This document shows, in pieces, positions 1 to 64,000 of a DNA stretch of 64,000 nucleotides (its first letter is position 1; each line of letters begins with the position of its first letter). The stretch covers positions 10,778,460 through 10,842,459 of the forward strand of contig NC_057718.1 of the NCBI RefSeq assembly GCF_004010195.1. The letters run 5' to 3'. The translations under genes and the position numbers were made by a program. Under the pieces are notes generated by a model. It saw only the letters and a program-made list of their open reading frames with translations, was not told the DNA's origin and searched no databases. The stretch is from Chiloscyllium plagiosum. Lineage: Eukaryota.

Positions 1-621
1 ATTATCTGTTCTGAGACTCAGCTCCACAAGGAATATCAGTTTGATATTCATCAAGGTTATCCATTTTAATCTGTGCACTTCAGCATGTGTGCACGTAAGT
101 GGATGTTGTCATAAATAAACCCAGTTCAAAATCCACACTTGCCTTTTGTCCAGGCACACCAAGAAAAGTATGCTCAGCACAGTTGAAGAATTGAAGATGA
201 GACTTTCCTGGGTTATATGGCTCCCAGAACATGGGTGGATTTACCCATTAGTTTGCCAAGTATGGTCTGAATTACACCATGTAAAGGCTACAAATTGAGC
301 CTGGCACCATTCCTAAAATAAAACCACCAAAGATTGCTCATAAGAAGAAAAAAAGACAACATTCTTGTTCATTTCCACTAAACCTTTGTTTCTCCTCTAC
401 AGTTTTATAACAAAAATTAATTATAGCTTCCATGATGCAGGTTGCATGTTATCAGCTTTTCATGCACCACCCAGTTAGCCATTTGATGTGGGTACTGGGT
501 GAATGTAAAAATATTCTATTGTAGAGGTATCAAACTGAGCCTGTTTGTTACCAGATCCATGGATAGCAAAGTTTTCCAGTTGAGATTGTTGGACACCAAA
601 AAGAAGGAAGCACATGTCATT

Positions 622-934
622 GGGCAGCACGGTGGCACAGTGGTTAGCACTGCTGCCTCACAGCGCCAGGGACCCGGGTTCAATTCCCGCCTCAGTCGAC
701 TGACTGTGTGGAGTTTGCACATTCTCCCCGTGTCTGCGTGGGTTTCCTCCGGGTGCTCCGGTTTCCTCCCACAGTCCAAAGATGTGCGGGTCAGGTGAAT
801 TGGCCATTCTAAATTGCTCGTAGTGTTAGGTAAGGGGTAAATGTAGGGGTATGGGTGGTTTGCGCTTTGGCGGGGCGGTGTGGGCTTGTTGGGCCGAAGG
901 ACCTGTTTCCACACTGTAAAGTAATCTAATCTAA
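622..934 (+). mobile_element. HE1-type tRNA-derived V-SINE, full length
   Basis: tRNA-like head gggcagcacggtggcacagtggttagc...gggttcaattccc, V-domain gtgtggagtttgcacattctccccgtgtctgcgtgggtttcc, CR1-like tail ending (taatc)n. Confidence 0.9.
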
Positions 935-946
935 ACCATAAGTATT

Positions 947-1292
947 CAAAGTTTGTACGAAGATTTGTAGCTTGGGTGCTCGTTGTTGTGGTTCTGTTCG
1001 CCGAGCTGGAAGTTTTTGTTGCATTAGCCCTGATTCTATTGAATGGTGGAGCAAGCTCAACGAGTTGAACAGCCTATTTCTGTTTTTATTTCTTATGGTC
1101 TTATCGATTCCAACAATTTCCTAACATCACACGTTAATCTAACCGGAAGCGGCAGGGACAGACCACTATAAACATCGGAGGAAACATCAAAGAAGCGCTT
1201 CGCAGGAGGCTCCCAAGCACTGATGATGTCGCCTAGCCAGGGGACGAAACGTTTGCAACAAAAACTTCCAGCTCGGCGAACAGAACCACAAC
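947..1292. mobile_element. Non-autonomous Penelope-like insertion with inverted terminal-repeat segments and HHR motif
   Basis: gttgttgtggttctgttcgccgagctggaagtttttgttgca (982-1023) is inverted at ~1254-1295; 13-bp direct repeat aaccataagtatt at 934-946 and 1293-1305. Confidence 0.7.
1217..1256 (+). ncRNA. Minimal type I hammerhead ribozyme motif
   Basis: gca-CTGATGA-t-gtc(gcctagccaggg)gac-GAAA-cg-TT-tgc: core boxes, stem II gtc/gac, stem I gca/tgc. Confidence 0.65.
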
Positions 1293-1939
1293 AACCATAA
1301 GTATTATGCGGGGGATTATAAGAGAAAGCACAGTCCTGGATTGAATTTTGATCATTCCTGCCCGCTGGCCAATTTTGAAATCCCATTCTGAGTGCCATGT
1401 TGTTCAAATAAGGGCTGGTGCCAGTGAGGATCTTGGTCTGTAAAATGAGAAATAAGTAACAAAAATGGAGATTTTTGGATGCCCTAAAGTTTAGAGTTAA
1501 TGACTATTTAAAACATAATTTGTTAGTTCCTGCTAACGTTACGTGCAGAATATGAGGCTTTATCTGTTGCCTTTATGTTATTATTGGTGGCATACTCCAT
1601 AGAACCTGATTTTTTTTATATGCGAGGTAAAATAGAAGTCCATCCCAAAATATCATTCAACAGTCTACACTGCAATTCAGAGCATGGCATGATTTCAAAA
1701 GATTGCCATCGGCAGAATTCAATAGTTTGAAAACAAAACATATGTCTTGTTAAAGAGACCAAATCAGACTTTTTCACTGACAAAGCTTTAACTGTGATAT
1801 TACTCATGACTGTCATCAGTTGGGCCTTCAGTTACAAATTTCCTATTCCTTGTCTTAATCTCAGGAAAGAATAATTGTACACACTGCCCTTTGTGAGTGT
1901 GGAATCATAAATCGCTTTTGCCGGGTATTTGTTGTAAAT

Positions 1940-2075
1940 TAGGGAAGAAAAGCAAGGTGCTGTAAATTGATCAATAGCCAAGCTGCTTTAGTGGTGTTGG
2001 TTCGATGATAAATATTGGCTTAGAAACAGAATGAAGCTATTCTTTGAATAGTTCCATGGAATCCATTTCATATAA
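1940..2075 (-). mobile_element. Ancient DeuSINE-like fragment (Deu domain)
   Basis: Reverse complement reads ...ccatggaactattcaaagaa...gccaatatttatcatcgaaccaacaccac, resembling the Deu core; heavily decayed. Confidence 0.5.
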
Positions 2076-2669
2076 GACCTTTAGGAGCATAGTGTTTCTC
2101 TTACAAAATTAGTAGTGAACATTGTACTCTTGTACAGTACATGTGATTCTGCGAAAGCTTTGGGAATCGTCACATCGCAGTTATAGAGCTCAGAAGGAAA
2201 ATGGCCAACATTTGATATCCCTCCCTGCATGATATAGTTGTCTCGTCAGTATTCTGTCATCCCCAAGCTATTATATCATTGAGCTTCCATGACCTTCACC
2301 TTTTACATTGCATTAACTTCCATTAGTTTAGCAATTGAGACTTTCTGTCTCTGTTAGAGATCCATAGCCAGCACTCAAAGTGCTTGCCTACATTTCGGGG
2401 AAAGGATCAAAGCAATTAAGACAGACAGATTTATCCACTGGTGGATAGAGCTACACTAAGAGCAAACGAAAATTTTTATGACTCCAGTTTGTACAAACCA
2501 TGAAGGGGGTTTGAGGATCTAGTCTGATAACCTGATCTGGACCGAGGCTGTCTGACAGATTTCTTCTGTCTCCATATTAATGACAAAATTGAGTCTATTG
2601 TACAAGGTGGAACAATGCACATTATGTTATTAGCTTGTTCTCTCTCACACCTAGCAGGGAAGATGACAG

Positions 2670-2985
2670 CTAAGTGGTATTACTGCTCGGCTGTTAATCC
2701 AGAGACCCAAGTGATGTTCTGGGTACCTGTGTTCGAACCTAGCGCAGCAGATGGTAGAATTTAAATTGTGTATAGGAGAAAATCTGGAATTAAGAGTCTA
2801 ATGATGACAATGAATACATTCTCAATCGTCAGGAAAAACCTATCTGGCTTACTAGTGTCTTTTTAAGGAAGGAAACTGTCATCCTTACCTGGTCTGGCCT
2901 ACATGTGACTCGAGACCCACTGCAATGTGGTTGACTCTTGACTGTCCTCTGGGCAATTAGGAATGGGCAGTAAATGTTGGGCTTG
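2670..2985 (+). mobile_element. Old SINE-like repeat whose 3' tail is shared with an old LINE family
   Basis: Core ggaaggaaa..gccatccttacctggtctggcctacatgtgactc recurs at ~13640-13880 and ~23850-24150; tail gggcaattaggaatgggc resembles the LINE end at ~55810-55860. Confidence 0.65.
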
Positions 2986-4759
2986 CATTTATATGCTAAA
3001 ATATGTGTTTATATTCAATGTTTAATCTAACTACAAATATTGTATTCACTGTTCTTCCCTTCAATGAATTTTTGGGGCAGATGAAGGATTCAATTTCGAA
3101 AAAGTTGTGTACAATTACAGCTCAAAAATCACACGAATTTGCAAGAAATTCACAACCTATGATTTGATGTTTTCCTGGTTTCCAGTTAGTTGGGTATTCC
3201 TGTGTTGACAGACCCCCCTTTAGTCACTAGCTTCAAACAGCCCCAATCTCTCTACTTTGTAATCATGGGCTTTTTGCATCCTGTTTCTCCTCTCCCCCCC
3301 CCCCCCCCCCCGACATTGGCTTCTCATTGCAGCCACTCTTTTCTTTTCTCTCATCCTCATCCTCCTTGTATCTTGCCGTGTAAACCCTTGCTTCTGGTCT
3401 TTCTTGACAAACTGACTGCTACTTGCAGCTTTTCTAGTCGATGTACCCTTACCCCGGCAACTTCCCTCATATTGGATAATCTTGCCATGCTTTTTCTTCT
3501 GCCACCCCCAACCACCCACCCCACCACCACGACCTTGGCAATCCTGCAGATTGATTCCCTATGATTGGAGGGGCCAGCTCCTTTCAAAATTTTCCATTTT
3601 CACATAAGGGCTTGACTTTGTACAGATCAGTTGGCCCTGTTAGTCATTTTTACTGAGTGATTTAGAATTTGCCTGGTACCATGTATTGTAAATGTTGTTA
3701 CAGGGAATGTTTGGTGGTGGAGGTGGATTGAAATGCCTGTGGCTTAATTTATGGCCTGCATAATGGTAAAACAAATAAGTGGTGGAACAACCACATGTAT
3801 TCTGCTTTTATATTTGACGTTTGATACCTTCGGAACTTTTTGTTCTTATTTTATCATGTCCCCTTTGTCCTTCTCCTCCTCTGCCCTCATTTGCTCAAAT
3901 CTGCGATCATATAACCTTTATCATTCCTATGCTACTGGTGCATACAGAAAGGGCATACTCGGTTAAAGGTGCTATATTATAAGTTTCTATTGTTTTCCAG
4001 TCTTTTCTTGGGAATACCAGACATTGTTGATATGTGCATAGAGGTTCTTCAACCGTTTGAAAAAAGTGTATTCTTTTCACTGAGAATTGTGCTGCTAACT
4101 GTTACTCTACTTGAATTTTCTGGATAATGTCATGCCCCAAGGGCCACATTCTTAATGAATATTTAATGTGTGTAGCACATATGTATTAATTGATCTGTAT
4201 AATTATCGAGAGTTTTGAATTCTTGTTAATATATATACATACAATTATGAAAGTATATGCCATTTTAAAATATGTCACTATCTTCAAAACCCTTGAAGTC
4301 AATTTATTTAAAATATAAGGAATTTTTACAGGCTTTTTAATTCTGTTAAGTGGGGCACCATTCGTACCAACAAATGAATGCCCACTTAATTTATTTTGGT
4401 AGTGACAGAGGTTGAAATAATTATGATGTTCAGGATCCTGCAACAGTATTTTTATGGTCCCAATTGGTGAGAGCACTCCTTTCTTCCTCATTACATGGAA
4501 TTACATCTGTGCCATATGGAAAATTATACATTTGAGTGCTTCCAGTATGGGCTCAGTTTTTAAAAAAAAAAAATCAAAGCCTGATTGGCTCCCAGGTAGT
4601 TCAATAACTTGTTGGTGTGAATGGTATAAACAGAAGCCTTTGGATATCCAGAAAAGGTGCTGTATTTTCTCTGCAGTAAATAAAACTTAGACTGAAGTAA
4701 GAGAGCCAGTTTATTTTTCCTCACCAGTTGCTCTTAAGTGAGAATTCAGGAGGCGTGGA

Positions 4760-5676
4760 TAGCACTAAAATTGGTGGTAAAGTCAACAGTGAAGAATGTT
4801 ATCTAACATTGGCCTAATTGATCAAGATCTCTTTGCAATGTTCTGAGGAGTGGCATCTGGAGTTTAATTTTAATAAATCAGGTATTGCATTTTCATAAAA
4901 TAAACAAGGACAAGACTTGTACAGTTAATGGTGGGGCAGTTAATGGGTGCTGTTGTCGTACAGCGAGACCTAGGAGTTCAGGAATATGGTTCTTTGTCTA
5001 CCTGTGACACAACTTTCAATGTTTAGTACGTTTGCGCAGACATTGTGTATAGTAGTTGGGGCATCATTTGGAGTTGTATAGGACACTGGTGAGCCACTTT
5101 TGGAGTACACTTTAGAGTTCTGGTCGCCCTGTTATAGGAAGGATATTATTAAATTGGAGAGGGTTCAGATATATCTAAAGGACATGGGCAGAGAATATTT
5201 CATTTGATTAATCAATGCTGGATAACATAGTTAGCCACGCATTGGGACTTTGCGATCTTGTTCGGATCATCTGAAATACGGTTAATCGAATGTCGGATAA
5301 TCGAGATTCCTCTGTCGACAGTAATTTATTGTTACATATATTTCTGAAAGTAAAATAAAATGTATATAAGTCACCATGATTAATGCAACACCATTTTAAG
5401 AGGGCATAGGTTTAGGGTGAGGTGGGGAAAGATATAAAAGAGACCTACAGGGCAATGTTTTCACACAGAGGGTGGTGCATGTATGGACTGAGCTGCCAGA
5501 GGAAGTGGTGGAGGCTGGTACAGTTGCAACATTTAAAAGGCATTTGGATGGGTATATGAATAGGAAGGGTTTGGAGGGATATGGGCCGGGTGCTGGCAGG
5601 TGGGAGTAGATTGGGTTGGGATATCTGGACGGGTTGTACTGAAGGGTCTGTTTCCATACTGTACATCTCTATGACT
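4760..5676 (+). mobile_element. CR1/HER1-type LINE 3' fragments, interrupted
   Basis: Decayed RT C-terminal sequence and 3' UTR ending gaagggtctgtttcc...ctctatgactct. Confidence 0.8.
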
Positions 5677-6139
5677 CTAAATTATAAAAAAGAAATAACT
5701 TTTGCAAAATTGTTTGTTCCAACATGACTTTGTTTCATGAGCGGTTGCGGGACACGCCATACTCCAAAGCTGTCCCAGAGGCCATAACACCAAGGAGGAA
5801 GCACACTGTAGCCCCTGCTGCTGCTGACCGGATCTAGAACGCCTCCACCAATATTGCAACCGTTGCCACAGCAAGGATTTTATACCAACTCTTGAGGGCT
5901 GGTGCCCCATTCTCAATTTCGTAGGACCGACAGACCATCTAAGTTAACTCCTGAGGATTGAGGATCATGCACTCTGCCGCTGTTTGCAGTTGCTGCAGAA
6001 ACACTTTTTTAAAAAAAAAGAACTGACCTCAATCCATCCAGCTGTAGCTGCCATGGCCATGTGGAATGATCTGGATGCGTCACCCAACAGCTCCCTGCAA
6101 CCCCTCTCCACCACCACAGTTACAGAAAGAAAAAGTGAA

Positions 6140-6590
6140 TTGCCAAGATGTTGATGGGACTGGATGGTTTGAGTTATGAAGAGCGGCTCGATAGGCTGGG
6201 ACTTCTTTCACTAGAGCATAGGAGGTTGAGGGGTGATCTTACAGGGATTTATAAAATCATGAGGGGCATAGATAAATTGAATAGCCAAGCTCTTTTCCCA
6301 GGGTGGGGGAGTTTAAAACTAGGGGGCATAGGTTTAAGATGAAAGGGGCAAGATTTAATAGACATCTGAGGGACAGTGTTTCCACACGCAGGTTCATATG
6401 TGGAATGAACTGCCGGAAGAAGTAGTAGGTACAGGTACAATTACATTTAAATGACATTTGGATAGGTAGATGAATAGGAAAGGTTTAGAGGAATATTGGC
6501 CAAGTGGGACTAGTTTAGTTTGGGAAACTTGGTCGGCATAGAGTTTGACCAAAGGGTCTGTTCCTGTACTGTATGACTCTATGGCTCTAT
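6140..6590 (+). mobile_element. CR1-type LINE 3' fragment
   Basis: ORF LSYEERLDRLGLLSLEHRRLRGDL plus CR1 tail. Confidence 0.85.
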
Positions 6591-6799
6591 AACCAATAAG
6601 TCAGAGACCTTTTAACCATCTGTGTCTCCTGCAAGCAAGTGTAAATATCTGGAGAAGGGTGTTCAAGGAGCACCAAATCCTGGCAATCAAAGATGTTCAC
6701 CTTAGTGAACCATATGGACAGGAAGCATTAAACTGCCTTCCCACTCATCAAAGGAGTGATTTGTTTTATATCTGGCTGTGTAGGGAGTTAAAGTTTTAA

Positions 6800-7668
6800 C
6801 TGGTGATGTAGTGGACAGTGAAGAAGCTTACCTCAGAGTACAACGAGACCTTGATCAGATGGGCCAATGGGCCTAGGAGTGGCAGATGGAGCTTAATTTA
6901 GATTGTGAGGTAAGGTAAATCAGGGCAGGACTGACACACTTAATGGAAAGGTCCTGGGGAATGTTGACAAACAAAAAGACCTTGGGGTGTATGTTCATAG
7001 TCCCTTAAAGGTGCAGTCATAGGTAAACAGGGTAGTGAAAATTGTGTTTGGTATGCTTGCCTTTATTGGTCAGTGCCTTGAGTATATGTGTTGGGATGTC
7101 ATGTTACAGCTGTACCAGATATTGGTTAGGCCACTTTGGAATTCAGTTCTGGTCTTCCTTCTACAGGAAAGTTGTTAACCTTGAAAGAGTGCAGGAAAGT
7201 TTTACAAGGATGTTGCCAGGATTGAAGAGTTTGAGCTCTAGGAAGAGGCTAAAAGGCTGGGGCTATTTTCCTTGGCGAATCAAAGGTTGAGGGATTTATA
7301 AAATATAGAGATTTATAAAATCACGGGCATGTATTAAGTGAATACCCAAAGTCTTTTTCACAGGGTAGGGGAATCCAAAACTAGTGGGCAAACTAAAATG
7401 AGAGGAGAAAGATTTAAAAGGGACCTAATGGGGGGGGCAACTTTTTCACAGAGGGTGGCATGTGTATGGAATGAGCTGCCAGAGGAAGTGTTGGAGGCTG
7501 GTACAATAACAACATTTAAAAGGCATCTGGATGGGTACATGAATAGGAAGGGTTTTGAGGGATATGGGCCTCTGCTGGTGAATGAGACTAGATTTGTCTC
7601 GGAGATCTGGTTTGAATGGATGAATTGGACCGAAGGTTCTGTTTCCAAGCTGCACAAGTCAATGACTC
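6800..7668 (+). mobile_element. CR1-type LINE 3' fragment
   Basis: QFWS...LERVQ...FTRMLPGL and WNELPEEV motifs, CR1 tail. Confidence 0.85.
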
Positions 7669-8737
7669 CAGTAGTTAGATGTTAGCAGTTTATAACTGTT
7701 TATCTGTAGCTGTAATTTATTTACTTGTAATAAACAGCAAACTTCATTGAATACAGAAACCTGGTCTGTTCTTTCTGAGAATCCTGGTCTAAAAAGGCAG
7801 GTAAGTTAGGGAAGTTTATGTACTTTATAAAATCTTCTATTTTTATGGCAATTCCAGGAATAGCAGGGCTCGATTTCCAGAACACTACCCCAGTGAAATG
7901 AATATCTTTTTAAAAACAAAAGTCAGATTTGCAAGGAAATTAAAATTTCTTTTCCTCCACTTTATACCGCCAGAACCAAACAATAATAAAATATTATGAA
8001 CTTTCATCCCATCATCTGCATAGAGGTCAATATGTTTAGTGCTTAGTTAACCAGATCTGAATTATGACACTTAGCAATAGGACATGGCCTCAGTTTGGCA
8101 TGGAATGTCAGCCTAGATTATGTTCTGCTCCTTGAGCGGAGCTTGAACCCACAATTTAAAACATCTAGGCAAAACTGATGCCAACTAAATAAGTTAACAT
8201 TCTCCATGTTGGTGGAAAATGGTTCATAATTGGAGCCATAAAATAAAACCTGAATAAGATTTAAAAAAAAATGTTGACTCAAGTTCATACTGCTATCTGA
8301 CATGCTGCTTTGTACTGTTCACGAAGATTATCTGCTTAAATGTTTTAGTATTTATCTTTATGACAATACTCTGGTGAAATTGGACTAATCTTCCAGCAGT
8401 TAAAATTGTGTTCTACTAGTTAGAAAAGGCATGAGATTTTCATTGATTTATCCTGAACTAACAAACCATTAATGTTCTCAAGTATTTCATAGCACTCTAT
8501 AGATATTGGTTGTGGTAATTTTTATAATTGTACTGCATAACTCCAAAAGATTCCTCTGTCCTGCTTCAATAGCTGTATTCCATAATTCCCATTATTTTAA
8601 CATTACTCTTTCTTTCTCACTGTCTAAAATCTAAGACCCATTACTAACTTGAGCTCCAGGAGTACTAATCCTAAAATAACATAAATAACAATAAAAGGTT
8701 TGGAAAGTTTTATTACTTCAACTGAAAGTCGTCAAAT

Positions 8738-10782
8738 AATTGAGGGACAGGATGTACATGTATTTGGAAAGGCAAGGACTGATTAGGGATAGACAACATG
8801 GTTTCGTGTGTGGGGAAATTATGTCTCACAAACTTGATTGAATTTTTTGAAGAAGTAACAAAGAGGATTGAGGGCAGAGCAGTAGATGTGATCTATATGG
8901 ACTTCAGTAAGGCTTTCGACAAGGTTCCCCATGGGAGACTGGTTAGCAAGGTTAGATCTCATGGAATACAGGGAGAACTAGCCATTTGGATACAGAACTG
9001 GCTCAAAGGTAGCAGATGGAGGGTGGTGGTGGAAAGTTGTTTTTCAGATTAGAGGCCTGTGACCAATAGAGTGCCACAAGGATCAGTGTTGGGTCCACTA
9101 CTTTTTTTTGTCAAATGATTTGAATGAGAGCACAAGAGGTACAGTTAGTACATTTGCAGGTGACATCAAAATTGGACAGCGAAGGAGGTTACCTCTGATT
9201 AGAACGGGATCTTGATCAAATGAGCCAGTGAGCCAAAGAGTGGCAGATGGAGTTTAATTAGATAAATGCAAGGTGGTGCATTTTGGGAAAGCAAATCTTA
9301 GCAGAACGTATACACTTAATGGTACACTTACTCAGAGAGTAGTAAGGGCATGGAACGCTTTGCCTGCAATGGTAGTAGATTTGCCAAGTTTAAGTGCATT
9401 TAAGTCGTCATTGGACAGGCATATGGACGTGCGTAGAATAGTGTAGGTGGCTTGGACTTCAGATTAGTATAAAAGGGCGGCGCAACATCGAGGGCCGAAG
9501 GGCCTGTACTGCGCTATAATGTTCTATGGTAAGGTCCTCGGGAGTGTTGCTGAACAAAGAAACCTTGGAGTGCAGGTTCATAGCTCCTTGAAAGTGGAAT
9601 TGCAGGTAGATAGGATAGTGAAGAAGGCATTTAGCATGCTTTCCTTTATTGGTCAGAGTATTGGGTACAGGAGTTGGGAGGTCATGTTGCGGCTGTACAG
9701 GACATTGGTTAGGCCACTTTTGGAATATTGCGTGCAATTCTGGTCTCCTTCCTATCGAAAGGATGTTGTGAAACTTGAAAGGGTTCAGGAAAGATTTTAC
9801 AAGGATGTTGCCAGGGTTGGAAGAATTGAGCAATAGGGAGAGGTTGAATCGGCTGTGGCTGTTTTCAATGGAGTATTGGAGGCTGAGGGGTGACCTTAGA
9901 GGTTTATAAAACCGTGAAGGGTATAGAGTCAGAGTCATAGAGGCGTACAGCACAGAAACAGACCCTTCGGTCCAACTCGTCCATGCTGACCTGGTATCCT
10001 AACCCAATCTAGTCCCTCTTGCCAGCACCTGGCCCATATCCCTCCAAATTCTTCCTATTCATATAACCATCCAGATGCCTTTTAAATGTTGCAATTGTAT
10101 TGGCCTCCACCACTTCCTCTGGCAGCTCATTCCATACACGTTCCACCCTCTACATGAAAAATTTGCCACTTAGGTCCCTTTTTTGTTTATATCCCCTCTC
10201 ACCCTAAACCAATGCCCTCTAGTTCTGGACTCCCCCATCCCAAGGAAAAGACTTTGTGGCTAGCATAAATAGACAAAGTATTTTCCCTGGGATGGGGGTA
10301 GAACATAGAACATAGAACAATACAGCACAGAACAGGCCCTTCGGCCCATGATGTTGTGCCGAACTTCTAACCTAGATTAAGTACCCATCCATGTACCTAT
10401 CCAAATGCCGCTTAAAGGTCGCCAATGATTCCGACTCTACCACTCCCACGGGCAGCGCATTCCATGCCCCCACCACTCTCTGGGTAAAGCACCCACCCCT
10501 GACATCTCCCCTATCCCCCTATAGTCCAGAGCTCGAGGGGATAGATATAAAAGAGACCTCTGGCAACCTTTTCACACAGAGGGTGGTGTGTATGGAATGA
10601 GCTGCCAGAGGAAGTAATGGAGGCTAGTACAATTGCAACATTTAAAAGGCAACTGGGTGGGTATATGAATAGGAAGGGTTTGGAGGGATGTGGGACTAGA
10701 TTTGATTGGGATATCTGGTTGGCATGGACGAGTTGGACTGAAGGATCTGTTTCCATGCTGTACATATGACTCTATGACTCTC
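8738..10782 (+). mobile_element. 5'-truncated CR1 LINE (RT region to 3' end) with nested CR1 3'-end fragments
   Basis: CLTNLIEFFEEVT...YMDFSKAFDKVPH; LVRPLLEYCVQFWSP; nested pieces at ~9325-9525 (+), ~9930-10255 (-), ~10300-10510 (-). Confidence 0.9.
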
Positions 10783-11046
10783 ATCTCTCTTTCTGGTCTT
10801 CACAGATTTAAGATTAGACAACATTTGCTGGACGAGTGTGGCAAGATTTGTGGTTGTGCCTACTACTGTCTTGGTTGAGCTCAGGAGTTGAACAGTGAAA
10901 AATAACCAGGTCTCACCAGGTCACAAAAAGGTTGAGCAGTGGCAGAGGTGACAGAGTACTTGCTTACCTACACTTGGAGGAGATACCAGAAATATTACAG
11001 AGCGGAACAAATGTGTTTCCTAATTGGACAAAAAGCTATTTGTGAT

Positions 11047-13138
11047 AAAAGCAAATTACTGTGGATGTTGGAACCTGAAACCAAAAGAGAAAATGCTGGA
11101 AAATCTCAGCAGGTCTGGCAGCATCTGTAAGGAGAGAAAAGAGCTGATGTTTCAAGTCTAACTGACCCTTTGTCAAAGCTAAAAAACAAGGGAGAAATAG
11201 GGAGGTATTTATACCAGGCTGAGAGAAGGTGAGTCATGGCTCCAGAAGCAAAGGTAGCAATAAAGAGGTGATAATGGTGCATAGAGAGATTATAGGGAGA
11301 TTGGGAGCTGTGAATGACCAAGGCTGAAGCCAGTGCTATGTGACAAAATATGTGGGGGATAGGTGAAGCAGAGGCAAAGTGGAAAACAGGGGAGAAGGGT
11401 AGCAAAGGGGGAAGAGGAGAGGAAAATGGTGATGAGAGAGTGGGGAGCGAGAGAAAGAGAGACAATCAAGAAATAGGAGGTACAGAACATAAAGATATTT
11501 TTATTTAATTTATTTTAATTATGGAGCAGAATGAAAACAGAGGGGTCAAGATGGGATAATCATCTGAAGTTGTTGAATCATTGTTGAGACCGGCAGGCTG
11601 TAACGTGCCTAGTCGGAAGATGCGATGCTGTCCCTCCAGTTTGCGCTGAGTTTCACTGGAACATTGCAGCAGGCCAAGGACAGACATGTGGGCATGGGAG
11701 CAGGATTGTGTGTTGAAGTGGCAAGCCACAGGAAGATCCGGGACCTGATTGAATACAGACCGAAGCGATCACCCAGTCGACGTTTTGTCTCTCCGATATA
11801 GAGGAGACCACATTGGGAGCAATGAATGCAATAGACCAAATTGAAAGAGGTACAAGTGAAACGCTACTTAATCTGAAATGAGTGTTTGGGGCCTTGGATG
11901 GTGAGCATGGAAGAGGTAAAGGGGCAGGTGTTGCATCTTCTGCGATTGCATGGGAAGGTGCTGTGTGTGATGGGTGAGGTGTTAGGTGTGATGGAGGAGT
12001 GGACTAGGTTGTCCAGGAGGGAACAATCTCTGAGGAATGCAGACTGGGGAGGGCAGGGAAGATGTGTTTAGTGGTGACGTCATGTTGGAGTTAGCGAAAA
12101 TGGCGGAGGATTATTCTTTGCATGTGAAGGCTGGTGGGGTGAAAAGTGAGAACAAGAGGGACCCTATCCTTGTTCTGGGAGGGGAAGGAGGGGGTGAGGG
12201 TTATGGTGCGGGAGATGAACCGCACACTGTCGCGAGCCCTGTCAACAACTGTAGGTGGGAAGCCACGGTTGGAGAAGGAGCACATATTAAGAGCACCACT
12301 TTGGAAAGTGGCCTCATTGGAACAAATGTGGCAGAGGCGAAGGAGCTGAGGTACGAAGAGCTGTAATCCAGATAGCTGTGGGAATCAGTGGGCTTGTAAC
12401 GGATATTAGTGGATGGACTATTGCCGGAAATGGAGACCGAAAGGTCAAGGAAAGGAAGGCAAGTGTCAGAGATGGACCAGGTGAAGGTGATGGAGGGATG
12501 GAAATTGGAAATGAAGTTTATGAATTTTTTGCAGGTCAGGACGAGACCATGAAGCCGCACCAAAATAGTCATCGATGTACCGATAAAGCAGTTGTGGGAG
12601 GGGACCCGGGTAGGCCTGGAACAAGAAATGTTCCATATACCCCATGAAAAGGCAGGCATAGCTAGGACGCATGCGGGTACCCATTGCTACACCTTTTCAT
12701 TCTGCTCTGTAATTTTATTTCATTTAAAAAATTTTTTTTTCACTTCTGTACCTCCTATTTCTTGTCTCTCTTTCTTTCGCTCCCCACTCTCGTGTCACCT
12801 TTTTCCTCTCCTCTTCCCCCTTTGCTACCCTTCTCCCCTGTTTTCCATTTTGCCTCTGCTTCACTCATCTTCCCTTCTCTCCTCCCCCGCCCCCCCCCCA
12901 ATATTTTGTCACATAGCACTGGCTTCAGCCTTGGACATTCACAGCTCCTAACCTCCCTATAATCTCTCTATGCACTGTCATTATCACCTCTTTATTGCTC
13001 CCTTTGCTTCTGGAGCCATGACTCACAATCTCTCAGTTTAGTGTAAATACCTCCCTATTTCTCCCTTTTTTTTTAGCTTTGACAAAGGATCAGTTAGACT
13101 CGAAACGTCAGCTCTTTTCTCTCCTTACAGATGCTGCC
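11047..13138 (-). mobile_element. Penelope-like element (RT + GIY-YIG remnant) with long inverted terminal repeats
   Basis: MGTRMRPSYACLFMG...RYIDD, YKPTDSHSYLDY, VYCIHCSQCGLLYIGETKRRLGDRF; ~430-bp inverted repeats (~11117-11545 vs ~12695-13138); 15-bp TSD aaagctatttgtgat at 11032-11046 and 13139-13153. Confidence 0.92.
13075..13113 (+). ncRNA. Hammerhead ribozyme motif with variant core UUGACAA (U3:A8)
   Basis: agct-TTGACAA-a-ggatc(agtta)gactc-GAAA-cg-TC-agct; second copy on the - strand at 11142-11180 has the same TTGACAA. Confidence 0.6.
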
Positions 13139-13169
13139 AAAGCTATTTGTGATTTTTTTTCTGTAAATA

Positions 13170-13470
13170 GTTAGAGATGTACAGCATGGAAACAGACCCT
13201 CCAGTCCAACCTGTCCATGCTGACCAGATATCCCAACCAGATACTTCAATTAGATTTTCTTTCATTCCTCTAAACTCTAATGAATACAGGCCCAATCTGC
13301 TAACCCTTTCCTTATAAACCAACTCCTTCATCTTACGAATCAACCTATTGAAACTTCTCTGAGCTACCTTCCTGTAAATGTATCACTCCTAAAGTAGATT
13401 TTCCTTGAGTATCCTATATGCAGTCTTCCCAATCCCTGGAGAACTGTAACAAAACTTGCCTGCTTTCCTA
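13170..13470 (-). mobile_element. CR1 LINE fragments
   Basis: CR1 tail plus ORF YKERVSRLGLYSLEFR. Confidence 0.7.
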
Positions 13471-14387
13471 CAACCATCCGGAAGATGCTTTCACACAGTG
13501 ACTGATTAAGATGTGGAATGCGCTGCCTAAGACTGTGGTAGAGGCAGTTTGAATTGTGGTTTTCAAAAGAGAATTGGCTAATTATCCATAGGAGAAAAGG
13601 TATGCAGGATTGTGTGGTTAAAAATAAAACTGGGGAGTTGTTAGTGCAGTGATAATGTTGCTGGACTAGTAATCAAAAACCACAGGCTAGTAGTTGGGGA
13701 CATGGGTTTGAAACCTCTGTGGCAGATGTGAAATTTGAATTAAATTAAAACAAGAGCTGAAATAAAGTTAGTTAAATGTCAACCATGTTGATTGACGCAA
13801 AACTCTGTTTGATTCATAAATGTCTTTTTAGAGAAGGAAATCTGCCATTCTTACTTGGTCTGATGTACATGTGACACTTAACTGAACTCTAGCCAGGCCA
13901 GAATTTATTGTCGGAGTGATGCTGATATCTCATTTTTCGAAAATGTATGAGAGCGCGACTAGCTGAGTAGTTCCAACAGAGTCCCCAAAGTCATAATGGG
14001 CTGCATGGCCTCTTCCTGTGCTGTAACCATTCTGATTCTAATGTCTTGCTAACCTCCTACTGACTGTATTCTGGGATGTTTGCCATCTGGGCCAATGGCA
14101 CTTCACTTTCAGTTGTAAAACGGCAGCTGACACCATTAGCCTGGTATAGAAATATAATCGTTTTATATGTGCTCTTTTTGAAGTGTTTGATTTTGTTCCA
14201 ATATAGTCAGTTTACAAATTTGTCTGCTCTGCAAGAATCCAGCTAGCATCAGTGTTCATCACAATACATTTCAACAGACTTGTTTTACATAATTTGTTTT
14301 CAAGTATATGGATGTATTTCTCTACAATATGGGCTCAGGTTTACATGTTGATTTGAAGTGGAATTTTTGTGGTATTTGGAGATCTCA

Positions 14388-14496
14388 TGATGGGCTTATG
14401 CCTGAAATGTTGATTCTCCTGCTGCCTGACCTGCTGTGCTTTTCCAGCACTACACTCTCGACTCTGAGCTCCAGCATATGCAGTCCTCACTTTCGC
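14388..14496 (+). mobile_element. Decayed PLE terminal-repeat mini-element
   Basis: gggcttatgcctgaaatgttgattctcc...gtcctcactttc; imperfect flanking repeat tatttggagatctc/tattcgaagatctc. Confidence 0.75.
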
Positions 14497-15124
14497 CTAT
14501 TCGAAGATCTCCATGTGTGCTGACAATCTCTGGACAGTAAGTGTTTGTGGCAAAAAGGCACAATAACACTCTCAAGGCAGTTGAAGTGTAATTGGGTAGC
14601 AGCAAGTGACAGAGCGACAAAACTGTCTCTGCCTCTATTCCCGATAGTGTGGATGACATTTTTCACGTGGACTTTGGTCACTAATTCATTTCCAACAGTT
14701 GACTCCTGAACCCTCTGTCTAGGAACAGCCTGTTTCTAGTTCCTTCGGTGCAGTTGTGTGGCAAATAATTTAACAATGTGTGATATCTTCTCATCCCAGT
14801 TTTTCAACGACTGTAACTCCTTTGCACTATCTGACAATCACTATTCCATCACTTCTACCCCACAAATAAAAATGCTGAGACTGTGAAGCTATTAGACATA
14901 ATTATTTTTCTCCTCCTTGGTTTTTGCATTAATCAGTAAAGATCATTTTTACCTGCATTGGTCTAAATGCCACCAGACTTATTCTTCAATCTCTGCTCTC
15001 TAATGGAATAGAGATGATGGAGAGAGAAGTTTAGACTGTGTTACTGTGATGTGGACCCCATTGTGGCATCTCAACTTGTAACTTGCAATGTTTCAGTTGA
15101 CTTTCAAATTACAGTAAACTTTTG

Positions 15125-18100
15125 GTACGCAAAGAAGAGCGGTTTGTCAAGTTACTTGTGCAAATCAGTACAAAGGTGTATGATTTAGTTGCCATTACAG
15201 AAATGTGGTTGCAGGATAGTAATGACTCTGAATTAAATATCCAAGGGTATCAGGTAATTAGGAAGGATAGGCAGGAGGTAAGGGAGGTGCGGTCACGCTC
15301 TTAATTAAGGATGATATTAGGGTCTAAGGAGCAAAATGTTGAATCCATTTGTGTGGAAATCAGGAATAGTAAGGGGAAGAAGTCACTGGTGGGAGTAGTT
15401 TATAGTGCTACAGTGGCACAGGCGATCAATCAAGAAATATCTGATGCATGTAAGAATGGAATGGTAGTAGTCATGGAGGACTTTAACATGCACATTCATT
15501 GGCCAAATCAAGTCAGCAGAGGCAGTCTTGAAGAGGAATTCATAGAACTCAACAGCAATGACTTTTTTGAACAGCATGTTCCTGAACCTACAATGGAACG
15601 TGCAATTTTAAATCTGGTCCTTTGTAATGAGACAGATAAAATTAATCTAGTAGTTGAGGATACTCATGAAAAGAGTGATCACAATATGATCACATTTCAG
15701 ATACAAATGGAGGGTGAAATAGTATCATCTAAAACCAGGTTGTTATGTTTAAACAAGAGAGACTATAATCGGATGAGGAAGGAGTTGGCTAAATTAGACT
15801 GGGAACACAAGTTAAATGGTGGAACAGTAGAGGACTTTGAAAGAGATTTTTCAAGGAAAGTATATTCTGGTCAAAAGCAAGGGTAGGAGGTGCCAGCCTT
15901 GGATAACCAAGGAAATAAAAGAAGGCATCCAATTAAAAGCCCAGGCTTACAAAGTAGCCAAGAGTAGTGTGAAACAGGAAGATTGGGAAAACTTTTAAAA
16001 AGCAACAAAGAACCATGGAGCAAGAAATAAAGATTAGATTAGATTAGATTAGATTAGATTACTTAGTGTGGAAACAGGCCCTTCGGCCCAACAAGTCCAC
16101 ACCGACCCGCCGAAGCGCAACCCACCCAGACCCATTCCCCTACATTTACTCCTTCACCTAACACTACGGGCAATTTTGCATGGCCAATCCACCTACCCTG
16201 CACATTTTTGGATTGTGGGAGGAAACCGGAGCACCTGGAGGAAACCCACGCAGACACTGGGAGAATGTGCAAACTCCACACAGAGTGGCCTGAGGCGGGA
16301 ATTGAACCCGGGTCTCTGGCGCTGTGGGGCAGCAGTGCTAACCACTGTGCCGTCCAAGGAATGATTAGATTATGAATGCAAACTAGCAGAGAATATAAAA
16401 AAAACAGGTAGGATCAGCTTTTACAAATATATAAAACAAAAAAGGGTGGCTAAAGTGGATGTAGGTTCCTTGCAGGATGAGAAAGGGAAATTAATATTGG
16501 GTAATGCTAAAACAACAGAGGCCTTGAATAACTATTTGTGTCAGTCTTCACCGTGGGAGATGTGTCTAACATGCTAAAGAATGATGTTAAGGATACGATG
16601 GGAGTTGAGGATCTCAACTCCATTGTTATCACTAAAGGGGTAGTGTTGAGCAAACTTGAGAATCTAAAGTAGATAAGTCCCCTTGTCCTGATGGAATGCA
16701 TCCCAGGATGCTGAAAGAAATGGCAGAAGTTATAGAAGATGTGTGAGTGGTAATTTACCAAAATTCACTGAACTCTGGGCAGATCCTGGCAGACTGAAAG
16801 ACAGCGAATGTCACATTGCTGTTCAAAAAGGTATAGGCAAAAGGGGGTAACTTTCAGCTTAACATCTATAGTCAGGAAAATGCTGAGGGCTATTGTCAAA
16901 GAATAAACCAGTGAGATGTCTGGATGGAAAGGGTTCCATCAGGCAGATGCAGCATGGATTTCAGGAAGGGAAGGTTGTGTTTGACAAACGTAATGGAGTT
17001 CTTTGAGGATGTAACAAATGTAGTGGATGGAGGGTAACAGGTGAATGTTGTGGTTGTTATTCTAGAAGGCATTTGATAAGGTGCAGCATAAAAGACTCCT
17101 CTATAAGATAAGTATGCATAAAGTTGCGGGGAATGTACTCGCTTGGATAGAGGACTGGTTAACCAAGATAAAGTAAAGAGTTGGGACAAATGGGTTTTTT
17201 TCTGGTTGGAGATCCGTGGTGAGTGGGGTGCCACAGGGGTCGGTGTTGGGTCCGCAACTATTAATGATATATAGAAGCAGAGACAGTGTAACATATCCAA
17301 GTTTGCTGATGACACTGACGCTAAATTGAGTGGAAAGGCAAACTGCGTAAAGGATGTGGAGTATCTGCAGAGAGATTGAGATAGGTTAAGTGAATGGGCT
17401 AGGGTCTGGCAGATGTTGGTAAATGAGAGGTTATCCACTTTGGAAATAGAAATAGTAAGTCAGAGCATTATTTAAATGGTGAAAGATTGCAGCATGCTGT
17501 TGTGCAGAGGGACATAGGAGTGTTCGTACATGAATTGCTCAAAGTTGATTTACAGATGCAATGGGTAATCAGGAAGGCAAATGGAATATTGACTTTCATT
17601 GCGCGAGGGATTGAACTGAAGAGTAGGGAGGTTCTGTTGCAATTGTACAAGGTGTTGGTGAGGCTGCATCTGGAGTATTGGGTGCAGTTCTGGTCTTCTG
17701 ACTCTAAGGATATACTGGCTTTGGACGCAGTGCGGAGGAGGTTCACCAGATTGATTCTGGAGATGAGGGGGTTACCCTTTTGAGGAGAGGTTGAGCTGCC
17801 AGAGGCTGTAATTCGCTAGAATTTAGAAGATTGAGTGGGGATCTTATAAAATTCTGAAAGTGATACATAAGATAGAAGCAGGCAAGTTGTTTCTGCTGGT
17901 GGGTGAGACTAGAACTAGGAGACATGGCCTCAAGATTGTGGGGGTGGGGAAGTACATTTAGAACAGAGATGAGGAGGAACTGCTTTTCCCAGAGAGCACT
18001 GAATCTATGGAATTCTCTGCACATGGAAGCAGCAGAGGCAGCCTCATTTAATATATTCAAAACACAGTTGGATGGGTTTTTGCATGATAGGGGAATTAAG

Positions 18101-18230
18101 GATTATGGGGATAATGCAGGAAGGAGGAGCTGAGATGATGAATAAATCAGCCACGATCTTAATAAATGGCGGACCACGCTCAACGGGCCAAGTAGCCTAC
18201 TGCTTCTATTTTTGTGAAACTATGAAACTT
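15125..18230 (+). mobile_element. Long decayed CR1 LINE ORF2 (APE endonuclease + RT) and 3' UTR
   Basis: YDLVAITEMWL, GVVY, EDFN, SDHNMITF endonuclease motifs; FADD; LEYWVQFWS; WNSL; multiple frameshifts. Confidence 0.92.
16032..16355 (-). mobile_element. HE1-type V-SINE inserted in a CR1
   Basis: Reverse complement of the SINE at 622; (attag)n tail. Confidence 0.9.
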
Positions 18231-18419
18231 AATGCGGTGAGGCCCTGAGCCATAAGAGTGAATTCTTTAATTCCTGAAGTATTTTGGTAATCAACCTCTT
18301 CAGAGGTATTTCTGATTCAGAAATGGGGCATTATCACTGTGCAACAAGAGCCCCACTTGAACTCCTCATGTTTCTAATTCACCTCAGAGACGTTATGACA
18401 CACTCCTGAAGCAGTTAGG

Positions 18420-19098
18420 AAATTTCCCTGGGGTGGTGGAGTCCAGAACTAGAGGGCATAGGTTTAGAGTGAGAGGGGAAAGATATAAAAGGAACCTCGG
18501 GGGCAACGTTTTCAGAGAGGGTGGTGCATGTATGGAATGAGCTGCCAGAGGAAGTGATGATGGCTGGTACAATTACAGCATTTAAGCCATCTGGATGGAT
18601 ATTACATTACATTACAGTATGGAAACAGGCCCTTCGGCCCACTGGCCCGCCGAAGCGCAACCCACCCATACCCCTACATTTACCCCTATACCTAACACTA
18701 CGGGCAATTTAGCATGGCCAATTCACCTGATCTGCACATCTTTGGACTGTGGGAGGAAACCGGAGCACCCGGAGGAAACCCACGCAGACACGGGGAGAAC
18801 GTGCAAACTCCACACAGTCAGCCGCCTGAGGCGGGAATTGAACCTGGGTCTCTGGCGCTGTGAGGCTAACCACTGTGCCACCCACAGAAACTAGAGGAGT
18901 CTCCTGCCTGCTTTCTCCTTCAATCCACTTCCCATCCCTAATAATATATGAATATAGCAAGATATATGAATAGCAAGAGTTTAGGGGGCTATGGGCTAAG
19001 TGCTGGCAAATGGGGCTAGATTAGGTTAGGATATCTGGTCGGCGTGGATGAGTTGGACTGAAGGGTCTGTTTCCATGCTGTACATTTCTATGACTCTA
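18420..19098 (+). mobile_element. CR1 3' fragment interrupted by an HE1 SINE
   Basis: WNELPEEV motif; CR1 tail resumes at ~18945. Confidence 0.8.
18601..18882 (-). mobile_element. HE1-type V-SINE, head-deletion variant
   Basis: V-domain present; (attac)n tail; head reads ggttagcctcacag. Confidence 0.88.
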
Positions 19099-19104
19099 AC
19101 TCAG

Positions 19105-20155
19105 TCTCTCCACCATTTGATTATGGCTGATAAATTTCTTAATCTCATTCTGGGATTCTCAGTTGTATTCTGAGGTTCTCAATCCCAGTTGCCTGCCTTA
19201 TCCTGTAACCTCTGATCCCCTTACTAATAAAGAACCTATCTATTTCTGTCTTAAATATATTCAATCACTTGCCCTTCACAGCCTTAAGTCATTGAGTTCC
19301 ACAGATTCACCACCCTGTGGCTGAAGAAATTCCTCCTTCTCTCAGTTCTAAAGGGTCGTCCCTTGACACTGAGGCTGTGCTCTTAGGTCCTAGTCTCTCC
19401 AACTAATGGAAACATCTTCGCACCCATTCTATCCAGGCCTCTCATATTCTATAAGTTTAATTGAGATTCTCCCCCATATCTTTCTAAACGCCATTGAGTA
19501 CAGACCTAGAGTCCTCAACAGCTTCTCATATAACAAGCCCTTCATCCCTGGAATCATTCTTGTAATATCTTCTGAACCCCCTCCAAGGCTGGCATATCCT
19601 TCCTTGGATATGGGGCCCACAATTGCTCAATATTCCAAATGCGATCTGACTTGAGCCTTTTACAGCCTCAGCAGTGCGATCCTGCTTTTGATTTCTAATC
19701 CTCTTGAAATGAATGCAAATGTTGTATTTGTCTTCCTAACTGCCATGTGAACTTGAATGTTAACCTTGAGAGAATCCTGAACTAGGGGACTCAAGTCTGT
19801 GTTTCAGATTTCCAAAGCTTTCCCCATTTAGAAAACAGTTTATACCTCTTCTTCCTATGAAAATGCATAACCTCACTTTGCCAAATTGTTTTCCATCTGC
19901 CACTTTTTTGCCTCCTCTCCTGCAGCCTCCCCACTTCCTCATCACCTAACTATCCCTCCATTTTGTCTTTGTCATCTGCAAACTTAGCAACAATGCCCTT
20001 TGTTCATTCATCCAGATTGTTACTGTATAATAATGTAAAATTATGGTCCCAGCACTGACCCCTGCGGAACCCCACTAGTCACTGGCTACCATTTTGAAAA
20101 AGACTCATTTGTCCCAACTTTGTGCCTTCTGCCAGTCAGCCAATCCTCTCCATGG
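19105..20155 (-). mobile_element. Decayed CR1 LINE RT/3' fragment
   Basis: TRMIPGMKGLLYEK...LGLYS; ggggttccgcaggggtcagtgctggg (GVPQGSVLG) on the - strand. Confidence 0.85.
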
Positions 20156-20385
20156 ACAATTGGATTAGTCACTTAAATTTCCTTGCTTTCTGAATATCTT
20201 TGTTTTGTGCACATCAATATGCAGGAGTGTGCCTCCCTCTCCTCATGCCAAAGTGCATCAGAACTACATTGATGTCAAGGTTCGTGGTTGGCTTTTCAGA
20301 ATACAGAAACAAAATGTTGCAGACTCTGTCAGTTGTGGTTAAAAATAAAAGGTGCTGGTGGAAAAAATTAGCTTGGGCAGCATTG

Positions 20386-20684
20386 ATGTGGAGGTGCTGG
20401 TGTTAGACTGGGGTCAACAAAGTCAGAAGTCTCACAACACCAGGTTATAGTCCAACAGGTTTATTTGAAATCACAAGCTTTTGGAATGCAGCTCTTTCAT
20501 CAGGTGAAGTGGAGGGAAGTCCACAGGTGCAGAATTTATATGCAGAGAGATAATGGAAATCATTCTGCACAGAAAATTCTGTGCCTGTGTGCTTCTCTCA
20601 TCTGATGAAGGAGCAGTGAGCTGAAATCTTATGATTTCAAACAAACCTGTTGGACTATAATCTGGTGTCGTGTGACTTCTGACT
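20386..20684. mobile_element. Fold-back PLE mini-element (third terminal-repeat family) with decayed HHR
   Basis: Arms ~20419-20505 and ~20600-20685 are inverted; ctgatgaaggagcag..ctgaaa; TSD ttgggcagc(a/g)ttg at 20373-20385 and 20685-20697. Confidence 0.75.
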
Positions 20685-22704
20685 TTGGGCAGCGTTGGCA
20701 GGGAGAGACACAAGTTAATGTTACAAATAAATTGGGCAGCAGTTCTGACCAATTTTTTTTTCATTTTCTGTTTTTATTCTCTGTTGTCGAGAGGCAGATT
20801 GCGAAATGTTGAGTGAGGAAAAAGCTTTTGTTCATCCCAGTGTATTCCCCTAGATTTAGAAGATTGTTGCAATTACTAAATTTGTGTATGTTCAGGGTGC
20901 CACAGTGCAGTCTGGTCCTGAGCTTTATCAGTCTATTAGCCATATGGAGTTGTTAAGAAATATAGCCTGTGAAGCTCCAGTACTTTGAAAGCAGAGTGCA
21001 GTTATTTCAAATCTATGTGAACCAGACAATAGTAATGTTAATAGATTAGTTCCAAAGGATTTCAATTTGCTAGAATATCTTGGTACTGTAAATTTGTTTC
21101 TCAAGGAAAATGTACAATTATTATGTATTGACTATACTTTTCACTCTTGGTTCGAGTGCTGTAAGCAAATGGCACTCCCTCCCAAATATCAGGAACATCA
21201 TGAACATCTACTTAACATCCTTCTCGATGTTTATTCTACACTTGCATCTTTTTTTAATTTTTCCTTGTAAACAGAAAAACAACATTGAGGTATTAGGATC
21301 TCAATATCCCCGTCTCTAGTGCCTTCTTAATTAGAAGCTATGCAATGTTTAGACCTGTTGATGAGTGAAATGCTGGCATGCTTATTGATTGTATTTCTGA
21401 ATCTCAGCTGTCAAGGACATTTCTAAAATTACTCCGTTATCAGTTGCAAACTAACTAATGTTTGCAGTACTCAACTCACTTTTTTGCATGTAGGTAAATC
21501 TAGCAGATGGCACTTGTGTTGTTGCTGACATGTGATTTGAATTTTTCCAGTGATTGGTGGTGTTGGTTCCCTATTCGGTTTGTTACTCCAGTTAACCAAG
21601 CGAATATGAGAAGAAAGCAAAATCAACTGGAATAGATATTCTGTCCTTATTTGTTTAAACATTGGGGTTTAAGTTAACATAATTCTGTTCATCGTTTGTG
21701 AATGACTTTTCTGGGTTAGTTTTCAGACCTATGCCTGAATTGACTGAGACTGCTCCAGTTGACGTCAACACCACAGGGTAGAAAGGATTGTTAAAATAGT
21801 ATACAATGGGACATTTGACTTGGGACAAATAGAGATCTGATTTGTTTCTGTTTCTCTTTTGCTTGTTCTTTTTCACTTCATATGCTTTCTAAAAACAAGA
21901 ATCTGAATGAACTTGTATGTCCTGTGTTTTAAAATGCTCAGATAATTTGGACACATTATGCAAAAGGCATCTGGCTCTTAACCTTCAGATCATTTTAATA
22001 TTAGTCATCAATTATAATAAATAGTGGATTGGAGATTTCTGCAGCATTGTATTAGTATCAAGATAGGTCGCAAATTGGTAGGATGTGGTTTGTGACAGGA
22101 TTTCCTTAATTCAATGTTTGCAGTGTTGATACATGTTTAAAGGGGGTAAAAGAAAATGCAGGCTAGCTACTTACCCACAGGGAATGTCAGTTAGAATGGT
22201 AGCTTCTGCTCATTCATTTCAAGGAAGTATTACTGACTCGAGTGACAAGATTGTTCTTTTAAGTATCTTTCAGCTAGTTTTCCTATATTTTAGGTAGGGA
22301 AATCTTCATGAAAGAGACATTTTGAAAAGCATGTGTTGTCAGGTACAGAAAAGAATTAGAATTTACCCACTTCTTAAAAATTCAAAGCGCATCTGTCACA
22401 GCATGGTGAACTTGTTTAACTGGTCCTTATAACTTTTGCTTTTTTTCTGATTTATTTTTCTTCTTTTATGGGATTTGAGCTTTCTTGCTAAAGGCCAACG
22501 TTTTTATCTTCCTTTAATTGCCTTTGATTAGGTGGTAGTGAGCCACCTTTCTTGAACTTCACCAGTTTAGCTGTTGCAGATAGATCCGTAGTCTTTTAGG
22601 AAAGAAGTTCCAGCTTTTTGATCCAATCCAATAGCTGTATACTTTCAAGACAGGACAGGAAATTTGACGAAAGGACATTTATTTGCCTTATCTAAATCAT
22701 TTAA

Positions 22705-24380
22705 CAAAAGAAATCAATATTTGTAGGGAAATGGTGTTGGGGAAATTGAGATTAAAGACTGGTAAATTCCCAGGGCCCGATAATCTACATCTCTGGGTAC
22801 TTCAGGAAGTGACCCTAAAAATGTTGGATGCAGTGGTGGCAATCTTTCAAGATTATGTAAACTCTGGAATAGTTCTAATGGATTGGAGGATAGTTCATGT
22901 GATTCCACCTTTTTCTCTGTACACCTTAGTTTTAAAAAATGGGGAATTATAGACCAGTTAGCTTGACATTAGGGACAATGTTAGAATCCATTATAAAAGA
23001 TTTAATAGCAGTTACAGAATTCAACACAGTCAGCATGGATTTGCTAAAAGGAAATCATGGTTAAATCTGTTTGGAATTTTTCGAGGATATGACTAGTAGA
23101 ATTGATATAGAAGAGCTGGTAGATTTGGTTTACTTGGACTTTGAGGCTTTTTGTATGGTCCACATTCGAGCTTAGCATCTAAATTTAAAGTTTGTGGGTT
23201 TGGGGGTAATGCTATGGATAGAGAATTGTTCTGGCTATGGAGGGAGTGTAACAAAGGTTTACTAGACTAAATTCTAGGGTGGCAGGACTGATGCAGTGAA
23301 AGGAGTCTGAAGAAATATGATTGTATTCATTGGAGTTTAGAAGATTAAGGGGAGATCTAATAGAAACTTACAAGATAATACATGGCTTGGAGAGGGTGGA
23401 CGCTAGGAAATTGTTTCNNNNNNNNNNNNNNNNNNNNNNNNNNNNNNNNNNNNNNNNNNNNNNNNNNNNNNNNNNNNNNNNNNNNGGGACGCTAATTGTC
23501 TTCAAGGCAGAAATTGATAAATTTTGATGTCACAAGGAATTAAGGGCTACGGGGAGAATGCGGGTAAGTGGAGTTGAAATGCTCATCAGCCATGATTGAA
23601 TGGCAGAGTGGACTTGGATGGGCCGAATGGCCTTACTTCCGCTCATATGTCTTATGGTCTTATGAAAACTGGTTAGAACTATGTTGACTGGAATTCAAAA
23701 GAATGAGTGGCGATCTCATAAAAACATATAAAACTGTAACCGGACTAGACAAGGTAAATGCAGGAAGGATGTTCCCAATGGTTTTCGACTTCCCAGTCAT
23801 AGTTTAAGGATACCGGATAGGCCAATTAGCCCTCGGGAGGAGAAATTACAATTGTTGGACTGTTAATCCAGAGACCCCAGGTAATGTTTTGGGGATTGAA
23901 ATTCAAATCCCGTCAGGGCACATGGTAGAATTTGAGAGTTTAATAATGAGCATGAAGCTATTGTTGATTGTCCGAAATACCCATCTGATTCTTTAAACTC
24001 CTTTTAGGGAAGGAAATCTACCATCCTTATCTGGTATGGCCCATATGTGACTTCAGACCCACAGCAATGTGGTTGACTCTGAACTGCCCTCTGGGCAATT
24101 AGGAATGGACAATAAATAGTGGCCTCGCCAGCAATGGCTTCATCTGTGAATTAATTTTAAAAAACAGTGAGTGGGGATTTGCAGAATTCTCTGCCACAGA
24201 ATCAATTGAAGTCAAAACATTGAATATTTTCAAGAAGGTATTAATAAAGTTCTTGGGGCTTCAGAGATCAAAGGGTTTGGGAAGAAATTGGGAACAGCGT
24301 ACTAAGTTTGATGATCAGTTACGATTGTGTTGAATGGGAGAGCAGGCTTGAAAGGTTGAAATGGCCTATTCCTATTTTGC
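22705..24380 (+). mobile_element. Cluster of decayed CR1 fragments with an embedded SINE
   Basis: KFPGPDNLH, DWRI; YSLEFRRLRGDLIETYKI; CR1 tails at ~23660 and ~24370. Confidence 0.8.
23418..23485. other. Assembly gap (68 N) inside a CR1 3' end
   Basis: Run of n. Confidence 0.99.
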
Positions 24381-24429
24381 AACGTTGCTGTTTCATTGGA
24401 GAGAACCATGCAGGCAGTGATGCTCTCTG

Positions 24430-27400
24430 ACATCATCTATCCTGTTTGGGAGATTTTGAAGGAGGCTTGTTGAGTTGTTGGCGTGCATTTTGAATAGGTA
24501 CAGTACACTGCTGCCACAATACCTTAGTGACCAAGGAAATGTCTATCAAATGGGCTTTTGTCAAACTTTTTAAGTGTTGGTGGATCAGAAATATGGAGAA
24601 AATTCCATCTCATTCCTGACTTGTGCCTTATGTCATGAAGAATGGTGGTGGTTATGTCATGGAGAACGAGGAAGTGAGTTACTCACCATAGAATTCATAG
24701 CCTCTGATTTGCTTTGGTAGCCATAGTACTTATATGGCTAGTCTTGTTAAATTTCTTATCAAGTGTGAATCCCGAGGATGATGTTGTTTTCTTCTGCAAA
24801 CTTTCTTCCTCAGAAGCATGAATTTCCAATGCCTGTTATCTTGACTCATTGTTCGTTTGTAAGCTGAAATGTGGGCTGTTGATGGGGAAGTAGAATGGTT
24901 GAAGGAGAGTAGCCAAATTATTGCAGATGCTCTTTTTGGCAATACTCTGTATGGATGTGCTTCCCCAAGAGCCATGAGGTAATGTTCAGGAGTGGGAACC
25001 ACAACTGATTTTTACCTATCTGTATCAAAGTCAGAGCTCTAGTATATGCATGGCAATTTTAAACAATCACTCCTGGGGTGCCAAGCATTTATAACCCTCC
25101 CTAATTTCCTTTGAGAAAGTTGTGGTGAACTGCTGTCTTGAACTGTTTCTCTCCATGCACTGCAGATAAACTGATAAAGCCATTAGGGAATTTCATATTT
25201 TGACCCAATGATGCTGAAGAAATGGCAGTATATTTCCAAGTCAGGATGGTAAGTGGTTTAGAGGGAACTTGCAGGTGACTTTGTTCCCATGTATCTACTA
25301 CCCTTGTTCTTAAGTATGAAATTAAATTTGTCTGTTTTTGACCTTTGTCGCATTTGACCTCCAAGATGTGCATTCAACCTCATATTTGAGATTTTTGTGC
25401 CATCACTACAACTGTGAAAACTGCCTATTTTCACATGCATAACATTCATCAGATTTCTTCTGTCTCAGCTTTACTGCTGGTGAAACCCTCATTCGCAACT
25501 TCGTGATGACTGGTTTCCCCCAGTCTACTTTTTGTACACCTGTGGTCATCCAAACCTCTGCTGATTGCACTGGATCGCATTCCTCTCTTGTCATGTGTTC
25601 ACTAACCTTCGTTGGCTTCTGGTTAAGCAGTGGCTGAATTTTAAAATTTTCAGCCTTGTTTCAAATTTGTCAATAATCTTACCCCTACTTATCTTTTGTA
25701 ATCTCCTTCAGCCGTATACTCTGCTAAGACTTTGAAAAATTAATTCACAGGATCCATACCTAATTTCCCATGAAAAGGCAGAGATAAGTTGGTGTTTTGA
25801 ACTGCTGTAGTCCACATGAGGAAGTGCACCCACAGTGCTAGTTGGGAGGGAGTTCCAGGATTTAGTCCAGCAATAGTGAAGGAATGATGTGGTTCCAAAT
25901 CAGAATGGTGTTTATCTTCAAGGGGAACTTTTGGAGGAGTGGTGTATCTACTGTCCTGTCCATTAGATGCTCGAGATTACAGGTTTAAGAGCTGCTGGTG
26001 AACGAGCCTTGTTCAATTGTTGCAGTGCATCTTGTAGATGATAGACAGTGCTGCCGCTGTGCATGGTAGATGGAATGAATGTTGAAGATGTTAGATGGGG
26101 TGCCAATCAAATAGGTTGCTTTGTATTGGATAGTGTTGAGTTTCTTGTGTGCTATTGGATATGCAGCCATCCGGGAAAGTGGAAAGTATTCCGTCGCGCT
26201 CCTGACTTCTATCTTGTCAGTGGTAGATAAGCTTTGAGCTTATACAAGATAGAAGATAGTCACATGTGTGATAGCATCTCTGAACAGGTTGATTAGAAAG
26301 TATCTGCAGCGATTCCTGTGACCATCGCTACCATCTTCCTTTGTTCTTGATGTGACTCTGACCAGCACAATGTCTTCCCTGATTCCCATTGAACCTAATT
26401 TTCTTGGGCTCCTTGATGCTGCTCCCAGTCAAACGCTCTCTTGTTGTCAAGGAATTTTAGCCCTTTTTGTTTTGTAAACATAGAACAATATTGTAATGAG
26501 GATGGGAGGGGTGTGGCCCTGGCAGAATCTAATCTGAACATGAGTGAGCAAAGTAATGTTGAACAGGTGCAGGTTGATAGTGTAATTGATGACGCCTTCC
26601 ATCACTTTGAGAGTAGGCTGACAGGGCAGTATTTGGATAGCTGTATTTACCCTACTCTTTCTGGGGAGGATGGATCTGGGCAATTTTCATCTTGCTAGGA
26701 AGATGTCAGTATTGTAGCTGTATAGGAACAAGTTGGCTAGGGGCTTGGTTAGTACAAGTTTTCAGTTGTCTATGCTTTTTGGCATGCAGGTAATCCTGTG
26801 TTGTAGTTCAAGTTGATGCCTTTTTTCAAAAAGATATTCCTGGTGCTGGAATGCCTTCCAGTCCTCGTGAACCAGGTTTGACAGGTTGGATCTTCTGGCC
26901 CAGTGTTAATGGTGGAGTGGCAGATATATTGGGCCATGTGATGACATTATGGTTTAATGTAATTCTGCAGCTGTTGTGGTTAATGGATGCCCAATCTTGA
27001 ATTGATTTGTTGGAAATTTATTTCATTTGGCACAGTGGTACTGCCACACAACATGACAAAAGGTATCCCCAATGAGATGAGGGACTTCATCTCCACAAGG
27101 ACTGTATGGTGGTCAGTTCTTCTGATACAGTTAAGGCCAGATGTATCTGCAATAGGTAGACTAATAAGGTTGAGTAAGTTTTTCCCTCTGGTTGCTTCCC
27201 TGCTGCAGGCCCAATGTTGCAGCCAAGCCCTTTAGAGCTTGGTAAGGTTGGTCAGTAATGATGCTACTGAATGACTATTGCTGCTGACCATTGAAGTCCC
27301 CCACCCAGAGTCTCTTGGTGAGTCCTCAAGTGGTGTTCGACATGGAAAAAAGCTGATTCATCAACTCAAGGGGTGCAGTATGTAATAATCAGTAGGTGTT

Positions 27401-27480
27401 TTCCTTGCCCATATTGGACCTGATGCTATACGGCTTCATTGATTCCAGACTCCATGTTGAAGACTCTGAATGCAGCGACC
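24430..27480 (-). mobile_element. Old, fragmented LINE (CR1/L2 group) remnants
   Basis: KVMEGVIN, KLNTIQYKATYLIGTPS-like translations; related + strand copy at ~55220-55865. Confidence 0.6.
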
Positions 27481-28909
27481 TCTTGATGAATGCCTCTAGC
27501 CTACATCTGTGGTGGTGATGTCTTAGAAACAGTTGTTCTCGTGGAATCATATTTTACGTACAGTGTCAGGCTGTTGTTTGATGAAACAATGGGACAGATA
27601 AAGCAATTTGGACTCCAGCAGCCAGGTGATTGGAAGGTAGATTTTACATGGCCATTGTCATTTCCTGTGCCTTGGTTGATACCAGATGGTATATTAGACT
27701 TTCTGGAGAATGGATGTGACTGAGTGATTTCTGACCATTTCAAAGGTAATTTTAAAAATGTCATGAATGCAGACTCATGTCGACTAGACCAGGTAAGAAC
27801 GGCAGATTTCCCTTTCCTAAAGACATTCATGAACCAGATGGGTTTAATGAGATTGGCAATGGCTTCATTGTCACCATTAGACTAGTTTTTAATTTCAGAT
27901 TTATTCATTTTAAATTTTGCCTTCTGCTGTGTTGAGATTTCAACCCAAGTACCCAGAGCATTAACTGAGGTCTATGGATTGACTTCATTGACAATGTTAC
28001 TAATCCATGACCACCTCTAATTTGAGAATCATGAATTCTGGCCTTGTGCGCATTCCAGATTTTAAATTACTTTAGCATGGTGACAGTTCCTTCACCTGCC
28101 TAAGCCCTAAAGTTCGAAAAGCCCTTGCTTCACATCTCAATCTCCACATTTCTTTTTTTCGTTTTAAGTACTGTTGGAAACTCATCTCTTTGGCCATCTA
28201 ACTTAATATCTCCTTATGTTACCTGGTGTCATGTCTTGTCTTGTTTTGTAATGCTGTTGTGAAGAACATTGGGATATTTTATACTCAGGGCACTGTGTAA
28301 ACAAGTGGAGTTTTAGTAGAGGTTGAAGTTGGGAGCGGCTGCCAAAGACCCTGTGCGTTAGTGGTGGAGGTGCATGGGAACAACTTTGGTGATGCACTTG
28401 ATGTTACTTTTTTGTAGTTGCATTGTTGTAGAGCTGCTCATCAAGGAACAGTCAAATCTGCTTCACATTCAGTAGGGAAGCAAAAAGAGATGTCAAGGAA
28501 AATGGATAATTTGAAGAGGATTGTTGACAGCCTAAGGTGTGGTTGAGAAAAGGATTGTTGAGATTTCTGAAATTGAGGGAGGTGCAGGAAACTTGGCAGG
28601 GAGTTGCAGTGAGTCAGAATAGCATAGATGAATAATAAGCAATCATCAAGACTGCAGGTGAACAAAAAAGGTTGGGAAGTGCAAGCAAAAATGCAAGGTT
28701 GGAGGAAATCATTAAGGGACGATAAATGAAGTAATAATTTTTAATTTATGGAAATACTTTTGAAAATGTTTACTTTTACAGGTATATAAAATACTTAGCT
28801 GCTTTATGATGTCTTCTGATATAGGCTTAATAATGTTTTGAAGATGTACCAGTGTTATTTTTCCTGTCTCAATTTGTTTTAGTAAATGATGTCTCGTTTT
28901 TGTTTTTAG

Positions 28910-29003
28910 AGATTGATTTGAACACAAAATGTATTATAGATGTTGAAGGCAATCAGACCATTCTAAGTCCGGCTAATGCCAATCTCGGTAAAGGCGATGC
29001 CAG
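28910..29003 (+). CDS. KIF13B: Internal coding exon (exon 2) of kinesin-3 motor KIF13B, N-terminal motor domain
   Basis: Acceptor gtctcgtttttgtttttag| and donor CAG|gtaagc; 94 bp, phase 1 to phase 2. Translates (E)IDLNTKCIIDVEGNQTILSPANANLGKGDA(R), matching recalled human KIF13B ETDLHTKCVVDVDANKVILNPVNTNLSKGDAR; the KGDAR end favours KIF13B over KIF13A. Confidence 0.9.
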
Positions 29004-31721
29004 GTAAGCTGTTTGCCATATATGGATTTTTCATGTTAGGTTCAAAGTTGTGTTGGTGTTTCTTTCTCAGTGTATTGCACCGTTGTATTGCACAGTTTCT
29101 GGTCACTGTATTGCAAAATTTAAACAATACATTCAAATTTTATGTTCTAGAGTTGTACATTAACTACCTTGATTCTTAGTAATGAATTGTTGATTGAAAT
29201 ATTATTGAACTTTTAGAAATAAGCTTTTTGTTCCTTCTGTATGCAAGTTACTCTCAGTCATAGTATAGAGTGCAGTGACTGCTGTTCTTCTCGAAACAAA
29301 CATGCTACATATTATATAAAGCCTGAACTAATTCAATTGTCTAAATATTTTTACCAAATCTCCCTAAGTTTCAAAAGTTGAGAAATTTAAATTGTCAGAG
29401 TTTGCTAAGTAACACTGTTTTAAAAGGTTCTATTTCTGTCTGCTTCAGGACTTGGAGAGAAAAAGCTAAAGGCAATCTTTTGTAAGATAAACAACGTATA
29501 AATCAGTGATATTTGAAACTATAATCTTGCTTTTTAGCCAGAGTTGTAAATGGTACATCTTTTAACCCACGTGATGTGAATCCCTCTGAGACTGCTCTTG
29601 TCTTTGATTCCTGTAATTGATTATCCTGTGTCATACTGGACAAGGAATACTCTTGTGTGAAAATTACCCTGCATTAAGGCAGGAAGTGCATTGACAGTTG
29701 GTGTCAGCAGATGCTACCATTACAAGAAACTGAGCAAATGCAAAATAAAAGCCTGTGAAGCCTGTGTGAAATTATACCCAATCTGAGAACAATTACTATA
29801 CAAAATACCAGCCTAATTGCGGGGAACAATTTAAAAGGTTTTGTGTTTATTGATGCCTTCTGAATTACTGTGGTTAGACCTGTGACTAGTAATCAGTTCA
29901 AAGTATTTGCAATTGTTAATTGTCTGTACTGTTAATCTAAAATATTTGTTGCTGTTCATTCACCTGCTTGCACGCTTCAGCTTGATCATATACACTGGCT
30001 GGTTGCCAGGTGCTACATGGCATTTAAACTAATTTTGTTTTGTACAATCTTATTTCCTCTTGCCCCTGCAAGATCTAGGAACAAATCTAGCAAACTCTTC
30101 TGAAGAAGAGTCATACAAAACTTGAAACATTTTACTCTGCTTCTCTTTCCATAGCTGCTGCCAGATGTGCTGAGTTTCTCCAACATCCTTTGTGTTTGTT
30201 TCAGATTTCAAGAATCTGCAGAATTTGGCTGTTTCAAAAGCCTGGCAGCTTTATGCACCTATCTTCCCTGACTGAGGAAAGGGGGTGGAATTCTGCTTCT
30301 AAATGTCTGCATATTTGTAGGCAATAATGATGATGAGGGATGTGCTGGTTCAATTTTCCCTCCCCAAGGAGAAGCGCGAGTGTGTCTGAGCCTGAGAAGC
30401 AGCTGTGTGAAGCATCTTTACACATCCATTTTTGAGCATTTTGTGGTGTGGGTCACTGAAAAGCTGATGTGCTGTGCCATTGTGTAACCCAAATTGCATT
30501 ATAATAAGAGGTTAGAGCAGACACAAAAGGGTCAGAGCAGATAGAAAAAGATGAAGGCTGTCGAGGCTGCAGTTAATAAATTAGCACAAATATTTAAATA
30601 AAACACAATATGACCTGTTGTTGAGTAGACTGAGAGTTGTGCTTGTCATTTGGGATTTTACACCTCCAGGCTGCATTGACTGTTGTGTCCTGTGTATGCA
30701 ATCTTGTTTTTCTGCAAATTTGATTTCCACATACGGCTTTTCAGTTTTATAACGTTTGTTTGTCATCAAAATAGTGCAACGGTAGTCAAGGTCTTGTACA
30801 ATAATGTTTTTGTACAGTGTATGTAGCCTTGGCTTTGAGTGTAGTCTCCTGGTCTGAAGGAGTTGGTCAGAATGCAAATTAGACATCAACTGGTACGTGT
30901 TTTAATAATTGCTGACTCTTTTAATTTGGTTGGTGCTGTGTCCAACTTAGGAAATTAAAACAAACATGAATGTAGGTATGTCAGTAATTACATTTTGTTT
31001 AGTCCTTTTTACTTCTTGTGAGCCATTATTTTTAATTCAAGAAAAAGGAAAAATGTCTTGAAGTTCTGGATATCATACCAATTTTGCATTAAAACTTAAT
31101 TCTTGGAAGACTGCTCAAACTGAGCTGGATTCTTGCATTTTGTCTGTCCTGTTCAAGCTAATTTTGACCCCCTCTTTGCCTTTGGGTCTATCAAGAGAGT
31201 TGCAAACTGATGTCAACGCCATTTGTATGAGGTGAGCTTTTTCCTTGCCAGTTTTATTTCTTTGAGATACTCTTCTTAATCTTATTTTTCTCCCTTCCAT
31301 GCTCACCCTACCGCATGTCCAACCAGTTTTCCAAAGATCCCTTAGAAGCTTCCAAGACCCTCAATCTTGAGTCCGACCATTTGAGTCCTTAGATAACACA
31401 GTACTTTGCATGAATGAACCCATTCCATGTATTTTGAATTCAATTCCATTATGTCCTTTGGAATAAAAAAAAAAGCTCTCCATGTTTGGGATAAACTTCA
31501 ATAGAGTATTAGATCCTTGATGTGAAACAGAATATATGGTACACAGATGATTGAGTGAGCTATTACATTTGTCTGACCTCAGGATAAGGATCACATTAAC
31601 AGTTCAACATTTCAAATTTTTATTGAATTCCTTGAAACAGCATACATCTAAAGTTCAGAAATGTGAAATGTATTTTCTATCTTGCCCCCTCACCATCCAA
31701 CTTGGCTACAAACATATTTTT

Positions 31722-32275
31722 AGGAGAAAGGGAGGACTGCAGATGCTGGAGATCTGAGTAGAGTGTGTGGTGCTGGAAAAGCTCAGTAGGTGAGGCAGCA
31801 TCTGAGGAGCAGGAGAATCGATGTTTCGGGATCAGGATTGTGAATGTAGTCGGGAGCCCATGTGGAATCAGTCAGTTGCATAGGCAGGCACTGAGGTAGG
31901 AGATATGGCTGTAGTAGCGGGTCTGCTTCAGGATGTGACTGAAGAGCTTCAGGGCAGAGATGACGACCTGGGGGGTACAGTAAGAGAGAAATTCAGAGAT
32001 CCTTGAAGAGGGAGGTGGAGAATGTCAAGGTTGAAAGTCATCCTTGGAAGAGGCTTCACAGTAAGGTTATAATCAACTAGGAGAAAGTAAGGACTGCAGA
32101 TCAGAGTCAAAAAGTGTGGTGCTGGAAAAGCACATCTGATCAGGCAGCATCCAAGGAACAGCAGAATCGACGTTTCAAGCAAAAACTTCAGGAATGAGGA
32201 GATGATGAAGAACTTATGCTCGAAATGTCGGCTCTCCTGCTGCCTGACTGCATTTCCAGCACCACACCTTTTGAT
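31722..32275 (-). mobile_element. PLE terminal-repeat fragments (tandem plus inverted)
   Basis: ggagaaag.gaggactgcag...gctggaaaag...gcagcatc at ~31722 and ~32080; inverted piece ~32200-32275. Confidence 0.75.
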
Positions 32276-35039
32276 ACAGAAACTGGCCAAATGCAACTTG
32301 AGGACTCCTGTTAAGAAGCACTTGGCACAAATTCTGTGACTGACCTTCTGGATAGTGTAATGAATGCAAAAACTTGAATCAAGCTGTAGGATGGGATATA
32401 TTGTAATGGGTGATTGCAAACTATTGTGTGCAAGAGGATGGAGTTACTTCACTCATCTGTTAAGTTGTAGCTTTTTTTGAAATGTTCATTTTAAACTGGA
32501 TGAATGTCTTCTACTTGTCTGATGCTCTAATAATCCTAGTTTTGGATTGACTGAAGGCTCTTAAAGACTGTGTACTTTTTATGTCCCTGCAGGCAATCTT
32601 GCAAAAAATGTTATCTTGCCTTTGGGCAGGTTTTTTTGATGTCTTTGTACTTGGATTTCAGTTCTGTTAAAGTCTGTGGAAAGATCTGATTAAAATTCCT
32701 GTTGGGTATTTTTTCTTAGCTGTGGATCTGTATGTTTTTTAGGTTTGGCACTGAGTTTCCAAAACTGGCCAGCTTCTGTATAGATTCTTTTGAATGGTAT
32801 TAAACCAGCTGTAGTCATGAGCCAGTCTTAGTTAATGCCTCCATTGTCTGCTGTCACAGAACTTGATGGCTATGAATGGGTTTAGTGCTTTCTAAAGGCA
32901 TATTTTAATTCCGATGACAGGAAATTGGAACATCTTAGTCACTTTTAAAAGAAAACCTTCACCAAGATAACTTAGTATTTTGAATGTTTTGATTTTATGG
33001 AAAAGAAGGTTAGCAAAGTATTAATGTCTTAGAGCTCAGAATTCTTGTTGGTTCTGTGTCAGCTGGGGTTGCCGTAATGGTGTTCCTCACATGCAGTGCA
33101 AGGAGTGAAATGGCTTGGCTTCACACACCTGATGCTATTTGTGACCACTGCTGGAAGATTTACCTGTACAGTATATCAGACTCTGCCATCATAACAAAAA
33201 AAGCAGAATATGACAAATGCTAGAAATCTGAACAATCACCAAGTTAGGCAGGAAAAACTCAGCAGGTCTGACAGCATCTAGAGAGAAAGAATTAATGCTC
33301 CTTCACAAAATGGTCCTTCTTCATGAAGCATTCAGCACCCACAGTTGTTTGTTTGATTACCAGGTCAAACAGCATTTGTATACGGAGCAAAAGAGTTCGT
33401 ATTTCAGGTCTGGTGGAATGCCTTAGCAATTTTTTTTCAACATTTTCTCTTTTTATTTTTTTCTGTAATACTCACTGAAGAATGATGGCTTAGGTTGTTT
33501 CAACTTGGCACTGATTCTGCCTTCAATTGTTGACCATGCATACTTAACTTTATAAATGAAGTCTTGGTTCTTCCCCTGTTATGAAAACAGAATTCCTTGC
33601 ATTGGCTAAATGTTCACAGGCACTCTTCAAAATGTTAATAGCCTATGTAGTATTGGTTCAAATATGTTGCATATTTGTTGGGGACAAAAGTAATCTTTAA
33701 ATGCAAGATTTGTTTGAAGATATTGTTCAAATAGTCACACTTATTGATGTGGAACCAGTGATTTAAGATGTCATTGTTTGTACTTTTGTGTGAGACTTTG
33801 CAAAGTGCTATTAGCTAATTATCTCTTTTAAAATTGTACTCAATTGTTAGTGTACTTTTTTATTCATGCATGGTATTATTGCCCATCCTTATTGACCTTG
33901 AACTGAGAGGCTTGCTAAACCATTTCAGAGGGCTGTTAAAGAGTCAACTATCTTTTGAGTTGTATAGGCCAGAGCTGATAACGATGACAGATTTCTGTTC
34001 CTAAAAGACGCTAAAGAAATAAACAAAAACTGGGCTATCTAAATATAGAACACAGTTGGAAAAACCTTAATTAAAAGCAGAATGTAGTTTTTTGCTCATT
34101 TTCTGATAACTGTCCATTACAGATTCAAATCCAGAGAAAGTCCACCTATCTGTCAACTCCTTTCGGTTCTATTTAACTGACTTTTGATAACTTTTGTCAT
34201 GAACTGTGATGACAATTGAATCTTTTTTCAATTTGCCATGGTGAACCCTTCTATGATGCTCAGAGCCTAAGATTATTTTCTCCTTTCTAAAAATCTGCAG
34301 ATTTCTAGTCAACTGGACCTTGCTTGAAAATTCCACCAACTAATTTTTTTTCCACGGAGGTAGCTTATTTCCTGAATTGCTCTGAAAAACCCCTGTGTAG
34401 GAGGTAGACTATTCTTCTGATCTCAGTCAGGTCTTCTCCAAACTACCTTTAAACTTTCAATCTTTATCTTCTGAACTGAAATGAAGTTAATGGCCTTCCA
34501 TGTTTATTCTGCCAGTCGTAAATCCCACAGTATAAACAACTTGTTCCATTTATGCTCCAGGAGTTTATAGTCATCTACTCTTTAATAATTTTGGATTAGG
34601 TTACTGTTCTGGAAGAACTCTGATTACTTTTGTGAAGATTTCTTTAAACAAAAACAAAGAACACCCATGGTGCTCCTTTTGAAATCCTGGCTCTAAAAAT
34701 TATGTATAAATACCAGTCAGTCAGTCTCTGTTCATCACACCTATCCTTGATTTTTTTTATTCATGCCTCTGTTTCCTTTAATATTGTGTACCCTTGTATT
34801 TGTAGCTTTACAAATATTTTTGAAAATGTGTACAAATAAATCAATTACATTCTTTTACGCTGTATTTTTCTAATTAAAATGAGGCAATCATTATCTTCTT
34901 TTTAGTAAGCATTGACTGTTGATTGATCTTGAGCGGCTGATACCTTATCTCTGCGGAGGGTGAAACCAGCAATCTAATACTGCCATTAGCTCAAGTTTGC
35001 ATTTTAGTGGTGCAGTAGATTAATCTAGATTTATTTGTG

Positions 35040-35440
35040 TACTGTTTTGTATTGGACCAGATCCCCTAAAAACATATTAGGAAGGTAGCGTATACCCTAA
35101 GTTTTTCCTTATTTTAAAGACACATGTCAGGTGCTTGTTCTAGATACAATTTGATTGGTCAAACTACTTGATATTAAGCAAAATGCAATATATTCAAATA
35201 CTACAGTTAAAATGCAACAAAAGAAAGAAGAACTTGGAATAACTCAACTCGTGGAAAATGTAACAGGATAATATATACAGTAACTATGACCAATTAACTG
35301 TTCCAATGTAGTAACATTCTATAAGCACACCCTTGGCAAAAGGCAAATTCTGAAAACAGCTTTTATCTCACATGCAATCCAGCAACCAAGGAAAAGAACC
35401 CCCAACTTTTGGCTGTATTTGAGAGAGCCAATCTGAATTT
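35040..35440. mobile_element. Possible LTR-retrotransposon LTR fragment
   Basis: Starts tgttttgtattggaccagatcccc; recognised only loosely, with no partner LTR or TSD seen. Confidence 0.3.
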
Positions 35441-36223
35441 TGCTATTATTTTGGCTTCAGTAATCATGTTGGGCCACATGGCTGGTCAGGATACATGTTT
35501 TGCTGGTTATTTTATAATCTGGTGTTTGTTTTGATACTTTGACAGTATAATGACTTGTGCAAGATTCTCTCCTTAGCTATTATTAGCCTCCATCTCTGAT
35601 CCCATAGTAAATGGTTCCCTCTCCTTGGGTGATGTCACTCCATTCCAACATAAATGTACCCTGCTCAAGAAATCATCAGCCATCCTCCCCTTCCTCTTGG
35701 ATGAATAGATACATCCTAAATCCAATGTCTTCTCGAAAATCCCTCTCTCAAAATCCATGACTTTCATTTTGATTAATCTTCCAACTATCTCCGCCTCCTC
35801 CAGCTTGCTGCTTTACTTTGCAGTGTATTTTGATGCTAAGTGTACTTCGTAAATGCAAAGTGATTGGTGAATTATGAAATGATTGTGCCAAGTCCCAGAG
35901 CCCTCAGTAATTTTCGGATTTATTTTGCTAGTGTCATAGAATTTTTACAGCTTAGAAAGAGGCCTTTCAGTCTACGGTGTCCATGCCGGCCATCAAACAT
36001 CCACCTATTCTGATACCATTTTGCAGCATTTGGCATGCAGCCTCGAATGCTATGTTGTTGTTGCTCCATTTTCCATGTCTAAAATATGGATTAAATTTAT
36101 CTTTGACAATCATGCCAAACAGTCATCAATTGTATTAATAGTTTGCTTTACACCCATCCCAATATTTTCCTATTGGGATCAAGTATTTGGATGTTAAATG
36201 AACTGCCATTTCATTGTTGCCTG

Positions 36224-36386
36224 AGTTTACATTAGATTGGCTCCCTGCCTCCATTCCTGATGGAAGGGCTTTTGCCTGAAACGTTGAATTTCCTGCTCTT
36301 TGGATGCTGCCTGACCGGCTGTGCTTTTCCAGCACCACTCTAATCTAAACTCTGGTTTCCAGCTTCTGCAGTCCTCACTTTCGCCT
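36224..36386 (+). mobile_element. PLE terminal-repeat mini-element with decayed HHR
   Basis: 16-bp TSD atttcattgttgcctg at 36208-36223 and 36387-36402; short inverted 5' tag agtttacattaga. Confidence 0.85.
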
Positions 36387-38991
36387 ATTTCATTGTTGCC
36401 TGTTTTGTTGATGCTAATTTCCTTTTCCTTGGACCTAAAAACGCCTTGGCACTTTTTTGAAAAAAAATCATTTTTATTTTGCTCCGCACCTGAACTATTT
36501 TCTATTCTTCCAGAAGCATGCTCTTTCTCTTTGTGCTGAATTCCTCTTGCTCATTTGTGACTAAACTGTAATGACTTGTATTTATAAATCCAGTGCCTAG
36601 ATTGCTGAACCGACTGATATTTGTTGATTTGGTACAGATTTAATTTGAAACTCAGTTCCTCTGCTTATGACTCATTTCCACTGCAGGGAATCTACTTACA
36701 AACCGTCATAGACTAGCTTTGGAGAAGTCTTAATTGCTGAATGCAGACTTAATGATAAACTATTTGCTGTATTGTGATATGGATATCCAGGACAGTTGTA
36801 ACTGCCTTCTTGTTTTGTAAAACAGTGTGGCATGCTGTGATCTGAGACGTGGATAGTGCTTCTTAGTCTGGCACAGAATTTCTTTTTCCCTCTCACTGGG
36901 ATGGAGGAGACGGGAGGATCAAGCACAGTTTTGGTGATCTGATAATCTGTCAAATTTTTTTTGAACCAAAGCATGCCTTTGTAGAACTTAGGGTGGAGAA
37001 AACTAGCAGTACATGTTTTGATTGCAATTACATACCAGATTTCAAAAAGTTTGGTGTTTCTGACTCTGAAATAATAGTAACTTTGCTTGACTCACAGCAG
37101 CTGAAAGTAGTGTGTTCCATTGGGAATCTTTCTTTAATAAGGATAAGTGGCAACAAATCATCTGTAACATTCTTTTGTTTGATTTATGAAAAGTATTTTA
37201 TGTTAACATTTTAAAGTGTAAACATTTTGGATGGACCTAATTGCTCATAGTTACATAGAATATATATTTCAATTACAGGTCTTAATGCACTATTGTAGAC
37301 TCCTTTAATATTCCTCATCTAATGCTTTCAGATTAAGCCTCTATTTTCTTTGACCCTTTTTAATTACCTTTCTCTGAAATAACTTTTATTCTGTTCCTGT
37401 GCTAGCAAGTTCTACATTGTTAGCATTCCTCTGGATAAAGGTGTTTCTTCTTAGCCTTCAACAAGAACAAAAACTTATTTGGTTTGAAATGAGGTGCAAG
37501 CCACAAGATGACTGTGCCCTTTTAATGATTCTTCTGAAGAATAGTGAAAGATGAGAGAAAGCTGCTTGGTCTCAGGTTTTCGCAACTGTAGCATCCACTG
37601 TATTTCAAGCACGTCAAATGTCCTGACCACCAGACATGATAGTTCTTGTAAAACACTTGCTTTGAAGTTGAAAAATACGTTGTTATGGTGAAAATCACCA
37701 GTCTCAAAGAGTCAAAATCTGGATTCAACGACAGAGTTTATTGTACAAAGAAATCAAAGCTCCGGAGAGAGAGGCGTTTGTCAGCACGACTGTCAGCTTT
37801 GAGGCTCCTCTCACTCTCTGTGCACGTCATGATATTTTATACATTTTGTGGTACAATAGTTCAAGTTTCGAGTGTTTGTTTGTACAGCATGGTTCGTTTA
37901 CCGAAAACATTACCAAATCATTCAGTTTGAGTGGTCTTGATCGTTCTTCCTGAGAAGGAAGATAGTTTTCCATTCCGGCAGATCTGAAGTATTAACACTT
38001 GTATACAAGCAGTCTCAGGTAGTTAACATTTCTATTGAAGGTGGTGGTTGGACTCAGACACTTTAGCAGGCAGTAGATGTGACTGATCTATACTCTCTCC
38101 CCACCCGCCTTAAACTAATCATCTATGCTCTGTGTCTATTGTATTGGTACCCTGTTAACCTTAGGCAGTATCTGTGTATGCTTTGGTGTAATAGCTCAGT
38201 GGCCGTCTTGTGTTCTCAGTGGCCATATTGTATCTGTGTGCCCCATGTCAACTTCCACTTCAACGTGTATTTCTAAAGCATTTTTGCATTACAATACATT
38301 CAAAACTAAAACTTAAACGCCTGCCAATTGAGTAGAACCCACCACGTTAAAGAAGGGAGCGCATGCTGAAGCACTCTCTTGAAATTACTTCCAAATCTAT
38401 AAAACAAAGGAAGATATTGAACATTGTACCACTCTTGCAATAGAACAAAGGTGATTCAGCTCAACCGTGTCTGAAAACTATAAACCAAGTCTGGAAATAA
38501 ATTAGTCTTAAAAATTTAACAATGCCAAATTTGACTCTGTCATCTTATTCAAACCAAATGATATTCGATCAGCAGTATGTGTACTGTTTTAAAAATATAG
38601 AACTGTAAGATACGCACCTCAAGTCTTTTAAGAATGGCCTTCAAAATACACTCTCTGTCAACTAAGGGAGGAGACAAATCTGGGGGAAAAAAGACTGTAG
38701 AATGGTTCACTAGAGAAAAATACAAGACACCCAAACTCCGAAGCATGTATTCTACTTGGCCATGCCTAATATGTTGGAGAGAAGGCGTGAAGGAACAATA
38801 AAACAGGATAATGAATTATATTGTTTTTGTTGAAGTGTATCTGAGAATTTGATCAACTATTTTTATTGGTGGCTTGATAAAACTGTAATATATTTCTAAC
38901 AAAAACTGTTCAAGTCTGGAGTGTTGTCCCAAATGCTAGTAATGAAAACATTGAAAATAAGCCCTTTGAGCTTGCTCTGCCATTCATATGC

Positions 38992-40754
38992 AGAAGTGAG
39001 TACTGCAGATTAGAGTTAAGATTAGAGCTGGAAAAGCACAGCAGGTCAGGGAGCATCTGAGGGGCAGGAAAAATTAATGTTTTGGGCAAAAGCCCTTTTA
39101 TCAGAAATTCCTCTCCCGACGTCCCCAACAGTACCCTTCCACTGATACTCTTATTCGTTTGACTGAACTGGTCCTCACCCTCAACAATTTCTCCTTCGAA
39201 TCCTCCCGCTCCTTCCAGACAAAAGAGGTAGCCATGGGCACCCACATGGGTCCCAGCTATGCCTGTCTCTTCATTAGCTATGTAGAACAATCCATGGAGT
39301 TACATCGGCACCACTCCCCATCTTTTCTTCCGCTACATTGACTGCATTGGCACCACCTTGTGCTCCAATGAGGAGGTTGGGCAGTTCATCAACTTCACCA
39401 ACACATTTCACCCCAACCTTAACTTCACCTGGACCGTCTCTGACATCTCACTCCCCTTCCTGGGCCTCTCCATCTCCATCAACAATGACCAACTCAACAC
39501 TGACATTTTTTACAAACCCACCGATTCCCACAGCTATTTGGATTACACCACCTCCCACCCTACCTCCTGCAAAAATGTTGTCCCGTATTCCTAATTCCTC
39601 CACCTCCACCACCACTGCATCTGCTCCCAAGAGGACCAGAGTTGAGAGTGTGTTGCTGGAAAAGCACAGCAGTTCAGGCAGCATCTGAGGAGCAGGAAAG
39701 TCGACATTTCGGCCTGGAGCCCTTCTTCATGAATCTGAATCAGAATTGGTTCTGGCCTGAAATATTGATTTTCCTGCTCCTCTGATGTTGCCTGACCTGC
39801 TGTGTTTTTCCAGCACCACACTCCTCAACTCTAATCTCCAGCATCTGCAGACTTCATTGTCTCTCAGGTGGAACAGTTCCACCACAGAACACATCAGATG
39901 GCCACCTCCTTCTAAAGATTGCAACTTCCCCTCCCATGTGGTTGAAGATACCCTCCAACGCATCTCATCCACGTCCCACACCTCCGCCCTCGAACCCCAC
40001 TCCTCCAACCGCAACGAGGACAGAACCCCCTGGTCCTCACCTTCCACCCCACCAATCTCCGCATAAATCGCATCATCTGCCGACATTTCCGCCACCTCCA
40101 ATTGGACCCCACTCCTATCCGCTTTCTGCAAGGACCGTTCCCTCTGCGACTACCTGGTCAAGTCCACTCCCCCCAACAACCCACCCTCCCCTCCCGGTAC
40201 CTTCCCCTGCCACCGCAGGAATTGCAAAAGCTGCGCCCACACCACCTCCTTCACCTCCATCCAAGGCCCCCAAGGAGCCTTCCACATCTATCAAAGTTCC
40301 ACCTGCACTTCCACACATGTCATTTATTGTATCCATCGCACCCAATGCCGTCTCGTTTACATTGGGGAGACCGGACGCCTTCTCGCAGAATGCTTCAGAG
40401 TACATCTCTGGGGCACCCACACCAATCAACCCCAGCATTCCGTGATCGAACATTTCAATTCCTTCTCCCGCTCTGTCGAGGACATGCAGGTCGTGGGCCA
40501 CCTTCACCACCACTCACTCACCACCCAATGCCGAGAGGAGGAACACCACCTCTTCCACCTCGGGACCCTTCAACCCCTGGGCATCAATGTGGACTTCACC
40601 AGTTCCCTGCTCCCCAGCCACACCCCCTCCCATTTAACTCCCCACCCCCGAGGCTCCCAGCCTCATTCCTGATGAAGGGCTTTTGCCCAAAACATCGATT
40701 TTCCTGCTCCGATGCTGCCTGACCTGTGCTTTTCTAGCACTACTCTAATCTTGG
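38992..40754 (+). mobile_element. Neptune-type Penelope-like element remnant with a nested fold-back mini-element (~39640-39865)
   Basis: VAMGTHMGPSYACLF, YKPTDSHSYLDY, Cys linker PCHRRNCKSC, YIGET GIY-YIG; inverted terminal repeat at the 5' end; candidate TSD ttcat(a/g)tgc. Confidence 0.9.
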
Positions 40755-41689
40755 TTCATGTGCTCATGGCTGTTTATCCTGCTTGGTACGCTATGCTCGC
40801 TTTTGCCCGATCCCCTTTGGTTGTTTTAAACCTAAGAACTATATTTATCTCCTTGAAAGCATGCATTGTTTTTCATTCATTCACAGAATGAGGACTTTGC
40901 TGGCCAGACCCGCATTTACTATCCATCTCTAATTCTGCAAATCTGTTGTATTTTTCCTTGTCTCTCCAAGATCATCTGAGTTTCAAAACGTGTGTGCCAG
41001 ATCAAAGGAGAAAGATATCATTGACATTGTTCTTGTCCACATTTACTACTTCACTTTTTTTTATTATCTAGGTGTGCACTTTTGTTTCAGGGGTAGCAAA
41101 CGAGCGATCTTAAGTTCCATGCTCATCTTTCTGAACATTACCAGAATGTTGTAATAAAAAAGTTGCTCATCAGTGTGTTTTGACAGTGTGTGCTACCTTG
41201 CTAATCAGATTGATAGATAATTCCCTATCCACTCAGCTATTGACCACCTCAAAATTCAATTGGATTAGTTGGATATAATCCACTTTTCACAAATCCATAC
41301 TGGTTCACTTTGATCCATTGATTGTATTATTCTGTCTTTGATTTATATTCCCTACAATTTATAAACTGACAGTTATGCAGTTAGCTGGTTTCTTGATTTT
41401 TTTCCACTTAAAAAATGTGATCCCACTAATTATGAGGACTACATAGATCTGCAATTCCTTCACTTAGTTCCTACCCCAAAGTGTTAAGTTATCAGGTCCT
41501 AACTTTTTTGTTTTTCCATTGCCATTTTAAAAATGTGTATTAATTCCACAAAGCTTTTCCCCTTATTAGATATATTTGTGTTAATGATATATTGTCTTCT
41601 CAACTCCTAATAGACACATTACATCAATTTAGTAATTCCTTGTTTACTAGTGTTGACTTTCCTACATCTATCTTTTCTGAATCTACATA

Positions 41690-42075
41690 TAAATTAGGAA
41701 AGCAGTAGGCCCTTGAGCCTCCTTTGCCATTTAGTAATATTATGCCTTATACGTTTATCCAACATTCCTGGCTACCCCAAAATGTCACCCCCTTGCTTAT
41801 CAAGAGTCTGTGTATCTCCACCTAAAAAATTCAAAAATACTGCTACCATTGTTTATTGAGGAAGAGAGTTTCAAAGATATGGGGGTGGGAGCTTGAGGAA
41901 TTTCCTCTTCAGGATTAAATAGGTGAACCCTTATTTTTAAACAGTGACTTCTAGTTCTAGATTCTCCCTACAGAAAGAAACATCCTTGCCACATCCTATC
42001 CTGTCAAGACCCCTCTAGTTCTTGCATGTTGCAATTTAGATGACACTTACTCTTCTAAATTCCAGTGGATACTTT
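41690..42075 (-). mobile_element. Decayed CR1 3' fragment
   Basis: aggaaagcagtaggcc...gagcct tail and ctagttctagattctcc motif. Confidence 0.6.
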
Positions 42076-42843
42076 GCTAATTCCCTGCATCCCACTTTAC
42101 CACTCTTTCTCAACATATTTATAAATTATTTGTTAGCTTTGATACTGCCTACCTTGCAAGTTTTACTTAACATTTCCATGTTGCATGTCATGATTTTCCT
42201 TTATTCCTTCGCTGTTAATACAACAGTTCTCCCAGTCACTTGAAGTGTATTGAGATTGTTTCCTTTGAGTTGTATCCTACAAGTACAACATTGTTAATTC
42301 TGCACAAGTAACTTTTGGATAGTATTGGATTGGGTCACAGTTTTGTTGTAATTATTGAGAGATAAATAACTCTTGGGGGTGAGGTATTCTGCAGAAATAA
42401 TAAAGAGGAACTATGCATTGAAACGTTTAGGAGCTGAGGAAGGAGTGATATATTTGGCATGACTTTGCATCCTAAATTGCTCAATTGTCGCAGTGTACTG
42501 CTGGTCTAGTCTTCAGCTGCTACATTTTCTTTCTGTTGTCTAGTATTAATGAGTACCGAGTGCCAATCCCCCATCGTTTTTTTTGCTGAAACTGTGTTGC
42601 CTTAGTAACTGTACCAGCTGTCAGTGTGTGGGGGAGCATGAAAAGGGGGTGTTTATTGATGCGTTTGTGTTAGTGCATTTGTGACATTAAATCCTTTTAT
42701 TAGCTGTCAACTTAATAGTAATGCAAATTATAATCACTTTTATATTCAGTATATCTGTGACTGTCTTGCCACCATCTTTTAAAAAGCCTTCATTATTTTC
42801 TGTGGTTAAAAGCCACTCAGTTACTAGTTTGGTTGGTCCATCT

Positions 42844-44704
42844 CTGAGAAAGTGAGGACTGCAGATGCTGGAGATCAGAGTTGAGGAGTGTGGTGCTGGA
42901 AAAGCACAGCAGGTCAGGCAGCATCTGAGAAACAGGAGAATCAACGTTTTGGGCATAAGCCCTTCAGAAATGAGGCTTGTCGGCCGGGGGCTGAGAGATA
43001 AATGGGAGAGGAGTGGTATTGAGGGGAAGGTGGGGGAGAAGGTGATAGGTTGGAGAGGAGGGTGGAGTGGATAGATGGGAAAGGTGATGGACAGGTCAGG
43101 TAGGTGGCGCCAAGTTGGAGGCTTGGGACTGGGATAATGTGGAGGGGAAGGGAAATGAGGAAACTGGTGAAATCCACACTGACCCTTGCAGGGTCCCAAG
43201 GTGGAATATGAGGTATTCTTTCTCCAGGTGTTGAGTGATAAGGGTTTGGCTATGGAGGCAGCCCAGGACCTGCATGTTCTTGGGGGAGTTGAAGTGTTAG
43301 CCATGGGGGGGGGGGGGGGGGTTGGTTAGTGTTGGTGTCCCGGAGATGTTCTCTGAAGCAATCCGCAAGTTGGTGTCCTGCCTAGCCGATGTAGAGGAGA
43401 CCACATCGGGTGCAACGGATACGGTAGGTAACATTAATGGAGGTCCAGGTAAATTTCTGTGGGATGTGGAGGATCCTTTGGGGTCTTGGACGGAGGTGAA
43501 GGGAGAGGTGAGGGCACAGGTTTTGCACTTGCTGGAGGTGGCAGGGGAAGGTGCTGGGAGTGGGGTGTGGCTGGTGGGGGTCATGGATCTGACGAGGCAG
43601 TTGCGGAGGGAATGGTCTCTCTGGAACACAGATAAGGGTGGGAAGGGAAATATATCTCTGCTGGTGGGGTTTGTTTGTAGGTGGCAGAAGTGGCAGAGGA
43701 TGGAGATCGCAATTTTCCTTCCCACGAGGTTGACGGTGCCCTCCAGCGCATCTCCTTCATTTCCCACATCTCCGCCCTTGAACTCCACCTCTCCCAACGC
43801 AACAAGGAGAAAACCACCCTGGTCCTCTCTTCCGTACCACCAACCTCCGTATAAATTGCATCATCCTCTGCCATTTCCACCACCTACAAACAGACCCCAC
43901 CACCAGAGAGAGAGAGTTCCCTCCCCACACCTATTTGTGTTCAGGAGAGACCGTTCCCTCCGTGATGCTTTCATCAGATCCATGTCGCTCCACCAGCCTA
44001 CACCCCCCTTCAGGCACCTTCCTCTACCACTGCAGGAAGTGCAAAACCTGTGCCCATGCCTCCACCTCCACCCTCACTGCAAAGGATCCTTCCACATTCC
44101 ACAGAAATTTACCTGTACCTTCACCAATGTCATCTATCATATCCGTTGCACCCAATGTGGTCTTCTCTACATCAGGGAGACAGGATGCCAACTTTCGGAT
44201 CGTTTCAGAAAATGTTTCTGGGACACACACCCAAACCAACCTGTGGCTGAACGCTTCAGCGCCCCTTCTCACTCTGCCAAAGACGTTCAGGGGTTGGGAC
44301 ATCTCCATCGCCAAACCCTTACCACTTGGCGACTGGAAGCAGAATGCCTCCTATTCAGCCTTGGGACCCTGCGACTACATGTGGATTTCACCAGTTTCCT
44401 CATTTTTCCCCCCCCCCCGCCCACATTATTCCAGTCTCAAGCCTCCAACTCAACACCACCCTCCTGACCTGTCCATCACCTTTCCCATCTATCTTTCCAC
44501 CCTCCTCTCCAACCTATCACCTTCTCCCCCAACTTCATGTACCTATTGCATTCCAAACTGCCTCCTAACCCCCTCCCATTTATCTCTCACCTCCCCAGCT
44601 TATAAACCTCATTCCTGATGAATGGTTTATGCCCGAAAAGTCGATTCTCCTGCTCCATGGATGCTGCCTGACGTAATGTGCTTTTCCAGCACCACACTGC
44701 ACTC
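42844..44704. mobile_element. Head-to-head Neptune-type PLE: two inverted 3' halves (GIY-YIG + terminal repeat)
   Basis: Left arm (-) ~42846-43705 and right arm (+) ~43710-44700; CKTC, CTQCGLLYIRETG; TSD tggtccatct at 42834-42843 and 44705-44714. Confidence 0.9.
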
Positions 44705-45129
44705 TGGTCCATCTAGTCTATTTTTATTTAAATATAATCTTTCTGCTTGAATCATGCTTTGGAGATCGTTTTATTGTGCACTTTATGGATTTTCTTTAGT
44801 ATGCCCTACCATGCAAATGCATCAAAAAAATGAACTTTATAAATTTAAAGTATTGTAGTTCATCAAGCATTGAGATAACAAATCATTAGAGAAGATTTGT
44901 GGCATATGGAATGAGGCAAAAGGTAGCATGTTTGATTTAAAAAAATACACTGATTGGAAAGGGACAAACCATAAAAGATGAGTGTTAGTTTATCAATGAT
45001 GGTTTCTGGAATTTGTTTGGTGACCACTCCCATTTACCATGTAAATTATATGGAACCAAGGATCAAAGGAGGGTACGTAAATTTGTGTTTGATAGAAGAG
45101 ACAAAGTAAGTCATTCAGTGAGCCCATTG

Positions 45130-46055
45130 AAGAGTCAGTTATTTACAATATATGTTAATGATGTGGTTGAGGAAAGTGAAAGTATCATTAAATTTGTGGA
45201 TGACTCAAAAATAGGTGGGAAGGCAAGTGGTAAGGATGTCTGAGTTTGCAGAGAGATAGACAGGTTAAATGGATGGCAACAACTTAGCAATTGGAATATA
45301 TTGAGGGAAAGCATGAGTTTATGTACTTGAACAGGAAGAATAGGGCAGTTGAATATTATTTAAACAGAGAAAGATTGCAGAAGGCTGCAGCCCAGGGATT
45401 TGGGAGTCATTGTGCATAAATCGCAAGAAAACTGGCATACGAGTTCAGCAAGTAATAAGGAAGACAAATTGAATATTGGCCTTTATTTTAAAGGCGATGA
45501 GTTTCAAAGTAGGCAAGCCCTGCTAAAACAATATGAGGTACTAATCAGACCATAGCTTGAATATTGTGAACAATTTGGGCCCTTTAACTAAGGAAAGCTA
45601 TACCGGCATTGGAAGCAGGCTAGAGAAGGTTTACTATGCTGATACCAGTTATGGAGGGACTGTTTTCTGAAGAGAGTTTGAGCAGGTTGGGCTTATACTC
45701 AGGTTTGAAGAATGAGAGGCATTCCAGATTCTTAGACTTGACAAGGTAGTTGCAAATTGGTTACTTCTCCTTCTGGGAGAGTCTGAGACAAGAGGACACA
45801 CCTCAGAATAAGCGTTCATCCGTTTTAAGACAGATGGCGAATTTCTTCATGGAGGGTCATGAATGTGTGGAATTCTTTACCACACAGGTTTGCAGAGGCT
45901 GGGTCATTAAGTATATTCAAAATTGAGGACAGATTTCAGAATGAAGGTTTATGGGGAAAAGGCAGGAAAGTGAAGTTGAGAATCATCAGATCACCATGAA
46001 TTCAATGAGCAGAAGAAATGGGCTGAAGGCTTACTTTTCCCACATTTTATGATCA
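45130..46055 (+). mobile_element. Decayed CR1 RT/3' fragment
   Basis: LFTIYVND...KFVDDSKIGG. Confidence 0.8.
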
Positions 46056-46389
46056 CAGCTTCAAGATGGAGCTAAGTATAAGGTGAAATGTTTTTATTTC
46101 AAAAAAGTAGAAGCAATACTTAAAGAAAATCGGTGAAGTGGGTGACCAGAGGATTGGGTGGCCAGTTTTACAATAGTTATAATTTCACAAAAGAAGACTA
46201 TTTGACCCTTTGTATCTGTAGCTTTCTAGAGCAATCCACACAGTCCCATTCTCCTCCCTCCATCTGATATGCTCAAAAGCTTATCTCTTTTCAGTGCTTA
46301 ACCAAATTTCCTTTCGTACCCCTTCCCCAAGTCTTAGGAAATAACTGCAGATGGGGAGTAAGGAAAGGATTGTTCTCTGTTGTTCAGTC

Positions 46390-46545
46390 GAGAATGTGTT
46401 GCTGGAAAAGCACAGCATGTCGGGCAGCATCCGAGGAGTTGAAAGCCCGGAATGTCGATTTTCCTACTCCTCAGATGCTCCGTGACCTACTGTGCTTTTC
46501 TAACACCACACTCCTCCAATCTCCAGCATCTGCAATCCTCACTTT
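46390..46545. mobile_element. Decayed fold-back PLE mini-element
   Basis: Inverted gctggaaaagcacag / ctgtgcttttct arms. Confidence 0.7.
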
Positions 46546-47319
46546 GCCACTGTTATTCAGAGTCTGATTGATGTGGCCTTCGAGAAAACCCAGGTGGTTG
46601 TTGGCTTGGTGATGTTACGAAGATATACAGTTTTGTTTTGGTCATCTGTCTGTCTTTTAGCTGTCTAGGATATGTGGTCAGAAGATTCATTTTGCTTTGT
46701 TGATCTTTAATCTCTCACCATTGTTAATTGCATTTTAATAAGGATATTCTTCAGATACATATGTTACCTTCTTTGGGGAAAGAATGTGGGTAAGCCAGGC
46801 TTCTGCTGAATCAGGTCATCTTTGAGATATGATTCATGCTGATGATTGTGTTAAGCTCCGAAGTAGGGAGGAAAGAAATTCTAATTTAGTTCTTTTTAAA
46901 ATGTGCTTCTGATGAATTTTAGACTTCTTGCAGTCAAGTAGAAGGAACAAGTGACTGGTTCCAGAAATAGCCAGCCATTGTCAGGACAGAAGCAAATGCA
47001 TCCTCTCTCAGAATGTGGCACCTCTTGGCATTGTGTGAACATTCAACTGAGCCAACACAAGGACTCAAATGAGGTGTTTACCTCAGCTCGTTCTGAATGA
47101 AGGAGACAATTAAAACCCGTTATTGCTTAACTTGGTGAAAATGTCTGTATCATCATCTGCTGAACACAGCAGGTTTTGAACATCACAAACCCACCTTGTG
47201 AGCTAAGTGGCGAAATGGAACTGTTGCTTTGTTGAATCACCTTTAATTATGTAGCTTTTGACTTTTGTTCATTAATCTGGTGGTAGTAACTGTTCCAGTT
47301 CCAGGTTAAGCTCTATTCC

Positions 47320-47523
47320 AAAGCATTTCCAAAGCCCCTCCCCCAAGTCCCTCCTCCCTACCTTTTATCTTAGCCTGCTGGACACACTTTCCTCATTCCT
47401 GAAGAAGGGCTTATGCCGAAACGTCGATTCTCCTGCTCCTTGGATGCTGCCTGACCTGCTGCGCTTTTCCAGCAACACATTTTCAGCTCTGATCTCCAGC
47501 ATCTGCAGCCCTCACTTTCTCTC
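47320..47523 (+). mobile_element. Young PLE terminal-repeat mini-element with HHR (47395-47429)
   Basis: 13-bp TSD taagctctattcc at 47307-47319 and 47524-47536; attc-CTGAAGA-agggcttatgcc-GAAA-cgTC-gatt. Confidence 0.88.
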
Positions 47524-47843
47524 TAAGCTCTATTCCTGTCTCTGATCTCAATATCTCTTGAAAGTTTGGCTCCTAAAGAGAGAAGCTTTTTTGCCTGTGA
47601 AGTGAATCAATTTGCAGTTTACAAAATCAGCAGTTCAGTTGCATCAGAGTTCCTATGAAGGTGACTGCTGTGTACAGTCTTCTGAAAGAACCTCAATTGA
47701 GCATTAACTTACTGGACTTTTTCAACTCGTGGACTCATTCTAATCCTTTGATTTTAAATCACTTAAATTATAACTTCCTTCCCTTTTTCATTTCGTGGGT
47801 ACATGTTTGTGTTTCATGATTTCCTCAGGTTTAGATGGAAGTA

Positions 47844-48085
47844 GGCAGAAGTGGGTATTCTAGATGCTGGAGATTAGAGTTAAGATGAGAGTGGTGCTGG
47901 AAAAGCACAGCAGGTGGGGCAGCATCTGAGGAGCAGGAAAATTGACGTTTTGGGCAAAAGCACTTCATCAGAAATCTTTATTAGGATTCCTGATGAAGTG
48001 CTTTTGCCCGAAATGTAAATTTTCCTGCTCCTCTGATGCTGCCTGACCTGCTGCACTTTCCAGCACCACTCTAATCTTGACTTTG
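47844..48085. mobile_element. Fold-back PLE mini-element
   Basis: ~95-bp inverted arms; TSD gatggaagta at 47834-47843 and 48086-48095. Confidence 0.85.
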
Positions 48086-48498
48086 GATGGAAGTAATAGT
48101 CTATTTTGATTTAACCCTAAAGAATTTGCTTAGGATCATTTTAAGTTGGACTTCATGAACCGTGTTTGGAAAGATACATCACTACATATTTTAAAAAAAG
48201 AAATAAAAGAAAATTTTAAAACTGTTCACTGTTAAAAGCAGGAGATAGTTTTAAAAAATGCAGTTTACCTCTCTTTGCGCCCCCACCCTCCCCATCAGTG
48301 TCAGATTTTGGATTGTCTTTAACCTAATTGATAATCTTAACTGAGTCTGGCAGGTCTGCCTTGCTTCAGGATGTGGTTAACGTTTGAGTTGTATTGGCTC
48401 ATCCATTGACATGTCTCTGGAGTGTCTCTATTCAATTGTGGATAACGCTACTTCCTAATCTTGATGCATGGCTTTAATTGGACAAAACTGGGTTTAAG

Positions 48499-48646
48499 TT
48501 GAAACTTTATTGCAGATTCCTGAAGAAGGGCCTGTGCCCGAAACGTCGAATCTCCTGTTCCCTGGATGCTGCCTGACCTGCTGTGCTGTTCCAGCAATAA
48601 AGTTTCAACTTTGATCTCCAGCATCTGCAGACCTCACTTTCTCCTC
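48499..48646 (+). mobile_element. Very young HHR mini-retroelement
   Basis: 16-bp TSD caaaactgggtttaag at 48483-48498 and 48647-48662; body identical to 53694-53826. Confidence 0.92.
48514..48553 (+). ncRNA. Minimal type I hammerhead ribozyme, intact core
   Basis: agattc-CTGAAGA-a-gggc(ctgt)gccc-GAAA-cg-TC-gaatct: 6-bp stem I, 4-bp stem II, GUC cleavage triplet. Confidence 0.85.
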
Positions 48647-49732
48647 CAAAACTGGGTTTAAGCATTATTGACCTCATTGGGAATAGAATTCGTATTCTAA
48701 AATTTTTGAACCAAACTGATAACATTATGATCCTAGTCAATGGTAATACAGACAAGTTGGATTGAAAAGAAGACCTCAAAAGAACGTATGTTTAGTTTTT
48801 GCATTTGGTTACAATACAGTAATGATTAATGACTTAAATATATTTGCTCACGGGCGCAGATGTTGTTCAACACAGAGCATAAATAAGTTCTATATTGTTT
48901 ATTTTCCTTGAGTAATAAACTTATGAAAATTTTAATAAACTTCAAGGCTAAGTTTCAACTGTTTCCCCAGTGCTATACATTGCAGGTATGCAATCACAGA
49001 GAAATATCTCAAGTTAACTTTTTAAAAAAAATTAACTGGTTTCTTCCTGGCTTTTTTTTAACGGGCAGTTTTGCGAGGACTTTGAGTCAATAGCCATGTA
49101 CCCCTCAATTCTAATTACCTAAATTTTTTCCGTTCTGACAAATTGAAGAAATCTGTCCAAACTCCATTGGCTTAGAAGTTCCACAGACGAGAAATCACTT
49201 CTGGTGAGGTGACTGGCTTTCCTGTACTGATTTGATTTTTCCTGCTCCAGCTAGGAGAGAGCCTGTTCTCTGATGATTCAAGACCTTGAACCTTCTGTTC
49301 TGAAACTAAAAGTAAACTAATGGCCTCAATATGTTTACTCTGTTATGAGCTCAACAGCATAACATTTTAACCATTCACACTCTATGTACTTAACTGAAGT
49401 CATCTACTTTCTTAGAAATTATGTGTTTAGCTCCATGTTAAAGCATTTTCGACTAATGCGCAGAGACTAGACTTCAGATACTTAATACTCACTGTGCTGC
49501 AATCATTATTGCACTTGGCATCATAAATGAGGATTCTGAGTCTTTGCTCATTCATATGTTAAAGAAACTGTCTGCATTTCACTGAGCACAATCAGTGTGC
49601 ATCAGTTGAGGGAGGTCCGTTTTTATCTTAGGTTTAATTTTGAAAAACCAAAGAAAACAGATACCTTAGTGTTTAACACAAACAAATCCCTCTATCATCC
49701 CAGGTTGATTCAGAATTCATGTTCTTACTATT

Positions 49733-50100
49733 GTCATAGAGTCCTACAGCATGGAGACCAGCCCTTTGGCCCAAACTGGTCCATGGCAACCAATGTGTCT
49801 ACCTACGCGAACACGGTTTTCCTCCATTAGCCTATATCCTTCTAAATCTTTCCTATCCATGTATTTGTCCAAATGCCTTTTAAATGTTGTTAATGTACCT
49901 GTCTCAACCACTTCTGCTGGCAGCTAATTCCATATGCGTATCACCCTCGCTGTGTAAAAAATCAAGTTGCCCCACATGTTCCCTTTTATTCTTTCCCCTA
50001 TGAACTTAAACTGATGTCCACTAGTCCACAATTCCCCAACCCTGAGAAAAAGACTGAGTGTATTCACCCTATCCATGTCTCTCCATGATCTGATACACTA
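49733..50100 (-). mobile_element. CR1 3' fragment
   Basis: gtcatagagtcctacagcatggagacc tail and downstream CR1 sequence. Confidence 0.8.
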
Positions 50101-50109
50101 AGAGACATC

Positions 50110-52690
50110 GAGTCATAGAGATGTACAGCATGGAAACAGACCCTTCGGACCGACCCGTCCATGCCGATCAGATATCCCAACCCAATCTAGTCCCACCTGC
50201 CAGCACCCAGCCCATATCCTTCCAAACCCTTCCTATTCATATACCCATCCAAATGCCTCTTAAATGTTGCAATTGTACCAGCCTCAACCACTTCCTCTGG
50301 CAGCTCATTCCATACACGTACCACCCTCTGCGTGAAAAAGTTGCCCCTTTGGTCTCTTTTATATTTTTTCCCGCTCACCCTAAACCTATGTCCTCTAGTC
50401 CTGGACTCTCCGACCCCAGGAAAAAGATTTTGCCTATTTACCCTATCCATGCCCCTCAAAATTTTGTAAACCTCTTTCAGGTCACCCCTCAGCCTCCGAT
50501 GCTCCAGGAAAAACAGCCCCAGCCTGTTCAGCCTCTCCCTACAGCTCAAATCCTCCAACCCTGGCAACATCCGTGTAAATCTTTTCTGAACCCTTTCAAG
50601 TTTCACAACATCTTTCCGATAGGAAGGAGACCAGAATTGCATGTATTATTCCAACAGTGGCCTAACCAATTTCCTGTACAGCTGCAACATGACCTCCCAA
50701 CTCCTGTACTCAATACTCTGACCAATAAAGGAAAGCATACCAAATGCCTTCTTCACTATTCTATCTATCTGCGACTCCACTTTCAAGAAGCTGTGAACCT
50801 GCACTCCAAGGTCTCTGTTCAGCAACACTCCCTAGGATCTTACCATTAAGTGCATAAGTCCTGCTAAGATTTGCTTTCCCAAAATGCAGCACCTCGCATT
50901 TATCTGAATTAAACTCCATCTGCCACTTCTCAGCTCATTGGCCCATCTGTTGTAATCTGAGGTAGCCCTCTTCGCTGTCCACTACACATCCAATTTTGGT
51001 GTCATCTGCAAACTTACTAACTGTACCTCTTATGCTTGCATCCAAATCATTTATGTAAATGACAAAAAGTAGAGTACCCAGCACCGATCCTTGTGGCACT
51101 CCACTGGTCACAGGTCTTCAGTCTGAAAAACAACCCTCCACCATCACCCTCTGTCTTCTACCTTTGAGCCAGTTCTGTATCCAAATGGCTAGTTCTCCCT
51201 GTATTTCATGAAATCTAACCTTGCTAACCAGTCTCCCATGGGGAACCTTGTCGAATGCCTTACTGAAGTCCATATAGATCACATCTACCACTCTGCCCTC
51301 ATTAGTCCTCTTCGTTACTTCCTCAAAAAACTCAATCAAGCTTGTGAGACATGATTTCCCACACACAAAGCCATCTTGACTATCCCTAATCAGTCCTTGC
51401 CATTCCAAATACATGTATATCCTGTCCCTCCGGATTCCCTCCAACAACTTGCCCACCACTGAGGTCAGGCTCACTGGTCTGTAGTTCCCTGGCTTGTTCT
51501 TACCACCCTTCTTAAACAGTGGCACCACTTTAGCCAACTCCAGTCTTCCGGCACCTCACCTGTGACTATCGATGATCTAAATATCTCAGCAAGAGGCCCA
51601 ACAATCACTTCTCTAGCTTCCCCCAGAGTTCAAGGTTACACCTGATCAGGTCCTGGGGATCTATCCACCTTTACCTGTTTTCAAGACATCCAGCACTTCC
51701 TCCTCTGTAATCTGGACATTTTGCAAGATGTCACCATCTATTTCCCTATAGTCTATATCTTCCTTATCCTTTTCCACAGTAAATACTGATGCAAATTACT
51801 CATTTAGTATCTCTCCCATTTTCTGCGACTCCACACAAAGACCGCCTTGCTGATGTTTGAGGGGCCCTATTCTCTCCCTAGTTACCCTTTTGTCCTTAAT
51901 GTATTTGTAAAAACTCTTTGGATTCTCCATAATTCTATTTGCCAAAGTTATCTCATGTCACCTTTTTGCCCTCCTGATTTCCCTCTTAAGTATACTCCTA
52001 CTTCCTTTATACTCTTCTAAGGATTCACTCGATTTATCCTGTCTATACCTTAGATTAGATTAGATTAGATTACTTACAGTGTGGAAACAGGCCCTTCGGC
52101 CCAACAAGTCCACACCGCCCCGCCGAAGCGCAACCCACCCATACCCCTACATTTACCCCTTACCTAACACTATGGGCAATTTAGCATGGCCAATTCACCT
52201 GACCTGCACATCTTTGGACTGTGGGAGGAAACCGGAGCACCCGGAGGAAACCCACACAGACACGGGGAGAATGTGCAAACTCCACACAGTCAGTCGCCTG
52301 AGGCGGGAATTGAACCCGGGTCTCTGGCGCTGTGAGGCTAACCACTGTGCCACCGTGCCGCCCAATGACATATGCTTCCTTTTTCTTAACCAAATCCTCA
52401 ATTTCTTTAGTCATCCAGCATTCCCTATACCTACCAGCCTTTCCTTTCACCCTGACAGGAATATACCTTCTTTGGATTCTCATTTTCTCATTTCTGAAAG
52501 CTTCCCATTTTCCAGCCGTCCCATTACCTGCGAATATCTGCACCCAATCAGCTTTTGAAAGTTCTTGCCTAATACCATCAAAATTGGCCTCTCTCCAGTT
52601 TACAACTTCAACTTTTAGATCTGGTCTATCCTTTTCCATCATAGAATTATGGTCGCTGGCCCCAAAGTGCTCCCCAACGACACATCAGTC
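50110..52690 (-). mobile_element. Relatively young CR1/HER1-type LINE, ORF2 from upstream of RT to the 3' end
   Basis: NWREANFDGIRQEL; PLFKKGGKNKPGNYRPVSLTS; YMDFSKAFDKVPH; QFWSPSYRKDVVKLERVQ; WNELPEEV. Confidence 0.95.
52051..52363 (-). mobile_element. HE1-type V-SINE inside CR1 ORF2
   Basis: Full SINE with (attag)n tail; CR1 sequence continues on both sides. Confidence 0.92.
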
Positions 52691-53607
52691 ACTCTGACCA
52701 TCTAGAGAAAAAAGTTCCAGATTGTCCAACCTCTCCCTGTAAGTCAGACCATTGAGTCCTTGCAGCATCCTTGTAACCTACTTCTGCTCTCTTTCCCCTT
52801 TAATAACATCCTACAGCATGATGATCAAAACTAAACACAGTACTCCAAGTGTGGCCTCACCAACGTTCATACCACAGCACTCAATCAAGACTTTTTTGAC
52901 AGCACCTTCCAAACCTGTGACTCTACCACTAAGTAGTACATAACTTCCCAACTTGGATACTCATGCCCTGACGGATGAAGTGCAGCATGCCACAAGCCTC
53001 CTTCACTGCCCTGTTTACCTGTGACTCCACTTTCATAGAACCATGCACCTGATCTCCAAGGTCCTTCATTCCACTACACTCCTTAGGGCTCTACCATTGA
53101 CCATGAAACCCCTACCTTGATTTGACTTAGCAAAATGCAAGACCTCACACTTATCTATATTAAACTCCATTTGCCATTTCTCAGCCCACTTCCCCAGCTG
53201 GTCAAGATCTTGTTGCAAGTTCTGGTAACCTCCTTCACTGTCCACAATATTGCCTATTTTAGTGTCATCTGCAAACCTTGTAATCGTGCCTTGTACGTTC
53301 TCATCCAAATCATTGATCTAGATAACAAACAGCAGTGGGCCTAGCACTAGCCCCTGAGGCACTACGCAAGTCATGGGCCTCCAGTCCAACAAGCATCCTT
53401 CAGCTATTAATCTCTGTTTCTTACCATCAAGCCAATTGTGTATCCAGTTTAGTGGGTCCCCTATATTCCATGCTATCTAACCTTCTAGAGCAGGCTACCA
53501 TGTGGAACCTTATCAAAGGCCTTAGTAAAATCCATATAGACTCTGTCCACCACCCTGCCCTTGTCAACCTTAACAAATTTGTGAGGCATGATCTCCCACG
53601 CACAAAG

Positions 53608-53824
53608 TTGAAACTTTATTGCTGGAACAGCACAGCAGGTCAGGCAGCATCCAGGGAACAGGAGATTCGACGTTTCGGGCACAGGCCCTTCTTCAGATTC
53701 CTGAAGAAGGGCCTGTGCCCGAAACGTCGAATCTCCTGTTCCCTGGATGCTGCCTGACCTGCTGTGCTGTTCCAGCAATAAAGTTTCAACTTTGATCTCC
53801 AGCATCTGCAGACCTCACTTTCTC
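53608..53824. mobile_element. Very young fold-back HHR mini-retroelement inserted in a CR1
   Basis: 15-bp TSD ctcccacgcacaaag at 53593-53607 and 53825-53839; perfect inverted arms 53603-53696 / 53701-53794. Confidence 0.93.
53695..53734 (+). ncRNA. Minimal type I hammerhead ribozyme, intact core
   Basis: Identical to 48514-48553. Confidence 0.85.
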
Positions 53825-55219
53825 CTCCCACGCACAAAGCTCTGCTGACTGTTCCTGATTAAATTGTCTTTTCCAAATGCATGCATGTCACCTCAGAATC
53901 TTCTCAAGTAACTTACCCATCACAGATGTTAGGCTTACTGGTCTATAGTTCGCAGGTTTTTCTTTGCAGCTCTTCCTGAATAATGGCACAACATTTGCTA
54001 CCCTCCAGTCTTCTGGGATGTCACCCCTGGCTAACGATGATGTAAAAACATCAGCCAGGGACCCCAGAATTTCTTCTCTCATCTGTAGTAGTATTCTTGG
54101 ATATATCTGGTCAGGATCAGGAGATTTAACCACCTTCATACATTCCAATATGTTCAGCAACACCTCTACTGTGATATAGATTGTCCCCAAGGTATGACCA
54201 CTAACTTCCCAAGTCTCCATGCTGTTCTCATGGGAAGCAGGAGAAATATTCATTTAAGACCTCGCCCATCTCCTCCAGTTCTACATGTATATGTCTACTT
54301 TGATCCTTGAGGGGTCCTATTCTCTCTCTAGTTACTCTTTTTCCTTTAATATACTTAAAGAATCTTTTGGATTCACCCTAATCTTCTCAGCCAAGACTAT
54401 CTCCTCTTCTCTTTTTTTGCCCTCCTGACTTCTTTCTTCAGTAAACTCCTGGGTCCTCTGTATATCTCCAGGGATTCCCTTGATCCCAGCGGCCTGTACC
54501 TGAGCCATACCTCCTCCTCCTTTTCTGGTCAAAGCCTCAATAACTCTCTGCATCCAGGGTTCCCTATTCCTGCCAATCTTGTCCTTCATCCTCACTGGAA
54601 CCTTGAACTCTAGCTATCCCACTTTTAAAGGTCTTCCACTTGCTGAAGGTCCCTTTCCCTGCAAACAAGCTACTCCAATCAACCCCTGCAAGCTCCTGTT
54701 TAATTTCATCAAAATTTGCCTTGCCCCAGTTTAGAACTTAGCCTGTGGACCAGTTTTGTCCCTCTCCATAACTATTTTAAAATTAATAGAACTATGGTCA
54801 CTGGTCCCAAAGTGCGCCCCTTTCTGTACTTTCAGTATTTGTCTTTTCCATTTGCCCAAGATGCAACAAAGCAGTTCCTTATTATATAATAGCTTAATTT
54901 AGCAAAGTTGAAAGCAGATTTGCTTTGGAACACTTCTCATGTTTCCCGATTCTTGGATGTTCCATACATTTTTTTCACTGTGCTTCTAGACAACATCTCA
55001 AGATATCATAAAGTTCATATAGCAAATAGGCTAGGTTTGTTTAATGAGAATACATAAATTAGACGGGGGAAGTGATTGTTAAAGATCGTTGTCTTTAGAT
55101 CCAACTTTGTAAATTTATGGAAGCCCTTTGTGTCTTTGAGTACAGTGCTTATTGCATTATTACACAGAGACTCTGCAATTTTCAAAGACTATTTAAGCTA
55201 TAATCACATAGATGACAAT

Positions 55220-55865
55220 CTCAAATGAGAGAAGCTAACTAGCTGCGCTGTGACATTCACTGGCATTACCATTGCTGAATCCTCCACTGTAATTATCCTG
55301 TGTGTTATCATTGACCAGGTACTGAATTGGGCCAATGTTTTAAATGTAGTGACTGAAAGGACAACAAGCAAATAATTCACCACCTTTTTCATCAATGTAT
55401 GCCCACAATTTATAAGGTGCACATTGAGTGTGAGAGCGAATGCTGCCCACTTGTCTGGATGAGTGCAACTCCAATACCATCCAGGATAAGGCAACCCTAC
55501 TAATTGAAACCACATCCACCACTTTCAGCATACACTTCTTTTATCACTGACAGTTGTGTACTATCTAAAAGGCATACCACAGCAACCCATCAAGGCTTTT
55601 TTGACAGCACCTTCCAAACCTGTGACTCTGCCACCAGGAAGGACCAGGACAGCAGATGCATGGGAACGCGATCATTGACAAGTTTGGAATTATATTATCA
55701 CATTTTCACTTTGGGTCAGAATCTGATAACGCCACCTATCAACATTGTGGGGCCACCTGCACTGGAAGGACTGTCACATTTCAGGGAGGTGGCTCACTAC
55801 CATCTTCTCGATGGTAATTAAGGATGGTCAACAAATGCTGGCCTTGTTAGTGATATCCATATCTC
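55220..55865 (+). mobile_element. Old LINE (CR1/L2 group) 3' fragment
   Basis: gacagcaccttccaaacc...caccatcttctc-like sequence and taattaaggatggtcaacaaatgctggcc tail. Confidence 0.65.
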
Positions 55866-56968
55866 TCAAACAATTTTTTTTGAAAATAATTCACTGGATA
55901 AGAAAGACTCTGTGAGATAACTTATTATCTTGATAACAGACTCATTCAAACACGACTGAACGAAATTTCAAAAGTTTTAGTCTGTATGCTTTTAATTTGA
56001 ACAGTTGATATATGAAGTACGACATTACTAGTAATATCTTTCAGCCCTTGTACCTTATTCCATTTACAAAACTACTAGCTGAGCTGACCACTCTGTTCTC
56101 TAAATACCATATAGACAGAACACACAGGCCATTGTGTTGTGCGTTCTTTTAAGGTTTGTTGTGTAATAGATCACTTTTAAATGTCAGACCACAACGTACT
56201 GTCATAGCGATAAGACATTTAAAGTACCGTGGGCTTGAGTTGATGTAAGACTTTACTTATTGATTCTGAATAATCGTATTGATCGTATTAATTAACCTTT
56301 TCACACGTGTTGTGACGCACCTCTGGAACAGGTGGGATTTGAATCAGGGTCTTTTGACCCAGAGGCAGGGATGTGATCACTGCTGCAGGAGATCCTGATT
56401 AATCTTATGTTGGTGTTACAGACATAGAAATCACCAGACATAGTACTTCTCCACTTGAAAACTTAAAATTTCACTGAGATGATTCAGTGTGATGCAGAGA
56501 GAAAGTGACAGCTGAAAAATTAACGCACTGGGTGTGAGCAACAGAAAATAAAACGTTGCTGAATCATCTTTTCAGTTCGCTGAATGTTCTCAAGTTCCTC
56601 TTGACATTTCATGGTTAAATCTCTCCTTCACTGGGAATATAGAACCAAATTGGATTATTATTTGAGAAATGATAGCCAAAACACGAAGTGATTTCCTTGA
56701 ATAGTGCCATGTGATTTAAGCTCATCACTAGAATTTTACTTAATTTATATAAAGATTTGACAACTGCTGAATCTCTTACAGCAAAGGTATAAATGCATTG
56801 CATATCAATATATTGTTTCAGAAACAGAAAACTAACACAAACAAATGTCAGGTACCTCTTCACTCTGTTTAATGGGAGCAGTAGAGATGCAGAATGAATG
56901 CAAATTACATTTTGCTCCATTTCATGAAAAAATTGAAGGTATTCTAGAATAAACCCAAACTGTTTACA

Positions 56969-57232
56969 GGAGAAAGTGAGGTCTGCAGATGCTGGAGATC
57001 AGAGCTGGAAATGTGTTGCTGGAAAAGCGCAGCAGGTCAGGCAGCATCCAGGGAACAGGAGAATCGACGTTTCGGGCATAAGCCCTTCTTCAGGAATGAG
57101 GAAAGTTTGTCCAGCAGGCTAAGATAAAAGGTAGGGAGGAGGGACTTGGGGGAGGGGCGTCTTTCCACCTATCACATTTCCGACGCCCCTCCCCCAAGTC
57201 CCTCCTCCCTACCTTTTATCTTAGCCTGCTGG
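56969..57232 (-). mobile_element. Young PLE terminal-repeat mini-element with inverted tail and HHR (57062-57097, - strand)
   Basis: TSD ccaaactgttt(a/g)ca at 56955-56968 and 57233-57246; the - strand reads attc-CTGAAGA-a-gggc(ttat)gccc-GAAA-cgTC-gatt. Confidence 0.9.
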
Positions 57233-58924
57233 CCAAACTGTTTGCACACCAGTTTAGATTTTGGAACACAATAAGATATAATTGCGTGAATCCCAAAGCA
57301 TTCCTTTCTGGAACGCACAAAATACCCCTCTACAGTACGTAAACACATCCTTGGTTCAGAACTTTGACAGATTTAATTTCCTTGTGAACTTAAAATCCGA
57401 GTCTGGAAGATCTGAGTTACTTTCTAGATTTTCATATACTTGAATTTAAATGTTCTTAATTTCAAATAAGCTCTTCAGGACCTCCTCCAAACTCTTCTGA
57501 TCTGGAAGTATTACTAAATGCCTTACTCTATCTTCCTTTCTCAGGAGTGTTGCTTTACACATCCATCTACATTCAAGGACTTATGCAATGGTGTGTCCAA
57601 AATTGAAAAAATTACACAATTGTTTACCGTGTTTGGTTGTAAACTTAACGAGTGTACTTAAAAACCCATTCGTTCTGAACTCTAATCCCTCGAACTGTTT
57701 TAAAATCCAAACTTAAAATGGTATCAAAAATTTAGAAATTATCACGCAGTTTACATCATGTTTTACGCCGGCCTTTTTTTTTTGTATCCTTATCTTAGCA
57801 TTAGTCATGTGCATAACTAACCTTTTGGCAGCATTTGCAGGGGAGTGGTAGGTGGATCCATACTTGTGAAATTCATTGTGGAAGTTTACCCCAAGTTGTT
57901 AAACTTCATTAGTTACACCTTGCATAGGTTCTATAAGAAAAATGCTATTGGTTCCCTTTATTCCTGAGTAACTGAATGTTCCTGTTAGAGAAACTTTTGA
58001 ATATTTGTTGAGAGAAGGATCGGATTTGGCATGCTTATTATTATAAAAAGCCTGTTGGCATTTTATATGCTTGCATGGAGATTGGCCATATGGGTTGAGT
58101 AATCAAAAATTATATTACCATCATCTCAGCATGAGTCATTGACATCAGCAGAGGTGAGGGTAAAATACAATTTTGTGCATAAATTATATAACTATTTAAT
58201 TACTTGCTATAACTTGTTTGTAGAGTTAATCATTTTTAGAGAAAATGGGTAAAATATTGTAGTTGGAAATCTAATTCAATAGTGGGAGAGGGAGGAATGA
58301 ATAAATCAGTACATGCAATGTTTAACAAACTGCATGTGAACTTTGATTATCCTCTTGCAGCATATCCAAAAGTATTCTCAATACTGTTTCCTGAGCAAGT
58401 TCTCAGAGTCAACTGCCTATGTTTGGCGACACTTGTCCAGTCGTGCCAGAACATTAGATCGACAGCAATATGGACATCTCAAATCCTATCCTTTTTGTCT
58501 TCAAGAATCAACACTTATTGGCCACTTATTCCCCTTTACCTGATGTGTGTGTTTTAGGTTATTTGGAAGAAGAAAAATGCATGTTTTCATATTACAAGCC
58601 AAGCATGATAACTAGTTTTATATTTTAACCACAGATTTTGATTATAATCAATAGTTTTCATGTTTATGAAAGAGATCTGGTTGAATACTCTTCTAATATC
58701 GCAAATGCATATAATTGGCAACTGGATAATATGTGCAATTTATGTGTAGAATAGTGGGATTAGAGAAGGGCAGTGCACTCCTCTCATCTGAGTCATAATA
58801 TTATTGATTTAAATTACACACTAAATCAATCTTTACAAGAAAGCAATAAAGATTAAGTTATATTGCCTTTACAAAACATTAGTTACTGAGTTGTGACCAA
58901 TTTATGACCAAGTTAAAGTTAAAT

Positions 58925-59128
58925 TCTTTACACAGAGTTGTGAATGCATGGAATGCGTTGCCAGACGTGGTGGTGGAAGCAGAGTCATTAGGGACAATTA
59001 AGCGACTGCTGGACATGCACATGGATAGCAGTGAGTTGAGGGGTGCATAGGTTAAGTTATTTTAGTTTACATTAGGATTACAGCACTGTAGGACAAAAGG
59101 TCTGTTCTGTGCTGTACTTTTCTATGTT
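58925..59128 (+). mobile_element. CR1 3' end fragment
   Basis: gcatggaatgcgttgcca...gtctgttctgtgctgtactttt. Confidence 0.75.
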
Positions 59129-60879
59129 CGAAATTCTTCATTGTGCTATATGTACGTTGCTAAGTGATAATCATTATTATCAGGGGTATAACTTAGAGGA
59201 GATACTGAGACTAACCAATGTGAGGAAATGGATTCATGTCCTCAAGATTGTAATTGCTTTAGTAGAGAATGTTGTGTAACTGGTTCTTTAAGTCTGGGGT
59301 TTTTGTTGTCATCTTGTCAAACGTAAAATATCCTTGATCTAACAATTCCAACCAATTTCTAATAAATTCATAGCTTTCAAATCCAGTGCCTTAGATTACA
59401 TTTCAGAGCTGTCCTGTTTTTAAATTAGTTGAATAATCAGTCTCTACAGTCTCCTCTCCAGTTAAAATCATTTATTTTGGGTCAGGACTGAGCTGAAAGC
59501 TGATTGGCACTAACCAGGTTAAAACCTGAACCATTCAACTGTCTAAGTTGCTTGTTCATGCTGAGCACTGTTCCACAGGATGTGCAACTTAATCCTCACC
59601 TTACCAGTCATCTTTTAAATGGTTAGAACTTGAAAGATCAGATGATTATAGTTGACATGGGATACTATCTGTAATCGAGACAGTTGTAGTCTAAAATGAG
59701 AACAGGAATGATGGGCATACTCAACAGGTCAGGCGATGCCAGTGGAAAAAGAAACTGTGAACATGTCAGGTCAATAACATTGTTTAAAAAATAACTTTGA
59801 AGTTAGTCATCAATCTGATGGTTTTATAAATGTTGACTTTCCTTGCTGTCAATAAGATTGATGTACTTATTTTAGATTCAAATATTCATTAAAGTAATCT
59901 GGAGTTAGTTGTAGCAAATATCCTTTCATTTGCTTCTGAATAAATTTAGTTCACTTTCCAGTAATTCTGTTTGCATTTTCTAATGTAGTTTGTATCTGTT
60001 TTGTTCATCTAGGTTACCTCCCATGCAACTGAAAGGTTAGCTAGCTACAAACTCAGTCTTTTCAGGCTACTCCTACTGTGTTGCCTATCAGAAGACATCA
60101 AGAGCAAGCTTGACATGATCTTCTTACCACTGTAGAAGTTGCCAGTTTTTCCTCAGGCCTCTTATCCCATGCTTCACATAGTTCAGGTTAAGAGTTGAGC
60201 AGCTGCATTCTGCCCTGCCTCCACCTTGGCTCTGTGCACAGAACATTGCCTGAAGCTTTGGAATTTTATTTACTCCTACGTAAATATCTGACCTATCAAA
60301 GCACTGAAACTTTTCTTTCAACTTGCCCACAGTACTGCAATGTTAAAAGCATTTTGGGAACCAGCTTAAATACTCAACAGTTTTCCAAAGCAGTGCAGAG
60401 ATTTTTTATTTAAGAGGGACTGGTGGTTTTAAAAAAAAGTGTTCAGGTTTTACAAAAATGTGTCATGACTTGAATAGAAATTAGCCAGTACTATAATTAT
60501 ACATTATGAATCTCTTGTTCCAACTTGCCCTTTGGCCCACTTCCCAGTTTGTGGTGACTGATGTTCAGGAGGTTCTGCTGGATGAGTGGGGACCTCATCT
60601 AGTCTCCACTTTCAGAATTGTACTAAGTGATTGTGCTGAATCTTTAAGATTTAAGGTTCTCATGAACCATCTTTGTACTCTGCTAAAAGACTGGAAGCTC
60701 TTGTAATACAAAAGTATTGGATGAGTTTTGATACAGCAGTGTGTCCAGTCCCAATTACATTTGTAGCTTGTTGCACACTGTTCAGTTATGAATTTCTTGA
60801 AGGAAACAAAACCTGAAATATTTGCATTTTTAAAGCACCTGTTTGTCACTGAATTGAGTTTTGCATCTGGCAATTACTC

Positions 60880-61085
60880 TTAAATGCACTGTTGTGTTGG
60901 TGAATGTGGAAATCACTGGTCACAGCAATGACCCAAAAACACCAGTGAGACAAATGAGCAACTAATTTATTGTGGATGATTGACTGTTGGCCAGGAGTTG
61001 GGAAGAATTAAATACCTGCTCCTCAACAAAACAAAAATGCTATGGAATAGTTAGAATGGACATGTTTAGTGTCTCATTTGAAAAA
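60880..61085 (-). mobile_element. Ancient DeuSINE-like fragment
   Basis: ttggccaggag...atgctatgg...gtttagtgtctcatttgaaa resembles the reverse Deu core; decayed. Confidence 0.4.
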
Positions 61086-61244
61086 TCTGCTTTCAAACTT
61101 TAGTTTCCTTCGCTCACCATCTTTCAATTCCTCAAAATGCACAAATGGTCCCGATTACTGCAGTGGCTTCACCAATGCTTGCTTATGCTACTTGAAAATG
61201 CACTTAATTATTACCTTCAATAAAGATGGAGTTAAGGTAATTGG

Positions 61245-61625
61245 AAAATAGGTTTTATATTCCTTGGAATTTAGAATGTTAGGGGTGACCCTTCAAAGGT
61301 TTCAAGATAATCAGGATTGATGGAGTAGAAAGGCTAAAATAAGAACCGGGCTGCATAGGGTGGAGTTCAGAGACACTCTTGTACATTACTACCATATATA
61401 TGCATGCATATAACATGTAGCTATTTGCAATACTCTTCTACATGTGACAGTTGAGCTACATCATTTATAAATTTTAAATCAGAGAATGATTGATTTTTTT
61501 TGTAAGGTAAAAGGTTTTAAGGAAAAGGAGGCAAAGATGGATTTATGGAGTCAGATCACAGATTAACCATGATTATATGAAATGGCAGAATAGGCTAAAG
61601 TGGCTAAATGGACTCCTATTTCTAT
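61245..61625 (+). mobile_element. Decayed CR1 3' fragment
   Basis: ttccttggaatttagaatgttaggggtga...aatggcagaataggct...ctcctatt. Confidence 0.65.
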
Positions 61626-61875
61626 GATTCAACAATAATTCTTTAGGATCTGATTATTTTTTAAACATGGGACTTTATGGAGGTGTAGAAACTGGCAAGT
61701 TTCTAGTCGGTGCTAGTTGTTTTTTCACCTAAGCCACCTTGTTAATCTCACTTTGGTCTCACATATCACTTTTTTGAGTAATTATTTTCTCTTAAAGTAA
61801 ATGGACTTCATGTCTGCCACCAACTGGCCAATAGAATATTTTATAATTCCATATATAATTCTTTTTATGCTTGTG

Positions 61876-63408
61876 GTCATAGAGATATACAGCATGGAAA
61901 CAGACCCTTTGGTCCAACTCATCCATGCCGACCAGATTTGCCAACCAGATGTCCCACATGCGAGCACCCAGCCATATCCCTTAATCCTTTCTAATCATAT
62001 ACTAATTCAGATGCCTTTTAAATGTTGCAATTGAACCAGCTCCTCTGGCTGCACATTCCATACACATACCACCCTCTGCGTGAAACAGTTGCCCCTTAGG
62101 TCTCTTTTATATCTTTCCCCTCTCACCCTAAAACTATGCCCTCTAGTTCTGGACTCCCTGACCCCAGGGAAAAGACTTTGTCTATTTATCCTATCCATGC
62201 CCCTCATGATTTTATAAACCTCTATAAGGTCACCCCTCATCCTCCGAAGCTCCAGGAAGAAGAAAGCCCTAGCCTATTCAACCTCTCCCTATATAGCTCA
62301 GATCCTCCAACCCTGGCAACATCCTTCTGAATCTTTTCTGAACCCTTTCAAATTTCACAACATCCTTCTGATAGGAAGGAGACCAGAATTGCATGCAATA
62401 TTCCAAAAGTGGCCTAACCAACATCCTGTATACTGCACCATGACTCCCAACTCCTATACTCAATGCTTTGACCAGTAAAGGAAAACCTACCAAATGCCAC
62501 CTTCGCTATCCTATCTACCTATGACTCTACTTGCAAGGAACTATGGACCTGCACTTCAAGGTCTCTTAGTTGAGTAACAGTCCCCAGGACCTTGTCATTA
62601 AGTGTATAAGTCCTGCTAAGATTTGCTTTCCCGAAATGCATTTATCTAAATTAAACTCCTCAGCCCATTGGCCCATCTGATCAAGATCCCATTTTAATCT
62701 GAGGTAACCTTCTTCACTGTCTACTACACTTCCAATTTTGGTGTCACCTGCAAACTTCCTAGCTTTACCTCCTATGTTCACATCCAAATTGTTTCTATAA
62801 ATGATGGAAAGTAGTGCACCCAGCACTGATCATTGTGGCACTCCACTGGTCACAGGTCTCCAGTCTGAAAAATAATCCTCCGCACCACCCTCTGTCTTCT
62901 ACCTTGGAGCCTGTTCTGTATCCACAAGGTTAGTTCTTCCTGTATTCCATGAGATCTAATCTTGCTAACCAGTCTTCCATTGGGAACCTTGTCGAACGCC
63001 TTACTGAAGTCTGTATAGATCATGTCTAACGCTCTGCCCTCATCAATCCTCTTTGCTACTTCAAAAAACTCCATGTTGGTGGGACATGATTTCCCACGCA
63101 CAAAGTTATGTTGACTATGCCTAATCAGTCCTTACCTTTCCAAATAGATGTAAATCCTGTCCCTCAGGATTCCCTCCAACCACTTGCCAATCACCGATGT
63201 CAGGCTCACCAGTCTATAGTTCCCTGGCTTGCCCTTACCACCTTTCTTAAATAGTGGTACCACATTAGCCAATCTTCAGTCTTCTGGTACCTCACCTGTG
63301 ACTATTGACAATACAAATATCTTAGTAAGACGTCCAGCGGTCACTTCCCTAGCTTCCCACGGAGTTCTAGGGTACACCACATCAGGTCCTGGGGATTTAA
63401 CCACTTTT
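61876..63408 (-). mobile_element. CR1/HER1-type LINE RT to 3' end
   Basis: DFSKAFDKVPNG, FAGDTKIG, LVRPLLEYCMQFWSP, RGDLIEVYKIMRG. Confidence 0.92.
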
Positions 63409-64000
63409 ATAGGGCCCTATTCTTTGCAGACAGTATTTGCAATTCACCTGTTTCAACCCAACAAAAGAATCAGCCAGTTACTAATTCATTTCTATGGACA
63501 ATGCCTTTACCTGTCCAATTTAAGACTGTAGTAATGCTTGGCAGTTAGCTCCGTGTCAGCATTAATGGTGTATTCGCTATGGCAATTGTGGGTGTAATTA
63601 TACAACTACTTTACAGTTATTGCTAGACAAAATCTAACCTATTATTTTAATTGATTTTATCACCTTTTGCATTTTTGTTTATACACACTGTATTTCTTAA
63701 TCTGACACTTTTCCCTTTTTTTTTCAGCCATTGCTTCCATGAACATGAGTTCTTTTGATTGTCTCATACTACAAACCTTTTGCATTTTTCTCTGTGCTCA
63801 AATTTAGTAACTTACATATTTTAAAAGTTGAGAATATGCTAAAGGATGGCATTCAAAGCCATTTTGGACTAGTTGTAGCCACTCCTATCCATTTGCATTT
63901 TATATTATGTTGAACTATTTAAATAAGGATGACTAGTTCTGGGCATAGGTTCTCTACTCGGAGCTTCATTGCATCAAGTGCATGCTAAAAATCTTCTCAT

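Follow-up and report, generated by a model that had tools for sequence, protein, structure and literature searches.

Penelope-like element insertion at the locus

The window analysed in our study, a stretch of 64,000 nucleotides of Chiloscyllium plagiosum (contig NC_057718.1), was found to contain one Penelope-like element (PLE) insertion at 11047-13139 on the minus strand. The insertion was bounded by a 14-bp target-site duplication, AAGCTATTTGTGAT, present as an exact direct repeat at 11033-11046 and 13140-13153 of the plus strand; this sequence had two matches in the window against zero expected. Read on the minus strand, the insertion contained an inverted 5' pseudo-LTR copy, followed by a 3' fragment of the ORF and a sense pseudo-LTR with the hammerhead and the 3' tail. 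The inverted pseudo-LTR copy, on the 5' side of the insertion, was located at 12694-13139 on the plus strand and ended 30 nt past the predicted cut site. Inverted repeats at 11111-11537 and 12694-13144 bracketed the ORF fragment, and their best blocks were 92-94% complementary. The arrangement agrees with the PLE trait of a pseudo-LTR beside an inverted, 5'-truncated copy. Since these repeats sit in one duplication-flanked insertion, the motifs of the two arms represent one event and are not independent sightings. The initial annotation had taken the presence of the motif in both copies as replicate support, which was pseudo-replication.

The 3' part of the PLE ORF was found, frameshifted, at 11540-12696 on the minus strand, with a reverse transcriptase (RT) block containing YRYIDD and a GIY-YIG-like block containing LLYIGET. 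The GIY-YIG-like fragment of the window scored 14.5 bits (E 0.045), under the Pfam cut-off, and the RT fragment with YRYIDD had no Pfam match. Among solved structures, no sequence match to the RT or endonuclease fragments was found. The genome contained 151 related ORF matches. Two same-family copies scored 27.5 bits (L090, E 3e-6) and 17.7 bits (L083) for RVT_1, both below the cut-off of 29.6, and a neighbouring PLE fragment in L088, of this or another family, scored 22.1 bits for GIY-YIG against a cut-off of 22.6. The Atlas neighbours were reverse-transcriptase clusters. The long open frames of copies L089 and L090 were discounted because they were in part runs of N.

The region from the predicted cut site to the 3' end of the element (11047-11141, minus strand) belonged to the long-tail class by comparison with family copies. 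It contained the blocks GATGCTGCC.GACCTGCTG..TTCCAGCA and TCCAGCATC.GCAG, which were common to the canonical sister families. A TATAAATA box (TATA) was present at 11206-11213 on the minus strand, upstream of A2.4 at a distance of 33 nt here and 30 nt in copy L090. The box was also found in the pseudo-LTR-bearing copies of the family and is a putative promoter.

Hammerhead motif in the two arms

The hammerhead motif of the inverted arm was located at 13075-13113 on the plus strand and read AGCT TTGACAA A GGATC AGTTA GACTC GAAA CGTC AGCT. That of the sense pseudo-LTR, at 11142-11180 on the minus strand, read AGCT TTGACAA A GGGTC AGTTA GACTT GAAA CATC AGCT. The letters thus bore out the initial annotation, which had reported the TTGACAA variant in both terminal repeats, and the consensus of the two arms was AGCT-TTGACAA-A-stem II-GAAA-C(G/A)TC-AGCT. 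A 28-nt pattern of the core, stem II and GAAAC had exactly two matches in the window, whereas none was expected from 100 shuffles.

In the plus-strand copy, helix I was formed by 13075-13078 with 13110-13113, followed by the core U3-A9 at 13079-13085 (U3 at 13079 and A8 at 13084), an extra A at 13086 and stem-loop II at 13087-13101, in which G10.3 was changed to A. The 3' core followed with G12-A14 at 13102-13104 (G12 at 13102), A15.1-U16.1 at 13105-13108 and C17 at 13109, next to A1.1 at 13110. In the minus-strand copy, A2.4 was located at 11180, U3 at 11176, A8 at 11171, the extra A at 11169, C17 at 11146 and A1.1 at 11145. Both CpGs were lost in this left arm, C11.1 being changed to U and G16.2 to A. 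At the corresponding positions 11148 and 11154 of the plus strand, contigs from three runs contained C and G, i.e., the family state.

The motif did not match the canonical 5' core box C3-U4-G5-A6-N7-G8-A9. It read U-U-G-A-C-A-A, so that positions 4, 5, 6 and 9 fitted whereas positions 3 and 8 differed, and U3 could form a Watson-Crick pair with A8 in both window copies. With a core reading UUGACAA, the family would be missed by searches that require CUGANGA, as the initial annotation had predicted. The 3' core was complete, with GAAA, C-G-U (C-A-U in the left arm) and C17, and these columns were invariant across the families compared. Helix I contained 4 bp, AGCU with AGCU. The family majority of stem-loop II was GGGUC-AGUUA-GACUC, closed by G10.1-C11.1; in the window, position 10.3 of the right arm formed an A-C mismatch, and 10.1-11.1 of the left arm was G-U. 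A palindromic ACGU replaced helix III, with no loop III, in the right arm and the family majority, and read ACAU in the left arm after the CpG loss. An unpaired extra A was present between A9 and G10.1 in both arms. The description of a hammerhead-type motif in a PLE pseudo-LTR was upheld.

Family state of the motif across the genome

With up to two mismatches allowed, the motif had 5,614 matches in the genome and the reversed control had none, which supports the motif independently of the two window arms. Among the matches listed, 95 of 100 copies contained TTGACAA (U3/C7/A8). In 2,534 anchored copies, about 97% shared TTGACAA, G8 was found in 28, C3 in 35 and both in 2; the single-change states U3G8 and C3A8 were found in 25 and 33 copies, respectively. 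The C3G8 state within the family (2 observed against 0.39 expected) indicated that, around U3:A8, changes at position 3 occur independently of those at position 8. The CTGACGA consensus that the initial annotation had named as contrary to its reading was not found, and U3:A8 was the state of the family.

The initial annotation had also cautioned that a C-to-T change with CpG decay could give the same string. At positions 7-8, CA was present in 98 of the 100 copies listed and CG in none. At two internal CpG controls, counted by hand in 100 listed copies, CG was kept in 60 and 49, and decay was even between TG (16 and 25) and CA (14 and 18), respectively. For single copies, this caveat was thereby dismissed. 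TTGACAA goes back to the source element or elements of at least 5,600 copies, which were already U3/C7/A8, and does not stem from the decay of single copies. Contigs from three runs with three organism codes covered the motif, and no alternative letter reached 10% at position 3 or 8.

The U3:A8 pattern had 1,804 matches genome-wide against 106 in the control, and about 92 of the 100 listed belonged to one family; the genome contains just one U3:A8 family. A C3:G8 ancestor with the 15-nt stem-loop II of this family was looked for among CTGACGA matches, of which the genome contained 564, and none was present among the 100 listed; these 100 were scattered variants of other families. The core positions kept in the U3:A8 family were U4, G5 and A6, A9, G12, A13 and A14, A15.1-U16.1 and C17. 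The extra base between A9 and G10.1, the G10.1-C11.1 pair, the 4-bp helix I and ACGU were kept as well.

Canonical sister families in the same genome

Canonical CTGANGA minimal motifs were found 113,930 times in the genome, against 56 in the control. The sister PLE families read CTGA(A/T)GA-A-GGGC-loop-GCCC-GAAACGTC, a layout like that of the U3:A8 family, with which they shared the extra A, GAAACGTC and homologous blocks after the cut site. Copies beginning 4-5 nt ahead of position 3 and head-to-head pairs were also present in them, and their 3' ends likewise fell into two classes. They differed in having C3:G8, A or U at N7, a stem II of 4 bp capped by a tetraloop and ATTC/GA(A/T)T in helix I; they were about 20-fold commoner and retained more CpGs, and are therefore probably younger.

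Helix I was found to covary, with ATTC/GAAT in one canonical family and AGCT/AGCT in the U3:A8 family. In an alignment of eight rows, three of them from the U3:A8 family, the 3-8 pair was CG in five, UA in three and unpaired in none, and 90.6% of the cells were paired, compared with 75.2% in shuffles and 19-42% with a slid partner. The shared architecture and downstream blocks, with the covarying helix I, fit a compensated double change. The 3-8 covariation carries no statistical weight alone because it represents one evolutionary event, between families. The interpretation given in the initial annotation was sustained in part.

Copy boundaries and inferred transcript

None of the 100 tail-anchored copies listed started at the predicted cut site. 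Many copies started 35 nt upstream of it, where helix I has its 5' edge, which places these starts about 30 nt below the TATA box. Because no listed copy begins at the cut site, the RNAs copied into insertions were probably uncleaved, and among the 100 listed copies the insertion record contains no sign of cleavage ever occurring. In the canonical family, at most 1-2 of 100 listed copies started at the cut site; owing to this like pattern, the lack of cut-site starts does not single out U3:A8.

The 3' ends of 36 family instances were located about 80-102 or about 114-125 nt past the start of stem II. The two classes were about 36 nt apart, which agrees with the optional 30-40 bp 'tail' of PLEs, and head-to-head pairs contained one long arm and one short arm. 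A 3' splice site, suggested by a pyrimidine tract and AG before the motif, was dropped as an explanation, as the AG persisted in copies with unrelated upstream sequence; the copy boundary therefore precedes AGCT. In Penelope of Drosophila virilis, a 3' splice site has reportedly been found.

Folding, Rfam and RNA searches

The Rfam hammerhead models gave no match in the whole window at the gathering score, or in 10900-13400 and 13040-13150 at E values up to 10. Four loci with canonical C3:G8 minimal motifs had no hammerhead match in Rfam either. Since the canonical minimal hammerheads were missed too, the Rfam result is not due to U3:A8, and Rfam is unusable as a test for the minimal class. 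The minimum-energy folds did not outscore shuffles (z 0.67 to -0.67 in four folds, the wrong-strand L072 being disregarded) and preferred a competing GAC/GUC pairing. Neither these folds nor cofolds of two copies distinguished the active fold, and the cofolds likewise scored no better than shuffled sequences. In one raw RNA run (single-cell polyA, X24), zero reads were placed; the other three runs were contigs of uncertain kind, which are unable to show ends, and neither a pile-up of starts or ends nor an informative joint was seen.

Discussion

The U3:A8 hammerhead variant is already published: it was described as natural covariation in 2011 (PMC3088659) and, for minimal hammerheads of PLEs, in 2014 (PMC4209133). 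Perreault et al. (2011, PMC3088659) described natural hammerheads in which U3/A8 covaries and such cores are active in vitro. These contain the same compensated C3-G8 change as the family studied here, but the examples described have all three stems and come from other contexts, whereas ours is a minimal PLE motif of the dimer type. Cervera and de la Peña (2014, PMC4209133) reported U3-A8 minimal hammerheads in PLEs of Schistosoma. According to their description, the minimal class is marked by the extra base, G10.1-C11.1, a palindromic 15.2-16.2 and a dimer mode. The published minimal hammerheads of PLEs cut poorly in vitro, even as dimers, and in view of this low activity the authors allowed 'functions other than self-cleavage'. 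Dimeric PLE hammerheads were the subject of Lünse et al. (2017, as cited in PMC6765202).

Among the closest known systems are the Cercyon PLEs of Schistosoma mansoni (PMC4209133), in which a minimal type-I hammerhead is present in the pseudo-LTR with U3-A8 replacing C3-G8. As described there, the extra base between A9 and G10.1, G10.1-C11.1, the short helix I, the lack of loop III, the palindrome at 15.2-16.2 and presumably the action as a dimer are shared with our family, as are thousands of mostly solitary copies along with opposite-strand pairs. The host and the PLE lineage are different: the family described here resides in a large vertebrate-sized genome, where one homogeneous U3:A8 family stands beside about 114,000 canonical copies. 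Stem II contains 5 bp and a 5-nt loop here, against 7-8 bp described for Schistosoma. The Poseidon PLE of Anolis carolinensis (PMC11167929) likewise has a hammerhead at the boundary of pseudo-LTR and ORF, and its RT initiates downstream of the cut site, at two neighbouring internal positions, giving a 'tail' of 30-40 bp. Its substrate is unprocessed RNA, and that report describes no RNA-seq reads ending at the cut site. Poseidon differs in its C3:G8 core and in that its start sites were measured biochemically, whereas ours were derived from genomic 3' ends. In the anole hammerhead, C3G or G8C alone abolishes cleavage, which is partly recovered when both changes are combined (PMC11167929).

The interpretation that we hold to be probable, with considerable reserve, is that the motif is a minimal dimer-type hammerhead of a PLE pseudo-LTR in which a lineage-specific U3-A8 replaced the C3-G8 tertiary pair, the fold being kept by selection. 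Selection would have maintained the fold while positions 3 and 8 changed together; the G8 to A change would be a CpG-type transition if the ancestor had C7-G8, and the change of C3 to U would have compensated for it. The RNA would still be able to form the active core, only as a dimer with an intermolecular ACGU/ACGU helix III, and a weak cut is predicted between C17 and A1.1 (13109|13110 on the plus strand and 11146|11145 on the minus strand). Transcription would start about 30 nt below the TATA box, with the A of the 5' AGCT as the first base, and the motif would make up the leading 35 nt of the RNA. The RT of the element may start downstream of the cut site, at a distance of about 64 or 100 nt, and copy back through the site, and the RNAs that became insertions would have been uncleaved. 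Amplification is no proof of an active ribozyme, because PLE clades without hammerheads are described as proliferating well (PMC8557442) and hammerhead mutants do not impair insertion of the anole PLE in vitro (PMC11167929). Part of the conservation could also serve other roles, because the inferred transcript start falls within the motif and conserved blocks adjoin it.

Decay of a CTGACGA element by C-to-T and CpG changes, or mere resemblance, is hardly credible as the origin of the strings. The G8 to A change beside C7 is of the CpG type and both window copies contain other CpG losses, but TTGACAA is present in about 97% of the 2,534 copies whereas true CpGs of the motif keep CG in 49-60%. 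The 5,614 matches against zero in the reversed control, and the lack of the family stem-loop II among the 100 CTGACGA matches listed out of 564, are likewise contrary to it. That the hammerhead is a dead passenger, inactive or irrelevant and unneeded for spread, in which two transitions of the source element (one of the CpG type) restored the pair by chance, seems to us rather unlikely, though it deserves serious attention. The change is confined to one lineage, none of the 100 listed copies was made from RNA cut at the hammerhead site, and the insertion of the anole PLE in vitro was unaffected by the mutants cited above. Free drift, however, predicts amplified families with damaged cores, but a perfect core is kept in about 114,000 copies belonging to several families, and in the sole departure from it both changed bases still pair. 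Helices I and II differ from those of the sister families by compensated changes, and U3G8 (25) and C3A8 (33) among the 2,534 copies are at the level of single-copy decay, which also speaks against a passenger.

A non-catalytic role, with the 3-8 pairing serving the fold, appears unlikely. In this reading, the folded 35-nt leader and the following blocks would provide the element protein with a signal for recognition or initiation, or would work as an element of the 5'-UTR or close to the promoter. It would agree with the position of the motif at the head of the inferred transcript, where it takes up 35 nt and directly precedes the interfamily-conserved blocks that hold the two 3'-end classes, with templates left uncleaved in the U3:A8 and canonical families alike, and with the low in vitro activity for which other functions were allowed by the original authors (PMC4209133). 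The invariant positions, however, are exactly the catalytic ones of the known ribozyme, and the more canonical hammerheads of fungal and plant PLEs are reported to cleave well (PMC4209133). If the hammerhead leads a transcript from the pseudo-LTR promoter with its 35 nt, and essentially every integrated copy, in the U3:A8 family as in a canonical one, came from RNA with the bond intact, the ribozyme would not serve template processing. It might then be a switch by which the RNA decaps or inactivates itself, or a folded element for recognition, with U3:A8 reflecting selection on the 3-8 pair; this we regard as an unlikely and speculative reading.

The family is a clean, high-copy and vertebrate-scale example of a variant so far named for flatworm PLEs. 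The decay caveat was settled by genomic counts alone, with the CpGs inside the motif as controls. In both the variant and the canonical family, the copy boundaries suggest that the copied RNAs spanned the predicted cut site and started at the 5' edge of helix I. The boundary result bears on the open question of the purpose of PLE hammerheads and leaves the knowledge of hammerhead catalysis unchanged. The genome offers a natural side-by-side comparison of about 5,600 U3:A8 copies with about 114,000 C3:G8 copies.

The motif and the insertion that carries it

The hammerhead motif was found in both pseudo-LTR arms of a Penelope-like element (PLE), at 13075–13113 on the + strand (right arm) and at 11142–11180 on the − strand (left arm). 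The right arm read AGCT-TTGACAA-A-GGATC-AGTTA-GACTC-GAAA-CGTC-AGCT, and the left arm was the same except for GGGTC, GACTT and CATC. In hammerhead numbering, the helix I strand 2.4–2.1 (AGCU) was followed by the 5′ core U3-U4-G5-A6-C7-A8-A9, one extra A, and a stem II of 5 bp with a loop of 5 nt and the closing pair G10.1-C11.1. The 3′ core G12-A13-A14 was followed by A15.1-C15.2-G16.2-U16.1, C17 and the helix I strand 1.1–1.4 (AGCU). Loop III was absent and the tetrad ACGU was palindromic. Cleavage is predicted between C17 and A1.1 (13109/13110 on the + strand; 11146/11145 on the − strand). A 28-nt pattern of the core, stem II and GAAAC matched only these two places in the 64-kb window and nothing in 100 shuffles; the TTGACAA motif that the initial annotation had reported in both arms is real.

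The two motifs were contained in the inverted repeats 11111–11537 and 12694–13144, the best blocks of which were 92–94% complementary. Between the repeats, the − strand contained ORF fragments disrupted by frameshifts. They included a reverse-transcriptase block (YRYIDD) and a second block, LLYIGET, which matched GIY-YIG weakly (E 0.045, under the Pfam cut-off). The stretch 11047–13139 is one insertion because an exact 14-bp direct repeat, AAGCTATTTGTGAT, was present at both edges (11033–11046 and 13140–13153). On the − strand, an inverted pseudo-LTR copy came first; it was followed by the ORF, represented by its 3′ part, and then by the sense pseudo-LTR, which carried the motif and a 3′ tail. 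This matches the PLE layout in the accessible part of PMC8557442, where an inverted 5′-truncated copy adjoins the unit, and both motifs are therefore descendants of a single event. A second inverted repeat pair, 10700–10765 and 13177–13242 (66 nt, 88%), was located outside the insertion and asymmetric to it; it may represent the ends of another repeat hosting or adjoining the PLE.

In L090, a copy of the same family elsewhere in the genome, the pseudo-LTR and motif continued into ORFs. One of these matched RVT_1 with 27.5 bits (E 3e-6, slightly below the cut-off), and its atlas neighbours were reverse-transcriptase clusters. The long open frames from a six-frame search of L089 and L090 were false, being produced by long N runs inside PLE copies.

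The U3:A8 state across the genome

In the 3.56-Gb genome to which the window belongs, the motif had 5,614 matches at ≤2 mismatches, against 0 for a reversed control. A search anchored on the neighbouring bases, in which positions 3, 7 and 8 could vary, gave 2,534 copies. Among the first 100 listed, 95 were TTGACAA and 2 TTGATAA; position 3 was C, A and G once each, and G8 occurred in none. Among all 2,534 copies, G8 was found in 28 (TTGACGA 17, TTGATGA 8, and GTGACGA, CTGACGA and CTGATGA 1 each) and C3 in 35, of which 32 were CTGACAA. C3 and G8 occurred together twice, against 0.39 expected if the positions vary independently. The initial annotation had claimed a compensatory U3:A8 core, to be judged by a family-level count, and this count favours the U3:A8 state.

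It had also cautioned that C>T change plus CpG decay could produce the same string. As a control, a search was anchored solely downstream of the predicted cut site (3,895 matches; first 100 listed counted by hand). The CpG at C11.1-G12 was CG in 60 copies, TG in 16 and CA in 14, and that at C15.2-G16.2 was CG in 49, TG in 25 and CA in 18. A CpG at positions 7–8 of the source would have decayed likewise, whereas among the first 100 listed copies these positions were CA in 98 and CG in 0; the source element was therefore already TTGACAA, which excludes decay in single copies. A8 may have arisen in that source by a CpG-type change, which would have no bearing on function.

Contigs of three public runs (three organism codes; possibly DNA) covered the motif, with depths of 3,108, 2,596 and 16,091 in the bin 11166–11183. 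No alternative letter at ≥10% was found in them at 11176 (position 3) or 11171 (position 8), and they carried the family C and G at both CpG sites lost from the window copy. Numerous contigs diverged at 11128 into a different sequence, the reverse complement of which includes ...CGAAACGTTAAC...; this suggests another related family with a different arrangement around the cut site.

Relationship to the canonical families

The canonical descriptor CTGANGA-N-G...C-GAAA-SS-TC matched 113,930 places (control, 56), and its U3/A8 version matched 1,804 (control, 106). About 92 of the first 100 of the latter belonged to one family; we therefore recognize a single U3:A8 family, which accounts for about 1.6% of the intact motifs. 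CTGA(A/T)GA-A-GGGC-loop-GCCC-GAAACGTC is the sequence of the main canonical families, which share the extra A and GAAACGTC with the U3:A8 family. The blocks GATGCTGCC.GACCTGCTG..TTCCAGCA after the cut site and, further on, TCCAGCATCTGCAG were also common to both, and the 45 nt upstream of the motif seemed, by eye, unrelated. Helix I was AGCT/AGCT in the U3:A8 family whereas it was ATTC/GAAT in one canonical family, so three pairs are altered on both sides. In an alignment of 8 rows (3 from the U3:A8 family, 5 from others), the 3-8 pair was CG in 5, UA in 3 and unpaired in 0. Pairing cells amounted to 90.6%, against 75.2% when shuffled and 19–42% for slid partners, figures that are descriptive only because the independent lineages are so few. 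No C3:G8 family with the stem II of the U3:A8 family was seen; CTGACGA had 564 matches, of which the first 100 listed were scattered variants of other families.

Ends of the copies and the insertion record

The 3′ ends were read in 36 distinct instances at 30 loci, and all of these copies ended shortly past the motif, either ~80–102 or ~114–125 nt from the start of stem II, which is roughly 64 and 100 nt past the predicted cut site. Head-to-head pairs had the long 3′ end in one arm and the short one in the other. These two classes are the PLE 'tail', which in the anole PLE is explained by reverse transcription initiating at two adjacent internal sites (PMC11167929, accessible part). In the conserved stretch after the cut site (window 11047–11141, − strand; L001–L030 and L043–L080), GATGCTG near +17 and CAGCATC near +75 were reverse complements and could form a stem bridging the first class. 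The same stretch also read as a short conserved frame (MLPDLLRFSS...), stop-terminated in the U3:A8 family.

On the 5′ side, ~7 of the 36 instances ran on into the pseudo-LTR, ~10 met unrelated sequence exactly at AGCT, ~6 were truncated 1–9 nt further in, and ~13 were head-to-head with an inverted copy, mostly at the AGCT palindrome. The 26 nt directly upstream of AGCT had 923 genome matches at ≤2 mismatches; the motif itself had 5,614, so copy number rises six-fold at AGCT. A TATAAATA box was located upstream of the A of AGCT, at 30 nt in L090 and 33 nt in the left arm of the window. PLE pseudo-LTRs contain promoters in which transcripts begin, according to the accessible part of a review (PMC6765202). 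The A of the 5′ AGCT would be the transcript start, and the many ~90–140 nt copies would be run-off cDNAs, begun at the internal start sites and extended to the 5′ end of the RNA.

Head-to-head pairs of short copies were frequent (e.g., L019, L024, L026 and L063), joined at a palindrome on the 5′ edge of helix I (AGCT in the U3:A8 family, GA(A/T)TC in a canonical family). This fits two cDNAs made from both sides of one target site and annealed via their terminal palindromes. AGCT at the motif start was directly abutted by internal ORF sequence in L013 and by early 5′-region element sequence in L010 (both + instances); these joints look like template switches onto the RNA 5′ end, or tandem starts.

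None of the first 100 listed tail-anchored copies had unrelated sequence at the predicted cut site, in a search the leading D of which leaves out places with C 13 nt upstream. The 3′ motif half was retained, with point changes, in about 97, and ~3 had internal deletions. One inverted arm of L023 ended at the AGCT of the cut site. Canonical family A, with 33,157 exact copies of its motif, resembled the U3:A8 family in starting 4–5 nt before C3, in its head-to-head pairs and in its two 3′-end classes, and its tail-anchored copies included at most 1–2 in 100 with a possible start at the cut site or close to it. The near-absence of such starts indicates that insertions were copied from uncleaved RNA in both families. 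This agrees with the anole PLE, for which the accessible part of PMC11167929 reports unprocessed RNA as the substrate and hammerhead mutants without effect on insertion in vitro. The insertion record therefore cannot separate an active from an inactive U3:A8 ribozyme.

Place among minimal hammerheads

Covariation to U3/A8 was described in natural hammerheads by Perreault et al. (2011, PMC3088659), who state that cores of this type are active in vitro. Minimal hammerheads were reported previously in PLE pseudo-LTRs, including those of fish, coelacanth and Xenopus (Cervera and de la Peña, 2014, PMC4209133). In its accessible part, that study gives as class traits an extra base between 9 and 10.1, G10.1-C11.1 and a palindromic 15.2–16.2, and reports that dimers or trimers cleaved only at a low level. 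It also describes U3-A8 minimal hammerheads, in PLEs of Schistosoma. It was the sole match of our literature search on U3-A8 and C3-G8 covariation. No Rfam hammerhead model matched the motif, nor did any match four loci with canonical C3:G8 minimal motifs, so the silence of Rfam concerns the minimal hammerheads of this genome in general and is independent of U3:A8. Judged from sequence comparison, the motif belongs to the minimal hammerheads of PLEs, with a U3:A8 core, and is best read as a compensated variant that would have been retained by selection on the fold. The kind is already published, and the U3:A8 family adds a member to it.

What the first reader, a model, noticed from the sequence alone, without database searches (positions are those of the whole stretch)
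48483..48662. ~134-nt hammerhead-ribozyme mini-retroelement, identical to a second copy 5 kb away (retrozyme-like, probably recently active)
Seen: 48513-48646 and 53694-53827 are identical by eye and have different 15-16-bp TSDs, so they are independent insertions. Both begin at the same base (cagattc, the 5' arm of HHR stem I) and end at ctttctcct(cc). The unit has no ORF and carries a complete CUGAnGA/GAAA/GUC core. Relative to related copies (47395, 57062: attc...gatt, loop ttat) it has a perfect 6-bp stem I (agattc/gaatct) and a changed stem II loop (ctgt) with the stem preserved. Known: PLE terminal repeats carry minimal HHRs and non-autonomous HHR retrozymes exist. Inference: this is a discrete non-autonomous family mobilised in trans by Neptune RT/GIY-YIG, with structure conserved over sequence. 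I cannot tell from here whether it is already catalogued.
Basis: partly seen in the sequence, partly recalled or inferred. Interest (0 to 1): 0.8.

Follow-up and report, generated by a model that had tools for sequence, protein, structure and literature searches.

The report
Truncated Penelope-like element ends with hammerhead
The two identical 134-base units are the hammerhead-bearing end pieces of a very young, very abundant Penelope-like jumping gene, inserted in the truncated and partly inverted way typical of that class, so this is an ordinary case and not a new mini-element.

Summary
The sequence facts hold. The two stretches are 100% identical over 135 nt, each insertion has its own target-site duplication (15 and 12 bp), and each carries a complete minimal hammerhead.

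The boundaries were misread. Copy 2 is a 220-nt hairpin: an 89-nt inverted arm plus a 131-nt forward arm. Copy 1 carries a 14-nt inverted piece. The shared start "cag" is junction sequence, not an element end.

The 131-nt core is the terminal repeat (pLTR) plus a 37-nt "tail" of a ~4-kb Penelope-like element. That element's GIY-YIG endonuclease ORF has the Neptune-type CX4CxxC linker.

Genome-wide exact counts:
- hammerhead 36-mer: 11,888
- same hammerhead with the native internal sequence upstream: 5,339

In an unbiased sample of 25 insertions, 12 are such hairpins. All arms start at two fixed outer points 37 nt apart. 27 of 37 arms end at the 5' edge of the hammerhead, and none ends at its cleavage site.

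This is the published PLE insertion signature: both strands primed, two internal RT start sites, a tail, and an inverted truncated copy. I found no within-family covariation and no evidence of circles.

The scan has flagged PLE-type hammerheads on other genomes before. Verdict: real, recently active, already known in kind.

The parts
48484..48498 (.). Copy 1, left target-site duplication (aaaactgggtttaag, 15 bp)
   Evidence: Read directly. The same 15 bases recur at 48648-48662.
48499..48512 (-). Copy 1, short inverted arm (ttgaaactttattg). It is the reverse complement of 48596-48609, so it starts at the same outer point as the tail-less arms of other copies.
   Evidence: BLAST of the unit on the window: q1-16 matches 48609-48594 at 100%. 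The same 14-16 nt piece precedes the unit in L004, L008, L018 and L030.
48513..48515 (+). Junction bases 'cag' between the inverted piece and the forward arm. They are not part of the native terminal repeat.
   Evidence: Native upstream sequence is ..ctctctgctc|attcc in the same subfamily and ..tttcctc|attcc in the TTAT subfamily. Exact count is 109 with cag against 5,339 with ctc.
48516..48610 (+). Copy 1, terminal-repeat body (pLTR positions 1-95), ending where tail-less arms of other copies end. It contains AATAAA at 48596-48601.
   Evidence: 100% identical to terminal repeats of longer copies (L064, L068, L089). Tail-less arms end at positions 89-105, with 95 the most common.
48514..48553 (+). 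Minimal type I hammerhead. Helix I agattc/gaatct (the first two bases are junction-derived). Core CUGAAGA 48520-48526. Extra A 48527. Helix II GGGC/GCCC with loop CUGU 48528-48539. GAAA 48540-48543. Palindromic A-CG-U. C17 at 48547, so the predicted cut is 48547|48548.
   Evidence: Pattern match. The minimum-free-energy fold shows helix I (6 bp) and helix II (4 bp). It meets the four features listed by Cervera and de la Pena 2014. There is no Rfam hammerhead match at E<=10. Cleavage was not tested.
48611..48647 (+). Copy 1, 37-nt 'tail' (ttgatctcc..ctttctcctcc). It is present on the forward arm only.
   Evidence: Inverted arms lack it. Craig 2021 and Frangieh 2024 describe a 30-40 bp tail at one end, lying between two RT start sites.
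48648..48662 (.). Copy 1, right target-site duplication
53596..53607 (.). Copy 2, left target-site duplication (ccacgcacaaag, 12 bp). Its last bases overlap the possible start of the inverted arm.
   Evidence: The repeat arm runs from 53603.
53608..53696 (-). Copy 2, inverted tail-less arm (reverse complement of pLTR positions about 5-95), carrying a hammerhead on the minus strand (53669-53696).
   Evidence: Inverted repeat of 94 nt, 100%, with a 4-nt spacer. Minus-strand hammerhead pattern. RNA across both arms folds as one hairpin, -201.6 kcal/mol, z = -30.
53697..53827 (+). Copy 2, forward arm: pLTR positions 1-95 with hammerhead (53701-53728), plus the 37-nt tail.
   Evidence: 100% identical to copy 1.
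53828..53839 (.). Copy 2, right target-site duplication
47330..47521 (+). Older copy of the TTAT subfamily. It has about 65 nt of internal 3' region (..ccttttatcttagcctgctggacacactttcctc) before the terminal repeat.
   Evidence: 88% to L110 3' region.
56968..57239 (-). Older TTAT-subfamily copy. It has an inverted repeat within the internal 3' region (57104-57161/57182-57239), then the terminal repeat with hammerhead (57066-57093).
40130..40672 (+). Remnant of a related PLE endonuclease ORF (CX4CxxC linker, GIY-YIG core), 60% identical in protein to the endonuclease joined to this family's terminal repeat.
   Evidence: tblastn and translation. Pfam gave no hit at E<=0.01.

Best explanation
Both copies are ordinary insertion products of one very young, very abundant endonuclease-bearing Penelope-like element (PLE) with a Neptune-type linker. 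Each contains only the last ~131 nt of the element. That piece is the terminal repeat (pLTR), which carries a minimal dimer-type hammerhead, plus a 37-nt tail. It is joined head to head to an inverted, tail-less partial copy (89 nt in copy 2, 14 nt in copy 1), and the whole is flanked by a 12-15-bp target-site duplication.

How it most likely arises (steps inferred by analogy with the Anolis Poseidon element studied in vitro):
1. The PLE protein cuts both DNA strands.
2. It primes reverse transcription on each strand at one of two fixed internal sites of the element RNA. Here these are pLTR position ~95 and position ~131, which are 37 nt apart.
3. Each cDNA runs towards the RNA 5' end. More than half stop or switch template within the first 7 nt of the repeat, just past the hammerhead.
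4. The two cDNAs are joined, which gives the inverted pair.

The short copies lack the coding region. They also lack the internal 5' region that, in the Anolis element, binds the protein. So they are most likely dead-on-arrival by-products and not a self-propagating family.

The hammerhead is a passenger in these copies. A single copy is not expected to cleave, and in copy 2 it would be locked in a 94-bp hairpin if both arms were transcribed together.
For: Shown here:
- Identity, duplications and inverted arms.
- The tail end ..ctcactttctcctc is followed, in 12 of 12 fetched loci chosen by the internal query (so 12 of 12 is partly by construction), by an internal region that opens an ORF (MPSLKKL..). 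The exact junction word occurs 196 times in the genome.
- In L110 a GIY-YIG ORF (Pfam 22.8 bits, cut-off 22.6) with a CX4CxxC linker runs directly into the internal 3' region and then the terminal repeat. The whole is 4.08 kb between 15-bp duplications.
- Exact genome counts: hammerhead 36-mer 11,888; with native CTC upstream 5,339; with at least 32 nt of native upstream sequence 3,970; with 'cag' upstream 109. The reversed-pattern controls gave 0.
- Unbiased sample: the first 30 pattern hits, which make 25 independent insertions. Of these, 12 are hairpins, 6 are solo tail-bearing, 6 are solo tail-less and 1 is tandem.
- In that sample the outer ends fall at positions 126-131 (19 arms) or 89-105 (17 of 18 arms). 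Inner ends fall at positions 1-7 in 27 of 37 arms, and 0 of 37 fall at the hammerhead cut.
- The turn sequence differs in 11 of the 12 hairpins, so each formed anew.
- Flanking direct repeats of 8 nt or more were found in 18 of 24 insertions.
- The hammerhead meets all four published min-HHR features.

From papers read:
- PLE insertions are highly 5'-truncated, form partial tandems, often carry an adjacent inverted 5'-truncated copy, and have a 30-40 bp tail at one end (Craig 2021, passages).
- The Poseidon protein cuts and extends both strands and starts RT at two adjacent internal sites that bound the tail. Its binding motif lies 3' of them, and hammerhead mutants still insert (Frangieh 2024, main text).
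- Most min-HHRs are single, 'probably truncated PLEs', with some pairs on opposite strands 100-700 bp apart (Cervera and de la Pena 2014, parts 1-2).
Against: - The reverse-transcriptase region of this family could not be read. L110 has 1,489 N there and also holds an internal inverted duplication, so no intact autonomous copy was shown.
- The mechanism steps are taken from another PLE clade in another vertebrate.
- The sharp pile of inner ends at pLTR positions 1-7 is not explained by the published model.
- One turn junction (..cgtttc[ga]g-gca|g|attcc) recurs in 7 of 21 'gcag' cases at sites with different duplications. That could mean some hairpins are copied as units.
- Pairs of the 49-mer exactly 200 nt apart recur at 5 or more places on one contig, which points the same way.
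- The first sample of 30 loci seemed to show a fixed 5' end. It was biased, because the search tool seeds only on rare words.
Confidence: 0.85

Rival explanations
1. One reading: a discrete, self-propagating ~134-nt (or hairpin-shaped ~220-nt) non-autonomous element. It would be transcribed from its own copies and mobilised in trans by the PLE enzyme.
For: - Many copies in the first genome sample begin at (T)GCAGATTC with a duplication right next to it.
- 189 exact 'gcagattcctgaagaagggc' copies lie across three loop subfamilies.
- 7 of 21 such cases share one junction at different sites.
- Li et al. 2026 (abstract and results read) argue that animal non-LTR retrozymes, with consensus lengths of 51-972 bp and many monomers, are non-autonomous pLTR derivatives.
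Against: - That first sample was biased towards the rare junction words.
- In the unbiased sample, 0 of 25 insertions have 'gcag'.
- 'cagattc' accounts for 109 of about 11,888 hammerheads.
- The 21 'gcag' cases have at least six unrelated origins: inverted arm cut in the helix II loop (7), flank or duplication (7), inverted arm cut elsewhere (3), inverted tail (2), direct partial copy (1) and internal region (1).
- Hairpin turns differ in 11 of 12 hairpins.
- The short units carry neither the upstream TTTTAT-containing region nor the internal 5' region.
Confidence: 0.08
2. A retrozyme in the strict sense. Tandem hammerheads cut out a unit-length RNA, which is circularised and then reverse-transcribed.
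For: - The family does form short direct arrays elsewhere. The pLTR-to-internal junction words recur at periods of 194-224 nt (five in a row on C8, three on C2).
- L037 has three direct repeats with predicted cut sites 224 and 461 nt apart.
- The ACGU palindrome allows a dimeric helix III.
Against: - The two window copies are single (copy 1) or inverted (copy 2), not tandem.
- 0 of 37 arms begin at the hammerhead cut site. L042 is the only case I saw in any sample.
- Frangieh 2024 found that hammerhead cleavage is not needed for insertion, and found no RNA-seq ends at the cut site.
Confidence: 0.03
3. Copy 1 was inserted as a full hairpin like copy 2 and later lost most of its inverted arm by deletion within the palindrome.
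For: - Copy 1 equals copy 2 minus ctggaac...ccttctt, with the same outer 14 nt and the same inner 'cag'.
- Long perfect palindromes are unstable. This is general knowledge, recalled.
Against: - Other copies also keep only the first 14-16 nt of the inverted arm but continue differently: L004 ..ttattgc|aggaacc, L008 ..ttattgc|attcc, L030 ..ttattgc|aggaagaagg. That fits an early template switch during insertion.
- That sample was selected with a query that contained the 14-nt piece.
Confidence: 0.15

Closest known systems
Canonical insertion architecture of endonuclease-bearing Penelope-like elements: pLTR, inverted 5'-truncated copy, 30-40 bp tail (Evgen'ev and Arkhipova 2005, cited only; Craig et al. 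2021, PMC8557442, passages read; Frangieh et al. 2024, PMC11167929, main text read)
   Same: - High 5' truncation.
- An inverted truncated copy next to the 5' end.
- A tail of 37 nt on one arm only.
- Two fixed outer ends, as expected from two RT start sites.
- Variable-length duplications.
- Partial tandems in longer copies.
- A GIY-YIG ORF followed by a terminal repeat with a hammerhead.
   Different: - The studied element is a Poseidon of a lizard, where the hammerhead overlaps the ORF start and the RT start sites lie 111-118 nt inside the ORF. Here both start sites lie about 35-70 nt before the ORF start.
- More than half of all arms here stop within 7 nt of the 5' edge of the hammerhead. 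I did not find that pile-up described in the passages I read.
Minimal hammerheads of metazoan PLEs (Cervera and de la Pena 2014, PMC4209133, parts 1-2 read; Lunse et al. 2017, recalled and not read)
   Same: - CUGANGA and GAAA boxes.
- An unpaired base between positions 9 and 10.1.
- A G10.1-C11.1 pair.
- A one-pair helix III with a palindromic core (ACGU).
- A short helix I.
- Thousands of mostly single copies per vertebrate genome, with some pairs on opposite strands.
   Different: - The paper stresses high sequence variability within a genome, with D. virilis as the exception. Here 11,888 copies share an exact 36-mer, as in an ongoing invasion.
- Helix II is 4 bp, not the 6-8 bp of the trematode families.
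Animal non-LTR retrozymes (Cervera and de la Pena 2020, PMC7229834, search listing only; Li, Clavereau and Pollet 2026, bioRxiv 10.64898/2026.07.22.740005, abstract and results read)
   Same: - Short non-coding units with a type I hammerhead.
- Related to PLE pLTRs.
- Monomers scattered through the genome.
   Different: Retrozymes are defined by tandem units that yield circular RNA. The two window copies are not tandem, and nothing here shows circles. The family's 194-224-nt arrays elsewhere are the better match.
Twin priming of LINE-1, which produces 5' inversions (recalled, not read)
   Same: The inverted 5' segment and the forward 3' segment lie within one pair of target-site duplications.
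   Different: Here both arms start at fixed internal sites of the template and overlap in content. There is no poly(A).

Membership tests
Penelope-like element (endonuclease-bearing) | C-terminal GIY-YIG endonuclease with CCHH cysteines, in the ORF that precedes the terminal repeat | tested here: met
   L110:492-1094(-) hits Pfam GIY-YIG at 22.8 bits (cut-off 22.6). Its core is IIYCIRCSRCGLLYIGETGR..REH. Its C-terminus runs into the internal 3' region and then the terminal repeat.
Penelope-like element (endonuclease-bearing) | PLE/telomerase-like reverse transcriptase in the same ORF | tested here: inconclusive
   The region is an N run (1,489 N) in the only full-size copy fetched. The RVT_1 remnants in the window (50938-51555, 53069-53317) were not linked to this family.
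Penelope-like element (endonuclease-bearing) | pLTR from partial tandem copies; an inverted 5'-truncated copy; a 30-40 bp tail at one end only | tested here: met
   Direct repeats are seen in L034, L037 and L089. 12 of 25 insertions have an inverted arm. The 37-nt tail is on one arm only.
Neptune clade of PLEs | CX2-5CxxC zinc-finger-like linker upstream of the GIY-YIG core (criterion quoted from Craig et al. 2021) | tested here: met
   FPCTRRRCNTCAH in L110 and FPCHRRNCKSCAH at window 40130-40672. The Nematis clade shares this motif, and no RT phylogeny was made, so the clade is probable, not proven. A different PLE lineage in this genome lacks the motif in 11 of 11 ORFs (L034, L047-L059).
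PLE minimal hammerhead (min-HHR) | Catalytic boxes; a base between 9 and 10.1; a G10.1-C11.1 pair; palindromic 15.2-16.2 | tested here: met
   CUGAAGA, A, GGGC..GCCC, GAAA, A-CG-U-C, read. The features are as listed in PMC4209133.
PLE minimal hammerhead (min-HHR) | Covariation that supports the helices | tested here: not met
   Within the family (26 distinct sequences), the covariation score is 0.061 against 0.067 in shuffles, and 464 of 500 shuffles score at least as high. Helix II varies on one side only. Between this family and a second hammerhead family in the same genome, the helix I, II and III pairs differ on both sides. That comparison was read by eye, not scored.
PLE minimal hammerhead (min-HHR) | Self-cleavage (as a dimer or with protein help) | not testable with these tools
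   The RNA reads laid were from a poly(A) single-cell library, and no pile of read ends was flagged at the cut site. That library is not suited to the question.
Rfam hammerhead families | Match to a curated covariance model | tested here: not met
   There was no hammerhead match at gathering score over the whole window, nor at E<=10 over 47000-58000.
Non-LTR retrozyme | Tandem units, each with a hammerhead, giving unit-length circular RNA | tested here: not met
   The window copies are single or inverted. Circles are not testable here. Arrays of the same family exist elsewhere.
Discrete short non-autonomous family (SINE-like) | A fixed, inherited 5' end shared by independent insertions | tested here: not met
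   109 'cagattc' against 5,339 native and 11,888 in all. 0 of 25 in the unbiased sample. The 'gcag' junctions have mixed origins.

The most novel reading that the evidence does not exclude
The pile-up of inner ends in the first 7 nt of the terminal repeat may mark the capped 5' end of the element's own mRNA.

What suggests it:
- 27 of 37 arms end there, and by exact-word counts more than half of 11,888 arms genome-wide do.
- The pile-up sits on an initiator-like TCATTCC.
- It lies 27-32 nt downstream of a TTTTAT box.

If so, most insertions of this PLE would be run-off, 'strong-stop'-like cDNAs of its 5' UTR. They would be made because the enzyme starts reverse transcription internally, just upstream of where it binds. 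The genome's 10,000-plus hammerheads would then be dead-on-arrival by-products. Their junctions would map, in vivo and at scale, both RT start sites and the transcription start of a Neptune-type PLE.
Probability: 0.3. Interest if true: 0.45.

Novelty: already known. Interest (0 to 1): 0.15.

Why it matters
It matters little as a discovery. Minimal hammerheads in PLE terminal repeats, their thousands of solo and inverted copies in vertebrate genomes, and the tail/inverted-copy architecture are all in print.

It has some value as a natural data set:
- One family has about 12,000 near-identical arms whose two outer ends lie 37 nt apart. That matches, in a different PLE clade and host, the two internal RT start sites mapped in vitro for the Anolis element.
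- No arm starts at the hammerhead cut site, which fits the in-vitro finding that cleavage is not needed for insertion.
- The unexplained hot spot at the 5' edge of the hammerhead, and the short tandem arrays of the same family, are leads for people who study PLE transposition or animal retrozymes.

For annotation, these hairpins score as sub-threshold microRNA precursors and should be masked as PLE.

Tried and rejected
- **Rfam.** No hammerhead match at gathering score or at E<=10. The many sub-threshold miRNA matches are the PLE hairpins.
- **DNA search of the genome with unit positions 33-149.** It returned nothing, because the tool skips very common words. This showed that the sample was biased, so I dropped its apparent fixed 5' end as evidence.
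- **L034 as the autonomous partner.** I first took L034 and its relatives L047-L059 for the partner and rejected this. That ORF (VIYKIPCKDCNKHYI, no linker motif) belongs to another PLE lineage, into which a truncated copy of our element had inserted. The Atlas look-up of that ORF therefore says nothing about this family.
- **Pfam GIY-YIG over the whole genome.** It gave one weak hit only.
- **A single 'gcag' lineage.** Rejected.
- **An extra G from a copied cap before attcc.** Only 2-3 of 8 arms that start at position 1 have a G there, so this is not supported.
- **RNA runs.** No RNA holder was listed.
- **Laying reads.**
  - X21 gave 0 reads.
  - X20 gave 516 reads on both strands, and 81% of them run on into unlike sequence.
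  - No pile of starts or ends was flagged.
  - 32 reads diverge after pLTR position 95 with an A-rich consensus. These could be poly(A) tails or the flanks of tail-less arms, so I draw no conclusion.
- **Full-length copy.** L110 has an N run and an internal inverted duplication, and the long 'open frames' may be inflated by N runs.
- **Earlier notes of the scan.** There are none for this genome. Notes on other genomes did not change my reading.
- **Dfam/Repbase.** These could not be consulted, so I cannot say whether this family is catalogued.
- **Supplements of the papers.** Not opened. Supplementary figure S2 of Frangieh 2024 and the supplementary figures of Cervera 2014 may bear on the comparison.
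Full report
**What is in the sequence**

BLAST of window 48498-48648 against the window gives 53694-53828 at 100% over 135 nt (sequences). Each insertion has its own target-site duplication:
- Copy 1: aaaactgggtttaag at 48484-48498 and 48648-48662.
- Copy 2: ccacgcacaaag at 53596-53607 and 53828-53839.

The hammerhead core is complete. The pattern CTGANGA..GAAACGTC occurs 5 times in the window and 0 times in each of 100 shuffles.

The boundaries, however, were misread:
- Between the left duplication and 'cagattc', copy 1 has 14 nt (48499-48512). These are the reverse complement of 48596-48609 in the same unit.
- Copy 2 has an 89-nt inverted arm there. This gives a perfect 94-nt inverted repeat with a 4-nt spacer.
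- The 'cag' of copy 2 is simply the end of that inverted arm.

**What the 131-nt core belongs to**

In the genome that holds the window (3.56 Gb), the end ..ctcactttctcctc is followed in many loci by GAAGATTTCAACC.., which opens an ORF (MPSLKKLSASLYKDF..). This was so in 12 of 12 loci fetched with that internal query, and the 40 scored full-length matches were 97-100% identical out of 1,966 first-look candidates. The exact junction word occurs 196 times.

Upstream of 'attcc', long copies read ..ccttttatcttctcctgctgaacactctctgctc. The older TTAT subfamily in the window reads ..ccttttatcttagcctgctggaca[ac]actttcctc. Neither reads 'cag'.

In locus L110, 4.08 kb lies between 15-bp duplications. 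There a GIY-YIG ORF (Pfam 22.8 bits, cut-off 22.6) with the linker FPCTRRRCNTCAH runs through ..LSQPDPSRLAPP into this internal 3' region and then into the terminal repeat with the hammerhead.

So positions 1-131 (attcc..ctcctc) are the terminal repeat of a PLE. By the CX2-5CxxC criterion quoted in Craig et al. 2021, the element is of Neptune (or Nematis) type. The window itself holds a related endonuclease remnant with the same linker at 40130-40672.

The reverse-transcriptase part could not be read. L110 has 1,489 N there and an internal inverted duplication.

I first mistook another PLE lineage (L034, L047-L059; no linker motif in 11 of 11 ORFs) for the partner. In L034 our element is merely inserted into it.

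**How common each form is**

My first genome sample suggested a fixed 5' end at (T)GCAGATTC. A search with the rest of the unit found nothing because its words are too common for the tool, so that sample had been seeded by the rare junction words. I therefore used exact-word counts, which cover the whole genome:

| Word | Exact count |
|---|---|
| 36-nt hammerhead | 5,960 + 5,928 = 11,888 |
| Hammerhead with native 'ctc' upstream | 5,339 |
| Hammerhead with at least 32 nt of native upstream sequence | 3,970 |
| 'gcagattcctgaagaagggc', any loop subfamily | 189 |

All reversed-pattern controls gave 0.

Twenty 'gcag' loci, giving 21 occurrences, turned out to be a mixed bag:
- 7 have an inverted arm cut in the helix II loop.
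- 2 come from the inverted tail.
- 3 have an inverted arm cut elsewhere.
- 7 are flank or duplication sequence.
- 1 is a direct partial copy.
- 1 is an internal-region junction.

**Architecture in an unbiased sample**

The first 30 hammerhead hits on contig 1 make 25 independent insertions. L080 shares a flank with L068 and was set aside. Counting positions from 'attcc' as 1:
- 12 of 25 are hairpins, 6 are solo arms with tail, 6 are solo arms without tail, and 1 is a tandem, internally deleted copy.
- All 19 tail-bearing arms end at positions 126-131.
- 17 of 18 tail-less arms end at positions 89-105, most often at 95.
- Inner ends lie at positions 1-7 in 27 of 37 arms. Six arms run on into the internal 3' region, and four end at 9, 14, 58 or 62.
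- No arm begins at position 33, just after the predicted cut. I saw that only once, in L042.
- The turn sequence differs in 11 of the 12 hairpins, so the hairpins were formed anew at each insertion.
- Flanking direct repeats of 8 nt or more were found in 18 of 24 insertions.

The window's copy 2 is a standard member of the hairpin class. Copy 1 is a hairpin whose inverted arm is only 14 nt long.

**Comparison with what is known**

- Craig et al. 2021 (passages) describe PLE insertions as highly 5'-truncated and arranged in partial tandems. They often have an inverted 5'-truncated copy next to the 5' end and a 30-40 bp tail at one end only.
- Frangieh et al. 2024 (main text) showed several things for a lizard Poseidon element:
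  - The protein cuts and extends both strands.
  - Reverse transcription starts at two adjacent internal RNA sites that bound the tail.
  - The RNA needed for binding lies 3' of those sites.
  - Hammerhead mutants still insert.
  - RNA-seq shows no ends at the cut site.
- Cervera and de la Pena 2014 (parts 1-2) defined the minimal PLE hammerhead. It has an unpaired base after A9, a G10.1-C11.1 pair, a palindromic 15.2-16.2 and a short helix I. They noted that most copies are single, 'probably truncated PLEs', with some pairs on opposite strands.

Every one of these points is met here: CUGAAGA, A, GGGC/GCCC, GAAA, A-CG-U-C. The two outer ends 37 nt apart are what two RT start sites would leave.

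Li et al. 2026 (abstract and results) already argue that animal retrozymes derive from PLE pLTRs.

**Function of the hammerhead in these copies**

- The copy 1 RNA folds with helix I (6 bp) and helix II (4 bp), but it is no more stable than shuffles (z = -0.55).
- RNA across both arms of copy 2 would form one 94-bp hairpin (-201.6 kcal/mol, z = -30). That would hide the ribozyme.
- Within the family there is no covariation. The score is 0.061 against 0.067 in shuffles, and 464 of 500 shuffles score as high (26 sequences).
The 'perfect 6-bp helix I' owes two of its pairs to junction bases.
- A second hammerhead family in the same genome (for example window 20596-20638) differs in helices I, II and III on both sides of the pairs. 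That fits the literature but says nothing about selection on these copies.

**RNA evidence**

No holder of the sequence is on record as RNA. Reads of one poly(A) single-cell run covered the element on both strands, mostly inside longer transcripts: 516 reads, 81% of which run on into unlike sequence. No pile of read ends was flagged. This neither supports nor excludes cleavage or circles.

**What remains unexplained**

- Why more than half of all arms stop within 7 nt of the 5' edge of the hammerhead. This spot is an initiator-like TCATTCC lying 27-32 nt after a TTTTAT box; those motif names are recalled. It could be the mRNA start or a pause and jump site.
- Why one turn junction recurs in 7 of 21 'gcag' cases.
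- Why pairs exactly 200 nt apart recur.

These observations keep a small chance alive that some hairpins are copied as units.

**Verdict**

This is a correct catch of a hammerhead-bearing retroelement end, and the family is clearly young. But it is the ordinary insertion product of a Penelope-like element, a kind already described, and not a new mini-retroelement.

Noticed in passing
G000 C8:24157650-24158513 and C2:96929348-96929788 (not fetched); L037 (flipped) 1146-1961: The junction word 'terminal repeat to internal region' recurs in short direct arrays with periods of 194-224 nt: five in a row on C8 and three on C2. L037 has three direct repeats with predicted hammerhead cut sites 224 and 461 nt apart. 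These arrays, not the window copies, look like animal retrozymes.
   Followed up: partly
window 20596-20638 (+); also L006, L028, L036, L049, L065, L076: There is a second, different minimal hammerhead family (..CCTGATGAAGGAGCAGTGCTCTGAAAGCTAGTG..). It has a 5-bp helix II and an AGCU palindrome. Compared with the first family it differs on both sides of several pairs.
   Followed up: partly
window 57104-57239 and 47902-48059: Hairpin-shaped PLE insertions score as microRNA precursors below threshold in Rfam (for example MIR1858 at 74 bits against a gathering score of 137, and mir-641 at 58 bits against 100). These are false leads for annotation.
   Followed up: yes
L090, L091, L094, L099, L100, L103: The same hairpin turn (..cgtttc[ga]g-gca|g|attcc) occurs at six loci with different duplications, while turns in the youngest subfamily are nearly all different. 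Either there is a pause site in the helix II loop, or a hairpin is being copied as a unit.
   Followed up: partly
G000 C1, e.g. 1863538/1863738, 26033252/26033452, 38275859/38276059, 79417718/79417918, 86748057/86748257: Pairs of the 49-nt word on opposite strands lie exactly 200 nt apart at five or more places. L068 and L080 share one flank. A long-armed hairpin or a composite repeat seems to be amplified as a block.
   Followed up: no
L038 1896-1912 (pLTR positions 82-98); window 48596-48610: The youngest subfamily has a canonical AATAAA where the older TTAT subfamily has AACACA. 32 RNA reads diverge about 10 nt after it with an A-rich consensus, at the same point where tail-less arms end. 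I could not tell poly(A) tails from the flanks of tail-less copies.
   Followed up: partly
L034 1-915; L047-L059: A different PLE lineage is extremely abundant. Its endonuclease core reads VIYKIPCKDCNKHYI, and no CX2-5CxxC linker was found in 11 of 11 ORFs. The search gave 42,614 first-look candidates.
   Followed up: partly
window 31700-57300: This 25-kb stretch is packed with PLE pieces of several ages, including about 20 terminal-repeat hits and endonuclease remnants at 39954-40615, 43099-44418 and 11568-12173. Reverse-transcriptase remnants at 50938-51555 and 53069-53317 were not assigned to a family.
   Followed up: partly
L038:1461-1945 in public runs: Near-identical words of the element are held in runs labelled with four different organism codes (A-D). 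The young family, or close relatives of it, is therefore not confined to one label.
   Followed up: no
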